Shown: positions 1-64,000 of the stretch, in pieces | How positions within the stretch are numbered: the stretch's first letter is position 1 | How the letters are laid out: every line of letters starts with the position of its first letter | DNA from: Candidatus Hydrogenedentota bacterium | GTDB taxonomy: Bacteria; Hydrogenedentota; Hydrogenedentia; Hydrogenedentales; SLHB01 | NCBI GenBank assembly: GCA_963668025.2 | Contig: CAXXTH010000010.1 | Location: 928,001 to 992,000 of the forward strand | Length of the DNA stretch: 64,000 nt | Direction: 5' to 3' | Made by a program: the position numbers and the translations under genes | The notes under the pieces: model-generated | The model's input: the letters and a program-made list of their open reading frames with translations, nothing else | What the model was told of the DNA's origin: nothing | Database searches by the model: none

Positions 1-360
1 GGCCGGTATGCGGACGCCCCGCCGTCTCCCGAGGAATACCGTCGATTAGGCACGCGGGTCGTGGACTTGCATCCCATGACCATCATGCAGAACGCGCGCA
101 CGTCTGGCGGCGGGCGGGTGTCCGAAATACCCACGCAAGCCTCGACGGTGGGGCCGGTGGAAACGTGGAAGGCGGGCCGGGTGTCGATCTGGCAGGCGGG
201 GATGCATGACAATCCCTTCGGGATGCGCCTGACGGCATACATGATCAGCAAGCATATCGTGGATTCGTCCGTGCCCATGAGCCTGCTGGCGGACCATCCG
301 AATGTGCAGTTCAACTATTATCGTCCGGCCATAGGCGCTTGTGAAGTCGAGATGCATTGA
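1..360 (+). CDS. Glucosamine-6-phosphate isomerase/deaminase-like protein, C-terminal part (5' truncated by window)
   Basis: Frame 1 is open from base 1 ([35 protein letters not shown]...IPTQASTVG...[12 protein letters not shown]); resembles NagB-like C-terminal motifs (TRVV.L...T, VP.S.L..H). Confidence 0.55.
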
Positions 361-390
361 TGCGTTGAAGCGCGCGCCTATGCGCGAGGG

Positions 391-858
391 CTATTTGCGT
401 TTTGCCGCACTGCCTTTCGGGGGAAGCCCGTGCCGCAGATGCTCGGGCACTTCGCCTTTGCGGAGGGGTTTTGACTCGTACCGGCGGCGGCGTTGGGTGC
501 GCATGGGGCGCATGCGGATCATGGCGATGATGAGCCCTGCCGCGAATACGGCTTCGAGATAGAAAAGCCAGGCGGGCTCATATAACGCCCGATCCCAGAA
601 TTGCAAAAGGGGTGTTTTCCATGGCGTGGGAGCGGTCTTGTTCCAGGATAACTGAGTGGAATCTTTGAACTTTGCAGTAAGAAAGACGATACACCAAAGC
701 ACGGTGTGGAAGATGGTGAAATAGATCATAATCTCGATAACAGCCTGGATGATGGGCGCGGAATAGGTGCGCGTAAAATACACCAAAGGAACGAGCACCG
801 CCAGTCCCGCCGCGTAAAAAATCCAGTATTGCGTCAAATGTGCTACGGCAGCGTCCAT
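391..858 (-). CDS. Hypothetical membrane protein (about 3 TM segments, basic C-terminal tail)
   Basis: 155-aa ORF with hydrophobic stretches; upstream GAGAGGAG RBS. Confidence 0.7.
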   Translation of the reverse strand: MDAAVAHLTQYWIFYAAGLAVLVPLVYFTRTYSAPIIQAVIEIMIYFTIFHTVLWCIVFLTAKFKDSTQLSWNKTAPTPWKTPLLQFWDRALYEPAWLFYLEAVFAAGLIIAMIRMRPMRTQRRRRYESKPLRKGEVPEHLRHGLPPKGSAAKRK

Positions 859-913
859 TTCGCCGAGTCTCCTCTCACCCCCCTGATTTCAAATGCAAGT
901 GTAGCACAAAGCT

Positions 914-937
914 AAAAAGGCCGTAAAGCGGCGGCCT
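914..937 (-). terminator. Intrinsic terminator after lpdA
   Basis: Minus-strand hairpin AGGCCG...CGGCCT followed by TTTTT, just past the lpdA stop. Confidence 0.55.
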
Positions 938-940
938 GGC

Positions 941-2365
941 CTATTTCTTTTTAGGCTTGTATACATGGGTGCCTTGGCCGAAGATCATTTCCGCGGTTTC
1001 CATGACGGTTTCGCTCAGCGTGGGGTGGGGGTGAATCGTGAGCTGGACGTCATCCGCCGTCGCGCCCATTTCGATGGCGAGGGTGCCCTGGCTGATGAGT
1101 TCGCCCGCGCCCGCGCCCACGATGCCGACGCCTAGGATGCGCTTGGTTTCGGGGTCGCTCAGGATTTTGGTCAAGCCATCGGTGCGGTGCAGCGTCGAGG
1201 CCCGGCCCGAGGCAGTCCAGGGGAAGCGGGCAATCTCGACAGCAATGCCTTCTTTTCCGGCTTGGGCTTCCGTGATGCCTGTCCATGCCAGTTCTGGGTC
1301 CGTGAAGACCACGGCGGGGATGGCGCTGGGCTCGAAGGCATCCTTGCCGCCCGCGATGACACTCGCTGCCACACGGCCTTCATGGGTGGCTTTGTGGGCC
1401 AGCATGGGCTCGCCCACCACATCGCCAATGGCGAAAATAGCCGGGTCCGACGTGCGGCGCTGCGGGTCCACTTTAACGAAGCCTCGCTCATCGATGTCGA
1501 CGTTCGTGGAGTGAAGATTCAAGCCGCTCGAGTTGGGCTTACGGCCGATGCTTACCAAGACCTTGTCGAACGTGTTTTTTTGGATGATGCCGTTTTTCCC
1601 CTCGAACTCCACCGCGATGCCTTGTCCCACTTCCTTCATGGAACGCACTTTCGTGGAGAGCAAGATGTTCTCGAATATGCGTTCCATGCGTTTGGCGAGC
1701 ACCTCAACAAGGTCCGTATCCGCACCAGGCAGCAGGCGCGGGGCCATCTCGACTACCGTCACCTTCGAGCCGAGAGCCGCGTAGACCGAACCGAGTTCGA
1801 GCCCGATGTAGCCGCCGCCTACCACAAGCAGCGTGGCCGGGATATCATCCATGTTCAGCGCGTTGGTCGAGTTCATGAGGCGGGGCGACTCGATATACAG
1901 GTTTGGAATGGTCGCAGGGCGCGAGCCGGGGCACAGTATGGCATGCTCGAACGTGAGCAGTTGCTCCGCACCGTCTTCGCTGGTGATTTTGAGCAGGGAC
2001 GAGTCTTCGAAAGCAGCCCGGCCTTGAATGTAGCGTATTTTGCGCGCCCGCGTGAGCTGGCCAAGCCCGCCTGTCATGTGCGCCACCACCTCGTTTTTTG
2101 CGGCGCGCATCTTGTCGAAATCGATCTCGGGCGGCGCGAATGTGATGCCCCAGCTTTTCGCCTCCTTGGCCTCGGTCAGGACGTTCGCGACATGCAGCAA
2201 GGCCTTCGAGGGGATGCAGCCGACATACAGGCACGTTCCTCCTGGATTTTCGCGCACGTCGATGAGCGTGACTTCCAGTCCAAGGTCGGCGGCGTGGAAC
2301 GCGGCGGCGTATCCGCCTGGCCCTGCGCCAATCACGGCAAGCTGGGTTTTCAAGGTTTCAGGCAT
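941..2365 (-). CDS. lpdA: Dihydrolipoamide dehydrogenase (E3)
   Basis: GAGPGGY FAD motif, GGTCLYVGCIPSK redox disulfide, GGGYIGLE NAD motif, HPHPTLSE catalytic C-terminus; start placed at MPETLK. Confidence 0.97.
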   Translation of the reverse strand: MPETLKTQLAVIGAGPGGYAAAFHAADLGLEVTLIDVRENPGGTCLYVGCIPSKALLHVANVLTEAKEAKSWGITFAPPEIDFDKMRAAKNEVVAHMTGGLGQLTRARKIRYIQGRAAFEDSSLLKITSEDGAEQLLTFEHAILCPGSRPATIPNLYIESPRLMNSTNALNMDDIPATLLVVGGGYIGLELGSVYAALGSKVTVVEMAPRLLPGADTDLVEVLAKRMERIFENILLSTKVRSMKEVGQGIAVEFEGKNGIIQKNTFDKVLVSIGRKPNSSGLNLHSTNVDIDERGFVKVDPQRRTSDPAIFAIGDVVGEPMLAHKATHEGRVAASVIAGGKDAFEPSAIPAVVFTDPELAWTGITEAQAGKEGIAVEIARFPWTASGRASTLHRTDGLTKILSDPETKRILGVGIVGAGAGELISQGTLAIEMGATADDVQLTIHPHPTLSETVMETAEMIFGQGTHVYKPKKK

Positions 2366-2424
2366 TGTTCTTGAGACTCCCAAAATCAGCTATGCAAATC
2401 TAATAGTGTATCTTTATTGTTGTG

Positions 2425-2453
2425 GACCAGAAATATACTAAATATACTAAAAT
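2425..2453 (+). repeat. 9-bp-period repeat GACCAG-(AAATATACT)2-AAAAT, copy 1
   Basis: Near-identical copy GACCACC-(AAATACACT)2-AAAAT at 21644-21673. Confidence 0.75.
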
Positions 2454-2500
2454 ATTAAACCAAATACTTTGTGACTCCGGACACGCCGTTATTAATCGCT

Positions 2501-2536
2501 CATCAGTGTCATCAGTGTCATCTGCGCCATCTGTGG
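2501..2536. repeat. Degenerate 9-bp tandem repeat CATC(A/T)G(T/C)G(T/C/G) x4
   Basis: CATCAGTGT CATCAGTGT CATCTGCGC CATCTGTGG read directly. Confidence 0.75.
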
Positions 2537-2557
2537 ACTTCATATTTTTATATAGTT

Positions 2558-2580
2558 GTAGGGTGGGGCTTGCCCCACCG
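2558..2580 (+). repeat. GTAG-type REP-like palindrome, copy 1
   Basis: GTAG-GGTGGGGC-TT-GCCCCACC-G; 22/23 identical to 21681-21703. Confidence 0.8.
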
Positions 2581-2581
2581 C

Positions 2582-2896
2582 TTAATCGATGTGAAACACT
2601 TCCCGCAATGGCTGTTCGATAGGGCTGTTGTCGGGATTGGAAGGCATGATAGGTTTCATGTGCGCCCACCATTTTTTACAGATATCGGTTTGTGCGAGGC
2701 TGTTCCAGCGGGCTTCGTCTTCAATTTCGACATATGCGAAAAGCTGGCTGGATTCCTCATCCAGGAAAATCGAGTAGTTGTAAACGCCGTGCGACTTGAG
2801 CGTAGCTTCGAGTTCGGGCCAAATCGGGTTGTGGCGTGTTTCGTATTCCGCGTATTGGTCTGGATTTACGTGCATAATCGCGGCTTTGCGTATCAT
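2582..2896 (-). CDS. rhaM: L-rhamnose mutarotase
   Basis: 104 aa, MIRKA...[13 protein letters not shown]...[10 protein letters not shown]...[10 protein letters not shown]...LREVFH; AAGGAAGG RBS. Confidence 0.95.
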
Positions 2897-2957
2897 GGAT
2901 GGCCTTCCTTTCAAGCGCCTTGCGGCGCGTCTTGTGTCAAACCTCAAAGCCATAATC

Positions 2958-3024
2958 GCCTCAAAATGCACAAAAGACTCAAGAACTAGAATTCATTCTG
3001 GTGTATTCTTGTGCTTTTTGTGGC
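2958..3024. repeat. Imperfect inverted repeat with GCC(A/T)CAAAA(A/T)GCACAA arms
   Basis: Left arm GCCTCAAAATGCACAAAAGACTCAAGAA (2958-2985); reverse complement of right arm GCCACAAAAAGCACAAGAATACACCAGAA (2996-3024). Confidence 0.65.
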
Positions 3025-3050
3025 AACAAATAAACGCTAAGGTTGCTTGC

Positions 3051-4529
3051 CTATGCTTTTACCAGTTCGTCAAATATCTTCAAATACGAATCCATGTCCC
3101 CATAATCCTGGCGCGAAATGGGGCGTGTCTCGATGGAGATTTCCTTGCCGATTTCATCAAGGCTCAGGCCCTCCGCGCACATCCACGCCGTCATGGCCGC
3201 GCCGAAGGAGGTGCCTTCCTTAATGTTGGTTAGTGCGAACGAAAGGTCTGGACAGAGCGTGGCCAAGAGTTCGCAATAGACGATGTTATTGGCGAAACCG
3301 CCTTCAATGAAGACGGTTGTCCCTTTCGGCAAGCTCAGTTTATTCAAGGCTTCGCGCGTGGCGAGGGCGAGGCTGAGGTTGACCGCGCCGTTATATGCCT
3401 GGCCCAATGGCGTCATCGGCGTGCCGCCTTTTTTCTTCAGGTCCGCCACGGTATCCACTTGGCCGCCGTTCACGATGCGGGATATCGCGCCGATGTATGC
3501 GCTCGAGTCCGGCACGACGCCCGGCACTACGAATAGTTCCTCTTTGGCGATGACATCGCGGACGATCCCGGTAGTGGCTTTATCGGGAAGCTCCGTGAAG
3601 CTGCGGAAAGTGTCGTATTCCATCCCTGCGGGGAAAATAGACGTTTTTACAGGCCGTCCAAAAGCGTCAAGGTTGAAGAACACTTTTGCCGCAATCTCGG
3701 TATCTGTTAAGAACGGCTGGTGTGCGGGAGTCATCAACACGCACCAGGTGCCCGATGAATTCAGCAGGAAATTGTCATATCCGAGTGCGATATAGGGGAG
3801 ATAGTTGGCGTTGCTGTCGTGAATGCCGTAGGTGACTTTGCAGTTCTCGGAAAGCCCGCACGCTTGGGCGATCTCCGGCTTCACTACGCCCAGGCATTCC
3901 CAGGAGCGTGCGGCGTTTTTCGGGAAGAGCTGATCGGCCCGCAGGTCGCGGCCTACGCTGCTCCAGTCTTTTCCCGCGAAATTCCATAAATAGGTGTGAT
4001 TTCCTAGATACGTATGTTCGAGGCCCATGTGGCCCGTGAGTTCATATCCGAAGTAGGAGTCATAAAACAGCGCATGCTTGCAGCGCGCCCAGACTTCCGG
4101 CAAGCGGGTTTTCACTAGGTAGAGCATTTTCCCCAGATTGGCAAAACCGACATCCGCCGTGCAGGTGACGCGATGCAACTCTTCGCGTGTTCCATACACA
4201 TCGTAGAATTCATCCTGGACTTCGAGGCCCTTATCCGCCGTGTAGGAAATAACAGGGTGCGCAAGCGCGCCATTTTCATCGAGCAACACGGCGGTGGCGC
4301 CGTGGGTGGTGATGGCGATGGCCTTGATGTCGAAATCGGGGGTTGCTTCTTTTAGCCGTTCTTGAAACCAAGCCAGCAGGGCGGGCGAATCCTCCACATC
4401 AATCCCATTCAAGTCACGGGATTGTGTATTGATGCGGACATCGCGCAGCATGGTAAAGCCACGGCCAAACAGCCGGAATTTCTTGTTTGTCTTGCCTACA
4501 TCCAACACGGCGACTGCTTTCTGCTTCAT
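3051..4529 (-). CDS. FGGY-family carbohydrate kinase (probably rhamnose/fuculose pathway)
   Basis: VLDVGKTNKK phosphate-1 motif, TTHGAT, GIHDSNA, SSGTW, IEGGFANN; adjacent to rhaM; AGGAGAGGAG RBS. Confidence 0.85.
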   Translation of the reverse strand: MKQKAVAVLDVGKTNKKFRLFGRGFTMLRDVRINTQSRDLNGIDVEDSPALLAWFQERLKEATPDFDIKAIAITTHGATAVLLDENGALAHPVISYTADKGLEVQDEFYDVYGTREELHRVTCTADVGFANLGKMLYLVKTRLPEVWARCKHALFYDSYFGYELTGHMGLEHTYLGNHTYLWNFAGKDWSSVGRDLRADQLFPKNAARSWECLGVVKPEIAQACGLSENCKVTYGIHDSNANYLPYIALGYDNFLLNSSGTWCVLMTPAHQPFLTDTEIAAKVFFNLDAFGRPVKTSIFPAGMEYDTFRSFTELPDKATTGIVRDVIAKEELFVVPGVVPDSSAYIGAISRIVNGGQVDTVADLKKKGGTPMTPLGQAYNGAVNLSLALATREALNKLSLPKGTTVFIEGGFANNIVYCELLATLCPDLSFALTNIKEGTSFGAAMTAWMCAEGLSLDEIGKEISIETRPISRQDYGDMDSYLKIFDELVKA

Positions 4530-4562
4530 GAATGATTCTCCTCTCCTACTACTCATGAAAAC

Positions 4563-4901
4563 CTATATATTCAAAGGTTGCACTTCTATAAGAACGCCTT
4601 CTTGCCGGGCAATGTCAAGGATGGGGCGGCCTTCTTCAATCTCCCATTCTTTTTGACCGCAGGGTATTGGTTCGATGCGGATGTCAGAAGTACGCGTAGC
4701 GCCCCACAATTGCTGCACGAGTTCCATATCGTATTTCGTATCAAATTCCGGCGCGATAATAAGGACATCAATATCGCTCCATTCATCGGCATCGCCTCTG
4801 GCGTAAGAGCCGAACAGGACCGCTTTGCTTGGATGAATACCATATCCAGGCAAATGGGCTAGATATTCGGAAATGATATCTATAACTGATTTATCAGCCA
4901 T
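4563..4901 (-). CDS. Minimal nucleotidyltransferase (MNT), antitoxin of a HEPN/MNT pair
   Basis: LFGSYARGDADEWSDIDV motif, 112 aa, overlaps the HEPN gene end. Confidence 0.9.
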   Translation of the reverse strand: MADKSVIDIISEYLAHLPGYGIHPSKAVLFGSYARGDADEWSDIDVLIIAPEFDTKYDMELVQQLWGATRTSDIRIEPIPCGQKEWEIEEGRPILDIARQEGVLIEVQPLNI

Positions 4902-5258
4902 TCCATGAACTCTTTTGCTTTATTAAGATCGGTTTGAGCTTTTTCAGAGCTTATCAAAATGGACATTTCGTCAGGATAACGCATATCTATCTGATACGCA
5001 TTGAATCTTGACAAAAAATCCTGTTGCGCTATTGTGCATTTCAACGAGGCCAATTCAATCAACCGGATTAAGTTATGAGTTTTAGGGGGAACACGGTGGA
5101 TAGAGCGAGTCACAAACGCCTTGAGCATTTTTTCTATAGCCAAATGAGCAAAAAAAAAGCGCTTGGCGGAAGCGTTTTTTCTCATAGAGGTCAAACGCCA
5201 CCTCCAATTCTTCTTCGGCGCTTGATCGCCAGTATATAAACTGCTTGTCGATATCCAT
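4880..5258 (-). pseudogene. HEPN-domain protein with +1 frameshift in a T9 homopolymer
   Basis: N-part MDIDKQFIYWRSSAEEELEVAFDLYEKKRFRQALFF in one frame; C-part AHLAIEKMLKA...PPKTHNL...RYP in another; span 379 nt = 3n+1; A9 run at 5150-5158. Confidence 0.85.
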
Positions 5259-5277
5259 TTTACAATGAGTCCGGCGC

Positions 5278-6675
5278 TCAGTCCGATTCCAAGAACAGTA
5301 AGAACGGCTGCTCCAGCGCCTGGCACACCCAGCGTAAAAAGCGCGCGCCATCCGCGCCGTCAATCACGCGGTGGTCATAGGATAACGATAAGGGCAGCAT
5401 CATTCGTGGAACAAATTGGCCATCGCGCCACACGGGCTCGGTTTGCCCGCGCGAGACGCCCAGTATGGCCACTTGCGGGCTATATACGATGGGCGTGAAC
5501 GCCGTGCCGCCAATACCGCCCAGGTTGCTGATCGTGAAGGTGCCGCCCTGCATTTCGTCCAGGGTGGTTTTTTTCGTGCGCGCCCGCTCGGCCAGTTCGC
5601 CCAGCTCGGCGGCGATCTGCATAACGCTCTTCGTATCGCAATCGCGAATAACAGGCACCAGCAGCCCCCGGTCGGTGTCCACGGCCACGCCGATGTGGAT
5701 GTAGCGCTTATAAATAATCTCGTTGTTCGCCATATCGATGCTGGCGTTGAACTGTGGGAATTTCTTGAGGGCCGCCGCGATGATTTTCACCAGGATCGCC
5801 GTCATGGTCAATTTGCCGCTCGCAGCCTCGGCGCGCTTGGCGTATTGTTTGCGCAGCGCTTCGATATCCGTCACATCCGCCCGGTCGAATTGCGTCACTT
5901 GGGGCACGGTGGACCAGGCATAGGCCATGTTTTCCGCCGTACGCCGCCGCACGCCGCTCATCTCGCGCCGTTCGATGGCCCCCCAGCGCTCGAAGTCGGG
6001 GAGGGGGGGAGTGGTGGAAGACGCGGCAGGCGCACTGCTGGCCAGGCGGACAGGGGCCGCACCGCCCGCATCGGTGTTGACGCGCCGCGAAAAGGATTTG
6101 ACATCCTCTTCCGAAATACGCCCTCCCGGGCCGCTTCCGGGCACTTGATGGATATTGATGCCGATCTCGCGCGCCAGCCGCCGCACGCTGGGCGCGGCAG
6201 GCGCGGACCCCCGGCCTTGCGCGGACGCTTGCGGTTCGGGTGTTTCCGCCGAAGGAACAGGCGTTGCCGCCGCTTCCGAAGGCGATTCCACTTCCTCGTC
6301 GATTTCTTGAGGGGCCATTTCCAATTGCTGGACAGCGGGCGCTTCTTCTTTGGGCGCTTGCTTGCGGGCGGTTTCGGCCTTTTTCGGAGGCGCGGGCTTC
6401 TTAGTGGTTTCTTGCACCAGCGGCTCCGCTGGCGCATCGGCTGCTTCCAGCACTAAGATCACCGCGCCCACACGCAGATCTTCGCCCGCGCGTGCGCGGA
6501 TCTCGGCTACTTTCCCGGCCACTTCGCATGGCACCTCGACGGATGCCTTATCTGTTTCAATTTCAATAACCGGCTGATCCTTGGCGATCATGTCGCCTAC
6601 CTGGACCATCACATTTGTTACTTTGCCTTTTTCGATATTCTCGCCGAGTTCGGGGAGTTTGAATTCCGTGGCCAT
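5278..6675 (-). CDS. aceF: Pyruvate dehydrogenase E2, dihydrolipoamide acetyltransferase
   Basis: Lipoyl domain ETDKA, E3-binding APAAPSVRRLARE, catalytic DHRVIDG; start at MATEFKLPELG. Confidence 0.95.
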   Translation of the reverse strand: MATEFKLPELGENIEKGKVTNVMVQVGDMIAKDQPVIEIETDKASVEVPCEVAGKVAEIRARAGEDLRVGAVILVLEAADAPAEPLVQETTKKPAPPKKAETARKQAPKEEAPAVQQLEMAPQEIDEEVESPSEAAATPVPSAETPEPQASAQGRGSAPAAPSVRRLAREIGINIHQVPGSGPGGRISEEDVKSFSRRVNTDAGGAAPVRLASSAPAASSTTPPLPDFERWGAIERREMSGVRRRTAENMAYAWSTVPQVTQFDRADVTDIEALRKQYAKRAEAASGKLTMTAILVKIIAAALKKFPQFNASIDMANNEIIYKRYIHIGVAVDTDRGLLVPVIRDCDTKSVMQIAAELGELAERARTKKTTLDEMQGGTFTISNLGGIGGTAFTPIVYSPQVAILGVSRGQTEPVWRDGQFVPRMMLPLSLSYDHRVIDGADGARFLRWVCQALEQPFLLFLESD

Positions 6676-6719
6676 GTATGTTTCCTTTGCTTTGTACTGT
6701 CCAGTTTGCAGGGGCGGAG

Positions 6720-9389
6720 TCAACTCACCATCGGATTCCGTTTTTCAGGATTGATCGCAAGCACTTCACGCGCCTTCTGTATGGCTTTCTGATCTAGTGC
6801 GCCGTCGCGGGCCAGGCCGCATATGGCCGCATAGGCGATATGCCGGGCGTCCATTTCGAAGAAATCGCGCAAGGCCGCGCGCGATTCGCTTCGCCCAAAA
6901 CCGTCGGTGCCTAGGGCGATGCAGGGTCGCGGCATCCATTTCGCCAAGAGATCAGGCAGGGCTTTTACGTAGTCCGATGCCGCTACAATAACGCCCGGTT
7001 CGTTCTGGAGGCATTGCGTGACGTAGGGCGTGCGGGGCGGCTTGTCCGCGTGCAATAAGTTATACCGGTCCGCATCAAGGCCGTCGCGCCGTAATTCTTT
7101 ATAACTGGTGATGCTCCATACATCCGCCGCCACCTCGAAATGCTCCGCCAGCAGCGCCTGGGCATGCAGCGCTTCGTTCATGATCGCGCCGCTGCCGAGA
7201 ATCTGTGCGCGGAGTGTAAAGTCTGTCTTTTCGCTCGGGCGGAACTTATACATGCCCTTCAAGATGCCTTCCTTGCAGTCTTCCGGCATGAGGGGCATAG
7301 GGTAATTTTGATTCTCGACAGTGAGGTAATAGAAGATGTCTTCTTGCTCTTCATACATCCGGCGGATGCCTTCGCGTACGATGACGGCGATCTCGAAGGC
7401 ATAGGCGGGGTCGTAGGCCAGCAGATTCGGAATGGGCTGAGCCAGGAGATGGCTATGGCCGTCCTGGTGTTGAAGGCCTTCGCCATTGAGGGTCGTACGG
7501 CCCGCCGTGCCGCCCACGAGGAAGCCTTTGCAGCGCATGTCGCCCGCCGCCCAGATCAAGTCGCCGATGCGCTGGAATCCGAACATGCTGTAATAGATGA
7601 AAAATGGGATCATCGGAATGCCATGCACGGCATACGATGTGCCCGCGGCAATGAAGGACGACATCGAGCCTGCTTCGGTGAGTCCTTCCTCGAGAATCTG
7701 GCCGTCCGTCGCTTCTTTGTAATACAGCAGGCTGTCGCTGTCCACGGGTTCATAGAGCTGGCCGCTGTGGGCGTAAATTCCGACTTGCCGGAACAGGGCT
7801 TCCATACCGAACGTGCGCGCCTCATCGGGCACGATGGGGACGATGTATTTGCCCAGTTCCTTGTCGTGCAACAGGGCATGGAGGACGCGGACAAACGCCA
7901 TGGTCGTCGAGACGCCCCGCTCGCCCGTGCCCTCGAACAACTCTTTGAACGCGGCTTCGGGCGGGGCTTTAAGTATCGGGCAGTCCACGACGCGTGAAGG
8001 CACGTATCCGCCCAGGGACTCGCGGCATTCGCGGAGATACGCCATCTCGGGGCTGCCCTCGGGCGGGCGGTAGAAGGGTGCGTATGCTACATCTTCATCG
8101 GAAATGGGGATGCCGAAGCGGGTGCGGAATTCGCGCAGTTCATCTTCGTTTAGCTTCTTTTGCTGATGGGTGATGTTCTTGCCTTCGCCGCTTTCCCCGA
8201 GGCCGTAGCCTTTGATGGTTTTCGCCAGGATGACCGTGGGCTGGCCTTTGTGGGTCACTGCGGCCTGGAATGCTGCATATACTTTAAGCGGGTCGTGGCC
8301 GCCGCGCTGCATTTTTCGGAGCTGTTCATCGGTGTAATGCCGCACTATTTCCGCCAGCTTCGGATCCTTGCCGAAGAAGTGCTCACGGATATACGAGCCT
8401 GGCTCGGTGCTGTATTTCTGATACTCTCCATCGACCACTTCGCCCATGCGCTCGACGAGGCGTCCTTGGCGGTCTTGCGCGAGCAGGGGATCCCAGTCGC
8501 TGCCCCACACCACTTTGATGACATTCCAGCCCGCACCTCTGAAAATGGCTTCGAGTTCCTGGATGATCTTGCCATTGCCGCGCACCGGCCCATCGAGCCG
8601 CTGGAGGTTGCAATTGATAACGAAAATCAAGTTATCGAGTTTTTCGCGCGATGCGAGTGTAATCGCACCGAGCGATTCCGGTTCATCTGTTTCGCCATCG
8701 CCGAGAAACGCCCACACATGGCTGCCGTGGTCTGGTTTCAGGCCGCGATCTTCCAGGTATCGGTTAAAGCGGGCCAGGTAGATGGCCATGATGGGCCCGA
8801 GGCCCATGGATACGGTTGGAAATTGCCAGAAGCCCGGCATGAGCCATGGATGGGGATACGAAGATAGTCCGCCGCCTTCCTGCAATTCCCGCCGGAAATT
8901 CTTGAGCTGTTCTTCGCTCAGACGTCCCTCGATAAACGCGCGTGCGTACAAACCGGGGGCGCTGTGGCCTTGGAAGAAAACTTGGTCGCCGCTATGGTCC
9001 GCGCCGGGGCCTCTAAAGAAATGGTTGAAGCCTACTTCATATAATGTGGCCGCCGAGGCATAGGTGGAGATATGCCCGCCAATGCCTTCCTCGGAGCGGT
9101 TGGCGCGCACGACCATGGCCATGGCGTTCCACCGGATGATGCTCTTGATGCGGCGTTCGATCTCACGGCGGCCCGGATACACCGGCTGCTCTTCGAGCGG
9201 TATGGTGTTGATGTAGGGCGTATTGGCGGTGAACGGCAGGCGCACGCCCGCTTCCTGCGCGCGAATCTGGAGATGGCGCAAGATGTGGAGCACCTGTTCG
9301 GGGCTTTCCTTCTCGATCACATAATTGAGGGACTCGATCCATTCCTGGATCTCCGCATGTTCGATTTTGGCCTGTTCTTCTGGATTCAC
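6720..9389 (-). CDS. aceE: Pyruvate dehydrogenase E1, homodimeric type
   Basis: GGHISTYAS, SSYPHPWLMP, GDGETDEPE TPP motif, NCNLQRLDGPV, GEGLQHQDGHS. Confidence 0.97.
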   Translation of the reverse strand: MNPEEQAKIEHAEIQEWIESLNYVIEKESPEQVLHILRHLQIRAQEAGVRLPFTANTPYINTIPLEEQPVYPGRREIERRIKSIIRWNAMAMVVRANRSEEGIGGHISTYASAATLYEVGFNHFFRGPGADHSGDQVFFQGHSAPGLYARAFIEGRLSEEQLKNFRRELQEGGGLSSYPHPWLMPGFWQFPTVSMGLGPIMAIYLARFNRYLEDRGLKPDHGSHVWAFLGDGETDEPESLGAITLASREKLDNLIFVINCNLQRLDGPVRGNGKIIQELEAIFRGAGWNVIKVVWGSDWDPLLAQDRQGRLVERMGEVVDGEYQKYSTEPGSYIREHFFGKDPKLAEIVRHYTDEQLRKMQRGGHDPLKVYAAFQAAVTHKGQPTVILAKTIKGYGLGESGEGKNITHQQKKLNEDELREFRTRFGIPISDEDVAYAPFYRPPEGSPEMAYLRECRESLGGYVPSRVVDCPILKAPPEAAFKELFEGTGERGVSTTMAFVRVLHALLHDKELGKYIVPIVPDEARTFGMEALFRQVGIYAHSGQLYEPVDSDSLLYYKEATDGQILEEGLTEAGSMSSFIAAGTSYAVHGIPMIPFFIYYSMFGFQRIGDLIWAAGDMRCKGFLVGGTAGRTTLNGEGLQHQDGHSHLLAQPIPNLLAYDPAYAFEIAVIVREGIRRMYEEQEDIFYYLTVENQNYPMPLMPEDCKEGILKGMYKFRPSEKTDFTLRAQILGSGAIMNEALHAQALLAEHFEVAADVWSITSYKELRRDGLDADRYNLLHADKPPRTPYVTQCLQNEPGVIVAASDYVKALPDLLAKWMPRPCIALGTDGFGRSESRAALRDFFEMDARHIAYAAICGLARDGALDQKAIQKAREVLAINPEKRNPMVS

Positions 9390-9479
9390 GTCGTCCCGCC
9401 TGTTCCATGGCCGGAATGCGCCGGCCTCTCGCGACCCGTGAGCGTTGCCTCTCCGCCATACTGAATAGGGTGGGCCAGC

Positions 9480-10001
9480 TTATTTACCTATCTTAATCTG
9501 CCGTTTACGCCGCGTTTTGGGCGCTTCAGGAGTTTCCGGCGCCGTTGCGGGCGCTGCTGGCGTGTCTTCCAGGCGCTTGCGTACGTCGCGTGCGCCTAAA
9601 GGACGCAGCGCCATGAGCGCTTCATACGTGCTATTGCGCAGGCGAAGCCGGCCATCTTTACGTTCCCATTGATACACCGCTTGGCTGCTCACGCCTACTA
9701 GGCTTGCGAGTTCGCCTTGCGTGATACTCCATTTCTGCCTCAAGTTGCGGATCGTCTTTCCAGAAAATCGCGCATTCGAGGTCTCAGCCGTCTTTTCTGT
9801 TTCCATTTCCGGCCGCGATTCTATTTTAGTGCGAGCAGGTTTTTTATCTGCTTTCTCTAACGTTTCCAAACGCCGTTTCAGTTCCGAAAGGGCCCGGCGC
9901 AGGGCCATATTTTCTTTGTGCAGCGCATCTGTTGTTTTGCGTATTTCCTTGCGCGCCAGGCGCTCGATCTCATCTTTTAACAATTTGGCGACATTAGGCA
10001 T
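9480..10001 (-). CDS. XRE-type HTH transcriptional regulator with N-terminal coiled coil
   Basis: IRNLRQKWSITQGELASLVGVSSQAVYQWE HTH; N-terminus MPNVAKLLKDEIERLARKE. Confidence 0.8.
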   Translation of the reverse strand: MPNVAKLLKDEIERLARKEIRKTTDALHKENMALRRALSELKRRLETLEKADKKPARTKIESRPEMETEKTAETSNARFSGKTIRNLRQKWSITQGELASLVGVSSQAVYQWERKDGRLRLRNSTYEALMALRPLGARDVRKRLEDTPAAPATAPETPEAPKTRRKRQIKIGK

Positions 10002-10291
10002 TCTACTATCTCCTTCAAATACTCACTGCAAAGCCTTGCTTAACTAACTCTCACTTGGTTTCGTATGGGCGCGCAGAAAGGTTTCGGCCTTGTTTGTGCA
10101 ATTCCTGCGCAAAGGCTTGGCTTGGGCTTAACACACCATGATCTAAACCATGTCAGGCTCTAAGTATTCCTGCAAGCGTATGGGGTTGTCAAATCATGTG
10201 AAGAGGCCTATTTGCAGCAGGGCGTGTGTGATAAGTGCATACCAGCGAAAACTCTTTTGGAATGAACTTGGAATTCGCAGTATGCAGGGTG

Positions 10292-11323
10292 TTAGGCGAT
10301 ATCAAGGAATGCTTGAACCTGATCTTCGATATCAGCCCGCAGAATAGCGATTTTCATATCATTCAGGCCAAGATATTTAGTTGAGGCGTGGCCAAGCAAA
10401 GACGGGACATCTTCACTTTCTTCACTAAAAGATAAGTCTGCTATCACGCTGGCGAGCGCGACAACATGGACAAATGGCAGCCAATGATCATCCGGCGTGC
10501 AATCCACATTTTCTTGGCAGAATGCGGAGACGCCAAATTCTGGCGGAAGTTTCCAAGAATTCAGGATGTGCAGCCCGATCAAGCAGTGGTAGCTGCTCAA
10601 TACTTCATCAAGCAGCTCGGGCGCTTGCCGGAGGATATGGGTGGCGTTATCGGAGAAACCGGATGGGATCTGGTTAGCCACCAGATCTAGAATCAACACC
10701 TTGCCGATGTCGTGGAGCAGCCCCATGACAAACAAGATTTCACTTGATGGCAATGCAAGCAAGTGGGCTAGCTCCCGGGCGCAGCATGCCGTCACGAGGG
10801 AATGTGTTCGGAATGCAGCCATCATGGAGCTGAATTTGGGGTCTTTCGTCACATAGAGCCTGCCGCTGGCGGCCACTTGGACCGTCGTCGCCACATTGCG
10901 AAGGCCAAGCCGGGCACAGGCCGCCGCCAGGTCCTTTATATCCGTCAGGCCTCCATATAAGGCGCTATTGGCGACTTGGAGGATTTTAATGGCAATGACA
11001 GGATCGCGCTCGATTACGCTGCTTAGGCTGGCCATTGTTACATCGGGGTCGTTGAGCATGCGCAGCACTTCGTGGGCGACGGCGGGCAGCATGGGAAGGC
11101 GCTGGATGCTCTCGGGCAGTGCTTTCAGCAAATCATGGCCGATGGAGCCTGGGCGCGCAGTTAGCCGGATATCGGGCTGCCCAGGCAGAGGCTTCACTGT
11201 GGGTTCCATGCTTCCCAGGGATATTGTAAGTGGATTTTTGCATTCTGTGCAGGGTAATAACACTGCATATTGAAATGATTGCGCATCGGCGGCGAGGCTC
11301 GCTTCGCAGAAAGGGCATTTCAT
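10292..11323 (-). CDS. HDOD-domain signalling protein with N-terminal CxxC...CxxC motif
   Basis: LPMLPAVA, IERDPVIAIKILQVANSALY, GLLHDIGK; CPFC and CTEC near the N-terminus. Confidence 0.88.
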   Translation of the reverse strand: MKCPFCEASLAADAQSFQYAVLLPCTECKNPLTISLGSMEPTVKPLPGQPDIRLTARPGSIGHDLLKALPESIQRLPMLPAVAHEVLRMLNDPDVTMASLSSVIERDPVIAIKILQVANSALYGGLTDIKDLAAACARLGLRNVATTVQVAASGRLYVTKDPKFSSMMAAFRTHSLVTACCARELAHLLALPSSEILFVMGLLHDIGKVLILDLVANQIPSGFSDNATHILRQAPELLDEVLSSYHCLIGLHILNSWKLPPEFGVSAFCQENVDCTPDDHWLPFVHVVALASVIADLSFSEESEDVPSLLGHASTKYLGLNDMKIAILRADIEDQVQAFLDIA

Positions 11324-11334
11324 GGCTTTATTCC

Positions 11335-13218
11335 TTATTGCGTCATCGCTAGTATCTGGTGGAGCGGCCGTATGTCGAATGTATTTGGCGTATGGCGCAG
11401 CACTTCATCGAACGTGGTGCGCCCGCGAATCACTTTGGCTATTCCATCTTCCCGCATGCTGATAAGGCCGGTAGACGCCGTGCAGGTTTTCCGGATGTAT
11501 CCGGAGGTCTTTTTTTGTAGAATGGCTTCCTTAACTTGATCGTTTAAAATGAGCAGTTCGTAAACGCCTACGCGCCCATAATAGCCTGTGTAACTGCAAT
11601 GGGTGCATCCATTGCCCTTGGTAAATTCATATTGGCGGATTTCCTTCGCGTCGAGGCCCAGGCGGTCGAGTGTTTGGAAGGATGGCACATAAACAGACGC
11701 GCAATGCTCGCAGATGCGGCGCAATAGACGCTGGGCGAGCACGCTGATCACGGTTGAGGAAATGAGGAAGGTCTCGATATCCATGTCTATAAGCCGGAGC
11801 AGGCCGCCGATGGTGTCTTCGGTATGGAAGGTCGAATAGACCTTATGTCCCGTGAGGGCGGCCTGGATGGCTGTTTCGGCGGTGATACGGTCGCGTATTT
11901 CACCCAGCACGATGATGTCGGGGTCTTGCCGGACGATCTCGCGAAGCGTATGCTCGAATGTCCGGCCGATCTTGTCATGGATGGAGCACTGGATGATCCC
12001 ATCGATCATGTATTCTACGGGATCTTCCGCCGTAATGATTTTAGTGTCCACGGTATTGGAGTAGCCGATGCTGCTGTAAAGGGTGGTGGTTTTTCCGGAA
12101 CCGGTTGGGCCGGTGATCAAGACCACACCCGTGGGGAGTTCGAGCACTTCATATCGGTAGCGTTCGAGCATGGCGGGATTCATGCCCAGCTCGGAAATAT
12201 CCAAGAGCCCTTTTTGCTTGCTCAGCACCCGGAGCACAACGCTTTCCCCGTGGACCGTTACGTATACGGACAGGCGCAAATCATAGGAGTCGCCATTGGA
12301 CTCGAATAGTATCCGGCCGCCTTGATGGCGCTGGTGTTCCGTGATATTTACTTCAGCGAGGATTTTGATGCGGGAAACGATCCGGGGCAGCAATTCTTTG
12401 GGCAGATCCGTCTTATACACCAAAACGCCGTCAATGCGGTAGCGGAGGCGGATCACATCCGTCATGGGCTCGATATGGATATCGCTTGCCCGTTCTTGAA
12501 TGGCGGTAATAATAATATGTTCCACCAATTGGACGATGGCGTCTTCCGCGCCGCCGAACTCGTGCTTCCGTTTTCCGCCGCCGTCTTGCCGGAATCGGCG
12601 AAAATCCTCAAGCGCTCCGCGGATGGCGTCTGCTGGACCCAGCGCGAGGTTATAGGACTGCTTGAACACTTCGGAAATGGAGTTTTTTACCTCATCGGTA
12701 ATGTCATTCACAACGATGGTCACGCAGCCGTGTTCATCCCGGCTGAAGGGCAGAAAAACATGCTCGATGAGATAATCCGGCGCCAGGCTGCCCAAGAGGG
12801 CCTGGTCCAGCATGCCGAAATCAGGTTCGATATAGGGGACGCCGAATTGCCGGGCGAGATTTTGCAAGAGGGTGCGCTCGTTGAGGGCGCCTATTTCGAT
12901 GAGCGCTTGGCCGAGCTTGATCCCTTTTTCTTTTTGCAGGCGGAGCGCCTGCTGCATGGTGTCTTCTGAAACCAGGCCCTGCTCTTGTAGAATTTCTCCA
13001 AGCCGGAAGCCGGAAGCGTGGCCGCTGAGGGCTTCCGCGATGGCCTGTTTCGTGGCGTAGCCCAGTTCGATGAGGATTGAGCCAACTTGCTTGGGCTGTT
13101 CGAGATAACGCTGAATCCGCAGGGCGCGGTCAAGCTGTTTTTGCGTAATGACTCCGGCCTGAATGAGGGCCTGGCCCAATAAGGATTGGGCCGTCTCTTT
13201 TTCCTGATGCTGCGCCAT
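11335..13218 (-). CDS. pilB: GspE/PilB-family type IV pilus assembly ATPase with MshEN motifs
   Basis: ASDIHIEP, Walker A GPTGSGKTTT, TAEDPVE, RQDPD..LGEIRD, GH...STFH, CxxC/CxxC; N-terminal RLGEIL..G motifs. Confidence 0.88.
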   Translation of the reverse strand: MAQHQEKETAQSLLGQALIQAGVITQKQLDRALRIQRYLEQPKQVGSILIELGYATKQAIAEALSGHASGFRLGEILQEQGLVSEDTMQQALRLQKEKGIKLGQALIEIGALNERTLLQNLARQFGVPYIEPDFGMLDQALLGSLAPDYLIEHVFLPFSRDEHGCVTIVVNDITDEVKNSISEVFKQSYNLALGPADAIRGALEDFRRFRQDGGGKRKHEFGGAEDAIVQLVEHIIITAIQERASDIHIEPMTDVIRLRYRIDGVLVYKTDLPKELLPRIVSRIKILAEVNITEHQRHQGGRILFESNGDSYDLRLSVYVTVHGESVVLRVLSKQKGLLDISELGMNPAMLERYRYEVLELPTGVVLITGPTGSGKTTTLYSSIGYSNTVDTKIITAEDPVEYMIDGIIQCSIHDKIGRTFEHTLREIVRQDPDIIVLGEIRDRITAETAIQAALTGHKVYSTFHTEDTIGGLLRLIDMDIETFLISSTVISVLAQRLLRRICEHCASVYVPSFQTLDRLGLDAKEIRQYEFTKGNGCTHCSYTGYYGRVGVYELLILNDQVKEAILQKKTSGYIRKTCTASTGLISMREDGIAKVIRGRTTFDEVLRHTPNTFDIRPLHQILAMTQ

Positions 13219-13372
13219 TGTGCTGATCCCGCCCTGATTAGGAATTCATTCAACCGCATGCAAAGCGTTATTTTTACCTTATGGGCAAAGGGCTATCATT
13301 CATAACGCCTGGCGAATGTTTTCTCTTCCTATTACTTCTGTTCCAGGGGCGCTGGCCATGCGGTATTCGGGC

Positions 13373-14518
13373 TTATCTCGTGCGGCGGAGGCTTTGTTCT
13401 AGTTTCCAGCGCAAACTGGGCACTTCCAAGTCTTCAGGAACCATAAGCGGAACAGTGGCAATGGTTTGGCCTTGCAGTTTCACTTCTGCTTCACCGACGA
13501 CAGCGCCATGCTCAGCAGGGGCCCGCAAGTATTGAGGCAGTTGCGCGACGACTTTCAGTGTAGACTTGTCATCTTGCTTAACGGTAATCCACACATCCTC
13601 GGCGGCGGCCAGGTTAATCTCATTGTTTGCGCAGTTATACACACGCACCGCAGGGGCGACGCGCTGTCCCTTTGCGAGGTATTGCACGCGGGTCACTGAA
13701 CTAAAGCCATTTTCAAGAATTTGCTGGGCCGTGTTGAAGCGGTCAAAATTGCTTTGATCACCCATGACCACCGCAATCAGGCGGATGCCGTCGCGCTTAG
13801 CAGTGGCGGTAAGGCAAAAACCAGCGGCGCGGGTAAAGCCGGTTTTGAGCCCATCGCAGTCATCCATGCGCACCAACAGCTTATTGGTATTGGTTTTTTC
13901 CGTTGTACCTGGGCGGAATGCATATTCCTTGGTGCCGACCCATTCCATCAGTTGGGGATTCCGTACGCAGGTTTGGCCTAGGAGCGCCATATCGCGGGCG
14001 GTCGTGAGGTCGCTGGGCTGGCCCGGATCGGGCGGCAGGCCATTGACTGAGTGGAATTGGGTGTGGGCCATGCCTAATTCGCGCGCACGCGTATTCATGG
14101 CTTCCAAGCAAGCGGTGTCGCTTCCCCAAAGCCCTTCCGCCACCGCCACGGCGGCGTCATTGGCTGATGCGACGGCGATGGCTTTCATGAGATCCCCTAG
14201 GGGATGGGTTTCTCCCGCCTTCAAATACACTTGTGTGCCGCCCATGCCCTCCGCAAGCGCAGTAGCCGTGATGGGAGTATCCAGGGTCCATTTGCCGTTT
14301 TCAATCCCCTCTGCCACCAAGAGCATAACGATCAGTTTTAACATGCTCGCGGGCGGCCGTTCGATATCGGCATTTTCTTCTATGATGATCATGCCGGAAT
14401 CGGCTTCGATGCAGATGCTACTAATCGGTGGTTCGTCTGTTAAAGAATCAGATGATTTGGCGACAGCGAGGCCGACTATGCTGATAAATAAAACGAATAG
14501 GATTGCGGTTCGTTTCAC
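13373..14518 (-). CDS. dacA: D-alanyl-D-alanine carboxypeptidase (PBP5/DacA family)
   Basis: Signal peptide; PASMLK (SxxK), SAN, KTG motifs; PBP5-type C-terminal domain. Confidence 0.88.
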   Translation of the reverse strand: MKRTAILFVLFISIVGLAVAKSSDSLTDEPPISSICIEADSGMIIIEENADIERPPASMLKLIVMLLVAEGIENGKWTLDTPITATALAEGMGGTQVYLKAGETHPLGDLMKAIAVASANDAAVAVAEGLWGSDTACLEAMNTRARELGMAHTQFHSVNGLPPDPGQPSDLTTARDMALLGQTCVRNPQLMEWVGTKEYAFRPGTTEKTNTNKLLVRMDDCDGLKTGFTRAAGFCLTATAKRDGIRLIAVVMGDQSNFDRFNTAQQILENGFSSVTRVQYLAKGQRVAPAVRVYNCANNEINLAAAEDVWITVKQDDKSTLKVVAQLPQYLRAPAEHGAVVGEAEVKLQGQTIATVPLMVPEDLEVPSLRWKLEQSLRRTR

Positions 14519-14818
14519 GTTTGAGGAATCCTTCTATTTTGAAACAAGCAAAACGGGAACAAGCATTTATGTCATTTTGCTTGTACGGATTGCTGTATTA
14601 CGTATTGGCTCTCATCAATGGAGCAAGGATACAATTTATGCCTGCGTGTCCATGTGGAAATGATCTACAATACAATATATCGTATATAGCCAGAAAGGTC
14701 AACAACAAAATGTGGTTTATTTGCGGTTTCCGCCCATAAGTAGTGTGCTCGCAGGTAGTTGTTGCGCTCCTGGCGGGGATGATTTTCTCTGGCGTAATCC
14801 CCGTGAAAAGGTATAAAT

Positions 14819-14855
14819 AAAAAAAGCCGCGAGTAAACAACCCGCGGCTTTTTTT
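14819..14855. terminator. Bidirectional intrinsic terminator after pilQ
   Basis: A7-GCCGCG...CGCGGC-T7. Confidence 0.8.
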
Positions 14856-14865
14856 CTAGGCATGC

Positions 14866-17800
14866 TTAGGGCGTCCGCCGCCACTTCCAGATGGGATCGT
14901 TCGTTTCTTCTGGATGGGCGATTTGATGCATCAAGGCCCGCTGGGAATCTGGTTTACTCGGTTCATCGCTCAGCTTGTCATACTCGACTTGTTGTGCCGG
15001 GGTCAGGTCGGGAAGCTGTTCATTGATGACGCGGCATGTCAGGAAGATGAGCAATTCCGTGTGAGTTTTTTCGATATCGGTATTACGGAACATGAAATTG
15101 ACGACAGGCAGATCACCCAAGACGGGGATTTTATTGACATCGTTCCGGCTCGATACATTGCGCAACCCGCCGATGAAGATGGTGCGATTGTCATTGGTGC
15201 GCAAAGTGGTCGTGGCGGTGCGTTTGTCTTCAATAGGCACGCCATCGTCCGTGAGCCCGTTGATCGAGCTCTGTTTCGCGTCGATGTCCACCAATATATC
15301 ATTTTCATGTGTCACGCGTGGCGTCACATTCAATTCGATACCGATCTCTTTGAACGCGGTCGAGGCGACTTCCGGGCCTTGCGTGGATTGGGTCAATTGC
15401 TGGTATGGGTAGTCTTGAACAATGGCTATGTTCGCTTTTTTGTTCTCGACCGTGACGACGACGGGATTTGCTAGAATCTCGGCGTTGTTGCTGGCGACTT
15501 CCGCCGCGATGGCGCCCCGGATGTCTAGTTTTTCCGTAAGAACGCCGAATGTCATGACGCCCGCGTCCAGCCCCGATTCGCCGACATTGCCTAAGGTGGT
15601 CGCGGTATTCAGATCTTGGATGCTGCCAACGATATTGCCGCGTTTATCGGAACGGCCAGGAAGCACCGCGACCTCTTCTCCAGCACTGTCGCGCTGTTTG
15701 ACCAGATCGAGCAGCCAATTGACGCCGGTCTGCGATTCGTCTTGCAGTACGGCATTGACAATCATGGCCTCGATGCCCACTTGCTTGACCGGAGTGTCGA
15801 TATCTTTGATCAATTCGCGCACTTGCTCGATGACCACGGGCAAATCCGTCACGATGATCATCCGCGCCCGTTCGTCTGCTTCCACGGTTCCGCCCATGGA
15901 CTTATTTCCTCCTGAAGCGCTTTTGCCGCCGCCGCTACTGGAGGAACCACGGGTGAGCATGTTTTTCACGATGGGCACGACATCCGCCGGGCTTGCATAA
16001 TTGAGTTTGATGGCTTCCGTGGCGGTTGGCAGGGAGGGCTTGGCCACATCGAGCTGATAGGCCAGTTCTTCCAGGCGCGCCACAATCTTCTCGGGGCCGG
16101 AAACGATGAGGACATTGGTTGTTTCGCTGGCGGCTACAGAGGCCATATTGCCATCCGGTATGCCTTGGAGCACCGTGGTGAGGGTGTCTTGCACTTCGAT
16201 GGCTTGGGCGTTTCTCAAGGTGATCATGCGGGTGGTCCGCCGCGCCGCCACGGCGTCTTCATACCGGGTGATGCGGTATAGCCCTTCTTCCTCGATCAAC
16301 CCGAGGCCATTGATGCGCAATACTTCTTCCATGGCTTTGATGAGAGGGACATCCGTTATTTTGGTTGTCACGGTGCCCGATACGGCGACATCATTGCCCG
16401 CGATGACATTCACGCCTGCTTTTTGCGCCAACAGCGCCACGACATTGCTCAGTTCCATGTTTCTAAAATCAATGGAGACGAGTTGGTAAAGGGGGTCCGT
16501 GTTTGGATCCGCGCCGGTGTTTTCTTTACGGGGAGCAGGAGCGGTTTTCGAGATTTCTGTCGGGGATTGGATGCTATCAATCCGCACCGGTTTTTGGAAT
16601 TCACGAGGAGCAGATTCGGCTTGAGGTTCTGCGCCTTCCGCGGAACGGGGGGCTGGAGGCGCTTGCGAGCCAGGAGCGCTTTCCGTCGCAGGCGTTGATT
16701 CAGGCTCTGTGGCAGGAGGGGTATCTGAGCCAGCGGCTTCTTCGCTAGGGGCTTCCTCGGATGTATCCGTATCTTCGGCAGCGGTTTTCGTTTCTGTTTC
16801 AGCAGAGGCTTCTTCCGCCGGGGCTGCTTCCGCTGGTTTTTCGGCGGAAGTATCCTCAGGCCCGGCTTCAGGCGAGTCCGCTGGCGCGGCTAATGGGGCG
16901 ATATCGCGCCATGGCAATTGGATATCCGTGGTTTGGATGGTTTGAAAACTGGCCGAGGAGGCTAAGTCGATATCCGGTGCGCTAAGAGTCGCAGCCGGAG
17001 CAGGCTCGGGGATAGATGGGGTAGCTTCACGCTGGGACGCCTCGAGCTTGGCTATCCACTCGCTATGCAAGCGGTCGCATTGGCGGGCGAATTCGTCAAA
17101 TTGGCGTTGGTCGTTGGTGATGCTTTTTTCGATGGCCGCCAAGGCGGCGGGCTGGCTTGCGGCTTGTTGGGCAGCGTCAAGCTGCGCCTGCGCATCCGCG
17201 CGTGCCTTTGTTAAGGTTTGTTCCACAGAGGCGTTCAATGCGCCCAAGGCTTCATCACGAGCGGATAGAATTTCCTTAAACCGTGCATCGGAAACATTGC
17301 CTTTGAGGCGCAATGCTTCGAGCGCATCCAGTGAACGCGCCGCCCGTTCATCGATTCGCGCCCGTTCGATGGTTAATCGATCCACCCGATGCTGGAACGC
17401 CGTTGCAACCGGATTGGATGCGTTTGCGGAAGTGGATTGTACGAACTCTATTTCAAGCTGGCCGTCATTTTGCCGGACGACTGGCGTGCAAGGTGTTTCC
17501 AGTTTGAATGCCAGCCTCGATATGAACTGGGGCTCCACGGTATCGAGCGCGCCGCTGACTTCGCGCAGGGGGCTATGCCCGCCGGGGACGATTTTTTGCG
17601 CTCCGATGAGATTCAGCGTGTCATAAAAGCACAGGGTGAAGGCGCGCCCATCCGCGGACGGCTGGGCGTCATACAGGGGCGTTCCATTCGTATGAATGAC
17701 GGCAAGGGCTCTTTCTCCTTCCGCGTAGACTTGCAAGTCGAGTAGGCTTTTGGCTCTCGTGCTTGCCTGTACCAGCGCAGGGTCATCTGGCGAGCGCCCT

Positions 17801-17934
17801 AAGGCGGCCAGCGCATGGCGGAGCACTTCTTGTTTTCTCGATTCCAGCCCATTCGAGGACACTGACGCCCAAGCGGCCAGCGTTCCGAAGCAAAGGGCAA
17901 ATGCTACTATGTAGGTTCGGTTGGAATGCAACAT
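14866..17934 (-). CDS. pilQ: Type IV pilus secretin with long N-terminal extension
   Basis: Signal peptide; N0 (VSIDFRNMEL), N3 repeats, secretin domain (KQVGIEA, NPVVVTVENKKA, GIELNVTP, KIPVLGDLP); last gene of pilMNOP. Confidence 0.9.
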   Translation of the reverse strand: MLHSNRTYIVAFALCFGTLAAWASVSSNGLESRKQEVLRHALAALGRSPDDPALVQASTRAKSLLDLQVYAEGERALAVIHTNGTPLYDAQPSADGRAFTLCFYDTLNLIGAQKIVPGGHSPLREVSGALDTVEPQFISRLAFKLETPCTPVVRQNDGQLEIEFVQSTSANASNPVATAFQHRVDRLTIERARIDERAARSLDALEALRLKGNVSDARFKEILSARDEALGALNASVEQTLTKARADAQAQLDAAQQAASQPAALAAIEKSITNDQRQFDEFARQCDRLHSEWIAKLEASQREATPSIPEPAPAATLSAPDIDLASSASFQTIQTTDIQLPWRDIAPLAAPADSPEAGPEDTSAEKPAEAAPAEEASAETETKTAAEDTDTSEEAPSEEAAGSDTPPATEPESTPATESAPGSQAPPAPRSAEGAEPQAESAPREFQKPVRIDSIQSPTEISKTAPAPRKENTGADPNTDPLYQLVSIDFRNMELSNVVALLAQKAGVNVIAGNDVAVSGTVTTKITDVPLIKAMEEVLRINGLGLIEEEGLYRITRYEDAVAARRTTRMITLRNAQAIEVQDTLTTVLQGIPDGNMASVAASETTNVLIVSGPEKIVARLEELAYQLDVAKPSLPTATEAIKLNYASPADVVPIVKNMLTRGSSSSGGGKSASGGNKSMGGTVEADERARMIIVTDLPVVIEQVRELIKDIDTPVKQVGIEAMIVNAVLQDESQTGVNWLLDLVKQRDSAGEEVAVLPGRSDKRGNIVGSIQDLNTATTLGNVGESGLDAGVMTFGVLTEKLDIRGAIAAEVASNNAEILANPVVVTVENKKANIAIVQDYPYQQLTQSTQGPEVASTAFKEIGIELNVTPRVTHENDILVDIDAKQSSINGLTDDGVPIEDKRTATTTLRTNDNRTIFIGGLRNVSSRNDVNKIPVLGDLPVVNFMFRNTDIEKTHTELLIFLTCRVINEQLPDLTPAQQVEYDKLSDEPSKPDSQRALMHQIAHPEETNDPIWKWRRTP

Positions 17935-17937
17935 CGC

Positions 17938-18549
17938 CTACTGCTCCTCCAGCTCTTTGGGTATCACGGAATCCCCCACGCGCAACAGCACACGAGAAGG
18001 CTCGATGCTCTCGACCGCGATTCCGGAGTCAAAGACATAACCGGGATAAACCACCTCGTTGTTGACGACTGCAATGGGAGCTCTTTTATCCCACACGATT
18101 CCGGTAACAACCATATTTAATGCGAGGCGTTGGGCCGCGCTTGCATTCAATGCGCTTGGCGCGCCACCCTCTTCAGATGTCGTGAGCTGGGTCATGGCGC
18201 GGTCGCCCACAAGCGGAGTCATGGGGTCGCGCGTTTCCCGTTCGAGCGCATAATCAAAATCGACTTCTTTGATGCTGGCCAGCAGCTCATCGATGTTCAC
18301 ATTGCTTTGCTTGAAGGCGGACGCGCTGGCGGCTCCTTGGGCCGACGCAGGCGCTTTGGCTTGGGCAGCCGCACCGGCTGCGGCATTTGCCGCCGCTGCT
18401 GGCTGCGCCGTAGCCGGTTTTGCGCCATTTTGCGGCGCGGGCGGCGTGGTGGATGCGGGAAATATCGCTTTGAACACGAAATAGGCGACCACAACCAGTA
18501 ATACCGCCAAAAAAATAATCTTACCTTTTGAAGTTTTTTTGTCGCTCAT
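17938..18549 (-). CDS. PilP-like pilus assembly protein
   Basis: N-terminal TM, RDPMTPL motif, VTGIVW...AVVN beta domain; between pilO and pilQ. Confidence 0.7.
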   Translation of the reverse strand: MSDKKTSKGKIIFLAVLLVVVAYFVFKAIFPASTTPPAPQNGAKPATAQPAAAANAAAGAAAQAKAPASAQGAASASAFKQSNVNIDELLASIKEVDFDYALERETRDPMTPLVGDRAMTQLTTSEEGGAPSALNASAAQRLALNMVVTGIVWDKRAPIAVVNNEVVYPGYVFDSGIAVESIEPSRVLLRVGDSVIPKELEEQ

Positions 18550-19205
18550 GACGCACCTCCACCAGCGGCGGCCGGTGTTCCTGCAGGCGCCCCTGCAGGC
18601 GCTCCAGCAGCGGGCGCCCCTGCGGGTGTTCCGGCAGGCTTATCGGGCAGTTGTACGAATTGGAAGGTGCTGAGCGTGAAATCGGCCGCGCTGACGCCGT
18701 TATCTTGCTCCCCGATTTTGAGGTCGCTAATTTTGAGGTAGCGCTCGAAGCGTTCCAGGCTGTTGATGAATCCGGCGATCTGGTGGAAGTTGCCATAGGC
18801 CGTGACTTTAAATGGGATCGTCTGGATTTGCTTTGCATCATCGCGTTCGATGGGCATAGGCGTCACTTCAACCCGGAGGTTCACCTCGTTCGCCATGTTT
18901 TCTAGTTCCGTTACGAGGCTGAGCAATTCGCGTGTGGAAGGCAAACGCTTCTCGAAATCGCTTACGAGTTTTTGCGTTTTATCCATTTCACTTTTCAGGT
19001 CGCCGAATTTTTTTTGCTTGGCTTTGGCTTCCGCCAGGTCCGCGGTGATGCGGTTAATATCTTGTTGTATGATGTCGGCCTTCAGAATGCTGCGCTGATG
19101 CACCACAAAGAAAAACAGCAAGGCTATCAACACGGTCGCCGCAAGGACAGAGCCTACAATAATCCAGTCTTTTGGCGCTATGGCTCCTCGATACAGCTCG
19201 CTCAT
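18546..19205 (-). CDS. pilO: Type IV pilus assembly protein PilO
   Basis: TM + coiled coil + RLPS..E, GNFHQIAGFINSLERFER; operon position. Confidence 0.88.
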   Translation of the reverse strand: MSELYRGAIAPKDWIIVGSVLAATVLIALLFFFVVHQRSILKADIIQQDINRITADLAEAKAKQKKFGDLKSEMDKTQKLVSDFEKRLPSTRELLSLVTELENMANEVNLRVEVTPMPIERDDAKQIQTIPFKVTAYGNFHQIAGFINSLERFERYLKISDLKIGEQDNGVSAADFTLSTFQFVQLPDKPAGTPAGAPAAGAPAGAPAGTPAAAGGGAS

Positions 19206-19852
19206 GATGCTGGGCTCCCCGGCAGTATGATGTATTCGAGCGTGAACTCTCTCACGGGAACTCCCTCGAAATCCGTATCTTTGAAAGACGGCGGTTCCAC
19301 GCGGAAGCGTTCGGCGAATTCAGGGTTGGCCTCTGTCGCCGCCATCAAGGGATTCACATCCGCGATGCCTGCTTCGGTGCGTGCGATATAACCTTCGAGC
19401 CGCAATATGGGCTGCTGCACGGTGGTGATTTTCGTCTCATCTTTTTTCGTTTGAGGGTTATGCACTTGCGTCGATTCTTTATACGATTTTTTATCGACGC
19501 TGATGTTTTTATACCAGAAGTTATCGGGCAGCAAGCGACTCATATTCCATAATTGGCGGGACCAGAGAATGCGATCTTTGGTGATTTCCGCGATGGTGTT
19601 GATTTTGCTCGCAAGCTGGGTTTTGGTTTGTTCCAAGCGGTTATACTCGTCAATCACCTCTTTTAGTTCGTCGAGTTCAGATTGAAGCTTGGCTTTTGCT
19701 CCATTTTTGGAGATAAGGCGTGCTTGATCCGCCACAAAGACCGCGAACATGCCGAAAACCGCTAGAGCGACGACCGCCGCTGTCAGCAGGTAAGGAACGA
19801 TGCTTCGGCGCACGGGGCGCAAGTGCATGGGGAGGAGGTTTACTTGGATCAT
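19202..19852 (-). CDS. pilN: Type IV pilus assembly protein PilN
   Basis: N-terminal IQVNLLP (INLLP) motif, TM, coiled coil, LP..W. Confidence 0.9.
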   Translation of the reverse strand: MIQVNLLPMHLRPVRRSIVPYLLTAAVVALAVFGMFAVFVADQARLISKNGAKAKLQSELDELKEVIDEYNRLEQTKTQLASKINTIAEITKDRILWSRQLWNMSRLLPDNFWYKNISVDKKSYKESTQVHNPQTKKDETKITTVQQPILRLEGYIARTEAGIADVNPLMAATEANPEFAERFRVEPPSFKDTDFEGVPVREFTLEYIILPGSPAS

Positions 19853-21117
19853 AATTCAGCCATCCCCCTTGCCGCGAGGCCTACGGCCACCATGAATTGG
19901 GCGGGCATTTTGCTCATAGGCTCGATGGCGTCTTCACGCCCGAGGAATAGGGCGCTGTCGGCGGGATCAGCGACCTCGACATGTTCGAGGGCGAGTTCCT
20001 CTCGAAGTGTATTGCGCAGCACGGTGAGATGGGCTGCGCCGCCGCTCAAGAGTATGCGGTCCACTGGGCGCTCGTATAGTTGTTGTTCGTAATAGTCAAA
20101 CGAACGCCGGATTTCGCCCACGAGGCGGGCTAAGGGCGCATGCAAAATGGAGTCAAGGCTTTGCTCCACTCCCGCCCCCGCGCCTCCGATCTGAGGCGCT
20201 AATGGCGCTGGCGTGGCGGGCGACACGCTCAATTCTTCATCTAGGGGATCGAGCGGGCTGCCGCCCAAGTCCTCGAGTTCGCTTTTGGGGGAGGAAGCGG
20301 TTTTTCCGAACCCTTCCATGAGGCCGCCGCTTCTCAAGGAATGGGGCTCTTCGATGGGGTGTTGCGCCTCAGGCATGGCGGGGGGTGTGGAATGCCCCAT
20401 ATCGCGCAGTAATTGTTCGGCGACGGCGGTATCGCATCGGCGGGCTTTGCCAATGGCCTGCGTCATTTCCCGCGCACCCCAGTTCACATCGCGGTAGAAA
20501 TTAGATAGGCCGTCTTTTACGAAATGCACGATGGTGGATGAGGCCCCGATGTCGATTAAGGCGACGGTCTCGCCTATCCGAAGAAAATCGCAGCTTTCCG
20601 CGGCGTCGGCCAGCGCTAGGGAATCCACTCCAAGGATATTAAAATGAATATCAGCGGCTTCGCCTATTTGAAGCCGTGAATCGATGAGTTCATGCTTGGC
20701 CGCCACTAAGAGCACTTTTGCGACTGCTTCCGTGCCTTCAATGCCTCGGTCCAGCACGGTCCAATCGAGGAAGACTTCTGACAGTTCATAGGGAAGATTC
20801 TGGCTGGCTTCGCGTTCAATGGCTCGCTGTAGTTCCGTATCCGTGGCGTCGGGCAGCCGGGGATACCGTATCACTACGGCTTGGCCGGGAAGCGCTCCGA
20901 CGAAGATGCTTCCCCCTAACGCAGTGCGCCGTAACGCCTCGCGCACCGCGCTGGACTGGGCTTCGATAGGGTCTGTGTTAAGGCGGTTGGAGTCAATAAG
21001 GGCATATCCCGCGCTGTCGATGCGCAGTTTGCCTCCGGCTTTAGACATTTGCACGGTTTTGACGGAATACGTGCCGATGTCAACGCCTACTGCTCTGCTT
21101 GGTTTAGAGAACAACAC
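19849..21117 (-). CDS. pilM: Type IV pilus assembly protein PilM
   Basis: VGVDIGTYSVK, LIDIGASST, EIRRSFDYY, LSGGAA, AVGLAAR; start probably GTG at 21117 (ORF track extends to 21180). Confidence 0.9.
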   Translation of the reverse strand: MLFSKPSRAVGVDIGTYSVKTVQMSKAGGKLRIDSAGYALIDSNRLNTDPIEAQSSAVREALRRTALGGSIFVGALPGQAVVIRYPRLPDATDTELQRAIEREASQNLPYELSEVFLDWTVLDRGIEGTEAVAKVLLVAAKHELIDSRLQIGEAADIHFNILGVDSLALADAAESCDFLRIGETVALIDIGASSTIVHFVKDGLSNFYRDVNWGAREMTQAIGKARRCDTAVAEQLLRDMGHSTPPAMPEAQHPIEEPHSLRSGGLMEGFGKTASSPKSELEDLGGSPLDPLDEELSVSPATPAPLAPQIGGAGAGVEQSLDSILHAPLARLVGEIRRSFDYYEQQLYERPVDRILLSGGAAHLTVLRNTLREELALEHVEVADPADSALFLGREDAIEPMSKMPAQFMVAVGLAARGMAEL

Positions 21118-21228
21118 AGCCTGCCACTCCGCCCCCCCAGTTTGCTTTGAACCCGCGCGGCGGATATTGGCCCCCGGCACGGATTATACCCGGCCTTTCA
21201 GCTCTATTTTACCACAACCCTTATACGT

Positions 21229-21257
21229 AGAGTACCAAAAATACAAGTGTTTGTCAA
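21229..21257 (-). promoter_or_regulatory. Sigma70-type promoter for pilMNOPQ
   Basis: Minus strand TTGACA-17 nt-TACTCT upstream of pilM. Confidence 0.6.
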
Positions 21258-21643
21258 CACTTTAATCCACTTTTATGTGCCGGTAGGGCATGAGGTCCGC
21301 GTTGTCCATGAGATTCCCCATTAAGAAGTTAGGAAGCTCAACTGCTTGGAAGCATGCCGCATCTGTGCTCAAAATAATGATGTTGGATGTAATAAACAGT
21401 TGACGCGACCCAAGCTTTCCCCTCTAGCCCTCCATGGGGGGCTATTGATCCTAAGAGTACACGAAAAATGCGCGAAATGCCAACACTTTTCTGCAATATC
21501 TCCGATGAAGATGGGCAAACGCCTTATCGAATGGCGATAAAGAACCGATTACATGAAATGGAGAGGCGGTTGTTGTATTGACGGGTTTGGCTGTCAGCAG
21601 ATATCCCGCGCGGCATGGCCTCGGCCAACGATCCGGATTTTGA

Positions 21644-21673
21644 GACCACCAAATACACTAAATACACTAAAAT
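21644..21673 (+). repeat. 9-bp-period repeat GACCACC-(AAATACACT)2-AAAAT, copy 2
   Basis: Matches 2425-2453. Confidence 0.75.
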
Positions 21674-21680
21674 TTCGAGG

Positions 21681-21703
21681 GTAGGGTGGGGCTGGCCCCA
21701 CCG
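21681..21703 (+). repeat. GTAG-type REP-like palindrome, copy 2
   Basis: GTAGGGTGGGGCTGGCCCCACCG; matches 2558-2580. Confidence 0.8.
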
Positions 21704-21819
21704 TTCAACGGATACATCCACCAAAAAAACTATGCAAAAACCGTAGGACCTAACAAGTTAAAATACAATGGTTTACAGAGAAAATCCTCGCAAAAAAACA
21801 CTATTTTAACAGATAGTAG

Positions 21820-21851
21820 CGCGGAATAGGCCCGAGCGGGCCTATTCCGCG
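21820..21851. terminator. Perfect 15-bp inverted repeat downstream of the SSS gene
   Basis: CGCGGAATAGGCCCG-AG-CGGGCCTATTCCGCG. Confidence 0.6.
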
Positions 21852-21857
21852 TGATGT

Positions 21858-23489
21858 TTACCAGAAGATGATGTAGAGAATAACGGTGGCGAGGATTACG
21901 CCGCCGCCCATCACAAAACGATAGGGGCATGGAGTGATGTCTAGGCTCGATACCGGCATTTCAATCGGTTTCAGAAGAGGCCGTTTATAAGTGACAACCA
22001 GCATTAAGGCCACCAGCACGAGGAACACAAGGCCCATATGGTGCAGGAAAGCCCAGTCATTAAATTTAACCAGGTCAGGCGACGGAATCAGCTTGCCTCC
22101 GAAGCGGCATATGCCATATAGCGGCACACCAAGCAGTAATGCGCTTTTGGCCGCTATAGCTGGCGTGCGTTTCACGAGAATTCCTACGATAAACGCCGCC
22201 ACGATGCCGGGTGAGATGAAGCCCCAGATTTCTTGGATGTAAGTGTATACACCTTCGAATCGAGATATGATAGGGGCCCACAGGCACGCAATAACCACGA
22301 ATACGGCGGTTGATATGCGCCCCACGAAAACTTCCTTTTGTGGTGTCATGTTTTTATTGACAAATTTTGCGTAGATGTCGATAGTGAAAATGGTTGATGC
22401 GGAATTTAAGCCTGCGGTGAATGTGCTCATCACAGCGCCGCATAGGGCTGCGAACATGACGCCGCGCAACTCTGGGGGCAGTAGCGTGCGTATCATGTAG
22501 GGATACGCTTTATCGCCTTTGTCAATCACATCGCTATATAGTTGATAAGCGATAATTCCAGGTATCACGATGATAAATGGAATGCACAGCTTGATGAATG
22601 CCGCGAACATGATGCCCCGCTGGCCTTCCGCCAAGTTTTTCGCGCCTAATACCCGTTGGGTGATGAATTGGTTTAGCCCCCAGTAAAAGATGTTTGGAAT
22701 CCATAATCCTCCGATAAACACGGCTATCCATGGCACATCGGGATCGTTCCAAGGTAAAATAGTGTGGAGCTTTGCTTCATTGTGCTCCATCATGTTTTGC
22801 CAGCCGGTAATGAGGTTTCCTTCACCGAGTGCGCATAATCCTATAATGGAAACAAGGGCGCCGCCGAGGAGCAGCGCGCCGCCCTGGAGCAGATCGGACC
22901 AAACCACGGCCTTGAGTCCGCCGTAGATGGTGTAACTGCCCGCGACAATTCCTATGAGCCAGATGCCGGTTACATTCGCCCAAAAGTCCGCTTGTTCTGG
23001 CAGCATGTTAAAGTGATCTTGGAAAGCCTGTGGTATGTTGAAAATGGCGTTCATGGCAATAGAGCCGCTGTAGAGCACGGTGGAGAGGAGCACGATGATG
23101 TATGCCGCCATGATGTAGATCGCCATGATGGAACGCGTAGAGGAATCGTATCGATATTCTAGAAACTCGGGCATGGTGTAGATGCCCGCTTTCAAAAATT
23201 TGGGTAATAGCCATATCGCCACGATGACAAGGGTGATCGCCGCCATCCATTCATAGCTGGCAATTGCAAGGCCGACTCGCCCATAGGCGGAGCCCGCCAT
23301 GCCCACGAAATGTTCTGTCGAGATGTTTGATGCGATGAGGGAAAAACCGATTAGCCACCAGTTAAGCTTGCGTCCAGCGAGGAAATAATCTTCCGAAGAA
23401 TTCTCTTTGCGGCCCGCGTAAAGAGAAACAGCCAGGACAGTTCCCATAAAGGCTATAAAAACTACTGCGTCGATCCAGTTTAATTCCAT
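21858..23489 (-). CDS. Sodium:solute symporter (SSS/SLC5, sugar type)
   Basis: DYFLAGR, SLIASNISTEHFVGMAG, YTMPEFLEYRY, GGLKAVVWSD, NQFITQRVLGAK; polytopic. Confidence 0.93.
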   Translation of the reverse strand: MELNWIDAVVFIAFMGTVLAVSLYAGRKENSSEDYFLAGRKLNWWLIGFSLIASNISTEHFVGMAGSAYGRVGLAIASYEWMAAITLVIVAIWLLPKFLKAGIYTMPEFLEYRYDSSTRSIMAIYIMAAYIIVLLSTVLYSGSIAMNAIFNIPQAFQDHFNMLPEQADFWANVTGIWLIGIVAGSYTIYGGLKAVVWSDLLQGGALLLGGALVSIIGLCALGEGNLITGWQNMMEHNEAKLHTILPWNDPDVPWIAVFIGGLWIPNIFYWGLNQFITQRVLGAKNLAEGQRGIMFAAFIKLCIPFIIVIPGIIAYQLYSDVIDKGDKAYPYMIRTLLPPELRGVMFAALCGAVMSTFTAGLNSASTIFTIDIYAKFVNKNMTPQKEVFVGRISTAVFVVIACLWAPIISRFEGVYTYIQEIWGFISPGIVAAFIVGILVKRTPAIAAKSALLLGVPLYGICRFGGKLIPSPDLVKFNDWAFLHHMGLVFLVLVALMLVVTYKRPLLKPIEMPVSSLDITPCPYRFVMGGGVILATVILYIIFW

Positions 23490-23812
23490 CGTATTTGGCT
23501 CCTTTTTGACTGTAGAACGAGGTATCTCCCATTATTGCCCATGGTTTTTGCATGCGTATTTCGGCGTCATATGAGGTGAAGTCTCTTCGATAGAGTCCTT
23601 ATATGTCAACAGATTTATTGCCGTTTCCCGGCAGAGACTGAAGAACCCCCGAGCTTTAACTAGAGTACAGCGGCGGGGCGTACCGCGCTTGGGTATAAAT
23701 GTGAATAATTTGTATGATTCCCCGCTTATTTAAAATAGCTTTTGGGAACTGGCGCATCGGCGGATGTGTCGCCCGTGGCACATGATTTTCGTCTCAGATA
23801 ATGTGTTTTTGG

Positions 23813-23851
23813 GGGCATAGCGGCATGGCTTTTATCCATGCCGCTATGCCC
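23813..23851. terminator. 16-bp perfect stem-loop between GH127 and SSS genes
   Basis: GGGCATAGCGGCATGG-7 nt-CCATGCCGCTATGCCC; no U-tract on the coding strand, so may be an mRNA stabiliser. Confidence 0.5.
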
Positions 23852-23863
23852 TTACCGACGTCT

Positions 23864-26206
23864 TTACTCTACTTTCATATAGGAGTTTAGCACTGGCCGG
23901 TGCTTGATCAGCGAATATCCCAAATCGGCCAGGTAATTGAATCGCGCGGGAGCTTCCCCTTTTTCTGTCTTATAGCATAGAGAGGCCACTTTCGGGTCCG
24001 TTCCAGACTCGGGCGTTTCTTTCAATTGAATCGTGCCCCAATCCCAGGGAAGCCCGGCTGTGGTGTCGTCAGACAGATCGCTTAAGTAAACGATCGTTCC
24101 ATCCGCCTTGACCAAGCGGGCATTGCCCCAATCGCCATAATCACATTCTTGCCCATTGACGCCGTCCGCCACGCAAAGCCGCAATACTTGCGCGCCTTCC
24201 ACGCTGACTTGGATCGTTTTGGCTTCATCTTTGCCGGTCATCGCCGATGTTTGGAATCCGTACAACGCCTCGACCATTGTGGAATCGTTTGCGCTGATGC
24301 TCGTTTTCACCACATCCCCAGCGCGCACCGCGCCATCGACACAAACCTTGAATGTGACCGCGCCTTTGCCTTCGGAAGCCGCGTCCACGCCGATGTCGGT
24401 GATGAACTCTTTAAATTCACCGCCTAGCGCATACACGATTTCACTCATGGCATGCACGCCCAGGCCTTTCTCGTATTTTTTCTCTCCGATTTGGAGGGGA
24501 GTTCCTTTGACGGATTTATCGAGCTGATGGTTTTCATACGCATGATACGCATACCGCAGTGCAGGCCGGGCTTGTTGCGCTTTCCACAGATCTAGGTTCA
24601 ACTCTTCGTTGAAGACCAATTGGCGCGGGCCTTTCCAGAGGCTGGCGCGGCTGTAATCCGTCTGTGCATCATTGCCGATGAATTCATTGCGTTTTTCGGT
24701 GCGCAACGGCATGGCCAGTTCCACGGCAACCTGATCCCCCGCCGTCCAGGAACGCTCCAGCACCAAATATCCGCCTTCAATTTTCGGAGAGGCTATTTTC
24801 TCGCCATTAATGGCTGCGTCTATTACTTGGCTCCATCCGGGTACGCGCACCTTGAGCGCAAAGTCCTTTGCTTGCGCTTCTTTGATGGCAATTGCCAGCT
24901 TGCCATCCGACGGATATTGCGTCTCGACGTCCAGCTTGACTACGCCGCCGTTGAGCGCAAGCTCGGTCTCTGCTGGATAATAAAGATTCATGTAAACATC
25001 TTGGCCATCCGTCGAGGCGATATATTGAGTGATTTCGGTAAGGATTGTCGTGCCATACATGGCGCAGCAGAATGGCCACGGCGAACCTTCGCGTATGAAA
25101 TCCACGCCGCGTTCACCACAGAAACCGCCCGTTTCATCCTGATCGTATAGCAGATGGTTGAGCGCGACACGTTCGGCCATGTCCATGTATTTGGTGTCTT
25201 TAGTCACACGCCAAAGGGCCAAGTTGAGGCCCAGCCAGTCACAAACACTGCATCCCTCGTCATACCAATAACAGGCAGTGAATGTCGCCGGATCGCCCAA
25301 ATGCTCGATGATGCCGCCGCCAGGCCACATCACGTGTTCGGCGAAAAACTGGTATTGCTCGAGCACTTTATTCATGAGGTCTTCATGCCCGCCCGCTAAC
25401 TCGCAAACTTGGACGGCCCCGCGTAACGACAGCAGGTACGAATGGGTATGCTGGCTGATTTTGTTGACCGGAGGCACCGTTTCGGAGATTTTTGCGGCCA
25501 TATCGAGGTATTTGACTTCATTAGTGTCCCGGTATAATTCCGCCAGCGCATCATTATTCACCCACCAAAAGGTTCCGGATGTCATGCCCGGCAGCTCTAT
25601 ATCTGGAAAGTATTGCTTTATGACGAAATCGCCTGTCAGTTTGGCTGGTTCACGAAACTTGGATTGCTCCCCTTCATACCGGCTTGCCCATACCAAGCCA
25701 GTGAGCCCACGGGCGATACCAAACCAGAAACCGACATATTTATTGGATAAATCACTCACGCCCACGCCTGTCAAACCCACATCGCCGCCAACCGGCTCGC
25801 CATTGGGAAACGAGCCATCGGGATCTTGATGCGCCAGCAATCCATACCCGATTTCATCGTAGCGGGGCGATGTTTGGCAGCCTAAGGCCATCGAGGTGCG
25901 CGCATATGACTCCAAAGTGCGGCCCGGCCAGTCCGCCCCCCACATCCCTACGGCATGCCCTGGAAGCAGCTTGTGGCGAAATCCATTCCACATGTCTTCC
26001 CTGCTGGCTTGGTCTAAATATTTAACGCCGAGTTTCATGCGCTCGGCAAGGTCGCCCCGCACGCGCACTTTGTCAAGAGAGGTGATTTTTACTTTGTTTG
26101 TAGCCGGTGTTTCCTGCGCCAAAGACGGGATTGTAAACGATATACATAACAAAAATGCCGCAATCAATCCAGGAAATCGTTTGGAACATTTGTAATGAGT
26201 AGCCAT
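23864..26206 (-). CDS. Secreted GH127/GH146-like (beta-L-arabinofuranosidase fold) hydrolase with NPCBM/NEW2 domain
   Basis: Signal peptide; DEGCS and WPFCC Zn/Cys motifs, YMDMAERVALN, ETQYPSDG, RVPGW; KGLGVHA...GVD...DYGDWGNARL NPCBM. Confidence 0.8.
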   Translation of the reverse strand: MATHYKCSKRFPGLIAAFLLCISFTIPSLAQETPATNKVKITSLDKVRVRGDLAERMKLGVKYLDQASREDMWNGFRHKLLPGHAVGMWGADWPGRTLESYARTSMALGCQTSPRYDEIGYGLLAHQDPDGSFPNGEPVGGDVGLTGVGVSDLSNKYVGFWFGIARGLTGLVWASRYEGEQSKFREPAKLTGDFVIKQYFPDIELPGMTSGTFWWVNNDALAELYRDTNEVKYLDMAAKISETVPPVNKISQHTHSYLLSLRGAVQVCELAGGHEDLMNKVLEQYQFFAEHVMWPGGGIIEHLGDPATFTACYWYDEGCSVCDWLGLNLALWRVTKDTKYMDMAERVALNHLLYDQDETGGFCGERGVDFIREGSPWPFCCAMYGTTILTEITQYIASTDGQDVYMNLYYPAETELALNGGVVKLDVETQYPSDGKLAIAIKEAQAKDFALKVRVPGWSQVIDAAINGEKIASPKIEGGYLVLERSWTAGDQVAVELAMPLRTEKRNEFIGNDAQTDYSRASLWKGPRQLVFNEELNLDLWKAQQARPALRYAYHAYENHQLDKSVKGTPLQIGEKKYEKGLGVHAMSEIVYALGGEFKEFITDIGVDAASEGKGAVTFKVCVDGAVRAGDVVKTSISANDSTMVEALYGFQTSAMTGKDEAKTIQVSVEGAQVLRLCVADGVNGQECDYGDWGNARLVKADGTIVYLSDLSDDTTAGLPWDWGTIQLKETPESGTDPKVASLCYKTEKGEAPARFNYLADLGYSLIKHRPVLNSYMKVE

Positions 26207-27193
26207 GGAAATATCTCCTGATGGTTTTGCTCAAATAGGATACGTGTGAACAGTATTTGCCCTATGCCAGCACCTGAAAATAATGGATTCACTGTTTTTA
26301 AATTATCGTTCGGACGCATTATAAGTGAATGGTGTGTATTTCGGGCTTTGGCTGGATTGTTTACAACGGCCCTCCCTTTTTTTACTCAAAGCAGGCGCTC
26401 CTGAACAAATGCGCTCTGAACAGGCCCCAATAGTGTATACTCAGTATACTTCAATGCAGCCGGGAGCACAAGCACTTTTTATCCTCTACGTCAATTATGG
26501 TATTCATAGGCTCCAATTGGGATACTCAAGACTACTGGCTGTATTTCTGCTGGGGCGAGATATTTGATTTGGTAAAACCTCGTAATTGGGTTGCCGGGCG
26601 AGTCTTTTTCGATCTGCAAATAACGAAAAGTGGAGTGCATGCGTATGTTCATGTGTGATCTATCTCATAACAGACTGAAGTACAATATGTTACAAGCGAA
26701 TTTGTAGAGAGCGGCCTTTGAAAGTGATAGTATGGATGGTGGTGACTAATTTGGGTGCGTATTAGGGCCAAATATGGTATATATAAAGAAGGAACACTTT
26801 GGGGCTTCGGATGGAGCATAAATGGGTAATACTCTTGCAACCGCTTATAAATAAATTGTTTACAAGTATGTTATGTCGAATATATATGATTAGACATTCG
26901 TGCAACAGTCAGGCGGCGCCAGAGGCTTGCGGCGAGGGTTGGATGGCATATGGAGCAGGCCGTCGGCTTTATGGGAGCAGGTTGACAATGCCTATCCATA
27001 ATCTACATAATAGGTTAAGCGAGCGGAGTCGTGTAGGAAGCCGGGTGTGTGGCTTTCTCATAATCCCGGCTTTATGTGTTGAGGGCCTTGCTGGAGAATA
27101 TATAGATATGCTAAGTATACATAGGGAATATAGCAATGGCAATGGCGTCCGGCTTGCTAACAAAGGCGAATAGCCTGGAATTGATCTCCTGAG

Positions 27194-28303
27194 ATGATTC
27201 AAGCATCAGATATCGTTGTGGATCGAGATTCGAATGAACCGCTTTACCAGCAGATTAAGAACTGCATTGTAGAGAATATTCGAAATGGCAAATGGCGGCC
27301 AAACGAGAAATTGCCTTCCTATAAAGATTTGGTTGAAGGGACGTGTGTCAGCCTAATCACCATTCAATTATCCGTGGGAGCCCTTGTAAAGGAGGGGGTG
27401 CTTTGCCGCAAGCGGGGCGTAGGCGTGTTTACGGCGCCGCCAGCGGCCATCACGCACACGAATGAGATTGGGTTGTTGCTGCCTGATTTGCGGCATCCAT
27501 TCTTTTCGAGCCTTGCCCATTTGGTGCAGACATACGGAGCCAGGCATAAGCATACGGTAGCGATTTTTTCTTTGAGCGGTTCGCAAGAAGAGATGGTGCA
27601 TACGGCGGATTTGCTGGAGCATCAGACGTGGGACGGCATCATCACCAGCCATGCGATTGTGGAGCGGCTTCCTTCACAGTTTTTTACGTTGAATGAACAG
27701 TGCAAGCCGATTGTGTTTGTCGATGGCAGTGCGCCGGACGGCGGATATGATTATGTGGAAACGGATAATGAAATCGCCATGGACCAGGTATTGTCGTATC
27801 TGACAAGCCTGGGACACCAGCGCATTGGCTTCGCGGCGGGGCCATTGACGAAGGGGGTCCGGGAGCGGATAGGGTGTTTTCGCGCCGCGCTGGTGCGCCA
27901 TGGCTTGCTGGATACGACCACTTTGCTGCAAATTGGCGCGGAGCTGGATGAGCAGGCTGGCGAGCATGCGGGCAACACCCTATTGTCATTGAGAGAACCG
28001 CCGACCGCGATCGTCTGTGCGAACGACGTGGTGGCGGCAGGAGTGATCAATGCCAGCAAGGCATTAGGAATGTCTTGTCCCCGGGATGTGTCCGTGGTGG
28101 GATTTGACGATATCCTTGTCGCGCGTCATTTGGATCCGCCGCTGACTACCGTGCATCAGCCGCTGGAAGCGATTGCGGAATCGGCCGTAAACCTATTATT
28201 AGAGCGTATTCAATGGGGCAGTGAAGACGAGCATCCGCCCAGGGCGGTGTTGCTGCCGCCAAAATTGGTCATTAGAGAAAGTGTCGCGGCTCCCAGTAAA
28301 TAG
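27194..28303 (+). CDS. GntR-HTH/LacI-type sensor hybrid regulator (AraR-like)
   Basis: PLYQQIK...KLPS...GVGVF wHTH; LGHQRIG, PTAIVCAND, DVSVVGFDD, PPLTTVHQP. Confidence 0.92.
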   Translation: MIQASDIVVDRDSNEPLYQQIKNCIVENIRNGKWRPNEKLPSYKDLVEGTCVSLITIQLSVGALVKEGVLCRKRGVGVFTAPPAAITHTNEIGLLLPDLRHPFFSSLAHLVQTYGARHKHTVAIFSLSGSQEEMVHTADLLEHQTWDGIITSHAIVERLPSQFFTLNEQCKPIVFVDGSAPDGGYDYVETDNEIAMDQVLSYLTSLGHQRIGFAAGPLTKGVRERIGCFRAALVRHGLLDTTTLLQIGAELDEQAGEHAGNTLLSLREPPTAIVCANDVVAAGVINASKALGMSCPRDVSVVGFDDILVARHLDPPLTTVHQPLEAIAESAVNLLLERIQWGSEDEHPPRAVLLPPKLVIRESVAAPSK

Positions 28304-28486
28304 GTCTAAATTATTTATTTAAATAGACTTAAGTGAATTATCTCCTTTTGGGCGATTGTATGCCGATATGATATAATCTCCCGCTTCGGGCTGGCCCCAT
28401 TCACACCTCGCATCGAATTCGTAACTTATACATGCCTTTTAGCGGATTTTCTTTTCTTTTATACGAATGAACCGGTGAAAAAGGTC

Positions 28487-28519
28487 TTGACAAATTAGTC
28501 TATATGTACTATATATAGA
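28487..28519 (+). promoter_or_regulatory. Promoter with overlapping palindromic operator candidate
   Basis: TTGACA at 28487-28492, then near-palindrome TCTATATGTACTATATATAGA (28499-28519) covering the -10 region. Confidence 0.55.
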
Positions 28520-28601
28520 GTCGGCGCTGGAAGTTGTGTCCGAAATGGGTTGCCGGGTAAGCCGTAGAAGCGTCCCCGATACGTATAGAGGAGATTTTTG
28601 A

Positions 28602-29477
28602 GTGAAATTCGGATTACATCTTTATGTATATGTGCGCGAGATGACGAACGCCACATGGGATATCCTGCCCAGGATCAAAGCATTGGGGTATGACGGCTGT
28701 GAAGTGCCATTGATGCCGGAGGAGCTGGACCATTTCGACTATGCTTTGGCTCTGGCGAAGCTGGAAGAGGCGGGCATGCTGGCAGTTGGCAGCACGGGGA
28801 TGACGCCGGACCTGTGCATTGCATCCGATGATGCGGCCGTGCGGGCGCGCGGCATGGCGCACATGAAGCACGCCATTGATTGCACGGCGGCGCTGGGCGC
28901 AACGGTCATCTCGGGAGCGTTGTACGCCGCCTTTGGATGGCGGCCCAGCCATGGCCGTACGCAGCAGCAATGGGTGCAGAGCGCGCGCAGTTTGAAAGAG
29001 CTTGCCCGGTATGCGGCTGATCGCAATGTGACGCTGACGCTCGAGGCGCTAAACCGGTACGAGCACTATTTCATCAACACGGTGGAAGATACGCTGAAGA
29101 TGATCACGGACGTGGGCGAGCCCAACGTCAAGGTTCATATGGATACCTATCATATGAACATCGAGGAACGGAATTTTTACCAGGCCGTGCTAAAGGCGGG
29201 GAGCCTGCTCGGCCATGTGCATTGCGCGGACAATGATCGCGGCATTCCTGGCACGGGGCATATTGATTGGAAAGGCTTTTTCAAGGGATTGCATGAGGTC
29301 CACTATGATGAGTGGATTATCGTCGAGTCCTTTTTCGAGCCCATACCTTCGATCGTGGATTTCTCGCCTATTTGGCGGCGGCTTGCGCCGGATGCGGATA
29401 CGCTTGGCCGGGAAGCGCTGCGCTTCATTAAATCGAGCCTTAAACAATATGCGCCTGAGCAGGCAGGAATTTTGTGA
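28602..29477 (+). CDS. D-tagatose/D-psicose 3-epimerase-family sugar epimerase
   Basis: EALNRYE, DTYHMNIEE, HVH..DNDRG.PG.GHIDW, VESF metal/catalytic motifs. Confidence 0.88.
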   Translation: MKFGLHLYVYVREMTNATWDILPRIKALGYDGCEVPLMPEELDHFDYALALAKLEEAGMLAVGSTGMTPDLCIASDDAAVRARGMAHMKHAIDCTAALGATVISGALYAAFGWRPSHGRTQQQWVQSARSLKELARYAADRNVTLTLEALNRYEHYFINTVEDTLKMITDVGEPNVKVHMDTYHMNIEERNFYQAVLKAGSLLGHVHCADNDRGIPGTGHIDWKGFFKGLHEVHYDEWIIVESFFEPIPSIVDFSPIWRRLAPDADTLGREALRFIKSSLKQYAPEQAGIL

Positions 29478-30664
29478 TGTATGTCGTAGCAGCAGGACAT
29501 ATCTGTATTGATATCACCCCGGATCTACAAGGCTGTTCCCGCGTAGATGATCTGCTGGCTCCGGGGGGGCTTGTGGCGGTGGGGCCGGCGAAGTTTGAAA
29601 CGGGCGGGGCCGTGGCGAACACGGGCACGGCGCTCCATGCGCTGGGATTCTCCACGCATTTGGTGTCGAAAGCAGGCCAGGACGCCATGGGCCAGATGCT
29701 TGACACCCTTCTTCAGGCGCATGGGCCCCAGCTTTCTTTGCATATAAAGAAGGCCCAAGGAGAATCGACATCTTATGCCCTAGTCGTGAATGCTCCGGGA
29801 AAAGACCGGTGCTTCTGGGCGCACTTCGGGGCGAATGAGTCTTTCGGATTGGATGACATACCGTGGGATGATTTGCCGGAAGGTGGGATTTTCTATTTTG
29901 GCTATCCGCCGTTGATGCGCCGCGTATGCGCGAATGGCGGTGCTGAATTGAAGGCAATTTTCGATGCCGCACACGCCAGGGGATTCGCCACCGCGCTGGA
30001 TTTTTGTACGCCAGACCCCTCGACGGAAGCAGGGCGCCTGGATTGGCGCGCCCTTCTTGAGAAGGTCTTGCCGTCCGTGGATGTCTTTGTTCCGAGCCTT
30101 CCGGAATTGCTGTTCATGGTGGACCGCCCCCGGTTTGAATCGCTATGCGCTCAAACGGAGGGGCCCGAGATCACCGGGCATATAGACGGAGCGCTGCTGC
30201 ATGAACTGGGCGGGCTGCTGGTGGCAATGGGCAGCGGGATCGTGGGAATCAAGCTGGGGGCGCATGGTTTTTATGCCCGTACGGCATCCCGCACCCGGCT
30301 GGAGAAGATACCTGCTTTGACATTAAACGGCTGGGGCGGTTTTGAATGCTGGGTTCCCTGCTTTGACGTTGAAGTACGTGGAACGAATGGATCGGGCGAC
30401 CGGGCAGTCGCTGGTTTCCTGTCGGCCATGGCGCATGGGCTTGATGTGCTTGCCGCCGCGCGCACGGCTTCGGGAGCTGGCGCGATGCATGTGGAGAATC
30501 CGCATGCGCCCTTCGATTGGGGCAAGCTTCAATCGCGATTGGCGGGCGATTGGGCAGTCCGGCCCTGTGTGCTGCATCTGGAGGGCTGGAGCCCTGCTCC
30601 CGGGCAAATGGGCTGCCTGCTGGGCCCAGCACATGCTGATAACCGCCTAGCCACCGTATCATAA
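29477..30664 (+). CDS. PfkB-family carbohydrate kinase
   Basis: GGAVANTG, GQDAMG, KLGAHG, GTNGSGD...AGFL; TGATG-coupled to the epimerase. Confidence 0.88.
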   Translation: MYVVAAGHICIDITPDLQGCSRVDDLLAPGGLVAVGPAKFETGGAVANTGTALHALGFSTHLVSKAGQDAMGQMLDTLLQAHGPQLSLHIKKAQGESTSYALVVNAPGKDRCFWAHFGANESFGLDDIPWDDLPEGGIFYFGYPPLMRRVCANGGAELKAIFDAAHARGFATALDFCTPDPSTEAGRLDWRALLEKVLPSVDVFVPSLPELLFMVDRPRFESLCAQTEGPEITGHIDGALLHELGGLLVAMGSGIVGIKLGAHGFYARTASRTRLEKIPALTLNGWGGFECWVPCFDVEVRGTNGSGDRAVAGFLSAMAHGLDVLAAARTASGAGAMHVENPHAPFDWGKLQSRLAGDWAVRPCVLHLEGWSPAPGQMGCLLGPAHADNRLATVS

Positions 30665-30815
30665 ATTTGCATCAGGTGTTATGTAGGCGTTCCTTGCCTG
30701 GTTAACTGCTTTCGAGGGAATAGCGGCTAGACAGGAATAAAGGCATTCCGTGCGTGAGGGGCATTTTAAGGTTTGTTGTTATAGCTAGGTAATCGTACCA
30801 AATAGGAGAAAAACA

Positions 30816-31979
30816 ATGATGAGAGCAGGAAAGAGTAAAAAGGGCGGATTCACTCTAATCGAATTGTTGGTGGTGATCGCCATTATAGCGATTCTAGCGG
30901 CCATCCTATTACCCGCTTTGGCGCGTGCGCGCGAAGCGGCCCGAAGGGCCTCATGCCAGAGCAATCTCAAGCAATGGGGCATCATCTTCAAAATGTATGC
31001 GGGAGAGAACAAGAGCGCGTTCCCGAAGCCGGGCGAATGGGTGATCGAGGGGAAACTAGCCAGGGGAAAGATAAGTGGGAGCATCAGCCCCATGGGCGTT
31101 GATTCGGTGAGCCTGTATCCGGATTACTGGAATGATCCCAGCATCATGATTTGCCCTTCGGACAACCGTTCTCCATCACAAGATTATACCCAGAGAGACG
31201 CCGTGGCGACGGCCGTGGGGGATGTGGGAATCGAAGAAGACATCGTGGCGCAGATCAAAGAGCTGAATGAGGTTACCACCGATCGTAATTTGGCGAAAGT
31301 AGCCGTTAATGCGGTGCTTTCCCATCCTGTTTCCTACATCTATATGCCCTATGCGGTGAAAACGCCCACCCAATTCCATTTTGTGGAGTATTCGCTGCGA
31401 GGCTGGACCTGGTATGCGAGTGTTATCGGCGGAACTGTTTCGTCCGATTATCCCACGCAAGACCCAATCTTATATGCAGGTGAAGTAACTGCGTTATCGG
31501 TGTGGCCTTCGCAATGGGGGACGTTGGGTTATATTAAAGGCCGTGGTTCTGTGGATATTCCCATGGGGATATACACGCAGAATAAATTATACGATACTGG
31601 CGGTGTTGCGCTACCGGGCAGCATTCCTCGATTGAAGGAAGGCGTCGAGCGCTTCTTCATCACTGATATCAACAATCCTGCAGCGGGAGCTATAGGGCAG
31701 AGCAGCCTGGTGGTCATGGTGGATGCCTGGGGCACGCAACTAGGGCAAACCATCACCGCAGCAGCCGGAAGCGGGGTCACGGTCTTTAATCATCTGCCGG
31801 GCGGCGCGAACGTATTGGCGATGGACGGCCATGTCGAGTTTATTCGGTACAAGACCGTTTCCGACGCCACGACACTCAATGGGCTGGCGTGGGCGTGCTG
31901 TGGTATCACTAATCAGGTGGGCAATTGCCGGGATGTCGGATTCAGCACGTATATGGCGTGTGCGGGCGGGCAAAACTAA
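30816..31979 (+). CDS. Prepilin-type N-terminal cleavage/methylation protein (DUF1559 / H-X9-DG family)
   Basis: KKGG^[42 protein letters not shown]; ICPSD; [19 protein letters not shown]. Confidence 0.93.
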
Positions 31980-32091
31980 TCCGCTGCTCCGCCAGATATT
32001 GGCGGACTGATCGACGATGAAGCGCAGAGCGGCGGGAAACATGCCGCGTTTCCCGCCGCGTCAATCGTGGAACTCAAATGAGGTAAGCCGC

Positions 32092-33369
32092 GTGTTGTGC
32101 AAAGCCCATAATCGAAGCGCTTTCTTTAAGCTATATGTCCTTATCTGTATAACCGTATATTGCGCCGCATGCGCCGCCGAAGAAGTCTCGATAGATTTTT
32201 GGAATGGTTTCACCAGCCGCGATGGGAAATATCTGCAAGCGATTGTGAACCGTTTTAATGAAGAGCAGGCGGGGCGCATCCATGTGAATATGTGCGTGAT
32301 GCCGTGGGCGGATTTCTATAGCAAGCTATCGCTGGCCCTGCGCAGCCTTCGCGGGCCGGATGTGGGCCTGGTCCATTATGACTCGATGAGCACGGTGATC
32401 GAGCAAGGTATTGTCCTAGATATGACGCCGTATTTGGACCGGTTTCCGATGGATGATTACCTGCCCGTGGCGCGGCAAATCAGTTTCAAAGATGGCAAAC
32501 AATACGGAATTCCACTGGATTTTCATCCTTTTGTCTTCTATTGGAATAAAAATATTTTCGAAAAGATAGGGCTGGATCCCGAAAAGCCGCCGCAATCGCG
32601 TGCGGAGTTTCTTGATGTCTGTAAAAAAGTCAAAGATGCCCAATTGAAAGTAAATGGGGGAATTGTCCGGCCTTGCACGATGCCGACGGACTGGCCGAAT
32701 TACCTCATATGGCAGAGTATTTTCTTTTGCAATGGCGGGCATCTCTTTAATGAAACGTATGACGCCGCCCGGTTTGATTCGGAGGCGGGCGTGGATGCGC
32801 TTCAATTCATGTATGACCTCATCTTCAAGTATGGCTATTCGCCCACCAATACGACAGGCAATGAAGGCATGGACCAATTCAAGCGCGGGATGGCGGCGAT
32901 GGCGCTGGATGGGGTTTGGATGATGGCGACCTTCAAGGGCACTCCTGGCCTCCGGTTTGGCGCGTGTTCCATGATCAATCTGGGAACGAAGGAGCATGTC
33001 GTCATGACAGGCTCCCACACCATCGTCGCGTTTAAAAAACGGTGGCCGGATAAACGGAAGATCGAGGCGTCGGTCGTGTTCATGAAATATCTGAGCGACC
33101 TCAGCTTGGACCTCTTGAATGCCCACATGATTCCGGCGAGGCGTTCCCTCATCGCATCGGAAGCGTTCTTGTCTGATCCCTATATGGCTCCGCTGGCGCG
33201 GGATGTGGAGCGGTATGTGTTTCCCGACGCCAACTACCGGTATGGCGAAGGAGTGGGCGAGCTTCAACGAAGGCTGAACCTGGTTATCTTAAATAAAGAA
33301 ACCCCTGCGGAAGGATTACATGAAGCGGCGGATATCGCCACAAAAGCATTATCGCAGGATCCGGACTAA
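32092..33369 (+). CDS. Carbohydrate ABC transporter substrate-binding protein
   Basis: FWNGFT..DG, GPDV, DGKQYGIP, YWNK, DGVW; start probably GTG at 32092 after GAGG. Confidence 0.88.
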   Translation: MLCKAHNRSAFFKLYVLICITVYCAACAAEEVSIDFWNGFTSRDGKYLQAIVNRFNEEQAGRIHVNMCVMPWADFYSKLSLALRSLRGPDVGLVHYDSMSTVIEQGIVLDMTPYLDRFPMDDYLPVARQISFKDGKQYGIPLDFHPFVFYWNKNIFEKIGLDPEKPPQSRAEFLDVCKKVKDAQLKVNGGIVRPCTMPTDWPNYLIWQSIFFCNGGHLFNETYDAARFDSEAGVDALQFMYDLIFKYGYSPTNTTGNEGMDQFKRGMAAMALDGVWMMATFKGTPGLRFGACSMINLGTKEHVVMTGSHTIVAFKKRWPDKRKIEASVVFMKYLSDLSLDLLNAHMIPARRSLIASEAFLSDPYMAPLARDVERYVFPDANYRYGEGVGELQRRLNLVILNKETPAEGLHEAADIATKALSQDPD

Positions 33370-33372
33370 CCT

Positions 33373-34263
33373 ATGAAACAACGTTTGACTCCATATCTTT
33401 ATATTGCGCCGCATGTGGTGTTTTTTACGGCCTTTATATTGGTTCCATTGGCGGGCGGCTTTTATATCAGCATGCACCGGTGGTCCATCGAGCATGGCCG
33501 GGAAGCCTTTGTGGGCTTGAAATACTACACCAGGCTTTTCGACAGCGACTTCACACGCGGCATTTTCTTCTGGAAATCGCTGTGGGTGTCGTGCCAGTTC
33601 ATTCTGTACTTCGTGCCGCCGCTGGTGGTGATCAGCCTGGCGCTGGCGCTGCTGCTGCACCATTGCAAAAGCAAAGGGCTTCGCATGGGTGCGCAATTCT
33701 GCATCTTAGCGCCGTCCGCGGTGGCCGTATCGGTGACGGCGGTTATCTGGCGCTGGATGCTCGGGTATGAAGCGGGCGTGGTGAATTATCTGCTGGAAGG
33801 CATCGGGATTGCGAAGATCCCTTGGATGGCGGATATTCCATGGGTATGGCTCTCGATAGTGATACCTACGCTTTGGATGGCTTGCGGATGGAGCATGGTG
33901 CTGTTCCTGGTGGGCCTCCAGACGATTCCGCAACAGTTGTATGAAGCGGTCGAGGTGGATGGAGCAAACGCCTTCCAGAAGTTCATTCATATCACGCTGC
34001 CGGGATTGCGTCCCATCACCGTGTTCATTGTGATTACGCAAATCATAGGGGCTTTTAGCTTGTTTGCCCAGCCGCAATTGATCACCAAGGGCGGGCCGGG
34101 AAACGCCACTACGCCCATCATGCTGTATTTGTATGGAGAGGCGTTCAACGGGAAATATCCCCGCGTAGGTTCGTCGGTGGCGATGGCGCTAGTGGCTGGG
34201 ATGGTCGTATTTTCGTTCGTGTCAGCCGTGTATCTCTTAGCGGGTAGAAGGAGGGATGCATAG
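33373..34263 (+). CDS. Carbohydrate ABC transporter permease (MalF-like)
   Basis: FVGLKYY, LYEAVEVDGA (EAA loop), ITLPGLRP. Confidence 0.93.
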   Translation: MKQRLTPYLYIAPHVVFFTAFILVPLAGGFYISMHRWSIEHGREAFVGLKYYTRLFDSDFTRGIFFWKSLWVSCQFILYFVPPLVVISLALALLLHHCKSKGLRMGAQFCILAPSAVAVSVTAVIWRWMLGYEAGVVNYLLEGIGIAKIPWMADIPWVWLSIVIPTLWMACGWSMVLFLVGLQTIPQQLYEAVEVDGANAFQKFIHITLPGLRPITVFIVITQIIGAFSLFAQPQLITKGGPGNATTPIMLYLYGEAFNGKYPRVGSSVAMALVAGMVVFSFVSAVYLLAGRRRDA

Positions 34264-34265
34264 GC

Positions 34266-35105
34266 ATGCGATTGCAACAAAAAACATTAGCGTGGGCGCG
34301 CGCCATGGCCATTATACTGCTCTGCTTGCTCTTTTTGTTCCCGGTGTATTGGGTGGCGATCACCTCATTCAAGCCGGAAGCGGAGACGATTGCGTGGCCT
34401 CCTAAACTATTGCCGCAGCCTTTCACGCTCGACAATTACCGCAATCTGCTGGGCGACATGACGGACACGCCCGTGCTGTTGTGGTTCCGAAACAGCTTGA
34501 TCGCCGCGACATGCTTTTCCTTGTTGTCCGTGACGATCAGCCTGCTGGCTGGCTACGCCGTGGCGCGGATGGAATTCGTGGGGAAAAAGCTCTATGTTTC
34601 GCTGCTGCTGTTCGCGATGGCGGTGCCGGGCATCATTCTGTTGTTTCCCTCTTTCATCGTGGTGGATGCGCTGGGGTGGCTCGATACGTTCTACGCCATT
34701 ATTTTGCCCCATTTGGCGGGTACGTTCGGCATTTTGCTGTTCGCCCAATTCCTGAAAAAATTTCCCCGCGATTTGGAGGAAGCCGCCTTTATCGATGGAG
34801 CGAATACACTGCAAGTGTTGTGGCATGTGATTTTCCCGCATGTGAAGCCCATTGCCTTGACGCTGGTGGTGCTCGGTTTCATGGGGAATTGGAACGATTA
34901 TTTCTGGCCGTTAATTGTGCTGTTTTCGCCGGGCATGCGCACCCTGCCGATTGGCATGGCGACCCTGCAAGGGCGGTATGAGCAGTTCTACGGCACCATG
35001 ACCGCAGGCGCCGCGATCATGGCGCTGCCTTCCATTTTATTGTTTGCTGGCATCATGAAGTATTACGTGCAAGCCATCAGTATGGCGGGCGCAATAAAGG
35101 AGTAG
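34266..35105 (+). CDS. Carbohydrate ABC transporter permease (MalG-like)
   Basis: FTLDNY, LEEAAFIDGA, WNDYFWP, TLPIG. Confidence 0.93.
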   Translation: MRLQQKTLAWARAMAIILLCLLFLFPVYWVAITSFKPEAETIAWPPKLLPQPFTLDNYRNLLGDMTDTPVLLWFRNSLIAATCFSLLSVTISLLAGYAVARMEFVGKKLYVSLLLFAMAVPGIILLFPSFIVVDALGWLDTFYAIILPHLAGTFGILLFAQFLKKFPRDLEEAAFIDGANTLQVLWHVIFPHVKPIALTLVVLGFMGNWNDYFWPLIVLFSPGMRTLPIGMATLQGRYEQFYGTMTAGAAIMALPSILLFAGIMKYYVQAISMAGAIKE

Positions 35106-35110
35106 GGGAT

Positions 35111-37903
35111 TTGAACTTAAAAAATGTATCGAGATGGCTGATTGTTTTTGGTGTGGCGGCATGCGGTTTCGGCTTCGCCGCTGAAACCCCGAACAGCGTA
35201 GGGCCCCTGCCCGCGCAGGCTAATTATGCCGTCTTTCCGGGCGAACAAGCCGTAGCGGCGTTTCAAATTCTTCATCCGGGTGAAGGTGAAGCCCAAGCGG
35301 CTGCCCGGCTCTATGTGTGGGATATGTCTGGGCGTTTGGTGGAAACACTGGATCAAACCGCTACTCTTCCCGCGAAGGGAGAGGCTACGGTCTTGTTCAA
35401 GCCAGCCATTCCCGATACGGGATACTATGACGCCCGGTGTGAGGTGCGCATCGGCGACACCGCGCTTAGCCCGGTGTCCATTTCATTTGTCCGGTTGCGG
35501 CAGGCGGGGCCTCGTGAGGGGGAATCTCGCTTCGGCATGTACAGTGCGGGCGATTGGTATACCTTGGAAGACCGCAAGCCGCTGGGATATTACCGCTATT
35601 TCGCCAAGACAGGTTCGCCATGGACCACCACGGATATGTGGTGGGGCGAGGCGCAGCCCAAGAAAAAAGGGCCATACGATTGGAGCCATTTCGACACGCG
35701 TTTCGCGGATTCTAAAGCAGCAGGGCTCAATATGCTGCCCCACTTGTTTGGCATTCCCTTATGGGCGACCTCGCATAAAGATTATAAAAAAGGCGACCGT
35801 TCGTCGGAATATGACGCCCAGTTATATGCGCCAGAAGAAGAATACTGGGAAGACTGGGGCGCGTTCGTGTACGCCTTTGTAGACCGCTACAAAGACGACT
35901 TGACCTACTTGCGCATCTGGAATGAGTTCGATACGGCCTATTGGCGGGGCACCATTCCTGAATTCGCCCGGTTATTGAAGATCGCCTATGAGCAAGCGCA
36001 CCGCGCCAAACCGGACATCAAAATCGTCATTGACATCTCCATGGCGCGTATCCCGGTATACCAGGCGTTGTGGCAGGCGGGCGGCGGTGATTATTGCGAC
36101 ATCATCAGCATTCACAATTACCAGCTCGATAAACTGCTGCCGCCGGAAGAAACCTCCTCTTTTGATGAATACCGGGCATTCGTGGAATGGAGGGATAAGA
36201 CGTGCCCAGGCAAGCCGGTGTGGGACAGCGAGATCTGCTGGCTGTCCGAGCCATGGAGCACGCCGGATTGGTACGGCCATGGCGAAGCCGCCCACGCGCA
36301 GTATACGGTGAGGGGCCTGCTGCTGGGATTCATGGCGGGAATGGAGAAGATGATCTATTTCCCCTACCACTCCTGGTTTATGGAACGGGAAGGCCTCTCC
36401 TATAGCCATGGCGGCGGCCTGGTGCGGCATGACCTCGATCCCCGCCCGGCATTTGCTTCCTATTACACCATGGTCGATATGCTGGCCGACGCCACGTTTG
36501 TGCGCCGGTTGGATGCTGGTTCTGATACCGCCTATCTCGCGGAGTTTAAAAGGGGAAATGGCTTTGTGACCGTGGCGTGGTCCACGGATGAAGCGGGCGA
36601 ATGGGCCACATTGTCGACACCTCAAGCAGAGGTGGACTCCGTGGCGATGCTGGGCCAAGACGAGAAACTCGTGACGCGCAATGGACTCCTGGGCATACCG
36701 TTGACGGGCAGCCCGGTGTATTTGAAGAGCGCGGAGCCATTCGGCGTGGCCTGCGATAAGGCCTTGTTGCATGGGCTAGAAGCTTCTTGGACGATAGGCG
36801 CAGCCGATGCCTCAAGCGCAGCACGTTCCGCCGCGTTGACGCTGGCGCAAACGGATGCGCGTTCGAAGCATGCCTATGTTTCGCTCGAATACGCAGGCGC
36901 TTCCGCAGCCGCCTTTGAAAAACGTATGGATGCCTTCCAAGGTCGTCCGGCGCAAGCGGAAGGCGAGATATGGCTGCCACGAAGCGCCGATTCGGGATTT
37001 GTGCAAGCCCATTGGCGCGTGCAAGAAGAAGGCTGCCCGCCGGTGCGTGTGCCGGTGCGTATTCCGGTAGAGGCTGTGAATCAGCCGGTGTGGCAAGCGG
37101 CTTCCGGGGAAGATACCACAGGCATGAGTCAAGCGCTGGCAGCGCCTGCTTCCGCGCAGGGCGTGTTTATCAGCTTGCCGAAACATCGCGCGTTTGATAT
37201 GAGCTGCAAGGGCCGCAATGGAGAAGAAACCTTCACGATAGCGGAGCAAAAAGGTGTATCCGATGTGGTGTGGCTGCCCATTAATAGGGAACTCCAGCAA
37301 GTGGAGGTTACGTTTAGCCAACTGTTGGTGGAGCCGTCCTTTGAATCCACCGCCAAATTGGCTTTCCCCCAACAGGGAAAGGCCCAGCTTGTCTGGGAAG
37401 ACGGCTCCGTACGCGATTACATGACTATCACCGGAAAGACGGCCCATTCGGGCGCAAAATCCATTGAAATGGCCGGATTGGGCGCGGGGCGCACTCGGCA
37501 TACCGATGAGATCACGAATGTCCAGCAGTTCATTCCGATAAAGCCTGATACATGGTATTCCGTATCCACATGGATGAAGATGCCGAAGACGGAAGATGGA
37601 CAGGGATGCTTGTTTGTCATCAGTGATTCCAAAGAAAAAGGAGTTCTGATGCCCCATACCTATTCCGTGCTGCCTGGCGTGGGAGAAGAGTGGCGTTACG
37701 TGCATGCCACAGTGCGCACCGAGCCATGGCAGAATTTCCTACGTATTTCAGTTTCCCTGCATGGAAATGGGCTGATGTATGTCGATGATGTGATGTGCAT
37801 CGAGGGCAAGCTGCCCACCGATGTGCCGCGTGTTCTGGATATGGCCGTAGTGGATGCGCAAGGCAAGTGGATCGCCTTACAGCCACAAACGAAACAGGAG
37901 TGA
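35111..37903 (+). CDS. Secreted clan GH-A (GH39/GH5-like) hydrolase with C-terminal CBM4/9-like domain
   Basis: Signal peptide; YDWSHFD, RIWNEFD acid/base, PVWDSE nucleophile, GLVR.D..PRPA; PSFE...AHSGAKS...YVDDV. Confidence 0.72.
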   Translation: MNLKNVSRWLIVFGVAACGFGFAAETPNSVGPLPAQANYAVFPGEQAVAAFQILHPGEGEAQAAARLYVWDMSGRLVETLDQTATLPAKGEATVLFKPAIPDTGYYDARCEVRIGDTALSPVSISFVRLRQAGPREGESRFGMYSAGDWYTLEDRKPLGYYRYFAKTGSPWTTTDMWWGEAQPKKKGPYDWSHFDTRFADSKAAGLNMLPHLFGIPLWATSHKDYKKGDRSSEYDAQLYAPEEEYWEDWGAFVYAFVDRYKDDLTYLRIWNEFDTAYWRGTIPEFARLLKIAYEQAHRAKPDIKIVIDISMARIPVYQALWQAGGGDYCDIISIHNYQLDKLLPPEETSSFDEYRAFVEWRDKTCPGKPVWDSEICWLSEPWSTPDWYGHGEAAHAQYTVRGLLLGFMAGMEKMIYFPYHSWFMEREGLSYSHGGGLVRHDLDPRPAFASYYTMVDMLADATFVRRLDAGSDTAYLAEFKRGNGFVTVAWSTDEAGEWATLSTPQAEVDSVAMLGQDEKLVTRNGLLGIPLTGSPVYLKSAEPFGVACDKALLHGLEASWTIGAADASSAARSAALTLAQTDARSKHAYVSLEYAGASAAAFEKRMDAFQGRPAQAEGEIWLPRSADSGFVQAHWRVQEEGCPPVRVPVRIPVEAVNQPVWQAASGEDTTGMSQALAAPASAQGVFISLPKHRAFDMSCKGRNGEETFTIAEQKGVSDVVWLPINRELQQVEVTFSQLLVEPSFESTAKLAFPQQGKAQLVWEDGSVRDYMTITGKTAHSGAKSIEMAGLGAGRTRHTDEITNVQQFIPIKPDTWYSVSTWMKMPKTEDGQGCLFVISDSKEKGVLMPHTYSVLPGVGEEWRYVHATVRTEPWQNFLRISVSLHGNGLMYVDDVMCIEGKLPTDVPRVLDMAVVDAQGKWIALQPQTKQE

Positions 37904-37909
37904 CAGCGC

Positions 37910-40171
37910 ATGCAGCGAGGCATGTTTCTTTTTACAGGAGTGTTTCTGATGGCGGGAATGGCGATAGCGTCTTCCATACCGATTACGCCAGCGAAGCAAG
38001 TCAAGCCGCGCGGCGAGATCGTGGACCGGATGAAGAAGGCGGTACAGGCGCTCGATGCGGCAACTACCGAAGATATCTGGAATGGTTTTTCCAAGGGCAT
38101 GTGGGGCGGCGACTGGCCGGGCCGCACGCTCGAAGCGTATTCGCGGGTGTCGCTGGCCCTGGGCGGGCCAGCATCCACTAGGTTTGATGAAGTGGGAAAA
38201 GGTTTGCTGTCGCATCTGACGGAAGAAGGCAAATTCGAGACGATCTTCAACGGCAATCCCCATGATTTCAGCAATGGCTTCTGGTTCGGGCAGTGCCGGG
38301 CCATTTTGGGCCTGGTGTGGGCCTACCACTACACCAACGACGAAGAATACAAAAATGCATCGGTGAAGGCGGCGGATTACATCGTGGCGCACTTTTTTGA
38401 TGAAGGCCAGCCCGGCGCACCGAGCCCCTTCTGGTGGGTGGCCACGGAGGCGCTGGGGGAAGTGCAACGCATCACCCAAGACAAGAAATACAGTGAATTC
38501 GCGTTGAAAATCGCCAGCACGATTCCTCCGGCCTCCGCGAATTTTTACGGCCTGCACACCCACTCGTATTTGCTCTCCCTTCGAGGATGTATGTACGCCC
38601 ATGAAACGCTGGGCGATCTGGGCGTGTTGAACAAAGTGCTGGAACAGCATGCCGTATTCCGCGACCGCATCATGTGGCCGGGCGGCGGCATCATCGAGCA
38701 CCTGGGCGGGCGCGGCTGGAATACGTTGAACTACTGGTTTGACGAAGGATGCAGCGTGGATGATTGGCTGGGCTTGAACCTGGATCTGTGGCGAACCACT
38801 GGCGATGCCAAATACATGGATATGGTCGAGCGCATCCATCTGAATCATTTCTATTTTGATCAAGACGCCGCAGGCGGATTCTGCGGAGACCGGGGAGTGG
38901 ACGCCACGCGGGAAGGTTCGCCGTGGCCGTTCTGCTGCTCGATGCACGGCACAAGCACTTTGGCGGAATTGACCCAGTATATCGCCAGCACGGACGGCGC
39001 GCGGGTGTGGGTCAATGTCTTTTTACCTGGAACGGTGACGCTGAAAACCAGCGGCCAGGAAGTGGCGCTTGACCTGGAAACGAAATACCCCGCGGATGGC
39101 AATTTGCATATTGCCGTGGGAGGCGCAGGTAAAGAAGCGTTCCCGCTGTATGTACGCGTGCCAGCTTGGAGCAAGGTGGAGGCGTACACCGTGAATGGCA
39201 AAGCCGTGACGCCTAGCTTCGATGGCGGGTATGCCGTGGTTCCCGTGCGGGTGGGCGATGCCGCCGATATCACGCTGGCGATGCCACTGCGTACGGAAGT
39301 GCGCAACCGTTTCATCGGCGATGGCCCGGATACGGATTATAGCCTCGTGAGCCTGTGGAAAGGCCCACGCCAGCTCGTATACGACCAGACCTTGAACAAT
39401 GGGTTGTGGGACGCTCGTACGGTGCGGCCTGGATTCCGGGAAATCTACGATACCTACGGAGAGATGACACGCGATCAATCTCTAAACAAGACCCCTCTCA
39501 AGATTGGTGAGAAGGAATACAAAAAAGGCTTGGGTGTGCGCTCGGTGAGTGAAATCGCCGTGGCGCTGAATGGCGAGTTCAAAGAATTTGTTTCTGATAT
39601 AGGAGTGGACGCCTGCACCGGCGGCAAAGGCGCGGTGCGTTTCAAGGCATGCGTGGATGGCGTGGTGAAGGGCGGGCAGGAGTCCAAAGCCAGCATAGGC
39701 GGAGCTTCCGACGAAAACATGGTTGAAGCCCTGTATGGATTCCAGGTGGCTTCCATGTCGGGAACGGTTCCGGCGAAAACCATTCGGCTGGATGTGAGCG
39801 GAGCGAAGTCGCTGCGCCTGATCGTCGATGACGCCGTCAATGGCCTGGAAGATGATGTGGCCGACTGGGGTGATGCGCGTTTGGTTAAAGAAGACGGCAC
39901 GGTGGTGTATCTCTCTGATTTGCCCGATAACCGCGCTGAAGGCATGCCCAGCAATTGGGGCGTTGTCACCCTGAAGCCGGTGGAGCCGGAAAAAGATGGC
40001 GTGGTGGCGCTGGAATATCAAATTGATGGAAAAACGTATCCGGTCCGTTTTCACTATCTGGCCGATTTGGGTCATGGCCTGATTGCCCATCGGCCCGTGC
40101 TGCGAAATTATCTGCAAGTAGATCCCAACTGGATGAACAACAACGTGAAGGATCCCTCGATTCATGAATAA
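37910..40171 (+). CDS. Secreted GH127/GH146-like hydrolase with NPCBM/NEW2 domain (paralog of 23864-26206)
   Basis: Shares WG.DWPGRTLE, HTHSYLLSLRG, MWPGGGIIEHLG, DEGCS, REGSPWPFCC and NPCBM blocks. Confidence 0.8.
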   Translation: MQRGMFLFTGVFLMAGMAIASSIPITPAKQVKPRGEIVDRMKKAVQALDAATTEDIWNGFSKGMWGGDWPGRTLEAYSRVSLALGGPASTRFDEVGKGLLSHLTEEGKFETIFNGNPHDFSNGFWFGQCRAILGLVWAYHYTNDEEYKNASVKAADYIVAHFFDEGQPGAPSPFWWVATEALGEVQRITQDKKYSEFALKIASTIPPASANFYGLHTHSYLLSLRGCMYAHETLGDLGVLNKVLEQHAVFRDRIMWPGGGIIEHLGGRGWNTLNYWFDEGCSVDDWLGLNLDLWRTTGDAKYMDMVERIHLNHFYFDQDAAGGFCGDRGVDATREGSPWPFCCSMHGTSTLAELTQYIASTDGARVWVNVFLPGTVTLKTSGQEVALDLETKYPADGNLHIAVGGAGKEAFPLYVRVPAWSKVEAYTVNGKAVTPSFDGGYAVVPVRVGDAADITLAMPLRTEVRNRFIGDGPDTDYSLVSLWKGPRQLVYDQTLNNGLWDARTVRPGFREIYDTYGEMTRDQSLNKTPLKIGEKEYKKGLGVRSVSEIAVALNGEFKEFVSDIGVDACTGGKGAVRFKACVDGVVKGGQESKASIGGASDENMVEALYGFQVASMSGTVPAKTIRLDVSGAKSLRLIVDDAVNGLEDDVADWGDARLVKEDGTVVYLSDLPDNRAEGMPSNWGVVTLKPVEPEKDGVVALEYQIDGKTYPVRFHYLADLGHGLIAHRPVLRNYLQVDPNWMNNNVKDPSIHE

Positions 40172-43100
40172 GTACATCGACTTTTCCGAAGGCTGGCAGT
40201 TGGGTTGGATGCCCGAAACGGTATTGGGCCGCTGGAAACAACGCTTTGGCGACTGGGCCGTTACGGATGGCGTGTTGTGGGGCGAGAATCCCTATTTCGC
40301 CCAGATATTCACCAGTATCGAGCCTGCCGATCCGTATTTCTTTGAGGGAACCGTATGCATTGATGGGCCGGATACAGCCGCTTCGGTGATGGTTTGTTTA
40401 TCCGAGGAAAGGAACACCTATTACCAGCTCTTCCTAAAGCCTGGCATGCAGCCTGTTGTGAACTACATCATGGCGGATGCGAAAGAAGGCGAGTTGCTGC
40501 CTCCCGCCGGGCCGGAGATTCAAGCAGGAACCGAGTATACGGTGCGCTTTGAAGTGCTCGCGGATCATACGGAAGCATTCATCGATGGCGTATCGCTCGG
40601 CACGTTTTGCGACAAGCGCCTGGCTGGGCGCATGGCGGGATTCGCCGCGCATGGCGGGCGCGCCCATTTCAAGCATGCCCGGCTGCTGGACGCCGCCAGC
40701 GGCGAAGTGTTGTTTGAGGATGATTTTTCCGAGAACACGCTGAAGCGGGTTGTGCCGGTGGCGCTGGAAGAACTGAAATGCGCGCAATGGATCCCTGCGG
40801 TGGTTCCCGGTACGGTGCATACTTCCTTGCTCGAAGCAGGCATCATCGAAGACCCGTATTACGGTTATAACGGCCCGAAACAAAAATGGGTGGACCAGCA
40901 GCGATGGGTCTACAAAAAGACGTTCCGTGTGCCGGAAGAAGCCCAGGACGCGCCGAATCTGGAATTGGTGTTCGAAGGGATCGATTACCACGGCTATGTA
41001 TGGTTCAATGGCGATTTGCTAGGGTACCACGAAGGCACGCTGCTGCCGAACCGCTTTGATATCACCTCGAAAGTGCGGCGGAAAGGCGATAATGAAGTAG
41101 TGGTGTGCATCCTACCGTGCCCCTTCCCGCCCCATGCCAATATCAAGCCCTACATCACCGAGCGCTGGCATTTCAACATGGATATCGTGACGGCGGGATT
41201 ATGGCGTCCGGTGACGCTCCGGGCGTTTGGCAAGGCCTCCCTGCGGGATGTCCAGGTGATCACGCGTTCCATCGGAGACGATGCCGCGACGCTGGATGTC
41301 TCCTTCACGATCAACAACTGGGCCATGTATCCCTTTGAGATGGACTACACGGTCAAGATCGCTTCGCCGGATGGCGATGAAGTGGCGGAGCAGTCCAGCA
41401 AGGTAGGCTATTTCCACGGCGCGCAACGGCAATCGGTGTGTTTCGAGATCTCGAATCCGCGCCTGTGGTGGCCCAACGGCATGGGCGAACAGCCCTTGTA
41501 TACGCTCGAAGTCAAGGCCTCCTGCCGCGAGAGCGGCTGGGCGAATGCGATCACCAGCACGGAAACGAAGACGCTCCAATTCGGCATACGTATTATCGAG
41601 AAACGCCCGACGCCGGATAAGCAATGGAAATACAACTGGGTATTTGTAGTGAATGGCCGTCCATTCTTCGCGAAAGGCGGGAACTGGATGCCCATCGATC
41701 AAATGTTGCGCCTCGATCCGCAGCATTATGAGCGCCTGCTGACTCGCGCGAAGGATTCGCATGTCAATATGCTCCGCCCGTGGGGCGCGGGGCTGCTCGA
41801 AACGGATGAGTTCTACGCCTGCTGCGACCGGCTGGGCATTTGCGTCTGGCAGGAGTTCCCACTGGCCAACGGCCTCTTCCACAAGATGGACCGGGAAGTA
41901 TGGCGGGAAACTATTGTTTCCAACGTCAAGCGGCTTCGCAATCACCCGTCGCTGTTCGTATGGTGCGGCGGCAATGAATTCGATCCCGATTGCCCGCTGA
42001 ACAAGCCCGTGGTGGATGAGCTGGAATATCTCTGTCAGGAATTCGATCCGACACGCGACTTCCATCGCGCCTGCCCTTATGGCGGGGACAGCCACTCCTA
42101 CCAGGTGAACTGGATGGAAGGGGCCAACTACACCTATTTTACGCGGGATCTATCCGCCGGTGTGACGGAGTTTTCGATGGCGTCGCCGCCCATGATGGAA
42201 TCGTTGTTGCGGATGATGCCGGAAGAGGAGTTCGAGCAGTTTCCCCCCAAAGGGCCGGATCCTCTGGAAGCCTTCCCCTGGAAGGGATGGGAGCCCTCGT
42301 TCCGCGAGGCGGAGAGCGGATTCAGCATGCACGACGCCCATTTATCGCGCGCGTTGATGGTGATGATGCCGTTCATTTCCGAGAGCGGCATTCCGTCCAA
42401 TTGGGATGAATTCATCCGGTACGCCCAGAACAGCCACGGGCTGCTGACCAAGTTCGGCGTCGATTTCTGGCGGTCCCGCTGGCCGAACTGCACGTGCGCG
42501 CTAAGCTGGGTGTTCAATGTGATCTGGCCTAGTTCACTGACCTGGGAATACGTGGATTGGTTCAACGTGCCCAAGATGTCGTATTACGACCAGAAGTGTT
42601 CATTCGAGCCGCTACATGTGGGCGCGGTCTATGACGATATGTTCACGCCCGCAGGCGAGGAATTCCGCGCCAAACTGTTTGTAGCGAATGAACACATGCA
42701 ATCCTACCCTAACGCCGTCCTGGCGGTCCGGCTTCGGGATGTCTTGATGAAGCTGCTGAGCGAAGCCACGAAGGCCGTGGATGCCCCGGCGGATGCCGTA
42801 TGTGCGGGCGGATTTTTCACCTGGCGTATACCATCCGACATGAAAGACGCCGTGCTGTTCCTAACCGTTGATCTGCTGGAGTCGCCAGGCGGCGCGTTAT
42901 TGTCCCGCAGCGTGTACACGCCCCGAGTAGGCGCGCGCTCGATGCGGATGCCGTATCTCGAACATGGGCCATGGATCTGTGATGTCGAGAAAACGCGGAC
43001 CGCGTTGGCGTTCGAGTGGGCGCAGCCGTGGCGGGAAGATGCGGAAGGCTTCGCGGCGGAAGTGGTGATTCGCAATACAGGTGAAATCCCGGCGTACCGG

Positions 43101-43277
43101 GTTTCACTTGCAAGCCCAGGGCATGACCACATTATGCGTTATGAAGACAACGGCTTCTGGTTGGAGCCGGGCGAAGCGCGCACGTTGTGGGTAAAAGCTT
43201 GGGAAACGCCTCCGGCGCATATGGCGGTTTCCGCGTGGAATGCGGAGAAACTGGCGGTGCCGAAAACGATCGAATGA
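40164..43277 (+). CDS. GH2 beta-mannosidase-like hydrolase, no signal peptide
   Basis: VPGTVH..L, FEGIDY, PRLWWPNGMGEQPLY, FGIR, KGGNW, NMLRPWG, HPSL..WCGGNE, TEF. Confidence 0.88.
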   Translation: MNKYIDFSEGWQLGWMPETVLGRWKQRFGDWAVTDGVLWGENPYFAQIFTSIEPADPYFFEGTVCIDGPDTAASVMVCLSEERNTYYQLFLKPGMQPVVNYIMADAKEGELLPPAGPEIQAGTEYTVRFEVLADHTEAFIDGVSLGTFCDKRLAGRMAGFAAHGGRAHFKHARLLDAASGEVLFEDDFSENTLKRVVPVALEELKCAQWIPAVVPGTVHTSLLEAGIIEDPYYGYNGPKQKWVDQQRWVYKKTFRVPEEAQDAPNLELVFEGIDYHGYVWFNGDLLGYHEGTLLPNRFDITSKVRRKGDNEVVVCILPCPFPPHANIKPYITERWHFNMDIVTAGLWRPVTLRAFGKASLRDVQVITRSIGDDAATLDVSFTINNWAMYPFEMDYTVKIASPDGDEVAEQSSKVGYFHGAQRQSVCFEISNPRLWWPNGMGEQPLYTLEVKASCRESGWANAITSTETKTLQFGIRIIEKRPTPDKQWKYNWVFVVNGRPFFAKGGNWMPIDQMLRLDPQHYERLLTRAKDSHVNMLRPWGAGLLETDEFYACCDRLGICVWQEFPLANGLFHKMDREVWRETIVSNVKRLRNHPSLFVWCGGNEFDPDCPLNKPVVDELEYLCQEFDPTRDFHRACPYGGDSHSYQVNWMEGANYTYFTRDLSAGVTEFSMASPPMMESLLRMMPEEEFEQFPPKGPDPLEAFPWKGWEPSFREAESGFSMHDAHLSRALMVMMPFISESGIPSNWDEFIRYAQNSHGLLTKFGVDFWRSRWPNCTCALSWVFNVIWPSSLTWEYVDWFNVPKMSYYDQKCSFEPLHVGAVYDDMFTPAGEEFRAKLFVANEHMQSYPNAVLAVRLRDVLMKLLSEATKAVDAPADAVCAGGFFTWRIPSDMKDAVLFLTVDLLESPGGALLSRSVYTPRVGARSMRMPYLEHGPWICDVEKTRTALAFEWAQPWREDAEGFAAEVVIRNTGEIPAYRVSLASPGHDHIMRYEDNGFWLEPGEARTLWVKAWETPPAHMAVSAWNAEKLAVPKTIE

Positions 43278-43402
43278 GGGATGAATTCGCGGGAGCGGTG
43301 AATCTTGGAAAGGAGGTGTTTGGGCAAACACGAGTAAATAAGGGGATTTTTTGTGGAGAGTTTGTTTTTTGGGATATTTTTACATGGTTGGAGGATAAAG
43401 AT

Positions 43403-44671
43403 ATGAAGCGCATGACATGGGTGGCAGTACTGTGCGCTTTGAGCGCATTTTGGTGTGTGAATGCAATGGCGGCTACGATTCAAGTCAGCGGCGGCGGCAC
43501 GGATGTCATTGCGACTGCCGTGACGGGCGCTGTCGATGGTGACGTGATTGAAATCACGGATAGCCTTGAGTATATCGAGACCGCTACGAACTGGGTCGTG
43601 GGTGTGTGGAATCTCACCATCATGGCGACAGCGGGACAGAATCCTACCCTGACTTATTCGGGCAGCACGGCGGAAGCCATTATCCCCAATGTCGGTGGAT
43701 TTCAATTGGGAGATAATGATGGCGGCCCCATTACGATCCGCAGCAACTGTCCCAACACGATGATTAACGGATATTGGATGGCCGATGGCTATTCCATACG
43801 CATTGAGAACGTCATTTTCACGACGAGTGGCAATACTTATGTGCCTGGGCAATGGGTATGTGCGATGGCGGAATTGGGCGAGACCATTACGTTTGATTTC
43901 GATAACTGCCAGTTTCTGGACTATCCAGACGCAACCGACGGGAAAACTATATATGTCAATTCTCCGGGTGTTCTGACAACCACGTTCACGAACTGCGTTT
44001 TCAAGGATGTCGGTGTGCCCATCTATCTTTATGGAGGCACCACGACAGTCGTGCAGAACTGCTTGTTCCAGGATTGGAAAACGTTTGGTATCAATGTCTG
44101 GTTCATTGATGGTTGTGCGGTGGAGATCAAAGATTCCGCGTTCTTGATGACGAAAAATCATGGGTACGGCAACGGTTCCGTTGGCGTATTCGTGGGCGGC
44201 GCCGAGGGCGGCGTTGTCACGATTGATCATTGTGACTTTTTGTCTTTGGTTGATCCGGGCCTTGGTTTTGCCGTTCAAAATGTATGGAGCGGCGGCGCGG
44301 ATGTCACCATTACAAACTGCAACATCAAGGTGAACAACACAGGCTCGGTGTTGAGCAACAGCTCAACTAATGCCTCTGCAACACTTACCTATGACTATTG
44401 CAACATGAATGGCACGGCGGATGCGGGCTGCACGGGCGGTGCGAATAACACGGCCGCGTTTGTGTTGCCGAATTATGCCGATGTTCCTTCTGACTGGGGT
44501 TATGACAATGCAGAGCTGCTGACGGCGGATAGCGAAGGCGGCGCGCTGGGTTCGATGCTGGGTGCTTCCGAAAATCCTCCTGTAGGAGATTTGCCGGTTA
44601 TGGGTGCGCTGGGCCTTGGCTTGGCGGCGGCTGCGCTGATGGCGTTTGGCCTGAAGAAGAATCGTAAATAG
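43403..44671 (+). CDS. Secreted parallel beta-helix protein with C-terminal sorting-like tail (paralog 1)
   Basis: Signal peptide (...VNAMA^A), GDVIEI, repeated (D/T/Q)NCxF; tail DLPVMGALGLGLAAAALMAFGLKKNRK; GGAGG RBS. Confidence 0.8.
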   Translation: MKRMTWVAVLCALSAFWCVNAMAATIQVSGGGTDVIATAVTGAVDGDVIEITDSLEYIETATNWVVGVWNLTIMATAGQNPTLTYSGSTAEAIIPNVGGFQLGDNDGGPITIRSNCPNTMINGYWMADGYSIRIENVIFTTSGNTYVPGQWVCAMAELGETITFDFDNCQFLDYPDATDGKTIYVNSPGVLTTTFTNCVFKDVGVPIYLYGGTTTVVQNCLFQDWKTFGINVWFIDGCAVEIKDSAFLMTKNHGYGNGSVGVFVGGAEGGVVTIDHCDFLSLVDPGLGFAVQNVWSGGADVTITNCNIKVNNTGSVLSNSSTNASATLTYDYCNMNGTADAGCTGGANNTAAFVLPNYADVPSDWGYDNAELLTADSEGGALGSMLGASENPPVGDLPVMGALGLGLAAAALMAFGLKKNRK

Positions 44672-44736
44672 CCAGTTTGTTGCTGAATACGCCTGGCTAA
44701 TGGCAGGCGATTGATAATACAAAAGACAGGAAAAAT

Positions 44737-44767
44737 ATGCCGGGGCTTTTATAAGAAGCCCCGGCAT
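44737..44767. terminator. Stem-loop between the two beta-helix genes
   Basis: ATGCCGGGGCTT...AAGCCCCGGCAT. Confidence 0.55.
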
Positions 44768-44898
44768 CACACAGAACAACGGTGGAGCGAACGACGGCGC
44801 TAAATAGAAGAAGGGAGGACCAAACAGCGCTGTTTAGTGGCAGTGCTTTAGTCAAACAAGCCTATATATTGTATATGGAAACTGCTGGAGGAAAAAAG

Positions 44899-46164
44899 AT
44901 GAAGCATATGACAATGGTTGCTGTAATGTGTGTGTTGAGCGCATTGTGGTGTGGAAGCGGAATGGCTGCCACGATTCAAGTCAGCGGCGGCGGCACGGAT
45001 GTAATTGCGACCACCGTGGCGGGCGCTGCCGCAGGTGACGTGATTGAAATCACCGATAGTCTGGAATATATCGAAACTAGCGTCAACTGGGTCGTGGGCG
45101 TATGGAATATCACGGTGATGGCCACGGCTGGGCAAACTCCGACGCTGACCTATTCGGGCAGCACGGCGGAAGCCATCATCCCCAATGTCGGCGGATTCCA
45201 ACTGGGCGATAACGATGGCGGCACGATCACCGTGCGCAGTAATTGCACGAGTACGATGATCAATGGGTATTGGATGGGAGATGGCAGCACCCTGACTCTC
45301 GAGAATTGCATTTTTACGACCAGTGGAAACACGTGGATTCCTGGGTTATGGATGTGCCTAGTCGCGGAAGATGGTGAGAACATCACCGTCAATGTGAACA
45401 ACTGCCAATTTGTGGATCATCCGAACACCGGCATGGGGATTTTAGTGCGCCAGGGAGCCACAGGCAATCTGTCGGCCAATTTTACCGATTGCGTATTCAA
45501 TAACGTGGGCATGCCTATCAATTTTGAAAGTGGGCATTCCACGGTATTTAATTGCCTGTTCCAGGATTGGTATAATTTTGGTTCAAATGTCACCTTCGGA
45601 GATGGCTCTGACGTAAGCTTCTCTCATAGCGCCTTCTTGATGACGAAAGACAATGGATATGGCGCTGGCGCGGTAGGCGTCTTCGTCGGTTCTTCGACCG
45701 GTGGAACGGTCACGATTGACCACTGTGATTTCTTGTCCACATCGGATCCGGGCATGGGATTTGCCGTTCAGAATGTGTGGAGCGGCGCGGCGGATGTCAT
45801 CGTCACGAATTGCAATATCGATGTCACTCTTACCGGGTCGGTGCTGAGCAATTCATCGGATTCGCCTTCGGCGTCAATCACCTATGATTATTGCAACATG
45901 GATGGCACGGCGGATGCCGGTTGCACGGGTGGTGCGAATAATACGGCCACGTTTGTTGCTCCGAACTATGCCGATATTCCCACCGACTGGAGTTATGACA
46001 ATGCAGAACTGCTGACGGCGGATAGCGAAGGCGGTTCGCTAGGCTCTTCGCTGGGCGGCGCTGTAGCGCCTCCAGTGGAAGATGTGCCGGTCATGGGCGC
46101 GCTTGGGCTTGGCCTGGCGGCCATGTCGTTACTTGCGCTTGGCGTGAAGAAAAATCGCCGGTAG
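44899..46164 (+). CDS. Secreted parallel beta-helix protein with C-terminal sorting-like tail (paralog 2)
   Basis: Near-identical N- and C-terminal blocks to 43403-44671; tail DVPVMGALGLGLAAMSLLALGVKKNRR. Confidence 0.8.
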   Translation: MKHMTMVAVMCVLSALWCGSGMAATIQVSGGGTDVIATTVAGAAAGDVIEITDSLEYIETSVNWVVGVWNITVMATAGQTPTLTYSGSTAEAIIPNVGGFQLGDNDGGTITVRSNCTSTMINGYWMGDGSTLTLENCIFTTSGNTWIPGLWMCLVAEDGENITVNVNNCQFVDHPNTGMGILVRQGATGNLSANFTDCVFNNVGMPINFESGHSTVFNCLFQDWYNFGSNVTFGDGSDVSFSHSAFLMTKDNGYGAGAVGVFVGSSTGGTVTIDHCDFLSTSDPGMGFAVQNVWSGAADVIVTNCNIDVTLTGSVLSNSSDSPSASITYDYCNMDGTADAGCTGGANNTATFVAPNYADIPTDWSYDNAELLTADSEGGSLGSSLGGAVAPPVEDVPVMGALGLGLAAMSLLALGVKKNRR

Positions 46165-46173
46165 TTTCGATAC

Positions 46174-46204
46174 GGGGAAGAGCGCCACTGCGCTCTTCCC
46201 CTTT
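46174..46204 (+). terminator. Intrinsic terminator
   Basis: GGGGAAGAGCG...CGCTCTTCCCC-TTT. Confidence 0.65.
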
Positions 46205-46287
46205 CGCTATGCGTAAAACGTTTGGATTGAAGGCATGCGACCAGGCACGGAATGCTCCACGTGCGAGAGGGAAAGGATAAGCGCCCT

Positions 46288-48309
46288 ATGACGTTTACAT
46301 TTATTATTGGGCTCACGGCGTTGTTGCCCTATATGGGCGCCGCCTCCGATGCGCAGGCGGAACAAGCGGCGGTGGTATTAGAAGCGCCGGAAGGCCATAT
46401 CAATTATCAATGGCGAAAAGATGGGAAAAACCTGTCTCCATCTAAAGAAGCCTCGTCTCAACCGAATCAATGGCGTATAAAGCAAAATGATGATGCCTGC
46501 GTCGGCGTGTATACATGCACCTCTTGTGGCTCGGATGTAGACTTCGAACAACCGGAGACCACTTATTTTTATGTCAAATCCCCAAAATCAGCGGTCATGT
46601 CTCTTCGCTTGCTCGCCACCAGCACTCATACGGTTCCTATTCATGAGACCGCGACCGTCCGTTTTTTTCTCGGGAATGCGAGCGCGGAAGCGGTCAGCGG
46701 GACGATGGAGGTCTATTATACGGATCTGTGGGGCAACTCCATGGCTTCTCCGCAATCGCAAGAGGTTACGCTCAATGGAGAAACCACCCGGTTATTCGCC
46801 GTTTCTTCCGCTTTTGAGAAGGTGGGGTATGTAGGCTTGCGGCTCCTGTTTCGTGATTCGAGCGGCGAAGTGCTCATACAACAAAGCCCCTTTTATTCCC
46901 ATGCGGTGCTTCCGGAAGAAGCCACATTCGAGCAGGACTCGCGGTTTCTCACCTACATGATCGGCAACACCGGCATGCTGGCCGATATCGTGCCCAAAGG
47001 TTTTTATACGGATATGGCGGAGATGGGGGCTCGTTGGGGGACGATGGATGTCTGGTGGTCGCTCATGGAGCCCACGGAAGGAACCTACAATTGGGCGTAT
47101 TATGACAGCTATTTACAGAAAATGCTTGAAGTGGGCATTACACCAATTCCCCATCTATTCGCCATTCCAAAATGGTTATCGTCCAATCCATCTTCTTCGG
47201 AATATTGGCAGTATCCGCCAACGGATTGGACGGAGTGGGAGGGATTCGTCGAGGATTTCGTCGAACGGTATGGCTCATGGCTGACATATTTGCGTATATG
47301 GAATGAACCCAACATAGGCTATTGGAAGGGCACGCCCGCGCAATATGCCCAATTGGTGATTCATGCATCCCAAGCCGCAAAACGTGTGAAGCCCGATATC
47401 AAAATCATCATCGAAGCCGTCGCTGACAAAAGCTGTGATGTGATTCCCTTCTTTAACGCCGTGGACGCCGCCGGGGCCACGCCGTATTGGGATATATTGG
47501 GCGTCCATAATTACTGGATGAATAACGCGAATTACCCGGAGCGGACCAATTATCTGCCCACCTATTCCGCCGTATTGGCATGGCGGGACGCCCATAAGCC
47601 TGGCGCGCCTGTATGGGACACGGAGTTCGCCTGCATGGCGGTTGATTGGTCGGGCGGTTTTTGGGTGGGCGTGGGCGAACGTAAACAGGCGCAGTGGCTG
47701 GCACGGGGATATGTGCTGGGATTCTCTCTTGGGTTGCAGAAGATGTGCTGGTTTCCTGGGTATTCCTGGCCGGATCCGGAAGAAACGGGGGGAACCGCGC
47801 CATACTACAATCCAGCAGGCTTGTTACGGGTGGATTTGTCTCCACGTCCCGCCTACAGCGTGTATCACACATTAGCGAAGACGCTCAATGGTTGCACCTA
47901 TGATGCAGCAATTGCCTTGGGCGAAGACCAGTATGCGCGAGGCTTCTCGGGGGGGGAAGGCCGGTATATTACGGCGTTGTGGAGTGTGGATGCCGCCCAT
48001 GCGGGTAAAGTCAAACTCCATTTCACCCGGGGCGAAGCCGTGGCCATCACCAATCTGATGGGCGTGGAAACCACCGAATATACGGATTTGAGTGATGGTT
48101 CATTGGAGGTGGACATCAGCGAAGACATGGTACTGATCGCCTCCTCCGAGCGGCCCTCGATAGAGCCGCTGCCTGCGGCGCCTTTGCCGGTGAAAGCTGC
48201 TGCAGAATCCATTTTGTTATCCCAATTGGTATTGCTGGGCGGATTTACGCTCCATCGCGGCGGCCATTGGAATGGCTGGCGCATTTGGAAAACAGGGTTT
48301 AGCCGCTAA
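46288..48309 (+). CDS. Secreted clan GH-A (GH39/GH5-like) hydrolase with N-terminal Ig-like module (paralog of 35111-37903)
   Basis: YQWRKDG...GVYTC Ig signature; YNWAYYD, RIWNEPN, PVWDTEF, GLLRVDLSPRPAY. Confidence 0.72.
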   Translation: MTFTFIIGLTALLPYMGAASDAQAEQAAVVLEAPEGHINYQWRKDGKNLSPSKEASSQPNQWRIKQNDDACVGVYTCTSCGSDVDFEQPETTYFYVKSPKSAVMSLRLLATSTHTVPIHETATVRFFLGNASAEAVSGTMEVYYTDLWGNSMASPQSQEVTLNGETTRLFAVSSAFEKVGYVGLRLLFRDSSGEVLIQQSPFYSHAVLPEEATFEQDSRFLTYMIGNTGMLADIVPKGFYTDMAEMGARWGTMDVWWSLMEPTEGTYNWAYYDSYLQKMLEVGITPIPHLFAIPKWLSSNPSSSEYWQYPPTDWTEWEGFVEDFVERYGSWLTYLRIWNEPNIGYWKGTPAQYAQLVIHASQAAKRVKPDIKIIIEAVADKSCDVIPFFNAVDAAGATPYWDILGVHNYWMNNANYPERTNYLPTYSAVLAWRDAHKPGAPVWDTEFACMAVDWSGGFWVGVGERKQAQWLARGYVLGFSLGLQKMCWFPGYSWPDPEETGGTAPYYNPAGLLRVDLSPRPAYSVYHTLAKTLNGCTYDAAIALGEDQYARGFSGGEGRYITALWSVDAAHAGKVKLHFTRGEAVAITNLMGVETTEYTDLSDGSLEVDISEDMVLIASSERPSIEPLPAAPLPVKAAAESILLSQLVLLGGFTLHRGGHWNGWRIWKTGFSR

Positions 48310-49083
48310 TCAGGCATTCACCAGTGTGACTTGTACGCCGAGTGCGCGCATGCGCTGGATTTGGTCTTCGGGCGCGTTGTCATCGGTGATGATAATATCG
48401 ATTTCGGTAATATCGCCAACATGCTCGAGGCTGATCTTGCCTATTTTCGTGCTGTCCGCGATGATCACGCGCCGCGTGGCATGGGCCAGCATTTGGCGGA
48501 TGGTGTCGGCTTCATAATGATAATAGCTCGTAAGGCCTTGGCTGGCATCGACGCCGTCGAGCGAAATGAAACAAATGTCGGCATGGTATTTTTTTAGGAT
48601 CCGCAGGGCGTCTTGCCCGTAGGTGAACTGGTACCGCGCCTTGATTTCCCCGCCGAGCAGGATGACTTGATTGCGCTCGGAATCCGCCAATTCGCTCGCG
48701 GCTCTTACGGCATTGGTAATCACGACAAGCCCCTCGATAAGGGCGAGTTCGCGGGCGAGATATACATTCGTGGAGCCGGAGTTGAGCATGATCACACGGG
48801 CGTCAGACATGAGCAGGCGCGCGGCATGGGCAATCGCATGTTTTTGAGGCCCCATGGTGGCCATGCGTTCCTCCAGGTCTTTATATAGATATCCTCGCTG
48901 AATCCGCACGGCTCCACCGTGCCGGCGTTCGAGCACGCCCAAGGTTTCCAAGCATTGAAGATCCTTGCGAATGACTACTTCCGATATATTGAATCGTTTG
49001 CTTAATGAGGAGACGCGGACTGTCCCTTGTTCTTTGAGCAGTTCCAGAATGTGATCGCGCCGCTGTTCCACTGAATAATCCAT
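48310..49083 (-). CDS. DeoR/GlpR-family transcriptional regulator
   Basis: RR..IL.LL, ISEVVIRKDL..LE..G..ERRHGGA, SGST, VITNA, LLGG, ADSTK. Confidence 0.93.
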   Translation of the reverse strand: MDYSVEQRRDHILELLKEQGTVRVSSLSKRFNISEVVIRKDLQCLETLGVLERRHGGAVRIQRGYLYKDLEERMATMGPQKHAIAHAARLLMSDARVIMLNSGSTNVYLARELALIEGLVVITNAVRAASELADSERNQVILLGGEIKARYQFTYGQDALRILKKYHADICFISLDGVDASQGLTSYYHYEADTIRQMLAHATRRVIIADSTKIGKISLEHVGDITEIDIIITDDNAPEDQIQRMRALGVQVTLVNA

Positions 49084-49103
49084 AACTAAACCCCAGTATT
49101 TAG

Positions 49104-49165
49104 TTGACAATGGTTTCGTTTCTGCTTCGAAATATGTTTCGAAGTATTGCGTTCTGCTTTCGATT
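49104..49165. promoter_or_regulatory. Divergent promoter region with phased TTCG repeats (candidate DeoR operators)
   Basis: TTGACA at 49104; CG cores at 49117, 49128, 49140, 49150, 49161; palindrome TTCGAAA-TATG-TTTCGAA. Confidence 0.55.
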
Positions 49166-49221
49166 AAGGTACCATGAAGTTGGTTCTTGGCGCAATATAG
49201 AAATGACAGGAGGAAACAAAG

Positions 49222-49716
49222 ATGGGTTGCGTAAAATACGATTTGACCTTGGAAGATGCGCAAGCAATGGTGGATGCCGCTTTGGCGAAAGCGCGGCAGC
49301 TTGGGCTGAAGATGAACATCGCCGTTGTGGATGCCGGTGCGAATTTAAAAGCCTTCGTACGAATGGATGGCGCTTGGCTGGGCAGCATCGATGTTTCGCA
49401 GAAAAAGGCCCGTACAGCCCGGTTTTTCGACATGAACACGGGTGATGTGGGTGAGTTAAGCCAGCCGGGCGGCTCGTTGTACAACATCGAGCACTCGAAT
49501 AACGGATTGATCACCTTCCCGGGAGGCGTGCCAGTTAAGAACGCGGCAGGCGAAGTGATCGGCGCTATTGGGGTGTCTGGTTCGGCGGTGGAAAACGATC
49601 ATGCATGTGCAATGGCTGGGGCGAATGCATTAAGCGCCCGCCTATCCGGTGGCGGCCAGAAGGGTGCGAGCGGTTCATGCGGGGTTTCGATTGAAGGTGT
49701 TCCGGTGATCTGTTAG
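49222..49716 (+). CDS. GlcG/HbpS (heme-binding) family protein
   Basis: [34 protein letters not shown]...D. Confidence 0.88.
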
Positions 49717-49758
49717 AGTGATGGATTTTGCAGCAATTCGAAAGAGGAGTGACGAGTA

Positions 49759-50424
49759 ATGGATATGAGTGCATACCGCATATTTATAGATACCGCCAAT
49801 GTGGACGAGCTTCGTGCAGCCGTTAGCACGGGTTTGGTGAATGGCATCGCCACCAATCCACAGAAGATTATGGCCAGCGGCAAAACCTACCGGCAGGTCT
49901 TGGATGAAATCCGGCGTTTCTTTAGCGGCCCCATTGCGTTCCAAGCATTAGGCCATGATTTAGAGGATGTATGCCGCCATGCCCGTGAAATTCACGCCAT
50001 GGACCCGACGTTGGCGGTGAAAGTGGCGGCCAACGGTTTTGGCTTGACGGCCGTCAAGCGCTTGGTCGCCGAAGGCATCCGCACTAACGCGACCTTGATG
50101 TACAACCCCACCCAAGCCTTGATGGCTGGTTTGGCCGGTTCGCCGTTCATCAGTCCGTTTATTGGCCGCGCCCGTATGGTGGGCATGGACGGTATCGCCG
50201 CGATTCGTGAGATGCGCCAGCTTTTTGATGCTTGGAATATTAAGAACACCTGCATCATCGGCGCGAGCATCAAGGATGTCGAGCAAGTCATCCAAGTCAT
50301 TCTGGCGGGCGCGGACAGTGTTGCGATTCCGTATGCGGTGTTTGAAGCCATGCTGAACCACCCGATGACCACGAATGGATTAAACTCCTTCCTGGAAAAC
50401 TTCGAAGAAGTGAAGAAACGGTAG
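49759..50424 (+). CDS. Transaldolase/fructose-6-phosphate aldolase family (TalC/FSA) protein
   Basis: FIDTAN, TNP, Schiff-base AVK, TNATL, SPFIGR, ASIK, HPMT..G...F. Confidence 0.9.
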   Translation: MDMSAYRIFIDTANVDELRAAVSTGLVNGIATNPQKIMASGKTYRQVLDEIRRFFSGPIAFQALGHDLEDVCRHAREIHAMDPTLAVKVAANGFGLTAVKRLVAEGIRTNATLMYNPTQALMAGLAGSPFISPFIGRARMVGMDGIAAIREMRQLFDAWNIKNTCIIGASIKDVEQVIQVILAGADSVAIPYAVFEAMLNHPMTTNGLNSFLENFEEVKKR

Positions 50425-50574
50425 CCTAGTCAAATAAAGCCATGGGGAAACTCTTGATACGTCAAGAGTTATCCCCTTTTTCCTGTTATAGGATTGTTTT
50501 GAGCGTATCGGCGGCGGATGCGGGCCGTAACTGGCCCAAGCGAATAGTCGTTCGGTAACGGGAGGTAAAACCAT

Positions 50575-51693
50575 ATGAATGAAGCGCCAGCAGTGGTTTT
50601 CGGCGCAGGAAGCATCGGCCGGGGGTTGCTGGGACAATTATTGGCCGGAGCGCATCAGCCAATGCTATTTGTCGAACCCGTCGAGCTGTTGCGCGTAGCG
50701 CTATGCCAGGCAAAGTCTTATACCGTCCGGCTGACAGGACGTTGCCCGGAAACGTTCGCTGTAAACGGTTTTAACGTGGCAGGCCCGGATGATGTGGATA
50801 TGCTTAGGAACGCATTGGCTAAATGCCCATTCGCCGCGACGGCGGTGGGCGGTCCGCATTTGGCTTCCGTGGCGGGCATTCTGGCGCGGGCTTTTCCAGA
50901 ACGGGAAACGGCGCTTCCGTTGCTGCTTTGTGAGAACTGGCCGGACGCGGCGGGGGAGATGGCTCGGCATCTAGCAGCGAAAGGCATTACCGCCAGCCAA
51001 GCAACCTGTGTGGCGTCGTCCGTCGAGCGGATGCTGCGTCCGGGAGAAGGCCTGGAACTGGTCGGGGAGAGCTGTGAGACGCTCATTATTGATGGGCATG
51101 CCTGGCCTGGCGAACAGCCTCAAATCCCCGGTTTCCAGTTTGTCGAAGCCTTGGCCCCATATTACAAACGAAAACTATATACCAATAACGCTGGCCATGT
51201 GTTGCTTGCGTATGAAGGGGCGATGAAGGGATGCGCCACGCTTACGGAGGCGCTAGAATTTGCAGATATCGCGGCGCATTTACGCGAATTACTTGATGTT
51301 GCGGCGGCCGTATTGCACCGCCATTATGGGCTGGAGCCGGACCGCCTGGCGGAGCATGTAGCGAATCTACTGGCGTACCGGTATGCCAATCCGGAGCTGG
51401 GCGACACCGTGCAGCGCGTGGGCAGGCAGCCGTTGCGGAAGCTTGGCCCGGATGAGCGTTTGACGGGGCTGTTGCGGTTGGCGGAACAATATAGCTTGGA
51501 TATCGAGCCGATATGCCGCACCATGGCGGCCGCCATGCACTACCAGGATCCGGATGATGTGGAATGCGCGCGGTTGGCGGATATGATTAAGAGCGGCGGG
51601 CCGGGCGAAGTAATCGAGAAAGTATGTTTGCTTTCCCGGGAATCAAAGGCGTTTGGGCGAATTGTGGCATGGCATGCCCGATTGGGAGATTGA
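50575..51693 (+). CDS. Mannitol-1-phosphate 5-dehydrogenase (MtlD)-like polyol-phosphate dehydrogenase
   Basis: FGAGSIGRG, TAVG, CEN, RKLYTNNAGH, RVGRQPLRKLGPDERL. Confidence 0.85.
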   Translation: MNEAPAVVFGAGSIGRGLLGQLLAGAHQPMLFVEPVELLRVALCQAKSYTVRLTGRCPETFAVNGFNVAGPDDVDMLRNALAKCPFAATAVGGPHLASVAGILARAFPERETALPLLLCENWPDAAGEMARHLAAKGITASQATCVASSVERMLRPGEGLELVGESCETLIIDGHAWPGEQPQIPGFQFVEALAPYYKRKLYTNNAGHVLLAYEGAMKGCATLTEALEFADIAAHLRELLDVAAAVLHRHYGLEPDRLAEHVANLLAYRYANPELGDTVQRVGRQPLRKLGPDERLTGLLRLAEQYSLDIEPICRTMAAAMHYQDPDDVECARLADMIKSGGPGEVIEKVCLLSRESKAFGRIVAWHARLGD

Positions 51694-51696
51694 CAT

Positions 51697-52752
51697 ATGC
51701 GGCGAATGATATTGCGTGATGTGAAGCAGATGGCGTTTGAAGAAGTAGAGCGCCCGCACTGTCCTGAAGATGGGATGGTGCTGCAAATCAAGTCTTGTGC
51801 GGTATGCGCCACGGACGTGAAGATCTACAATTATGGCCACCAGCTCCTCAAGCTGCCCCGAGTGTTGGGCCATGAGGTGTCGGGCATACTCGATGCCGTG
51901 GGGCCTGCGGCGGAGGGGGGATTCCAGCCGGGACAGCGGGCGGCTGTTTGCGCTGTCATCAATTGCGGGCGGTGCGCGTATTGCTTGAGGGGCGCGCCGA
52001 GCATGTGCGAACAGCTCGAAGCGTTTGGCTACCACTACGATGGCGGTTATCAAGAATATATGGTGATACCAGCCAAGGCGATTCGGTGCGGCGGGGTGAA
52101 TGCGCTTTCGGATAAAGTGTCTTTTAACGAAGCGGCTATCGCGGAATTATTGGCCTGCGCGATCAACGGGCAAGGGTTGTCCAATTTCCGCATGGGCGAA
52201 TCCGTGCTGATCATCGGCTCGGGCCCGGTTGGATTGCTGCATGCGCAGCTCGCCCGTGTGCGTGGCGCGTCCAGCATTTGGATGGCGGACATCATGGAAG
52301 AAAAGCGGGCCATGGCCAAGCGTATTTTGGGCAATGCGCTCACGGGAACGCTGGATAACAGCCAGGAAGAAGCATTCCTGTCCGCAGTGCAGGAAGCGAG
52401 CGGCGGGCGCGGATTCGACCAAGTCATGCTGTGCTGCGGCGTGGGAGCCGTGCAGCGGATTTCGCTGCAATGCGTATCCAAAATGGGCTGTGTGAATTTC
52501 TTTGGCGGCCTGCCAAAAGGCAAGAGCATGGTGGAGCTTGACACGAATCAAGTCCACTACAAACAATGCCGGATCGTGGGCACGCATGGCTCCTCGGCCC
52601 TCGAGAACCGCCAGGCGCTCGAGCTCATTGAGCACGGCCTGATTGATGTGAAGCCGCTGGTGACCCATACGATTCCATTAGAGCAATTGGAAGATGCATT
52701 GCAGCTTAACGAGGCCAATACCCAGCGGTTGAAATGCGTCGTGCAGTTCTAG
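51697..52752 (+). CDS. Zn-dependent alcohol dehydrogenase (sorbitol/threonine dehydrogenase-like)
   Basis: CATD, GHE, CGRCAYC...C structural Zn site, GSGPVG. Confidence 0.9.
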   Translation: MRRMILRDVKQMAFEEVERPHCPEDGMVLQIKSCAVCATDVKIYNYGHQLLKLPRVLGHEVSGILDAVGPAAEGGFQPGQRAAVCAVINCGRCAYCLRGAPSMCEQLEAFGYHYDGGYQEYMVIPAKAIRCGGVNALSDKVSFNEAAIAELLACAINGQGLSNFRMGESVLIIGSGPVGLLHAQLARVRGASSIWMADIMEEKRAMAKRILGNALTGTLDNSQEEAFLSAVQEASGGRGFDQVMLCCGVGAVQRISLQCVSKMGCVNFFGGLPKGKSMVELDTNQVHYKQCRIVGTHGSSALENRQALELIEHGLIDVKPLVTHTIPLEQLEDALQLNEANTQRLKCVVQF

Positions 52753-52833
52753 ATACTAGGATTAATACGCAGCATGCCCAGCAGGAGTGTGCTGTTCTAA
52801 AAAAGAGGCAAGAATAGAATCTAGGAGAGATCG

Positions 52834-54045
52834 ATGCGACGATGTGTGTTCGGATTGCTCATAATGTGTTGCCTATTCACGGCGGTGGAATGCAAGGCGG
52901 AGCCTGCATTTGGTGTTTTCCAGTCTGGCGACCGGTATGCGATCATCGGTGATTCCATCACGGAACAAACTATGTACAGCCGGATGGCGGAAGTGTATCT
53001 GCGCTTGGCGGCGCCGGATAAGTTTGACCTGCATATTATGCAATATGGCTGGGGCGGCGAAACGTCCACGGGTTTCCTGGTGCGAATGGATGATGATCTA
53101 AGCGTATTCAATCCCACGGTGGTAAGCATTTGCTTTGGGATGAATGACGGTGGATATGTGCCATACCGGGATGAAATTGGCGCGCGCTACCGGGAAAGCA
53201 TGAAAGGCATTATTCAACACTGCAAAGCCATGGGCGTCCGCGAAATCGTGGTCATGTCGCCGGGCATCGTAGATCAGATTTATGTAAAGCCAGATTTGAC
53301 TTGGGAGAAATACAACGAGAATCTGCATGCCCTGCGGGATGTCGCGGAATCGGTCGCGAAAGAAGAGCAAGTTAAGTTCGCGGATGTATTTACCGCCATG
53401 CATACGGCGCTGGAAGCGGGCAAGCAGCATTACGGCTCCGCTTTCCATATGACCTATGACGGCATCCATCCCAAGGAAAACGGCCACATGATCATGGCGT
53501 GGCAGTTGCTCAAGGCGCTGGGCATGAAGGGCGACCTGGGCGCGGTCGAACTGGGTGAAGGTAATGTAGCGAAGGTTGACACGCGCCATTGGCCCATTTG
53601 CTTCTGGGGCGATCCCGCGACACCCGATTGTCCCGAGAACATTCTGCCGTTGATACCCTTTCAGTCTGAACTAAACCGGTTTGTTTTGCGTGGAGCCGTG
53701 GATGGTCCGGCCACGGTGCGCTGGGGTCAATGGGAATATGCCGCGAAAGCGGGTGAGTTGCGCCAAGGGATCAATCTTGCGGACGTTTTCCCGCGCAATC
53801 CGTTCACGGAGTCCTTCCAGAAGTTCAACGACTTGGTTCGCCAGAAACAGCAAACAGATATTGCCTTGATCAAAAACGTCTTTCATGGCTGCCGCCAAAT
53901 AAAAGATCTTGCGCCTGACGACAAGAAATTGGGTGAAGCGGTGAAATGCATCAATAATTCGATTAAGGATGTGCAGCAGAAAAGCGAACAGAAAGTCATA
54001 GACGCCATTACGCCGGTTGTGTCCGAGGTATCCGTGACTATGTAA
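52834..54045 (+). CDS. SGNH/GDSL esterase, secreted
   Basis: Signal peptide; GDSITE, GWGG, FGMND, DGIHP. Confidence 0.88.
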   Translation: MRRCVFGLLIMCCLFTAVECKAEPAFGVFQSGDRYAIIGDSITEQTMYSRMAEVYLRLAAPDKFDLHIMQYGWGGETSTGFLVRMDDDLSVFNPTVVSICFGMNDGGYVPYRDEIGARYRESMKGIIQHCKAMGVREIVVMSPGIVDQIYVKPDLTWEKYNENLHALRDVAESVAKEEQVKFADVFTAMHTALEAGKQHYGSAFHMTYDGIHPKENGHMIMAWQLLKALGMKGDLGAVELGEGNVAKVDTRHWPICFWGDPATPDCPENILPLIPFQSELNRFVLRGAVDGPATVRWGQWEYAAKAGELRQGINLADVFPRNPFTESFQKFNDLVRQKQQTDIALIKNVFHGCRQIKDLAPDDKKLGEAVKCINNSIKDVQQKSEQKVIDAITPVVSEVSVTM

Positions 54046-54088
54046 GTGCTGTGTAAGCCAAGGCGAGAGTTAGCGCGTAATGATTGTA

Positions 54089-54135
54089 CGAGAAAGCCGG
54101 AAGGGCGCATATAACGCGTCTTTTCGGCTTTCTCG
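54089..54135. terminator. Long stem-loop between the SGNH paralogs
   Basis: CGAGAAAGCCGGAAGGGCG...CGTCTTTTCGGCTTTCTCG (with G-U pairs). Confidence 0.5.
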
Positions 54136-54315
54136 ATATATAGGAAAATCATATGCCGCGGCTATTTTGATTTCCTTTGGATTCCGTGATAAATCTTCGC
54201 AAGCTCATCACATGAAGAAATGATGGAGCCTGATCCTGTCGGGGATAGATCAAGAAAACAACGGATGATGCGATAGTAGTGTGTGGTCAGTTCATCAAGA
54301 ATAGAGAGGTAACAT

Positions 54316-55461
54316 ATGTTTGGAGTATTCAAGCCTGGTGACCGGTATGCGATCATCGGCGATTCCATCACGGAACAAACCATGTATAGCCGGATGGCGG
54401 AAGCCTATCTGCGCCTGGCGGCTCCGGACGCATTTGATCTGCATATTATGCAATACGGCTGGAGCGGCGAAACGGCCACGGGTTTTCTCGCGCGCATGGA
54501 TGCCGATCTCGGCGTGTTCAAACCCACGGTGGCCAGCATTTGCTTCGGGATGAATGACGGGGCGTATGAGCCCTACCGGGATGAACTGGGCGCGTGTTAC
54601 CGCAAGAGCATGAAACGCGTCATTCAACATTGCAGAGCCATGGGTGTCCGCGAAATCGTGGTTATGTCACCGGGCATCGTAGACCAGCTCTTTGTGCGGT
54701 CGAATATCACGTGGGAGCAATACAACGAGAATCTCCACGTTATGCGGGATATCGCGGAATCCGTCGCAAAGGAAGAGCAAGTGGCGTTCGCGGATGTGTA
54801 TACCGCCATGCGCACGGCGCTTGAAGCGGGAAAACAGCATTATGGCCCTGGATTCCATCTGACATTTGACGGCATACATCCCAAGGAAAACGGGCATTTG
54901 CTTATGGCGTGGCTGTTGCTCAAAGCCCTGGGCATGAAGGGCGATGTGGGCGCATCTGAGCTGGGCGAAGGCAACACGGTGAAGGTCGATACACGGCACT
55001 GGCCGGTGTGTTTTTCTGGCGATCCCGCGGTACCTGACTATCCCGAAAATATGTTGCCGTTGATCCCGTTTCAATCGGAGCTAAACCGGTTCATCTTACG
55101 AGGAGCCGTGGATGGCCCGGCCATGGTGCGCTGGGGCGAATGGGAATATGCCGCGAAAGCAGGGGAGCTGCGCCGTGGAATCAACCTTGCGGATGCCTTC
55201 CCACGCAATCCGTTCACGGAGTCCTTCCAGAAGTTCAGCCAAATCGTCTGCGAGAAGCAGCTCATGGATCTGGGGTTAATCAAAGGCGTATTGCATGGCT
55301 GCCGCCAGATGGAAGCGTTTTTACCTGATAATCAGAAACTGCATGAAGCCGTCAAATGCGTCTATGACTCGATAAACGAAGCACACTTGAAAAGCGAGCA
55401 AAGAGTGCTGGATGCTATGAGTACAATTCAATCCGAAGTGAGTGTGCATCCGTCTGCATAA
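54316..55461 (+). CDS. SGNH/GDSL esterase, tandem paralog lacking a signal peptide
   Basis: Same GDSITE/FGMND/DGIHP motifs; begins MFGVFKPGDRY after a GAGAGG RBS. Confidence 0.88.
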   Translation: MFGVFKPGDRYAIIGDSITEQTMYSRMAEAYLRLAAPDAFDLHIMQYGWSGETATGFLARMDADLGVFKPTVASICFGMNDGAYEPYRDELGACYRKSMKRVIQHCRAMGVREIVVMSPGIVDQLFVRSNITWEQYNENLHVMRDIAESVAKEEQVAFADVYTAMRTALEAGKQHYGPGFHLTFDGIHPKENGHLLMAWLLLKALGMKGDVGASELGEGNTVKVDTRHWPVCFSGDPAVPDYPENMLPLIPFQSELNRFILRGAVDGPAMVRWGEWEYAAKAGELRRGINLADAFPRNPFTESFQKFSQIVCEKQLMDLGLIKGVLHGCRQMEAFLPDNQKLHEAVKCVYDSINEAHLKSEQRVLDAMSTIQSEVSVHPSA

Positions 55462-55556
55462 AGACCATTTGCCAAGCCTTATAGCGAAATATAGCGAAAT
55501 AATATTTGAAAAGCAGTTCGGCATATGCTAAAGTGCATCCCCGCTAGACGCGATGC

Positions 55557-55633
55557 GTACCCGTAGCTCAATTGGATAGAGTGCTTGGCTACGGACCAAG
55601 AGGTTGGGGGTTCGAGCCCCTCCGGGTACGCCA
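55557..55633 (+). tRNA. tRNA-Arg (anticodon ACG)
   Basis: Acceptor GTACCCG/CGGGTAC, D-arm GCTC..GAGT, anticodon stem CTTGG/CCAAG with loop CTACGGA, T-loop TTCGAGC, encoded CCA; 77 nt. Confidence 0.97.
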
Positions 55634-55644
55634 TATAAAACACT

Positions 55645-55685
55645 AAGCCTCAAGGACTTACGCAAGTCGCTCCTTGAGGCTTTTT
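55645..55685 (+). terminator. Terminator-like hairpin after the tRNA
   Basis: AAGCCTCAAGGA...TCCTTGAGGCTT followed by T-run. Confidence 0.65.
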
Positions 55686-55885
55686 CTTTGGTTCCACTTT
55701 TGTATCCCGCCTGTATCCCGGGGGGCTTCTTTTTAGGCCGTTTCGGCGCTGCATGGCCGGGCAGTGATGACGGGCTGTTTGGTGATGGCCAGCATGGGCG
55801 TGGCGGGACAATTCGGGCGGGCTCGAACTGTCCTGGATTCCCGGAGCAATCCCGTAATCGTGAAAATTTTTATGATTAGCAGTCG

Positions 55886-56191
55886 TTATACTTCCGCAAT
55901 GACTCCGTCGTCTGATACCTCGAACAACGCCATACCCTGCCGTCCGGCTTTATCCGCCCCGTGCAGATACACCCGCAGCCCTTTTTCCGTGGGCCTCGTG
56001 CATATGGCGAAGACTCGAGTCCAGTTGTATCGACACTGAGCCACGGTGGACGCGGCATAAGCGCACTCAGGTATGTTGGATGAGGATGGCATTGTGAAGA
56101 GGCAGGACTGCGTTCGATGCGAGAATCGTGCAGGTGCGGACTTACCGGTAGGACAGCCACGTAGGACCGTAGAAACGAGCCATGTCCCCAT
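55886..56191 (-). CDS. Hypothetical protein or gene remnant
   Basis: 101-aa ORF whose ATG overlaps the hsdR stop (TGATG); no recognised motif. Confidence 0.3.
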   Translation of the reverse strand: MGTWLVSTVLRGCPTGKSAPARFSHRTQSCLFTMPSSSNIPECAYAASTVAQCRYNWTRVFAICTRPTEKGLRVYLHGADKAGRQGMALFEVSDDGVIAEV

Positions 56192-59100
56192 CAGTCATTA
56201 ACGGCTTTGGCGTCCTCTCTAATCTTTTCATAGACTTCTTTGAGGAGATGCTGGCTAACGACCTCTCGGAACCGATCCTCGTTCATGAATTTGGCGGTGA
56301 TATCCTCGTTCTGGTCCATCCGGTCGATGAAGAGACCTTCCAGCGCTTTGCGGAAGACGTAACCGAAGTTCTCCATCGTGTTGGCGATCGCTGCCTGGCG
56401 AAGGGTGTGGTCCGCGATAGCGTCTTCGCGGATCGACTCGAAGAACAACTGGTCACCCGGGCGAAAGTCCGTGCCCAAGCGCTCGTTTAAAATGTCGATA
56501 AGCCTGGAGAGCTCGATGTCATCGCCGCGCGCTACACCCGTGCCAACGGATGTGGGACCGGAGACCGGTTCTTGTTCGCCGGGTTGAAGCTGAATCGAGC
56601 CCTCGCCGATTTTCTGGAGGCGATAGTATTTCAGAGCCACATCGTCATCGAAATTGTAGATCGGCCCCCGGTCGCCTCTTGGCAGCTTGTTCAGGAGGAA
56701 CCGGATATAAGAGTAGTGTTTCTCCAGGTCCGTATCTTGGAACGGGATTACCTGCGACATGAATGAATACAGGTTCCGGTACGCAACGAGCGTTTTGCGG
56801 AACTCTTCCCGGACATCCTCGTCCAGCGCGTTGAATCGTCCCACGGCGGGGTCGATGCAGGCGTTCATCCGGGCATGGTCCGCAGGCGTCTGTGTGCGCT
56901 TCGGTTTATAGAAGACCTTGCAGAACTCTTCGACTTCCGCCTTGAAGTAGACCTGATGGCCGTCGAGCTTGGCCTGCAGTTCATAGAGTTGCTGGGCCTC
57001 GGCACGCTCGCCGATTGTGGTCTGCTCGTAGAACGGCTGGAACGCCTTGAGTATCTCCTCCGGCTCGTTCACGAAGTCCAGCACGAAGGTGTCCTCCTTG
57101 CCGGGATGGGTCCGGTTGAGGCGCGAGAGCGTTTGCACCGCTTGGATGTCAGCCAGCCGCTTGTCAACATACATCGTATGCAGCAAAGGTTGATCGAAAC
57201 CGGTTTGATACTTCTCGGCCACGAGCAGCACCTGGTACTCGTCTGACCCGAACCGTTCGGGCAGTTCCTTCTCCCGAATGCCGCCGTTCATCCCGACTTC
57301 CGTGTATTCGACGTTCGTCGCGTCCGGGTCGGTAACCGTTCCCGAGAAAGCCACGAGCGTCTTGATGCCTGTATATCCCTTTTCGGCGATATACTTGTCG
57401 AACGCCTGTTTGTACCTGACCGCATGCAGGCGGCTTGAGGTCACCACCATGGCCTTGGCCTTCCCGCCGATCTTGTGCATGGTGAAGTGGCGGAAATGCT
57501 CGACCATGACCTCGGTCTTTTGCGCGATATTGTGCGGGTGCAGGCTCATGAACCGCGCCAAGGCCCGCGCCGCCTTGCGTTTGTCCACCTTCGGATCGTC
57601 TTCGATAGACTTGATGAGCCGGTAGTAGGTTTTGTACGTCGTGTAGTTCCGAAGGACATCGAGGATGAACCCCTCCTCAATGGCCTGCCGCATACTGTAG
57701 AGATGGAAGGGAGCGGGCTTCCCGACCGGGCCAGGCTGGCCAAACACTTCCAGCGTCTTGTACTTGGGCGTGGCCGTAAAGGCGAAAAACGAGATGTTGG
57801 GCTGGCGGCCGCGCTTCAGCATGGTTTTGAGGATCTCTTCCTCGTAGTCGGTCAACCCCTGCTCGGCGGCATATTTCGCGGCTTCTTCCTTGACGATCGG
57901 CGAACCCAACACCCCCTTGAGTTCGGTGGCGGTCTCGCCGCCCTGGGAACTGTGGGCCTCGTCCACGATGACCGCATACTTGTGTTTGGGCAGGTCGCCG
58001 ATCTTCTCGGTCACGAAGGGGAACTTCTGCAAGGTGGTGATGACGATGGGAACACCCGTGGCGAGGGACTCCGCTAGTTGCGCCGAGTCGATATCGATCT
58101 TCTGCACCACGCCTTGTTTGTGCTCGAATTGGTAGATGGTGTTCTGAAGCTGCTGGTCGAGGACCACCCGGTCGGTCACCACAATGACCGAGTCGAAGAC
58201 CTTCTCATCGTTGTCGTCGTATAGGGTGGCCAGCCGGTGCGCCAGCCACGCGATGGAGTTGGATTTCCCGCTTCCCGCCGAGTGTTGGACGAGGTAGTTG
58301 GTCCCCGTGCCCTGGCTGTGCGCATCCGCCACCAACTGGCGCACGCAATCCAATTGGTGGTAGCGGGGGAAGATCATCGTCGCCTTCTTGACTTTCTTGC
58401 CGCCCAGCGTCTTGTCTTCAACCTGCAGGTGGACAAAACGCGCCAGGATGTCCAGAAGACTATGCCGCTTCAACACCTCTTCCCACAGATAGGCTGTCTT
58501 GTATCCGTCCCTATTATCAAGATTCCCGCCGCCGCCATTGCAGCCCTTGTTGAAAGGCAGGAAATAGGTCTTGCCCCCCGACAGGCGCGTGGTCATATAG
58601 ACCTCGTCCGTGTCCACGGCGAAATGCACCAGTGTTCGCCGCTTGAATTCGAAGATCAGTTCCGATGGATCCCGGTCGTTCTTGTACTGCGCCACCGCGT
58701 GCCGCCAGGTCTGGGCGGTCATGGGGTTCTTCAGTTCCGCCGTCGCCACCGGTATGCCGTTGAGCGCCAGCGTCACGTCGAGCGTGTTGCCATTCTTGGC
58801 CGAGTAGCGGAGCTGGCGCGTGATGGTGAGCCGGTTCGACTCATATCGCATGTTCGTTTCGGGATTCATCCCGCTCGCCGGGGCGAAGTACGCCACACGA
58901 AACAGCTTGCCGAAGCACTTGAACCCGTGCCGCAACACCGACAGGCAGCCCTCGTGTTCCGAGTTGAGCGCGCGGCACAAGTCGTCGAGCAACGTCTCCT
59001 CAGTCTTATTCTTCTGGATATTCGCCAGGTACTCCCACTCGTTGGGCTGGGTTTTCTGGATAAACGCGAGCACGCCGGCAGGGAACAGGCCCCGTTCCAG

Positions 59101-59196
59101 ATCGAACGCCTCCCGGTCGCCCTTCTCGTAGCCGCCCACCGTCGTCAGATGGTGTTCAATAGCGGTTTCAAAGGCGTATTCGGAATGATTTTTCAT
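56191..59196 (-). CDS. hsdR: Type I restriction enzyme, restriction subunit
   Basis: LD...ALNGIPVATAELKN nuclease motif, PRYHQ, QHSAGSGKS, VDEAHSSQ, FTATP, KYQTGFDQP, QTLSRLNR; start MKNHSE. Confidence 0.96.
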   Translation of the reverse strand: MKNHSEYAFETAIEHHLTTVGGYEKGDREAFDLERGLFPAGVLAFIQKTQPNEWEYLANIQKNKTEETLLDDLCRALNSEHEGCLSVLRHGFKCFGKLFRVAYFAPASGMNPETNMRYESNRLTITRQLRYSAKNGNTLDVTLALNGIPVATAELKNPMTAQTWRHAVAQYKNDRDPSELIFEFKRRTLVHFAVDTDEVYMTTRLSGGKTYFLPFNKGCNGGGGNLDNRDGYKTAYLWEEVLKRHSLLDILARFVHLQVEDKTLGGKKVKKATMIFPRYHQLDCVRQLVADAHSQGTGTNYLVQHSAGSGKSNSIAWLAHRLATLYDDNDEKVFDSVIVVTDRVVLDQQLQNTIYQFEHKQGVVQKIDIDSAQLAESLATGVPIVITTLQKFPFVTEKIGDLPKHKYAVIVDEAHSSQGGETATELKGVLGSPIVKEEAAKYAAEQGLTDYEEEILKTMLKRGRQPNISFFAFTATPKYKTLEVFGQPGPVGKPAPFHLYSMRQAIEEGFILDVLRNYTTYKTYYRLIKSIEDDPKVDKRKAARALARFMSLHPHNIAQKTEVMVEHFRHFTMHKIGGKAKAMVVTSSRLHAVRYKQAFDKYIAEKGYTGIKTLVAFSGTVTDPDATNVEYTEVGMNGGIREKELPERFGSDEYQVLLVAEKYQTGFDQPLLHTMYVDKRLADIQAVQTLSRLNRTHPGKEDTFVLDFVNEPEEILKAFQPFYEQTTIGERAEAQQLYELQAKLDGHQVYFKAEVEEFCKVFYKPKRTQTPADHARMNACIDPAVGRFNALDEDVREEFRKTLVAYRNLYSFMSQVIPFQDTDLEKHYSYIRFLLNKLPRGDRGPIYNFDDDVALKYYRLQKIGEGSIQLQPGEQEPVSGPTSVGTGVARGDDIELSRLIDILNERLGTDFRPGDQLFFESIREDAIADHTLRQAAIANTMENFGYVFRKALEGLFIDRMDQNEDITAKFMNEDRFREVVSQHLLKEVYEKIREDAKAVND

Positions 59197-59819
59197 GATG
59201 CGTCCATTCCCGTAGGGGCAACCCCCCGTGGTTGCCCATTTTCCCGTGGTTGCCCATTTCCCTTTTCCCGGTCCATTTCCCATTGCGCCGGGTTATTCGC
59301 GATGTATTCCCGGATACGGTTCATTTCATTGTCGTCGCGGATGATATGTTCGTAATAATTGCGCTGCCACAATTTGCCCGGGAACGGACGCCATCCGTTC
59401 TGTTTGACCCCATCGACGTACCGTTTTGTAGACATGGTTTTGAAACGGTGGATGACATCCGGCAACGACAATGCCGCATTCCGCCGATCCCCCGTCGGGG
59501 CGGCCCCCCGTGGCCGCCCATCGCCAGGGCAGGCACAGGGGCCTGCCCCGACGATAACGATAATTCCGTGAATGTGGTTTGGCATGATTACGAATTCATC
59601 GGTTTCGATCCCGGAATAATTCGTAGGAATTTCATCCCACACCTGTTGAACCATCCGTCCTGCATCGTTCAACGCCATTTGGGGGCGGCCACAGGGGGCC
59701 GCCCCTACGATATGACCGAACATACATTCCCGGTTCTGGGTGCAAACCGTCACGAAATACGCCCCGGCCTGCGCATAATCGTAACACTGCAAACGGATGG
59801 AACGGCGGTGTTTCGTCAT
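59193..59819 (-). mobile_element. REP-associated tyrosine transposase (RAYT / TnpA-REP, HUH Y1)
   Basis: RRSIRL..YDY...GAYFVTVCT, IMPNHIHGI (HUH), WQRNYYEHIIR, YIANNP; 208 aa. Confidence 0.92.
59212..59708. repeat. Four GT(A/C)GGGGC-type REP palindromes inside the RAYT coding sequence
   Basis: 59212-59237 (+), 59494-59519 (+), 59527-59552 (-), 59683-59708 (-); consensus GT(A/C)GGGGC-RR-CCCCYGTG-NY-YGCCC. Confidence 0.85.
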
Positions 59820-59917
59820 GCCGGAACCTCCTTGCGCACGTCGATCTTGCCGGTGACCGTCGTGAGGTGGTGTTCGATGGCGGTTTTTAAGGCGTATTCC
59901 GTGTGCTGGGCTGGCAT
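59816..59917 (-). other. Chimeric mini-ORF (HsdR N-terminus fused to HsdS C-terminus); recombination scar
   Basis: MPAQHTEYALKTAIEHHLTT-VTGKIDVRKEVPA*; first part matches HsdR (HSEYAFETAIEHHLTTV), second matches the HsdS end (AVTGKIDVR). Confidence 0.88.
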
Positions 59918-59947
59918 CTCCATCCTTTCTGCAAGACCTAGAGGGCT

Positions 59948-61858
59948 TCAAACACCATACTCTACATAGGGCGTATCAGTTTCACGGACACTCGATTCGG
60001 AGGTATCGGCGTGGATCGTCTCCTTCAGAATCCTCAGAAAAGTCTCATTTCTGCTTTCCGCGTCATTGATCAATGTCTCATATGTCAGAACATAGAGATC
60101 GACAAGGAAAGGTTCGCCGCCTTCTTCCAGATATATTGGCTGAGGTTTGTAGAACATTGTCCCAAGGCTGAACAGCTCCTTGAATCCGTCTTCTTTTAGA
60201 GAGAGTCGGAACTCAGCGTCAATATCCGTGATCCCATAAAACCATATCCTATTGATCTTGTTCGGGTAGTAGGCCAAGAGCCGCCTTGCCCTCTGGCGAA
60301 GCTGGCTGATAACTTCCTCTTTCCTGGCTAGCGCCACACCGTGCCTTTTGAGTTCAACAACAACGATATCCACCTTTGGAGAGTCCGACGGATTCCCCGA
60401 AAAGACAAGCGTCAGGTCTGGGCGACCATCATCATCCTCGTCGCCGACTACTGCAATCTCTGCAATAACCTTTGTCATTTCTTCGTCACTCAAGATTGTC
60501 GTGTAGCTCATGTACTTGTCATCAAGCATCCATACATTGTTGTTGTAGACATCGCTAGGGAGTGTTGTGGTTCGGAACGTCCGCCGACGCGGCACGATCA
60601 AGTCATGTAGTTCGCCTTCGGTGTTTGTGTCATCCGTTGCTTTGAGCTTGCGTATGATATGGGTCCTATACAGGATGTACTCCATAAGGACACGGGCTGA
60701 CACTTCAAGCGCTTTGTCATACTGCTCTTCATCAAGCTGACTACATTCGAGAATCTCCCTCTGATCCTTGAAGAAGCCTCTCTGCGCCATCTCAATTACC
60801 TCATTGCGGATTAGAAGTCCAACGCTTTCAGGCGGGAAGTATCCCTCAAGGTGTGGGTACTTCGTAGCAAGCTCGTCACGTATACGATTGTTGTGTTCCG
60901 GGATCCTCGGTATCTTATCTCGAAGAATGCGTCCTACTTCGCGCCGAAGGACTATCTTCAGTTCCTTTTCTCTAGTTGCATCAAGCATGACAACCTGTTG
61001 CCTGGCAGGGTCAGTTGCCCCCTGAAACAAGCCGGAAGTGAACAGGAATATGCCTTGATATCCATCAGGAACCTGGTCAGAACTGACAAGATTGTATCGT
61101 TGCGTCCTTCCGTCGATGCAGAGAGCAGTGAGGAGTGACTTCGGCTTCGCCAGGTCATTCTCGACGGCATAGTGGATCTCTATGTGTTCCGCAAGATCTA
61201 CTCCGGGGGCCTCGATTCTGGTTGTATGAAGCTCGGGTATATCGGCTGGCTTGAGGCTAAGAGCTATAGAGCAGAAATCGTGATCAGGATTTGGCGTTGC
61301 GGTATCCAGGGAAATGTTTATCACAAGTTCGCTGCCGCTAGACTTCTTCTGAAACAGAATAGGGAAAAAGTTTCCAATCAGGGACTCCCGGATCTTCGCG
61401 GGGACTAAGCAGTCATAGCTGTTGAGGCGTTCGCCAGCGAAATCTCCGAATGTCAGGGTTGTTCCGAAGTCTGTACAAGACGTTTGCTTAATATCTGAAT
61501 CACCGGAGAAGTCTCTTGTGAAACAGAAGAAACGCTTTTCGTTGCCTGCATATATGCTTTCAACTTCAACTTTGCGGAAATATACCAGGAAGACTAAGCG
61601 GCCGAGTCCTTTGTGATCTTCGTTAGCAGTTTCCAGGAGATAGGAGAACCTCCGAAAGTTGTCCTCAGTGAACCCCTCTCCATTGTCCGATATCTTCACG
61701 CGAAGGGTATCAGGGTGGTTGAAAGCTTTTATGGATATCTCGATGTTGATCTTCGTTGCGCCAGCGTCGAACGCGTTGGCCACCGCCTCGAGATAAACTT
61801 GCTCATAGGAAGGGTTAGGATAGAAATGGGATATCGCGTTTGACAGATTGACGTTCAT
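59948..61858 (-). CDS. GHKL (MORC/HSP90-like) ATPase fused to a C-terminal PD-(D/E)XK-like nuclease
   Basis: EAVANAFDA, DNGEGF, KGLGR, GT Bergerat motifs; E..LH...RPDL...VVVELKR nuclease-like motif. Confidence 0.75.
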   Translation of the reverse strand: MNVNLSNAISHFYPNPSYEQVYLEAVANAFDAGATKINIEISIKAFNHPDTLRVKISDNGEGFTEDNFRRFSYLLETANEDHKGLGRLVFLVYFRKVEVESIYAGNEKRFFCFTRDFSGDSDIKQTSCTDFGTTLTFGDFAGERLNSYDCLVPAKIRESLIGNFFPILFQKKSSGSELVINISLDTATPNPDHDFCSIALSLKPADIPELHTTRIEAPGVDLAEHIEIHYAVENDLAKPKSLLTALCIDGRTQRYNLVSSDQVPDGYQGIFLFTSGLFQGATDPARQQVVMLDATREKELKIVLRREVGRILRDKIPRIPEHNNRIRDELATKYPHLEGYFPPESVGLLIRNEVIEMAQRGFFKDQREILECSQLDEEQYDKALEVSARVLMEYILYRTHIIRKLKATDDTNTEGELHDLIVPRRRTFRTTTLPSDVYNNNVWMLDDKYMSYTTILSDEEMTKVIAEIAVVGDEDDDGRPDLTLVFSGNPSDSPKVDIVVVELKRHGVALARKEEVISQLRQRARRLLAYYPNKINRIWFYGITDIDAEFRLSLKEDGFKELFSLGTMFYKPQPIYLEEGGEPFLVDLYVLTYETLINDAESRNETFLRILKETIHADTSESSVRETDTPYVEYGV

Positions 61859-63207
61859 GCTTCCCTCCTTAGAACTGACTCGTGAGGATCTCTTGAGTTC
61901 CGCACGTCGATCTTGCCCGTTACCGCTGCCGAGATAAGAGCTGTGCGGTATTCGCGGAGCGCCTCAATGCCCTTCGAAATCCTCTCAGATGTACAGTCCG
62001 TATGTTCTGTGCCGGACGAAATCACATCCGCAATTGCTCTTTGCTCCTGGATGGGCGGCACTGCTAGCCAGAAGTTCCGAATGGTCTCAACATTCACGTG
62101 TGGCGAAGTGGCCCCGATCACATCCTGTTCAGCCTGCCGGTAGACTATCGAAGCATTCAGTTGCCACATCAGGAAATCGGACTTCACTATTCCGGATAAT
62201 GCGCGAAACAGCATCATTCGTTGGGAAATGCACACCTCACAGCCGATAGGAACAAGTGCCGCCATTCCAAAGCGCTCGCCTTCACGGCTGTAAACGATGT
62301 CCATCGGCTTTGGTTTCAATCTGGATATTTGCCTACGGAAACTCTCCTCATCAACGCGACGGGCATCTTTCAGGTCGAGTCTTCCTGGACTCACGTCCGC
62401 TGTACGAATCGCTGGATAGGCGCCATCTTCAATGTAATCTGGCGTTGCATGGATGCAGTCAACTATATGTGAAGTGACATGCTTCAGGCGTTTTCGCTCC
62501 CAATGCGCCGGAATCTGGCCGAGCCATTCGATGCCGGAGTCTTTCATGGGGGCGTTGGGGTTGAGGCCTTTGGTGACGGCGTGGGAGATGAGGGCGGCGC
62601 GCTTTTCCTGGAGTAATTCGATCTGCCGCCGTTTCTTCTCGATCAACGCATCGATCCGCGCCGTCTCGCGGTCCAGAAACGCTGCGATGGCGCGTTGCTC
62701 GTCAAGCGGGGGTATGAGCGCGGGCAGATTACCGATGAAGTCCCAGTTCGCACGGGGCATCTTCGCCCCGTAGGTGGATGAATCTACAACTGAGACGAAG
62801 TCCGTATTAAGCATATAGCCCAGGAGGAACCTCTGGATGACATACTGCGGACGCAGGACGAGAAGCTCACCTGTACAGACACCATCCGAATCGGCAGCAT
62901 ACGCCTTGGCCAGATAAGGACGGAGCTTACCGAAGAGCACATCGCCGCGCCGGTACAGGTTTGCCTCTCCCTCACTTGTTGACTCTCCATTGGGGGTGAA
63001 CCGTTTGCCGGTCCATGACTCGATGTGCTCGAGCCCAGTGTAAGGTAGGTCGTTGTCTGCACCATCAACCTTCACGTTTACAAGATCAGCGGTGTACTTG
63101 AGACGCCGGACCTCCCAATGTTCCGGTACGTCGCCAAGCCAGGCCACGCCAGACGGCTTATACGTCGGGTAGGTTGCGCGTTTGTGTTTTCTTGCCCTTG
63201 CGGTCAT
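61855..63207 (-). CDS. hsdS: Type I restriction enzyme, specificity subunit
   Basis: Two TRDs with conserved KPSGVAWLGDVPEHW / KDSGIEWLGQIPAHW, PPL.EQRAIA and ALIS.AVT repeats. Confidence 0.96.
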   Translation of the reverse strand: MTARARKHKRATYPTYKPSGVAWLGDVPEHWEVRRLKYTADLVNVKVDGADNDLPYTGLEHIESWTGKRFTPNGESTSEGEANLYRRGDVLFGKLRPYLAKAYAADSDGVCTGELLVLRPQYVIQRFLLGYMLNTDFVSVVDSSTYGAKMPRANWDFIGNLPALIPPLDEQRAIAAFLDRETARIDALIEKKRRQIELLQEKRAALISHAVTKGLNPNAPMKDSGIEWLGQIPAHWERKRLKHVTSHIVDCIHATPDYIEDGAYPAIRTADVSPGRLDLKDARRVDEESFRRQISRLKPKPMDIVYSREGERFGMAALVPIGCEVCISQRMMLFRALSGIVKSDFLMWQLNASIVYRQAEQDVIGATSPHVNVETIRNFWLAVPPIQEQRAIADVISSGTEHTDCTSERISKGIEALREYRTALISAAVTGKIDVRNSRDPHESVLRREA

Positions 63208-64000
63208 CACGGCTTGCCCCCCTTGCGCCGATCTGGTTTCAGGTCTTTGGCCTGACCTTTACTCTTGGCCGGTTGTTTTCTCCGCTTGTTCTCCAGCGTT
63301 TTAGCGGAGTTCCGCAAGTCGTCCACATACCGCGTCTCGGCCTCTTCCTCCGCCTCGAGCCGCCGCCGCTCGGCGAAGGCATCGTACTGTCCCTCTGCCC
63401 ATTCGATGGCCGCTTCGCGGCTGACTTTGCCTGGCCCCGCGAGCACAGGAAGTTCCGTATCATTCAAAAACTTGTCGAGGAACGCTTCCCAGTCGCGCAT
63501 GCGGATATCCTGTCGCCGCTGGGCGCGGAATTCGGCCTGGTCGAGGAACATGACCGTGATGCGGTTTAGCGTGTCGATTTCTTTCGCGTCAAGGTAGTTC
63601 TTCGCGGTGGCGGCATCCCGCTTGAGCACCCGACCGCCTTTCCACGAGGCCAGGCCCATGTTGGCCTTTTCGGCGTCGGCGCGCCTGCGGATGATCTCTG
63701 CCGCCGTCAAGCCTGTCGCCGCGTAGTGGACCTTATTCTGCATGGTGGCGAAGAAGACTTGCGTTTCCTGTTCGCCTTCGCGGTAATCGCAAGCCAGTGC
63801 GAAGATCTCCCGAATGCGCTGGTATACCCGCGCCTCGCTGGCGCGAATCTCGCGGATACGGGCCAGCAACTCGTCAAAGTAGTCCGCCAGCCCTTTGCCA
63901 CCCTTAAGCCGTTCATCGTCGAGCGCAAACCCTTTGACCAGATACTCGCTCAACCGCGCCGTGGCCCACTGGCGGAACTGAATGCCGCGCGGGCTTTGAA
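63207..64000 (-). CDS. Virulence RhuM-family protein (5' truncated by window)
   Basis: SPRGIQFRQWATARLSEYLVKGFALDDERLK, DYFDELLARIREIRASE, QNKVHYA.TG.TAAE, AKNYL. Confidence 0.92.
   Translation of the reverse strand, partial: QSPRGIQFRQWATARLSEYLVKGFALDDERLKGGKGLADYFDELLARIREIRASEARVYQRIREIFALACDYREGEQETQVFFATMQNKVHYAATGLTAAEIIRRRADAEKANMGLASWKGGRVLKRDAATAKNYLDAKEIDTLNRITVMFLDQAEFRAQRRQDIRMRDWEAFLDKFLNDTELPVLAGPGKVSREAAIEWAEGQYDAFAERRRLEAEEEAETRYVDDLRNSAKTLENKRRKQPAKSKGQAKDLKPDRRKGGKP

Follow-up and report, generated by a model that had tools for sequence, protein, structure and literature searches.

Background

Cargo genes embedded in type I restriction-modification (R-M) operons are known from PrrC (EcoprrI), DarTG2 between hsdS and hsdR (EPEC), TgvAB (V. 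cholerae VPI-2) and the 'guilt-by-embedding' work, as described in portions of three reports (PMC12255303, PMC11411939, bioRxiv 10.1101/2024.01.29.577857), and one of these portions terms the hsdS-hsdR site 'a potential recombination hotspot' (PMC12255303). Nested defence genes in R-M, BREX and similar operons now guide the discovery of immune systems, and their route of entry has not been worked out. The relevant portions of the embedded-defence papers cover which genes are embedded, unlike the relic boundaries described here. Recombination, remnants, truncated genes and hotspots go unmentioned in the searched portions of the main text of bioRxiv 10.1101/2024.01.29.577857, and the literature searched contained no description of hsdR'::'hsdS relics between modules. 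For the orphan arrays of T6SS, Rhs and CDI loci, homology-facilitated illegitimate recombination with C-terminal displacement has been proposed in part of another report (PMC5361080).

Like the described type I R-M systems with embedded defence genes, the operon in the window (the whole stretch of 64,000 nt that was analysed) carries co-directional cargo between hsdS and hsdR, here a GHKL ATPase gene and a RAYT gene, and also between hsdM and hsdS, here rhuM. A relic made of both flanking R-M genes lies between the two cargo genes (Table 1).

Results

Organisation of the operon and its cargo

The embedded genes were all on the minus strand, co-directional with the R-M genes, with overlapping stops and starts. 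The GHKL gene start overlaps the hsdS stop (ATGA), and the RAYT gene has ATGA overlaps at both ends, with the relic stop at its start and with the hsdR start at its stop. No minus-strand terminator-like site was found, and the promoter/terminator scan yielded fewer sites than shuffles and was hence uninformative.

Table 1. Features of the operon, the relic and the contigs that span it (window positions)
Feature	Position	Strand	Basis
hsdR, 1001 aa, non-standard start MKNHSEY	56191..59196	(-)	Pfam, PADLOC, relatives
hsdR 5' stretch matching relic head	59138..59181	(-)	38/44 nt identical to 59856-59899
Cargo 2, RAYT-like Y1 (HUH) transposase homologue, 208 aa	59193..59819	(-)	Pfam Y1_Tnp 2.9e-7
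Relic ORF, 33 codons, hsdR' head fused to 'hsdS tail	59816..59917	(-)	ATG 59917, TGA 59816-59818
'hsdS tail of relic, 13 codons + stop, standard KEV class	59816..59859	(-)	nhmmer E 3.8e-7
CGGT microhomology at relic join	59856..59859	(-)	sequence comparison
hsdR' head of relic, 20 codons, standard MPGQHTEY class	59856..59917	(-)	nhmmer E 6.2e-8
Cargo 1, GHKL ATPase protein, 636 aa	59948..61858	(-)	Pfam HATPase_c_3 at residues 18-108 only
hsdS, 451 aa	61855..63210	(-)	Pfam Methylase_S; PADLOC Specificity_I 1.2e-131
hsdS 3' 17-mer	61901..61917	(-)	equals 59835-59851 at 17/17 nt; 24/28 with flanks
rhuM, 367 aa in all, runs off window	63207..64000	(-)	Pfam Virulence_RhuM 1.8e-104
Bridging contigs	X1 record 1 (whole stretch, possibly source); X2 record 13 (59547-60944); X3 record 20 (59471-59997)

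Pfam analysis of HsdR showed the N-terminal nuclease region and SF2 motor of a type I R-M enzyme, with HSDR_N, SWI2_SNF2 and T1R_D3-like domains (PF04313, PF18766, PF22679). PADLOC gave REase_I at 5.4e-40, the TIGR00348 score was 200.8 bits, under its cut-off of 284.55, and relatives at 56-87% identity were present in many phyla. HsdS contained two target recognition domains (PF01420, 2 stretches), and its tail beyond GKIDVR is replaced by NSRDPHESVLRREA and the stop. The third embedded gene, rhuM, is the ORF just upstream of hsdS (locus L098), and hsdM lies beyond the window, past rhuM, in an ORF with N6_Mtase and HsdM_N domains.

The RAYT protein matched PF01797 at 31 bits over its C-terminal half and the NCBIfam REP_Tyr_transpos model at 57.4 bits, below the 80-bit cut-off, and HIH and YYEH motifs were spotted by eye. 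No dispersed REP hairpins were found, the four GC-rich palindromes of the RAYT gene occurring only within the gene in a search of the whole genome at up to 3 mismatches. The preliminary description had called the 636-aa GHKL protein a nuclease, a label that was dropped, as Pfam supports the GHKL ATPase domain only. PADLOC gave no match for GHKL or RAYT. One weak DDE_Tnp_1_assoc match, below its cut-off, was seen near the array.

The operon family and its cargo slot

At least 586 stretches matched HsdR, from which 80 hsdR-anchored loci (L numbers) were kept, 62 of them with both gene ends. The R-M family of the window is spread over many phyla. The hsdS-hsdR gap held more than 250 nt of cargo in 49/62 related loci, mostly defence or toxin-antitoxin modules, and the cargo families included DarTG, Fic, GmrSD, AbiE, M78-DUF4411, Schlafen/AlbA_2 and AAA + S8 peptidase. 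Two same-family relatives, G013 and G018, carried the same R-M family (HsdR 83% and 81%, respectively) with different cargo, and in G018 the modules are separated by a tail relic. The hsdS and hsdR genes abut (TGATG) in 11/62 loci, with hsdS tails like KEVA plus stop and hsdR starts like MPGQHTE.

Anatomy of the relic ORF

The relic ORF encodes MPAQHTEYALKTAIEHHLTTVTGKIDVRKEVPA followed by the stop, and an alternative in-frame ATG at 59923 would add ME. The motif AAGGAGG lies inside the 'hsdS tail, 7 nt ahead of the RAYT ATG. The two halves are joined in frame at CGGT, which is also found at the matching place in both present-day genes of the window; in the parental alleles the shared run may have had another length. 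Relic head and window hsdR differed at six positions, 4 synonymous and 2 nonsynonymous (F to L, E to K). A degenerate pattern of the junction peptide had 1 match in the window and matched 0/100 shuffles. The fusion ORF, the repeat matches, the in-frame CGGT join and the ATGA overlap had all been reported in the preliminary description, and all of these sequence statements hold.

Foreign-allele origin of the relic

Both halves of the relic derive from a second allele, since they are nearer to the standard ends of related operons than to the window's own genes. The relic head matched the hsdR head of L029 at 55/62 nt and that of the window at 44/62, while the relic tail matched the hsdS tails of L034, L027, L008 and L005 at 36/44 nt and that of the window at 26/44. 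The differences between relic and window hsdR fell at third codon positions in 5/6 cases (P = 0.018). An origin from a second allele rather than from local duplication, as first proposed from the synonymous differences, was thus borne out. Where the relic has L and K, F stands in 67/70 and E in 70/70 family sequences, which fits decay after the join. The tail and start types of the abutting loci are exactly both classes seen in the relic and were counted for the joining of foreign alleles. The hsdS ends of L018, L020 and L069 contain the 17-mer as well, which indicates ordinary family conservation.

Candidate parental layouts were present among the relatives. L009 and L021 carry RAYT (homologues 47-50% identical) and no other cargo; the genes there have ATGA overlaps, and their hsdR starts are of the MK type. 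In L081 a 54% GHKL homologue lies directly upstream of hsdR. GHKL homologues numbered 0 among the 80 hsdR-anchored loci, and a separate scan for them found 4, only one in an R-M operon. No second hsdR, hsdS or GHKL copy that could serve as donor was found in the same genome.

Relics in related loci

Thirteen relatives were classed as multi-module by our own reading of the Pfam table, and an hsdS-tail relic was present at a module boundary in 8/13, some of which also keep an hsdR head. The L050 relic has a head at nhmmer E 3.3e-8 and a tail at E 0.003, the L055 relic a head at 22/24 nt and a tail at 61/63 nt, and the L072 relic a head at 18/21 nt and a tail at E 3.5e-8. The layout hsdS-cargo-hsdR'::'hsdS-cargo-hsdR of the preliminary description therefore recurs in other lineages, firmly in L050 and L055, probably in L072 and weakly in L028; arrays of more than two modules, which it had also envisaged, exist with three modules (e.g. 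L057). Tail-only hsdS relics stand at module boundaries in L004, L005, L025 and L059, and no relic was found in 5/13 multi-module loci (L015, L022, L057, L060, L074). Weak profile matches in L039 (E 0.07), L067 (E 0.11), L029 (E 0.8) and L081 (E 0.04) were not counted as relics.

An M78-DUF4411 module in first place has a start that overlaps the real hsdS stop in 6/7 loci, and one in second place has an hsdS-tail relic ahead of it in 6/8 loci. In all 15 of these loci it is the module adjacent to hsdR. A decayed-tail variant, AGEIGV, is common to L005 and L028 and lies beside this module. Relic lengths vary from about 90 to 300 nt. The four direct fusions are in frame only in the window and L072, which is no more than chance.

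Assembly support

The relic is spanned, with 0 differences, by contigs of three runs, which come from two samples of one study. A k-mer assembler should not be able to create the join of hsdR head and hsdS tail across only 4 common bases. Run X3 contained a depth-67.5 contig that is common with the window only over 59471-59997 and another over 59001-59500; the GHKL and hsdR pieces had a depth of 13-17, and the sequence continues unlike the window at both ends. These depths hint that the block of relic, RAYT and hsdR head also exists in a second context of higher abundance.

Among the contig joints of the three runs, where rare variants are dropped, no skip of 718 nt or 2066 nt (single-cargo or excised form) was found. 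Joints from 59238/59243 to 59683/59684 (sides of 26-27 nt) and from 59857 to 62570 (a 23-nt side at depth 2) had short sides, fell in GC-rich palindromes or conserved hsdS motifs and were treated as cross-matches.

Junction positions and search for a recombinase

The junctions differ among the fusions of the window, L050, L055 and L072, lying at hsdR codons 20, 29, 8 and 7 and at 13, about 17, about 21 and about 60 codons from the hsdS end, respectively. The window junction pattern AIExxLxxVTGKIDV had 0 matches in genome_contigs and 0 in metagenome_contigs, with the window recovered as positive control, so that the junction is not a recurrent site; an exact 40-mer across it also had 0 matches in metagenome_contigs. 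Neither the 9 ORFs of 100 aa or more in the 14 kb upstream nor 3 ORFs downstream matched a recombinase family in Pfam. The longest perfect runs of the two repeat pairs are only 11 nt and 17 nt, and runs of this size are short for a RecA crossover. The suggestion of integron-like, site-specific recombination thus found no support, and the same CGGT junction, whose recurrence had been named as a test, was absent from both collections. RAYT was rejected as the agent of the join, as the relics of L050, L055 and L072 occur without RAYT and the genome has no dispersed REP copies.

Discussion

Origin of the relic

The relics in this operon family appear to be a recurrent footprint of cargo-stacking illegitimate recombination and not of an integron-like site-specific system. 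For the window, the reading we prefer, with a probability of about 0.5, is that the relic is a scar of illegitimate recombination between two versions of the same horizontally mobile type I R-M operon. Version 1 would have been hsdS-GHKL-hsdR with a standard hsdR start, and version 2 hsdS-RAYT-hsdR with a standard hsdS tail. Incoming DNA most likely recombined homologously on one side, within a conserved R-M gene, while the other side would have been joined through the 4-nt CGGT, codon 20 of one hsdR to the 13th-from-end codon of the other hsdS, in a homology-facilitated illegitimate recombination of the 'displacement' type. Both cargo genes would be kept and the surplus R-M sequence cut down to 102 nt. 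Retention of the hsdS tail is probably due to its supplying AAGGAGG and the overlapping stop/start for the next gene; against such translational coupling stands the in-frame state of only two of the four direct fusions. No dedicated recombinase or site would be needed, and repeated events could enlarge the cargo slot into arrays. In every relic both breakpoints fall near the cargo, leaving 7-40 codons of hsdR head and 13 to about 60 codons of hsdS tail. Chance would not place them all there, which counts against this reading unless trimming or selection came later.

From structure alone, one-step anchored joining, deletion between tandem operons, and duplication plus replacement cannot be told apart. 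Two complete operons may have stood in tandem (hsdM-hsdS-GHKL-hsdR and hsdM-hsdS-RAYT-hsdR), possibly after single-crossover integration of a circular element, and a microhomology deletion may then have removed most of the first hsdR and of the second hsdM-hsdS. The final arrangement and the foreign-allele signature would be the same under this history, two operons of this R-M family occur in one MAG, on separate contigs (L033, L034), and the range of relic lengths fits random deletions followed by trimming. We regard it as possible but clearly less probable than a single anchored joining, as it requires two rare steps, no tandem intermediate was present among the 62 loci with both gene ends, and both ends of the deletion would have had to lie close to the cargo, no more than 60 nt away in a gene of 3 kb and no more than 40 nt away in one of 1.4 kb. 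A local tandem duplication from hsdS tail to hsdR head, bare or with cargo, could also have arisen by unequal exchange, the second slot being filled or replaced homologously later. L055 speaks for such a course: its relic resembles the gene ends of the same locus (88% over 33 nt in the head and 97% over 63 nt in the tail), and its two antitoxin genes are 98% identical across their first 129 nt. In the window, however, each half of the relic is more similar to foreign alleles than to the operon's own genes, the excess of third-position differences points to an hsdR that diverged while functional and under selection, and a profile search of the relatives found no locus with an empty duplicated hsdS-hsdR junction, so that duplication is unlikely here.

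According to the preliminary description, 'hsdS end-cargo-hsdR start' units might form circles or be captured, with the conserved gene ends as recombination arms; this was weighed here as a recombinase-free cassette system with portable arms. The relics at module boundaries in 8/13 loci, the decayed tails that accompany the M78-DUF4411 module and the second context suggested by the X3 contigs are all in line with this, but every junction is different, that of the window has 0 recurrences, no integrase was found among the ORFs scanned around the array, the arms are very short and no contig shows the 718-nt or 2066-nt skip, although contigs cannot show rare forms; such units are improbable as the source of the relic. 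An assembly chimera of two strains, named beforehand as a possible refutation, was not upheld and is hardly credible. The genome is in 24 contigs and, going by run X3, the habitat may harbour more than one related strain, but the identical bridging contigs come from two samples, 4 shared nucleotides are far too few for a k-mer mis-join, and analogous relics occur in unrelated assemblies.

Implications

Under the preferred reading of two operon versions joined by illegitimate recombination, the relics would be physical footprints of cargo-joining events. Modules would arrive carrying the specificity-gene end of their former operon, arrays would grow by addition and not only by replacement, and cargo stacking would need no dedicated recombinase. 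As judged from the relic's motifs, the specificity-gene tail may also serve to start translation of the gene that follows, and the slot may tolerate cargo for this reason. The hsdS-tail and hsdR-head stubs could also mark the limits of independent cargo modules in embedded arrays.

A more speculative and rather doubtful extension is that the last ~15 hsdS codons and the first ~20-30 hsdR codons act as portable arms that move 'hsdS tail-cargo-hsdR head' units across phyla. If so, each unit would bring its own translation start, each stacking would make a further docking slot, and the type I R-M operon would be a recombinase-free, self-extending platform for defence genes; the block of relic, RAYT and hsdR head in run X3, identical in a second context, would then be a unit in transit.

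Comparison with known systems

Integrons resemble the window in their tandem, promoterless, co-directional cargo read from one operon, whereas in the window no IntI was found around the array, an attC-like conserved site is lacking, and the junctions are variable. The closest analogues appear to be the displaced orphan arrays of Rhs, CDI and T6SS loci. In the part of PMC5361080 that concerns these arrays, as in the window, a conserved anchor gene stands beside a variable module and older modules are kept as new ones are added; displaced modules keep a stub of the conserved gene and one end is joined by microhomology (PMC5361080). In the present family, hsdS-tail stubs mark the multi-module boundaries counted above and that of the window, where the joint shows the CGGT. 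The window differs from these arrays in that its cargo consists of unrelated defence or toxin-antitoxin genes, not toxin tips with immunity genes, and in that conserved genes stand on both sides (hsdS and hsdR), so that one scar can hold both stubs.

Organisation of the operon

A single operon on the minus strand of the window carried rhuM, hsdS, a GHKL ATPase gene, the relic, a RAYT-like gene and hsdR, with ATGA stop/start overlaps at hsdS/GHKL, relic/RAYT and RAYT/hsdR. In locus L098, which is this operon extended past the window end, hsdM was the next gene past rhuM and outside the window. The operon therefore held three embedded genes (rhuM, GHKL, RAYT-like) and not only the two cargo genes of the preliminary description, with rhuM occupying a further cargo slot, between hsdM and hsdS. 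The C-terminal part of RhuM also had homologues immediately upstream of hsdS in L081 (49%) and L096 (76%). A tRNA-Arg gene lay downstream of hsdR and the housekeeping genes yicC, gmk and coaBC upstream of hsdM, and no recombinase families were detected among the ORFs scanned around the operon.

Coordinates of the features in the window operon
Feature	Position	Strand	Description
rhuM	63207-64000, extending beyond the window to the equivalent of 64310 (L098:208-1311)	-	Pfam RhuM family, 1.8e-104
hsdS	63210-61855	-	operon gene
GHKL ATPase gene	61858-59948	-	operon gene, 636 aa
Spacer			30 nt, between GHKL ATPase gene and relic ORF
Relic ORF	59917-59816	-	33 codons
RAYT-like gene	59819-59193	-	Y1 transposase homologue, 208 aa
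Palindromes in RAYT-like gene	59216-59240, 59498-59522, 59527-59552, 59683-59708		four, in frame, GC-rich
hsdR	59196-56191	-	

The palindromes in the RAYT-like gene code for G(R/Q)P(R/Q)GAAPT-like stretches. None was found elsewhere in the genome at up to 3 mismatches, and pieces (26-60 nt, 96-100% identity) were spread over several contigs of four relatives (G049, G003, G050, G031).

Verification of the relic

The relic head matched the hsdR 5' end at 38 of 44 nt, with four of the six differences synonymous and two non-synonymous, while the tail matched the hsdS 3' end at 17 of 17 nt (24/28 with flanks) and the halves joined in frame at CGGT. Every sequence statement of the preliminary description holds. 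A degenerate junction-peptide pattern gave one match in the window and none in 100 shuffles. With DNA profiles derived from 60-odd relatives of the operon, both the head (E = 6.2e-8) and the tail (E = 3.8e-7) were detected. Contigs of three public runs (two samples, one study), one of which may be the source of the assembly, spanned the junction with 0 differences, contrary to a chimera of two strains. A k-mer assembly mis-join was not credible because the parental sequences share just four bases.

In run X3, from the second sample, contigs over 59471-59997 and 59001-59500 had depths of 67.5 and 41.6, and the GHKL and hsdR pieces had depths of 13-17, so that the relic-RAYT contigs stood at three to five times the flanking-gene depth, a hint resting on single contigs. 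Beyond 59997 and below 59001, the sequence of the two high-depth contigs no longer resembled the window. Only part of the locus may be shared by a second and more abundant strain, with the relic-RAYT block in another context; the shared block may comprise the last 50 nt of GHKL, the relic, RAYT and the first 195 nt of hsdR.

The hsdS-hsdR slot in related operons

The HsdR search matched at least 586 stretches (566 confirmed), of which the best 80 were kept; among these, the hsdR start was placed in 70 loci and both the hsdS end and hsdR start in 62. The relatives were 56-87% identical and came from MAGs and isolates whose labels span many phyla. The two genes abutted in 11 of the 62 loci (by TGATG, except in L038, where they overlap by 10 nt), with the hsdS tail reading ...AAVTGKIDVR(K/E)EVA before the stop and hsdR starting MPGQHTE(Y/H)AFETAIEHHL. 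Gaps of 117 and 171 nt were present in 2 loci, and more than 250 nt of inserted DNA in 49.

Pfam annotation of 116 gap ORFs of at least 70 aa assigned the cargo to M78 peptidase + DUF4411 (15 loci), Fic/DOC (8), AAA + S8 peptidase (5), Schlafen/AlbA_2 + HATPase_c_4 (5) and DarT + Macro (2), alongside AbiEi/AbiEii, GmrSD, HEPN, VapBC-like PIN pairs, CAP12-type TIR, KwaB-like and other families. Two genomes of the window's taxonomic family carried the same R-M family with different cargo: Abi_C + AAA + S8 in G013 (HsdR 83% identical), and an unknown 395-aa gene, an hsdS-tail relic and M78 + DUF4411, in that order, in G018 (81%). M78-DUF4411 was always the module nearest to hsdR in its 15 loci, with extra modules always on the hsdS side, which suggests polarity in array growth.

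RAYT-like genes also occurred in operons of this R-M family from distant lineages (L009:9465-10004, L021:2361-3011, L075:7947-8513, L095:3416-4141), either in the hsdS-hsdR gap or immediately before hsdS, an association unexplained for a supposed housekeeping transposase. At L065:5469-6209 and L073:7755-8432, hsdS continued past GKIDVR for about 200 codons, similar in both (...FGRVK(F/L)(E/Q)K...); these specificity subunits are predicted to be fused to a cargo-like domain.

Relics at module boundaries

Our reading of the Pfam cargo table gave 13 multi-module loci (L004, L005, L015, L022, L025, L028, L050, L055, L057, L059, L060, L072, L074), and in 8 of them a remnant of the hsdS tail stood precisely where one internal module meets the next. 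Between GmrSD + HEPN and M78 + DUF4411, L050 had a 29-codon hsdR head (profile E 3.3e-8), then out of frame ...LLICAVITAKIDVRKDV and a stop, then the M78 start. In L072 an in-frame ORF of 93 aa opened with MQGQHTG, matching the hsdR head of the same locus at 18/21 nt, and went on into the hsdS C-terminus for about 60 codons (profile E 3.5e-8). In L055 the relic separated two VapBC-like pairs, 98% identical over their first 129 nt, and consisted of 8 codons of hsdR head (22/24 nt against the hsdR of that locus) fused to 63 nt of hsdS tail (97% against the hsdS of that locus). In L028 the hsdR head was weak (E 0.095; 26/60 nt) and was followed by a spacer and then a decayed hsdS tail, and L004, L005, L025 and L059 had hsdS tails only. 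No relic was found at the module boundaries of the other five loci (L015, L022, L057, L060, L074).

The VapBC-like pairs of L055 (L055:8582-9992) were unrelated after the first 129 nt (the best local alignment of the PIN proteins had 6/22 identities), giving mosaic antitoxin genes on both flanks of the relic.

On the hsdR side the junction lay at codon 20 (window), 29 (L050), 8 (L055) and 7 (L072); counted back from the hsdS end, the respective distances were 13, about 17, about 21 and about 60 codons. The junction of the window itself was not matched anywhere among 185,579 species genomes or 241 million metagenome records. Relics in other loci, with differing junctions and no match to that of the window, show that the stacking scar is recurrent but not site-specific.

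Origin and joining of the two halves

The relic head reads MPAQHTEY... and the tail ...KEVPA before the stop, both standard classes of abutting operons; the window's own hsdR starts MKNHSEY and its hsdS ends NSRDPHESVLRREA before the stop. The head matched the hsdR head of L029 at 55/62 nt versus 44/62 for the window's hsdR, and the tail matched several standard tails at 36/44 nt versus 26/44 for the window's own hsdS. Five of six head differences from the window's hsdR were at third codon positions (P = 0.018), a bias that points to divergence under selection in a working gene. Standard-class halves, nearer to foreign alleles, and this bias together support the second-allele origin proposed earlier. 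The relic has L and K where the HsdR family has F (67/70) and E (70/70), changes probably acquired since the join. L018, L020 and L069 have the same 17-mer at their hsdS ends; its identity between relic and hsdS is ordinary family conservation.

No second hsdR, hsdS or GHKL copy was found in the genome. RAYT homologues (47-50% identical) were the sole hsdS-hsdR cargo in L009 and L021, with MK-type hsdR starts and overlapping stops and starts. In the type I operon L081, a GHKL homologue (54%) lay directly upstream of hsdR, preceded by an AAA_21/AAA_15 ATPase, an HNH protein and a 64-aa ORF. Both parental types, RAYT-cargo and GHKL-cargo operons, thus exist.

The layout cargo 1-hsdR head::hsdS tail-cargo 2 needs one illegitimate joint, from the start of one hsdR to the end of another hsdS. 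The simplest route would be acquisition of a second allele, paired homologously at one end within a conserved R-M gene and joined at the other by microhomology, that is, homology-facilitated illegitimate recombination, a route already put forward for the orphan arrays of T6SS effector-immunity, Rhs and CDI loci (PMC5361080, in excerpt). The same product would arise if a deletion occurred between tandem operons, and a local duplication is consistent with L055 but not with the window; judged from structure alone, acquisition, tandem deletion and duplication cannot be separated. Breakpoints hugged the cargo in all cases, probably through later trimming and selection against longer HsdS or HsdR fragments.

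Crossover at the present repeat pairs would delete one cargo gene, as suggested, but the perfect runs are just 11 and 17 nt, short for RecA-dependent exchange. No single-cargo products were seen among the contigs of the runs, which could not show rare forms.

Retention of the hsdS tail

In the standard class, the hsdS tail contains AAGGAGG 7-8 nt upstream of the ATG that follows, and the hsdS stop overlaps this ATG. Where M78-DUF4411 was the first module, its start overlapped the stop of the real hsdS in 6 of 7 cases; where it was the second, an hsdS-tail relic lay just upstream in 6 of 8. We infer that the tail serves as a translation-initiation region for whichever gene follows, and it would therefore be shielded from deletion. 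Direct fusions were in frame in 2 of 4 cases (chance expectation about 1/3), and reading frame seems not to matter.

Relation to known systems

Cargo embedding in type I R-M operons is already known: defence genes embedded at this slot have been described (PMC11411939, PMC12255303 and bioRxiv 10.1101/2024.01.29.577857, all in excerpt), and the hsdS-hsdR site has been called a potential recombination hotspot (PMC12255303). The words recombination, remnant, truncated and hotspot are absent from the main text of the Payne preprint (bioRxiv 10.1101/2024.01.29.577857), and an hsdR'::'hsdS or hsdS-tail relic as a regular module-boundary marker in embedded arrays was not found in the literature searched. 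The preliminary analogy between hsdS-hsdR arrays and an integron is not supported. Rhs, CDI and T6SS loci are known to carry stacked arrays in which stubs of a conserved neighbouring gene persist.
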